A DNA stretch of 7,894 nucleotides from an uncultured archaeon (GCA_964354495.1 CAYHAA010000003.1:62513-70406); one strand, 5' to 3'. Counted from the stretch's first letter, positions 1 to 7,894 are shown. Translations and numbers: made by a program. The notes: a model not told the origin generated them from the letters alone.

Positions 1-644
1 TCAGTCTGTCTAAGAGAGGGAATGCGATTGCTCACTCGTTCAATTGCGCGATTCCATTCACGCAGGTCTCTCAGTCTGGCCCAGTCACAGAGACCCTCAA
101 CTCTCTCAAGGTTATCAGAGAGAGTCCACGCATGACTAAAGCCATAGATGTTCATATTGATATCCGAGCGCACTGCATCATGACCCTTCCAGAGGATACT
201 GCCCGCGATTCCGAGGGCACTCAGGGGAATCTCAAGTTCATCATGAAGAGTCTCAGCAGCTCTCTTCACCGTATCTTCTAGGCTGTCACGGGGACCCTCC
301 AGAATCTCGGTGAGTCGCTGTTCTGGACTGAAGTACTCTCTGATTATATCGCGGGGAGGCTCAACGAGTTGTGTCCTGAAATGATTGTCCTCGATGATGT
401 AGTCCTTCGGGAGGATAGCCATTCCTTCAACTGTCGACTCGACACTCCCCCAGAATGCACGCCTGTATCGGATGCCTCCAGCCGTCCATGTACCGTCTTG
501 ATTTGGGACATACTTGAGGTATGACAACACTCTGTCAAGAGGCTGGATATAGCCAAGCACTACGAACAGCCTGTTCTCATGGTCTCTGAAGATATCACGA
601 TCTCGGACCCTATCCGGCAGTCCAACAACAGCAGGGTTCGACAC
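1..644 (-). CDS. Archaeal nucleotidyltransferase-domain protein (Pol-beta superfamily, AF1967/COG1665-like); 3' end runs off the window
   Basis: Not in the ORF track; translated by hand. GTG at 644-642, GAGGT 8 nt upstream (653-657), in-frame TGA at 660-662 bounds the 5' end, and there is no stop down to base 1 (214 codons). Sequence begins MSNPAVVGLPDRVRDRDIFRDHENRLFVVLGYIQPLDRVLSYLKYVPNQDGTW and contains LGIAGSILWKGHDAVRSDINMNIYG, an hG[GS]x11Dh(D>N)h signature. The RDRD..F.V.GY..P..RV...LKYVP N-terminus is typical of this archaeal family as I recall it. Confidence 0.85.
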   Translation of the reverse strand, partial: MSNPAVVGLPDRVRDRDIFRDHENRLFVVLGYIQPLDRVLSYLKYVPNQDGTWTAGGIRYRRAFWGSVESTVEGMAILPKDYIIEDNHFRTQLVEPPRDIIREYFSPEQRLTEILEGPRDSLEDTVKRAAETLHDELEIPLSALGIAGSILWKGHDAVRSDINMNIYGFSHAWTLSDNLERVEGLCDWARLRDLREWNRAIERVSNRIPSLRQT

Positions 645-739
645 GTCTTCAGACCTCGGTCAAAGGAATCAGCAGACAGTTACATAGATTAGAGAGACAA
701 TAGTGTGGCTTTGCCTGCTATGGAACTGGAGCTATAGTA

Positions 740-1960
740 ATGAAGATTCTCCATCTGTGTGACAGCCTTAATCCTGCCGGTCTTGGGGGCTATGAATCGT
801 ACCTTCGCTACTTGTCACAGCAGTTGGCAGAGAGAGGACATGAGTCGGTGGTGGTCACACAGGCACCCAGGAATGACACGCCAGACTGCATCATTCGTGC
901 TAACTACAGAGTGCTGTATCTCCGCGGCAATCTGCTCGAAGCAAGAAAGTGGATGTTCTATGCTCTTCCCGAGGAGGACCGTGAACTGGAAGCAACTCGG
1001 ATGTTCGGGAAGGATGACCTTGAATTGAATGTTCGGGCTCTAAGCAAGCAACTTCTGGGTGTCATCCAGGAGTTCAGTCCAGACATCATCCACGCACACA
1101 GCACCTATGTCGTATTCAATCGGGTTCTGTTGAATCTGAGAGAGGAGGGCCTGTTGAATGGTGTTCCCATTCTTGTGACAATCCATGGACGGCCAAAGCC
1201 TCTGATACTACCCGGCGGCAAAAGAACAACAGACTATGATGAGTTCTGTGAGGCACTCCCATTCAGTCTCATTCTGGGCGTCAGTCAGAATGTTACGGAT
1301 TCGCTGAAACACACACTGCAAGAGAGAAGAAGCGCTATCCCGGTACACACTCTGTACCTCGGAATCGACCTCAAGGTCTTCTCTCAACGACGTAGAAACA
1401 AGAAGATTTGGGATATTGCATACATGGGACGACTTGAGAAGATGAAGGCAGTCGATCTCTTTCCGGAGATGCTCTCAATGCTCAAAAAGGAGAATCCAAC
1501 TCTGAGGTTCTTGATGACGGGAGATGGCTCTCTGAGAGAGGGCCTGCTACATCAGTTTGAAGCCAAGGGAGTGTCAGACTTGGTCGAATATCGTGGTGTC
1601 GTAGAAGCTGAAGAGGTACCGAATCTTCTCAATCAGAGTCGTATCTTCATCTATCCTTCGAGAGAAGAGCCCTTTGGACTGTCCATTCTTGAGGCCATGG
1701 CATGTGGAGTACCCGTAGTTACAAGTAACATCTTTGGACCAAGTGAAATCCTTACAGATAACGTTGATGGAATCATGGTGGTACCTGACAGTGTCAAGGA
1801 ACTGACCGATGGCATTCATCAATTACTACACAATGATGCGCTTCGGGCGACTCTAGCCAAGAATGCCAGAAAGACGGTCGAGTCAAAATTCGACATCAGA
1901 CATCACTGTGACAAGCTTCTCAGAGTCTATCATGACTTGATTCATGCTCAAAAGAAGTGA
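740..1960 (+). CDS. Glycosyltransferase family 4 (GT-B fold, retaining)
   Basis: 406 aa. N-terminal MKILHL...GGYE...L...L..RGH, DIIHAH, YMGRLEKMKAVD, and the GT4 E-x7-E motif EPFGLSILEAMACGVPVV (1667-1693 for E..E). GGAG at 728-731, 8 nt before the ATG. Confidence 0.95.
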   Translation: MKILHLCDSLNPAGLGGYESYLRYLSQQLAERGHESVVVTQAPRNDTPDCIIRANYRVLYLRGNLLEARKWMFYALPEEDRELEATRMFGKDDLELNVRALSKQLLGVIQEFSPDIIHAHSTYVVFNRVLLNLREEGLLNGVPILVTIHGRPKPLILPGGKRTTDYDEFCEALPFSLILGVSQNVTDSLKHTLQERRSAIPVHTLYLGIDLKVFSQRRRNKKIWDIAYMGRLEKMKAVDLFPEMLSMLKKENPTLRFLMTGDGSLREGLLHQFEAKGVSDLVEYRGVVEAEEVPNLLNQSRIFIYPSREEPFGLSILEAMACGVPVVTSNIFGPSEILTDNVDGIMVVPDSVKELTDGIHQLLHNDALRATLAKNARKTVESKFDIRHHCDKLLRVYHDLIHAQKK

Positions 1961-2067
1961 TGGCCGAAACCAGTGCCTAAGAGATTGAATATCGTTGCTC
2001 ATTCCTCCTAGATTCTCTTGTCTATACTGCAACTGGCAAGATCTGCTATAGGCCTGCTTAGGTCTCG

Positions 2068-2085
2068 TTAGAACACGTGTTCTAA
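2068..2085. repeat. Perfect 18-bp palindrome TTAGAACACGTGTTCTAA
   Basis: Identical to its own reverse complement (checked base by base). Lies in the 267-bp gap between the convergent GT4 and ECF S-component genes. Confidence 0.9.
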
Positions 2086-2133
2086 ACCAGGAACGTTGAA
2101 CCAGATTTGAGAAAGAATGAAGAAAAGGCAGAA

Positions 2134-2154
2134 TGTGGGGTAAACCACCCCGCA
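2134..2154 (+). terminator. Possible hairpin TGTGGGGT-AAACC-ACCCCGCA in the convergent intergenic region
   Basis: 8-bp stem with one G-U pair on the + strand and a 5-nt loop. No U-tract follows on +, so a terminator role is tentative. Confidence 0.25.
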
Positions 2155-2227
2155 GTTGGCAGCATTACAGGAGATTTCTTTATAGAAAGACCAGTCAGTG
2201 CAGTCATATCCCTCTGAAAGATGCTTC

Positions 2228-2845
2228 TCAGCTTGGACTTATGTGAGATCCTACTTCAGCAGCGAACCACTGCCAAAACCTCGCAAATAGGGGAGTCAGC
2301 AAGAAGACCGATGGTATACCTAATGTCAGTAATGGTAGCAGCTGAAATCCTATAGCAACGAGAACTGCTATTCCCTCCACAAGAAGACCAATGACTGTGT
2401 ATAGTAGAGCTGAGAAGGCCATACCGATTACAGAAAGAATCGACAACTTTGCAAGTGAACGACCTCTAGTGAAATCGTAGCTTGCTAGACCTGCAACTAG
2501 TCCAAGAAATCCAAACGCAACACCATATAGAGTGAATGCTACCATTCCCCCTGCCAAGAAGATGCTGACTAGCAGTTCTCCAATATAGCCGGTCAGAAAG
2601 CCGGCTATCGGTCCTCTAATAGCACCGACTACAGCAATCACTGCCAAAGCTGGAACAAGGCCCAGTGAAAAGAGACCGACTGCCAGGTAGGGCATGAAAA
2701 TCATTTGGAGGGCCAGATAAATCACTACGCCAAGAAGGATTGCCAGAAGTGTCCACATGGCTGCATTCGTGTTCTGAAGGTGTAGTTTCTCTCTCACTGA
2801 CTTCTTAGAGGTTTCTCTGGAATCGATGATCGTTTCTTCTGACAT
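2228..2845 (-). CDS. ECF transporter substrate-binding S component (UPF0397/MtsA-like), about 6 TM helices
   Basis: Hydrophobic protein of about 205 aa with PALAVIAVVGAIRGPIAGFLTGYIG, the S-component ...A..G...GP..G...G..G pattern. The ORF track starts at GTG 2854. ATG 2845 is preferred because GAGGTG (2857-2852) lies 6 nt upstream, overlapping the stop of the preceding gene. Confidence 0.8.
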   Translation of the reverse strand: MSEETIIDSRETSKKSVREKLHLQNTNAAMWTLLAILLGVVIYLALQMIFMPYLAVGLFSLGLVPALAVIAVVGAIRGPIAGFLTGYIGELLVSIFLAGGMVAFTLYGVAFGFLGLVAGLASYDFTRGRSLAKLSILSVIGMAFSALLYTVIGLLVEGIAVLVAIGFQLLPLLTLGIPSVFLLTPLFARFWQWFAAEVGSHISPS

Positions 2846-2855
2846 CTCTCTCACC

Positions 2856-4475
2856 TCACATTATGACAAGATGGTATGTTCCCGGCTCCAGGGATAGTGT
2901 ATAGTCACTGCCACCTGCTGACACCAATTCAGCAAACTGGCTTCCACCACTGTACGCTATGGGTAAGGACCCAAAGTTGCTGAATGTCAAAGTCGCGGTC
3001 TGGTCAACCTCGATATTGAGAACGAATCCTTCTTTCACAGGATCCCACTCAGCCTGATAGACCCAGATGTTGTCATCATCTGCTGCACTGATAAATGGAT
3101 AACTCCAGAACTCTGATGGACGTGCATCTCCAAGGTCTCTTATTGTCACTGGGAATGTTCCCCAAGTCCCAAGACCAGTTGAAACTGGCTGGAGCATTGG
3201 GTACAGTGACGCTATACCATCCTCGTAATGCATAGCTCTGCCATCTTCTGACCAGATCTGGTTGCTAGGGCCCAGCCAGAAGTTCCTAAGTCGCTCCACC
3301 GTCTGTGTGTCCCCTCTCTGATTTGCCAGTGCCATCGTGAAGAAACTCCCAAGCACAGTGTCCAAATCGGTGAAGCTGCCCGGCTGGTTGTATGATCCCA
3401 GCATGTACATCTTGCTGCTTGAGAGGTCTCTGCCGTAGACCTCTATGAATCGTTCATAGTCGTTGATGGTCTCGTTCTCTTGGGTGTATTCAAGAAACAT
3501 CATCGCCCAGGAGGCACCATATGAGGAGACAGCAAGTTGATCGCCCTGCATAGTTGGTCGGGGGTAGTCATCAAGTGAATCATTGGAGCCCTTGTGTGGT
3601 GATACAAGATAGCTGTGAGCAAAGAGATTGTATCGGTCCTGCATCACCGTGTTAGCAAAGTTGAGTCCATAATCCCACATTCCACTCTCCATGTAGCTCT
3701 CTCCGTAGAGATTGTCGAAGAGCTCTGTCGTGAGGATAGGAATGCTGTTGCACTGGATGAATACAATATATGGCTCACAGGGAATGAGACCCACTCCCCA
3801 GATTCCTCCCTCCTTGGGATTGCCATAGCCATCGGTAGTCAATGAGTTGTTCCAGTCATCGATGAACCAGTTGATTTCATCTGTAAACTCGCCAGTGTTG
3901 AAATTGCGCTCAAAGAGAGCCATCATCAATGCATAGTGTCCTGTCCACATGATGTTTGCTGGACCTCGAAAACCTCCTACAAAGAGATCTGTGGGGTCAT
4001 TTGGATCAGGATAGTAATACTCATCCCAGTTTGATTGTACCCATTCCCAATACTCGATAGAGTCGTTTCCATACTCTTCATCAGCAATCGTTGTATTCAT
4101 CATCTTGACTAGTGAATAGGCAACATCCCGATAGGCGGATGAACGATACCCAGGTGTGGTCTCAAAGAGCATTGACAGAGTGTAGGTGGTGAAAGCAGCC
4201 AAATAGTGCCGACCACCCTTGAAGCCATCCGCATACCAACCATCCCAGGAGTTGTATTCACGGTCTGTGGTGAGGGTGGTGAAGTAATTGAACATGCCAA
4301 TCTGATCTTTGTTGAGAGCCCGATAATCAGCAAAATTGAATGTGACCCCATCGATAGTCTGAACACTCACTGATGCAGGAGGGGTTGGAAGATTTCCAAA
4401 TGTCATTCCTGCGAAGACTATGGTGATGGTGAGGACTGCAAGTATGAACTTATTCTGTTTCAGAATCTGGGACAT
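2856..4475 (-). CDS. Exported or membrane-anchored linalool dehydratase/isomerase (LinD/Ldi)-family protein with a C-terminal extension
   Basis: 539 aa. Collinear matches to Castellaniella defragrans LinD (recalled sequence): ANIMWTGHYALMMALF vs ENIMYKGHLNLMYGLY; LIPCEPYIVFIQCNSIP vs GIVCEPDNYFVQCNSVA; FDNLYGESY vs YDRLHGTDY; VSSYGASWAMMFL vs ISAYTTAWTLAMV; LGSFFTMALANQRGD vs LASAFTLLLAREMGD. N-terminal K-led hydrophobic helix (KFILAVLTITIVFAGMTFG) and five N-x-S/T sequons (NTT, NDS, NNS, NDS, NET). Confidence 0.88.
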   Translation of the reverse strand: MSQILKQNKFILAVLTITIVFAGMTFGNLPTPPASVSVQTIDGVTFNFADYRALNKDQIGMFNYFTTLTTDREYNSWDGWYADGFKGGRHYLAAFTTYTLSMLFETTPGYRSSAYRDVAYSLVKMMNTTIADEEYGNDSIEYWEWVQSNWDEYYYPDPNDPTDLFVGGFRGPANIMWTGHYALMMALFERNFNTGEFTDEINWFIDDWNNSLTTDGYGNPKEGGIWGVGLIPCEPYIVFIQCNSIPILTTELFDNLYGESYMESGMWDYGLNFANTVMQDRYNLFAHSYLVSPHKGSNDSLDDYPRPTMQGDQLAVSSYGASWAMMFLEYTQENETINDYERFIEVYGRDLSSSKMYMLGSYNQPGSFTDLDTVLGSFFTMALANQRGDTQTVERLRNFWLGPSNQIWSEDGRAMHYEDGIASLYPMLQPVSTGLGTWGTFPVTIRDLGDARPSEFWSYPFISAADDDNIWVYQAEWDPVKEGFVLNIEVDQTATLTFSNFGSLPIAYSGGSQFAELVSAGGSDYTLSLEPGTYHLVIM

Positions 4476-4534
4476 GGTGTTTCACTTCACTGATTCAAGG
4501 CACTTTCATGGTATTCGGGAGTCTGATTTGTTGA

Positions 4535-4565
4535 CCACGCGTGGCATAAATAGTTTACACTTTTC
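4535..4565. promoter_or_regulatory. Candidate divergent promoter core: 10-bp palindrome CCACGCGTGG next to AT-rich CATAAATAGTTTACACTTTTC
   Basis: The only AT-rich TATA-like patch in the 157-bp gap between the divergent LinD-like and GNAT genes. Palindrome at 4535-4544. Confidence 0.3.
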
Positions 4566-4632
4566 AAGAACAATCGTCCGTCGACTGGTATCCCTGCTTC
4601 AAGTAGGCCATCAATAGACCCGCATTCTAAGA

Positions 4633-5049
4633 GTGAGAGAGAAATCACGGAGAGTTGTAAGAGGAAGGCTCGGGAAGAATTTTGATAACCACGTCGCAGC
4701 TCTTCTCAAGAAGTATCCGCATACGAATGTTCAATTGGTCATCAAGAACGATGATGGGAAGGTGATTGGAGGGCTCGACGGCTATTCGGTCCTTGGAACT
4801 ATGACCGTCGACGAGAGATATCGGGATCAGGGTTATGGGAAGGATCTCTTGATGTATGCTGAGAGAGCCGCTAGGGAGAGGAGATGCATCGCTCTTCAGA
4901 CGGCGTGCTTCTCGTTTCAGAACCTTGAGTTCATGAGGAACTATGGATTTGATACCTTTGGCGCGTCGGACGTGTATCCTAGGGGAGTGAAGGAGTACTA
5001 TCTCATCAAGAGACTCAAGAAACAGCAGGACCGGTCTTGTGCTACCTAG
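4633..5049 (+). CDS. GNAT-family N-acetyltransferase (possibly with a short internal deletion)
   Basis: 138 aa from GTG. VIGGL.G, motif A VDERYRDQGYGKDLL..AE..A (R-x-x-G-x-G acetyl-CoA loop), then motif B TACFSFQNLEFMRNYGF and C-terminal YP.G...YYLIKRL. No clear RBS, so the start is uncertain. Confidence 0.88.
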   Translation: MREKSRRVVRGRLGKNFDNHVAALLKKYPHTNVQLVIKNDDGKVIGGLDGYSVLGTMTVDERYRDQGYGKDLLMYAERAARERRCIALQTACFSFQNLEFMRNYGFDTFGASDVYPRGVKEYYLIKRLKKQQDRSCAT

Positions 5050-5217
5050 AATATAAGTATGCTAGGAATCAATATGCCACTAGTATCTGCAAATCATAGA
5101 GTGATGGCAGGCAAATAGGGTGTAAACAAGTAAAGCGTGATGTTTTGTACATTTCCTCAACAGAAGAACCGCTTATCTTGCGAAGAGATATGATTACGAT
5201 AGGGCGTGTGAACTGGG

Positions 5218-5772
5218 TTGCAGCGAAGGTTGAGAGTTTTTTCGGCCATTGGGCACAAGAATCTCATTCTGCTTATCGTGGCACTGTTAGCACCTGAGTT
5301 TGTAGGATTTCAACACCTTGTGTGGCTGCCGGGATTCACTCATGATACATTCAAGATGACGTCAATCACATGGACCCTGACTTACTCTGATTGGTTCTCT
5401 AGCGTTGAAGGAGCACTGAATGGATGGCTGTTCTTGCCCAACTTGACATTTGCTATGCCGATTGCTCTCTACTTGCTTCTTGTGATATCGGTAACACGCC
5501 TGGTTTTTGTAGCTGTAGTGTTTCTCCACAGAGAATGCGGAGTCGACGAGTCAATACTAATCGTTGTGGGCATATTGTTATCTGGCATCAGTGTTGTAGG
5601 CTGTGCATATTCAATGACGGCGAATGTGATCTATGGAATTCCTCCCGGAGGCCCTCTACTTTCCATTCGCGCCCCTGATTTTGATGCAAGGCTTTTCGTT
5701 CCGACCCCAATACTTCTGGTAGCAGGATTACTTCTCTCAAAGAAACAGAATTCGTCAGATGTGGAAGCCTAA
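5218..5772 (+). CDS. Hypothetical integral membrane protein (about 4 TM segments)
   Basis: 184 aa from TTG, the first start after an in-frame TGA at 5209-5211; GTGTGA lies 6 nt upstream. Hydrophobic segments NLILLIVALLAP, IALYLLLVISVTRLVFVAVVFL, ILIVVGILLSGISVVGCAY, FVPTPILLVAGLLL. No family recognised. Confidence 0.7.
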   Translation: MQRRLRVFSAIGHKNLILLIVALLAPEFVGFQHLVWLPGFTHDTFKMTSITWTLTYSDWFSSVEGALNGWLFLPNLTFAMPIALYLLLVISVTRLVFVAVVFLHRECGVDESILIVVGILLSGISVVGCAYSMTANVIYGIPPGGPLLSIRAPDFDARLFVPTPILLVAGLLLSKKQNSSDVEA

Positions 5773-5791
5773 ACGACAAGGCCAGAGAGGA

Positions 5792-5806
5792 TCTTAGCAT
5801 CTAAGA
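5792..5806. repeat. Inverted repeat TCTTAG-CAT-CTAAGA between convergent genes
   Basis: 6-bp perfect arms with a 3-nt spacer in the 54-bp gap between the 5218-5772 (+) and 5827-6324 (-) genes. Confidence 0.4.
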
Positions 5807-5826
5807 CACCGATGAGATTGCACTTC

Positions 5827-6324
5827 TCAGACAACTGTGGAGAGAAATGAGCCTACAACATATGTTATTAGAATAACAACGACCGCAATCGCAAGATGTT
5901 CAAAGACAACTCGTAACATATTCTCATTCTGTGAGCAAGCTAAAAAGATGTTGAACACAGTCATAAGCAAAAGACCCCAGATGATATCTACCGCAACCGC
6001 AATTTGAAGAGTCAAGAACCAGACTGGAATCACAAAGGTCATGGCAAAAACAAACTTGGTGAGGAATGTGGTCATAGTTGCCTCCCAGATGTCCTTTCTT
6101 GTGTGAGCACCCTCAGATTCCTCGGAGACATGCATTGCAACAGCATCGGAGAAGGCATCAGCTACGGCGATTGCAAAGATGGCCGTTATAACTGCTAGAC
6201 GAGAACCAGTACCTGCGTCTACACCAACAATCATCCCTAGCGTTGTGATGACTCCGGACGTCAGGCCGAAACTGAGACCTTTCTTGACTGACTGACTCAT
6301 AGACTGCGAACGAGAGAGAGTCAC
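5827..6324 (-). CDS. Short VIT1/CCC1-like divalent-metal transporter homolog
   Basis: 165 aa from GTG 6324 (alternative ATG 6300), about 5 TM. GLSFGLTSGVITTLG (TM1) and AIAVADAFSDAVAMHVSEESE (TM2) align with the VIT1 G..DG and AGAISMGLGGYLAAKSE motifs. Confidence 0.8.
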   Translation of the reverse strand: MTLSRSQSMSQSVKKGLSFGLTSGVITTLGMIVGVDAGTGSRLAVITAIFAIAVADAFSDAVAMHVSEESEGAHTRKDIWEATMTTFLTKFVFAMTFVIPVWFLTLQIAVAVDIIWGLLLMTVFNIFLACSQNENMLRVVFEHLAIAVVVILITYVVGSFLSTVV

Positions 6325-6333
6325 CTATAGGTG
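6322..6333. promoter_or_regulatory. 12-bp palindrome CACCTATAGGTG overlapping the GTG start of the VIT1-like gene
   Basis: Perfect self-complementary 12-mer. A minus-strand TATAAA lies at 6410-6405 in the same intergenic gap. Confidence 0.3.
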
Positions 6334-6425
6334 TTTGCTTGAATACAAAACCACTCAAAAGGAGATGGTGGGCAGACGGGATTCATACTCTTACGTGCAA
6401 CCAGTTTATAGGATCGTAATAGATG

Positions 6426-7133
6426 CTAGACTGGCCGTTGCTTGAATCGCAGAGCGCCATATGCTTCTATCAAGAAAAATGTCAGAATAAAGAACACTAC
6501 CACTTTCTGTCCTAGTGTAAAGATTATCGCAACTTCACCTGAGGCATCGCTATTTATCAAGAGGCCAAAGTAGGTGAGTATGACAACACCCAATGCTACA
6601 AATCCAGTTGCATTCCAAATGGGATAATTCTCACTCACAAGGATTGCTAACGTGTAGAATATCACGACCGGAAGAGTGGAAAGGAAAGCAATGGCACCAA
6701 ACATGAGGTGGATAGGCCGAAAGATATCTGCGGGTGTAAGACTTCCACCGATGAATGTAGCAGCCATGAATATTCCGGTGACTGAACCCGTGAAACTGAG
6801 CCATTTTGCTTCTTTTTGACCTTTGAAAAAATCAGGCATAGCAAGGAAGAATAAAACGAGAAAAACACCGAATGAGAACAGAGATGAATTGAAGAGAAGT
6901 GATGATACGAGGTTGGGTTGGCCCGAATAGGCCGTGATCATTCCCAAGTCGCTCAGGAAATTCTCAATGACTGAAAAACCGGGAGAACTGGTGTTGTTTT
7001 CGGTCCCACCAGTATAGAATAACGCCGCAAGAGGTATCAGAACAAATGACTGAAGAGTTCCAAACACTGTCAGGAGAAATGACTTTCTTCTCCAATCATT
7101 TCCATATTGGTGTCCGTCATCATCATTCACCAT
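6426..7133 (-). CDS. DUF998-like multi-pass membrane protein
   Basis: FYTGG...PGFSVIENFLSDLG motif followed by about 5 further TM helices, with H in RPIHLMFG. Start revised from the ORF track's 7220 to ATG 7133: GGGAGG (7145-7140) is 6 nt upstream and the start overlaps the RDD gene end by 11 nt. 235 aa. Confidence 0.75.
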   Translation of the reverse strand: MVNDDDGHQYGNDWRRKSFLLTVFGTLQSFVLIPLAALFYTGGTENNTSSPGFSVIENFLSDLGMITAYSGQPNLVSSLLFNSSLFSFGVFLVLFFLAMPDFFKGQKEAKWLSFTGSVTGIFMAATFIGGSLTPADIFRPIHLMFGAIAFLSTLPVVIFYTLAILVSENYPIWNATGFVALGVVILTYFGLLINSDASGEVAIIFTLGQKVVVFFILTFFLIEAYGALRFKQRPV

Positions 7134-7839
7134 TCTTTTCCTCCCAAATATCTGGTCCTTTGGATTCTTTGTCTTGCCACCAGTCCGGTCCCTCAAATGG
7201 ATCCTGTTGCGTACTATCAATGCGTGTGTTTACCACGACTACATCTGATATCTGCTGCATGACTCGGAACTGCTTTCGTTTTGCATAGGATGCTCTCAGA
7301 GAAAGTACTACAAAACCGACCGATATGTCCCATAGTAAAAGAAAGGACCTCCCGAGCGCATTTAGGACTCCCTCTCTTACTGAGATCGGACTATTGCCAT
7401 CTCGCTTGACTGTTCTAATTCTCAGGATTGCCTTGCCTACTGTTTTTCCTGCGGTAAGTGAATCGAGTAAGAGAAAATATCCGAATCCAACAATTACGAT
7501 GGACAGCGAACTACCGAAGTAGAGCATGCCATAAGGAGTGAAAAGAGGAAGAAAGAATAACAAGTAGGAAAAGATGGCTGAGAATATCAAGAGAGGGAGT
7601 GATAAGATGGCGAATAATCCAGTATAGAGAATAGAGGAGATGACTCTTGAAGGATATCCAGTTACTATCGATAACAAGACATCGTTGATAATAAAGATTA
7701 GTGCAAAATCGATTCCGAATGCAGCAATCCGAACAGATGTACTTGCTAGGCGTTCTTGATCCAAGGGACGTGTGACTCTCCGCACAATTAGAATCACACC
7801 AAGGAACGCTACGATATTGATCGCAATGAATACTGCCAT
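7123..7839 (-). CDS. RDD-family membrane protein
   Basis: LASTSVRIAAFGID (conserved R and D), YF...D....KTVGK.ILRIR.V..DG, then a C-terminal ...SDVVVV strand. The frame stays open upstream to a TGA at 7891-7893, so the true start may be earlier (see the CTG 7872 finding). Confidence 0.85.
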   Translation of the reverse strand: MAVFIAINIVAFLGVILIVRRVTRPLDQERLASTSVRIAAFGIDFALIFIINDVLLSIVTGYPSRVISSILYTGLFAILSLPLLIFSAIFSYLLFFLPLFTPYGMLYFGSSLSIVIVGFGYFLLLDSLTAGKTVGKAILRIRTVKRDGNSPISVREGVLNALGRSFLLLWDISVGFVVLSLRASYAKRKQFRVMQQISDVVVVNTRIDSTQQDPFEGPDWWQDKESKGPDIWEEKNGE

Positions 7840-7894
7840 TACGATAATCCATACTTCATCAGGAACGGACAGTTTGATCTCCCCGCATCTTCAA

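Follow-up and report, generated by a model that had tools for sequence, protein, structure and literature searches.

A conserved Asgard gene pair couples a LinD-family protein to an ECF S-component-fold partner and may act in the capture of isoprenoid alcohols

LinD-family enzymes are known from a few monoterpene-degrading bacteria and are valued for their cofactor-free chemistry on alkenes and alcohols. Vitamins, cofactor precursors, and metals are the known ligands of the S components of ECF transporters, which are known as substrate-capture subunits rather than presenters of lipids; their fold is known from importers, and we know of no ECF substrate that is an isoprenoid. Hydrophobic prenols enter membranes without a transporter. 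To our knowledge, no genes have been assigned to the archaeal GGOH kinase and GGP kinase activities reported in 1996. These activities were described from Sulfolobus (Ohnuma 1996, as given in the passage of PMC9385802 that cites it), and polyprenol salvage is known to run on a two-kinase scheme (PMC9782597). Within the Ldi family, Lis of Thauera linaloolentis 47Lol carries its Ldi-like catalytic domain at the membrane, with four N-terminal helices fused to the enzyme and the domain predicted to be cytoplasmic (PMC4791888).

Here we analyze two adjacent genes in a stretch of 7,894 nucleotides (the window) from a Thorarchaeota (Asgard) genome. The upstream gene encodes a LinD-like protein (P0001) and the downstream gene an S-component-like membrane protein (P0002; table 1). 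The anatomy put forward in the original prediction, an exported or tethered LinD-like enzyme with a translationally coupled S-type partner in a conserved pair, is supported and strengthened by the results below. A literature search on linalool dehydratase in combination with archaea or Thorarchaeota returned nothing relevant, and no publication on the pair was found.

The junction of the two genes agrees with how it was originally read, with the stop codon of the first overlapping the ribosome-binding site of the second and 10 nt separating the TGA from the ATG at 2845. The P0002 reading frame also has an earlier alternative start, a GTG at 2854, but the ATG is favored because 16 of 18 relatives of P0002 have MSE at the N-terminus. 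A stop codon within a GAGG-type site, followed by a spacing of 9–13 nt, is the layout common to 23 of 32 related loci. The pair was also described as a self-contained unit. This is correct in the window, where both flanking genes are on the opposite strand, but does not extend to many relatives, in which further same-strand genes lie downstream. The scan for promoters and terminators rests on bacterial consensus sequences and is uninformative for an archaeon.

Table 1. Features of the gene pair and its flanks, with positions counted from the first nucleotide of the window.
Feature	Coordinates	Strand	Description
LinD/Ldi-family gene (P0001)	2856..4475	-	539-aa ORF, stop codon included
N-terminal hydrophobic helix, P0001 residues about 4-26	4398..4466	-	Signal peptide or signal anchor
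Sequon N127-T-T, P0001	4089..4097	-	N-x-S/T kept in 123/123 relatives
NIMWTGH motif, P0001	3936..3956	-	M176/H180 align with LinD M125/H129 in the profile alignment to 7ad2_A
CEPYIVFIQCNS motif, P0001	3744..3779	-	C233/C242 align with LinD catalytic C171/C180
Extra C-terminal beta-sandwich domain, P0001 residues about 461-539	2859..3095	-	Predicted in the AF2 model
Gene junction	2846..2858	-	TGA 2858-2856 overlapping the GAGGTGA ribosome-binding site 2857-2851; ATG 2845
ECF S-component-fold gene (P0002)	2228..2845	-	205-aa ORF, stop codon included; fold assigned from a model
GT4 glycosyltransferase gene	740-1960	+	Flank of the pair
GNAT acetyltransferase gene	4633-5049	+	Flank of the pair

A LinD-family barrel with an intact catalytic core

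P0001 matches the Pfam Ldi family (PF18566) with 46.4 bits against a cutoff of 26.1, covering profile positions 5–201 of 318, and a profile of 14 relatives matches the LinD chains in the PDB with an E value of 1.3e-13 in three collinear stretches. Identity to LinD is only ∼17–18%. The AF2 model of P0001 is of moderate quality (pLDDT of 62), and its top 27 Foldseek matches are all LinD (E value of 1.6e-5; TM by target of 0.55), with barrels other than LinD following at E values of 0.009 or worse. In the profile alignment, N-I-M125-Y-K-G-H129 of LinD is opposite N174-I-M176-W-T-G-H180 of P0001, and the motif alignment also covers C-E-P-x3-F-x-Q-C-N-S. Across 123 relatives, six of which are at ∼32% identity, M176, C233, and C242 are kept in every protein and H180 in all but one (122/123). 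C233 and C242 are the sole cysteines of P0001, and mutants of LinD C171, C180, and M125 are named in PDB titles. We conclude that P0001 is a LinD-family (alpha/alpha)6-barrel protein with an intact Cys-Cys-His-Met core. Because its invariant residues are exactly those that are catalytic in LinD, LinD-type chemistry is favored.

Asp39 and Tyr45 are also listed among the active-site residues of LinD and are supplied across the subunit interface (PMC12455561). In a weak alignment of 7.9 bits, Asp39 is opposite T66 of P0001, a position occupied by D in 53 relatives, N in 39, R in 14, and T in 4, and alignment of the two proteins found no clear counterpart of Tyr45 in P0001. The capping disulfide of LinD is likewise absent, as P0001 has only two cysteines. 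Since Asp39 and Tyr45 appear not to be conserved and the disulfide is absent, the pocket and the oligomer of P0001 may differ from those of LinD. The C-terminal domain of P0001 is modeled as strands only, with pLDDT of ∼85–93, and is without an equivalent in LinD, the chains of which have 364–372 residues.

A Kyte-Doolittle scan of P0001 shows one hydrophobic segment, with K6 and K9 noted as preceding it, and the AF2 model has a helix at residues 3–21. Near the N-terminus, N8, G23, T25, N28, and P30 are conserved in relatives. The original prediction placed the enzyme outside of the cell on the strength of an N-terminal signal or anchor and five sequons. Both are present, with sequons at N127, N137, N209, N298, and N334, but their number was rejected as evidence for export because 4.8 are expected by chance in P0001. 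As the total equals chance, it is the conserved N127-[ST]-[ST], and not the count of five, that is taken as evidence. P0001 is probably membrane-tethered and outward-facing.

The S-fold partner and conservation of the pair

The sequence of P0002 is below every curated HMM cutoff, with 16.9 bits for PF07155 (cutoff of 26.7) and a score of 21 for NF010182 (cutoff of 99), and phmmer against the PDB returned nothing useful. PF07155 matches 15 of 18 relatives of P0002 at E values of 0.01 or better (best E value of 5.4e-10), the riboflavin-type NF010182 matches 16 of the 18, and the language-model neighbors of P0002 are PF07155 clusters. In an exhaustive VIA-align comparison, ranks 1–14 are all S components, from 4hzu_S (Z of 15.2, rmsd of 3.0, and 160 residues aligned) to 5x3x_M (Z of 9.6). 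MreD (9dvb_D; Z of 8.8 and rmsd of 3.2 over 125 residues) is below the S components and above the unrelated chains, which otherwise have Z of 6.8 or less. The Foldseek ranking agrees with an S fold, but at E values of 0.06 or worse. Lysine and arginine residues are concentrated at the N-terminus and in loops 76–80 and 120–133, as expected for an N-in six-helix topology.

P0002, as modeled, shows the six-helix fold of an ECF S component. The S-component label that it originally received is therefore upheld by its fold and its relatives, whereas by sequence this copy is sub-threshold. The family is narrow, with 62 clusters at E values of 0.001 or better among 1.84 billion representatives, and among its profile matches, no protein was long enough to be a fusion of P0002 and Ldi.

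Whether the two genes stay together was set by the original prediction as a test, and they do. An S-like gene is directly downstream of the LinD-like gene in every locus having downstream DNA (46 of 46 and 29 of 29). Adjacency spans three Asgard families, down to ∼32% identity, and is kept while both flanks vary; two other Asgard families have different neighbors. Within genomes, the pair is also duplicated as one unit. Pairwise identities of P0001 and of P0002 correlate (r = 0.86, which 0 of 999 permutations reach), and the two proteins have diverged in step. These results confirm that the pair is real and conserved and that its adjacency is far beyond chance.

The scan of the genome collection used peptide patterns specific to this subfamily, so its results bear on the subfamily and not on bacterial Ldi genes paired with S genes. 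Of 61 genomes of the family, 35 have the pair, as do 14 of the 23 that are of high quality. It is accessory and therefore likely a niche trait.

Complex prediction gave an ipSAE of 0.55 for P0001 with P0002, versus 0.00 for the best control, and at least 85% of contacts are shared between runs, with a partner pLDDT of at least 79. Of solved complexes, 58 of 80 attain the mark applied to such predictions, as do 2 of 110 mismatched pairs, and among those passing it, an ipSAE of 0.60 or lower is seen for only 7 of the 80 solved complexes and for both of the mismatches. At this level, the prediction hints at a physical P0001–P0002 complex.

Genomic context and possible functions

EcfT has three homologs in the genome of the pair. 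A fused EcfAA' is encoded with EcfT on contig C6, and contig C12 has EcfA, EcfA', and EcfT, in both cases without an S gene of their own; contig C1 has a CbiMNQO set. Five distant genomes with the pair also encode EcfT. In 54 neighborhoods of the pair, no EcfT homolog is within 6–8 kb of it, which fits an S component that uses a shared module as well as it fits an ECF-independent protein.

Downstream of the pair, 17–19 of 49 Thorarchaeota loci have two kinase-like genes on the strand of the pair. The first is of the polyprenol/phytol/dolichol-kinase family (prenol-kinase-like), and a profile of this family matched no solved structure. The second is a paralog of isopentenyl phosphate kinase (IPK; NF040647, 150.6 bits vs. 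120) and, in locus L006, is located 3 nt after the first. Orthologs of both kinases are absent from the genome of the pair, where the best matches are 26% and 30% identical. A phyletic link of the IPK paralog to the pair was considered and rejected: among the 61 family genomes, 24 of the 35 having the pair also have the paralog, as do 19 of the 26 lacking the pair, and the paralog adjoins the pair in only 9 of the 24 genomes having both. The kinases belong to a larger synteny block, itself conserved, that also has the housekeeping genes Trm5/Taw2, DUF371, and riboflavin kinase.

We tentatively interpret the pair as a translationally coupled, co-inherited module that captures a prenol-type product at the outer face of the membrane. 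P0001 would carry out cofactor-free acid-base chemistry of the LinD type outside of the cell, acting on an allylic, isoprenoid-type alcohol or alkene by addition or removal of water or by a 1,3-hydroxyl shift. For example, it could convert a tertiary alcohol or diene to a primary prenol. P0002, probably touching P0001, would bind this product and carry it inward, with either of the two shared EcfAA'T modules supplying the energy or acting alone like solitary S components. Inside the cell, two phosphorylations would bring the imported alcohol into the synthesis of isoprenoid lipids. From this scheme, we infer isoprenoid scavenging through an ECF route. Observations that speak for scavenging are the intact core of P0001, the kinase genes beside the pair in some loci, and the two EcfAA'T modules of shared type. 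Those that speak against it are the absence of the kinases here and of a phyletic link to them, the lack of a nearby EcfT, the exporter-type ABC neighbors in other lineages, and the riboflavin-type PF07155 as the nearest named sequence family of P0002.

A broader scheme is unlikely. The pair would be the outer front end of an Asgard salvage route for isoprenoid alcohols, in which the polyprenol-kinase-family enzyme and the IPK paralog lead to prenyl diphosphates for membrane lipids. Substrates would be environmental tertiary prenols or dienes, possibly released in sediment as phytol, geranylgeraniol, or archaeal lipids break down; P0001 at the surface would make primary prenols from them, and P0002 would import these.

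We give a similarly low probability to the pair acting on isoprenoids of the cell's own membrane, an alternative already named in the original prediction. Facing outward, P0001 would act on an archaeal lipid, a polyprenol or dolichol carrier, or a similar membrane-embedded molecule, in which it would hydrate, dehydrate, or isomerize a double bond or allylic alcohol, and P0002 would present the lipid within the membrane without transporting it. The tethering of P0001 and the conserved residues of its anchor helix are consistent with this role, as are the hint of a complex with P0002 and the lack of EcfT near the pair in all neighborhoods. Some neighbors are also related to lipids, namely a GT4 glycosyltransferase conserved downstream of the pair in 24 loci, the polyprenol-kinase-family gene, and, in one distant genome, a sub-threshold ICMT/PEMT-like membrane methyltransferase after the pair. 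However, the GT4 gene is on the opposite strand within a general synteny block, and S components are known for capturing substrates and not for presenting lipids. In addition, the pair is accessory and is therefore not a core step of lipid synthesis.

It is quite unlikely that the pair captures a micronutrient other than an isoprenoid, with P0001 binding or processing it outside, as transcobalamin-like proteins do for B12, and P0002 being of the vitamin type, perhaps for a flavin-like compound. The riboflavin-type families nearest to P0002 point in this direction, and a CTP-dependent riboflavin kinase is ∼4.4 kb from the pair in conserved synteny, but the kinase belongs to the housekeeping synteny block and a strong PF07155 S component (108.9 bits) is already encoded on contig C17. 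Another S component in the same genome adjoins a DUF4430 (transcobalamin beta-domain-like) protein, showing that S components with an outside partner occur there, and transcobalamin is among the weak barrel matches of P0001 in Foldseek (E values of 0.02–0.05). Against this, what is invariant in P0001 is the catalytic set of LinD, and the P0002 family is separate as well as narrow.

A role in defense or export against toxic lipophiles is about as unlikely. P0001 would convert membrane-damaging terpenes at the surface, as has been proposed for periplasmic LinD, and P0002 together with nearby MacB-type or ABC-2-type ABC systems would clear them from the membrane. In L018, L030, and L044, which are Thorarchaeota loci, the pair is adjoined by a MacB-like permease, an ATPase, and conserved small proteins, and these adjoin it in a different order in a distant family (L090 and L091). 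An ABC ATPase adjoins the pair in L092, beside an ABC-2 permease, and in L093, beside a 561-aa ORF that is of the same length as the L092 permease and is without a family match. Searches of Pfam and NCBIfam returned no match for the small MacB-cluster proteins (c18, c22, c38, and c39) or for the 160–167-aa genes that follow the pair in the distant family. Yet the link is based on neighborhood alone, the S fold is one of importers, and in the genome of the pair, the MacB cluster is on contig C16, where it persists without an adjacent pair.

Last, an adjacency without function, in which slow genome rearrangement holds unrelated genes together, has some basis in the generally conserved gene order of this region in Thorarchaeota but is exceedingly improbable and close to refuted, given a pair kept in all 46 and 29 loci with varying flanks and in two other Asgard families at ∼32% identity with other neighbors, duplicated as a unit, and joined by a conserved stop-in-RBS junction.

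Salvage by way of the pair would, if true, provide the first lipid-class substrate of an ECF system and mean that some Asgard archaea build sedimentary isoprenoid alcohols back into their lipids. It would bear on the carbon economy of Asgard archaea and on the interpretation of archaeal lipid biomarkers, and it would offer testable gene candidates for prenol salvage kinases. A conserved archaeal branch of LinD with an intact core would widen the family and its range of substrates. Likewise, obligate coupling of an S component to an extracellular enzyme would put the fold to a new use, for uptake or for presentation of substrate.

Comparison with described systems

LinD/Ldi of Castellaniella defragrans (PF18566; PDB 5G1U, 5HLR/5HSS, and 5I3T) is the best match of P0001 in both structure and sequence. 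LinD residues C171, C180, H129, and M125 have invariant counterparts in C233, C242, H180, and M176, and the two proteins are alike in their (alpha/alpha)6 barrel, in an N-terminal signal that places the protein extracytoplasmically, and in showing no sign of a cofactor site. Unlike LinD, P0001 is archaeal, probably membrane-tethered, and always paired with an S-fold membrane protein. It is also ∼170 residues longer, with insertions and the C-terminal beta-sandwich, and is without the capping disulfide and apparently without conserved Asp39/Tyr45 (contributed by the neighboring protomer in LinD). Lis is an example of an Ldi-family member able to work at the membrane on hydrophobic alcohols, as P0001 may. 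It differs in that P0001 has a single helix and a domain predicted to be outward, and the multi-helix protein is encoded by the separate S-fold gene.

The logic of an alcohol kinase followed by a phosphate kinase, known from plant VTE5/FOLK and VTE6 and from Sulfolobus acidocaldarius, is matched in the 17–19 loci that have both kinase-like genes. The first kinase is of the VTE5/dolichol-kinase family, as in plant salvage, whereas the second, a candidate prenyl-phosphate kinase, is of the IPK family and plant VTE6 is of the VTE6/COG1836 family. No upstream extracellular enzyme or transporter is known for salvage in plants or Sulfolobus, unlike in the pair, and unlike in two-step salvage, both kinases are absent from the genome of the pair and have no phyletic link to it.

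For P0002, BtuM (PDB 8OVV) and CbiM with CbiN are precedents for S-fold proteins that do without an ECF module or have an extracytoplasmic helper. They align to the P0002 model with Z of 8.5 and rmsd of 5.2 over 156 residues (BtuM) and Z of 9.6 and rmsd of 3.8 over 156 residues (CbiM), but these systems handle cobalamin or metals and are without a LinD-like partner enzyme. Like the group II ECF S components (RibU, ThiT, FolT, and PanT; PF07155/PF12822), P0002 is predicted to have six helices in about 200 residues, with Z of 15.2 to 11 against its model, and its gene is away from ecfA and ecfT in a genome that has EcfAA'T modules without an S gene. In contrast to the group II S components, its family is narrow and apparently Asgard-centered, this copy is below curated cutoffs, and P0002 is always translationally coupled to a predicted extracellular enzyme.

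Obligate pairing of the enzyme and S genes in three Asgard families

The pair resides in a 3.3-Mb Thorarchaeota MAG (97.7% complete) and, as the original prediction stated, its flanking genes are on the opposite strand (table below). The predicted overlap of the P0001 stop codon (P0001 being the LinD-like enzyme) with the ribosome-binding site of the P0002 gene (the S gene) is also present: the TGA (2858-2856) is within GAGGTGA, with a gap of 10 nt to the ATG at 2845. P0002 also has an upstream in-frame GTG, at 2854, but the MSE N-terminus of 16 of 18 relatives makes it an unlikely start. In 23 of 32 related loci the stop is inside a GAGG-type site with a spacing of 9-13 nt, and eight of the other nine junctions have a spacing of ≤4 nt, one being a 4-nt overlap.

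A scan of GTDB species genomes recovered 49 loci with the enzyme (48-83% identity), and wherever downstream DNA was available (46 of 46), a P0002 homolog follows directly on the same strand. In a second, Pfam-based scan of 301 Asgard genomes, the enzyme is present in 42 of 76 genomes of the window's family and in 2 of 3 and 4 of 21 genomes of two other families; the S gene is present in all 29 loci with downstream DNA, a set that probably overlaps in part with the 46. Pairwise identities of the two proteins are correlated (44 pairs, r = 0.86, reached by 0 of 999 permutations). The pair is accessory, occurring in 35 of the 61 genomes of the family and in 14 of the 23 that are of high quality, and several genomes have two copies of the whole. 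These patterns and the conserved junction effectively exclude chance adjacency, and the pairing is obligate and translationally coupled in three Asgard families. Literature searches found no published description of a LinD-like/S-component pair.

The window also contains a 184-aa and a 264-aa ORF, neither of which has an above-threshold family match or a counterpart in related loci; the latter has a faint Frag1/DRAM-like match. In 27 related loci, a 251-aa protein that Pfam does not match is encoded downstream of the pair, usually adjoining the GT4 gene.

Locations of the pair, its neighbors, and other loci discussed
Feature	Location	Strand	Context
P0001 gene, 539 aa	window 2856-4475	-	ORF
P0002 gene, 205 aa	window 2228-2845	-	ORF
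GT4 glycosyltransferase	window 740-1960	+	flanking gene
GNAT acetyltransferase	window 4633-5049	+	flanking gene
184-aa ORF	window 5218-5772	+	
264-aa ORF	window 6426-7220	-	
251-aa protein	window 3-644, continuing to G000:C3:62404	-	
MacB-like permease, ABC ATPase, four small proteins	G000:C16:53684-58164 (L098:6684-11164)		source genome
Polyprenol/phytol/dolichol-kinase-family gene and IPK paralog unit	L006:7394-9094; L034:9614-11285; 15-17 further related loci		outside window
CTP-dependent riboflavin kinase	L058:7162-7842		outside window
Gene with ICMT/PEMT matches	L089:6826-7500	-	distant Asgard genome
Further S component	G000:C1:142588-146052 (L057)		source genome
Partial LinD-like match	G242:C1:1094179-1097597		single-contig relative

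A tethered LinD-type enzyme and a membrane protein with a modeled S-component fold

The LinD-like identity proposed for the enzyme is confirmed by several comparisons. P0001 matches the Pfam Ldi model (46.4 bits, cut-off 26.1), covering only profile positions 5-201 of 318, and a profile of 14 relatives matches solved LinD chains in three collinear stretches (E = 1.3e-13). The moderate-confidence AF2 model (pLDDT 62) begins with a helix, continues as a helical barrel, and ends in a confidently modeled beta-sandwich, and Foldseek places only LinD in ranks 1-27 (E = 1.6e-5) ahead of glycosidase-type barrels (E ≥ 0.009). N174-I-M176-W-T-G-H180 aligns opposite N-I-M125-Y-K-G-H129 of LinD, and C233 and C242, the only cysteines, opposite C171 and C180; these four LinD residues are in the active site (PMC12455561; PDB titles of C171S/A, C180A, and M125A mutants). 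Among 123 relatives, including six at ∼32% identity from other Asgard families, C233, C242, and M176 are invariant and H180 is present in 122. The HMM match, the fold, and the four catalytic residues place P0001 in the Ldi family, as a longer and distantly related branch whose membrane-tethered barrel retains the complete LinD-type catalytic core. In the single-contig relative, a LinD-like match spans only residues 190-539, with a 45-residue fragment of an isopentenyl phosphate kinase (IPK) paralog 2 kb downstream, and the module may be decaying.

The enzyme had been placed outside the cell on the basis of an N-terminal signal/anchor and five sequons. A single hydrophobic segment follows K6 and K9, thus predicting an N-in, C-out topology, and we infer that the catalytic domain faces outward. 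The sequons are there, with N127 conserved in all 123 relatives, N209 in 93, and N137 in 88, but their number proves nothing because 4.8 are expected by chance.

P0002 itself is sub-threshold by sequence (PF07155, 16.9 bits vs 26.7; NF010182, 21 vs 99), and the ECF S-component label is upheld by its relatives (of 18, PF07155 detects 15, with a best E of 5.4e-10, and NF010182 detects 16) and by its model. Aligned to 48,161 representative chains, the AF2 model (pLDDT 66) has S components in all of ranks 1-14, from 4hzu_S (Z = 15.2, rmsd 3.0, 160 aligned) to CbiM (Z = 9.6), followed by MreD (8.8), BtuM (8.5), and CbrT (7.2), with remaining unrelated chains at Z ≤ 6.8. Positive charges at the N-terminus and in loops 76-80 and 120-133 also follow the S-component pattern. 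P0002 belongs to a narrow family, with 62 clusters at E ≤ 0.001 among 1.84 billion representatives, and none of the clusters is long enough to be an Ldi-S fusion.

In a single complex-prediction job, P0001 and P0002 scored an ipSAE of 0.55 (best control, 0.00), with runs sharing ≥85% of contacts and a partner pLDDT ≥79. Of 80 solved complexes, 58 passed the mark, as did 2 of 110 mismatched pairs, and passes at ipSAE ≤ 0.60 comprise only seven of the solved complexes plus both mismatches. The prediction weakly suggests that the proteins touch and is, with the strong prior that the operon gives, mildly encouraging but no more.

Gene neighborhoods and possible functions

The possible reading that we place first, while holding it short of probable, is a composite: an outward-facing enzyme would act by LinD-type chemistry on an alcohol or alkene that is allylic and probably isoprenoid, and the S protein would receive the product and take it up, whether or not EcfAA'T takes part. 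The source genome has CbiMNQO on contig C1, a fused EcfAA' with EcfT on C6, and EcfA, EcfA', and EcfT on C12. The C6 and C12 modules lack an S gene, so P0002 could use a shared module; a strong PF07155 S component is on C17. No EcfT homolog was found near the pair in 54 neighborhoods, and EcfT, present in five of five distant genomes with the pair, does not discriminate between readings. Elsewhere in the source genome, a further S component (PF12822/PF07155, borderline scores) is close to a DUF4430 protein, with a 286-aa ORF without family match between them; we take DUF4430 to be related to the beta domain of transcobalamin, and this locus may be a second S component with an outside partner.

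The common Thorarchaeota gene order is the pair, optional Fur and peroxiredoxin genes, an optional 277-aa membrane protein and 278-aa kinase, then GT4, a nucleotidyltransferase-like gene, Trm5/Taw2, DUF371, and riboflavin kinase. NCBIfam (150.6 bits vs 120) and solved IPKs (E = 2.1e-29) identify the 278-aa protein as an IPK; it is a second copy, as most family genomes also have a canonical IPK. Language-model neighbors (0.94-0.95) place the 277-aa protein in the polyprenol/phytol/dolichol-kinase family; CTP_transf_1 matches are weak (5 of 18 members), and relatives are named "dolichol kinase," "phytol kinase," or "diacylglycerol/polyprenol kinase family protein." In L006, 3 nt separate the two genes, a candidate prenol and prenyl-phosphate kinase pair. 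The link to the enzyme and S genes is weaker than it appears: both orthologs are absent from the source genome, which has only the canonical IPK (26% identical to the paralog; best PDB match 3LL9, E = 2.6e-39); the paralog, itself accessory (43 of 61 family genomes), is equally common with the pair (24 of 35) and without it (19 of 26), and adjoins it in 9 of 24 genomes holding both; and the block also carries unrelated housekeeping genes. The pair is followed immediately, in one distant Asgard genome, by a same-strand gene whose matches to the isoprenylcysteine carboxyl methyltransferase (ICMT) and phospholipid methyltransferase (PEMT) families fall below threshold (20.2 bits vs 24).

It is unlikely, if worth weighing, that the enzyme's substrates are isoprenoids of the cell's own membrane, with the S protein presenting them. 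That the pair captures a micronutrient other than an isoprenoid is improbable; a riboflavin kinase whose N-terminus is of the MarR type is encoded ∼4.4 kb away and shares a conserved synteny block with this riboflavin-type (PF07155-like) S gene, which is probably a coincidence of gene order but counts in favor of the micronutrient reading. We likewise give little credence to the pair working alongside exporter-type ABC systems to deal with toxic lipophiles. Three Thorarchaeota loci have a MacB-like permease, its ATPase, and several small uncharacterized proteins next to the pair, as does a distant family, where the genes are arranged differently; adjoining the pair are an ABC ATPase and ABC-2 permease in another distant genome, and an ABC ATPase and a 561-aa ORF of the same length without family match in yet another. 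The pair directly follows the last gene of the MacB cluster in relatives L018, L030, L044, and L037; at the source genome's own cluster, a Holliday-junction-resolvase-like gene is there instead. That the adjacency of the two genes is meaningless is scarcely credible, given its conservation.

Comparison with known systems

In LinD, an Asp39/Tyr45 pair is contributed by the adjacent protomer, whereas the P0001 family has no conserved counterpart in what is a weak alignment (T66 in P0001; D/N/R/T across the family). A membrane-anchored Ldi-family member has a precedent in Thauera Lis, which differs in being fused to its own helices and in its predicted cytoplasm-facing orientation. The order of enzyme, S protein, alcohol kinase, and phosphate kinase resembles the described two-step polyprenol salvage (PMC9782597) and recalls the Sulfolobus activities cited in PMC9385802.
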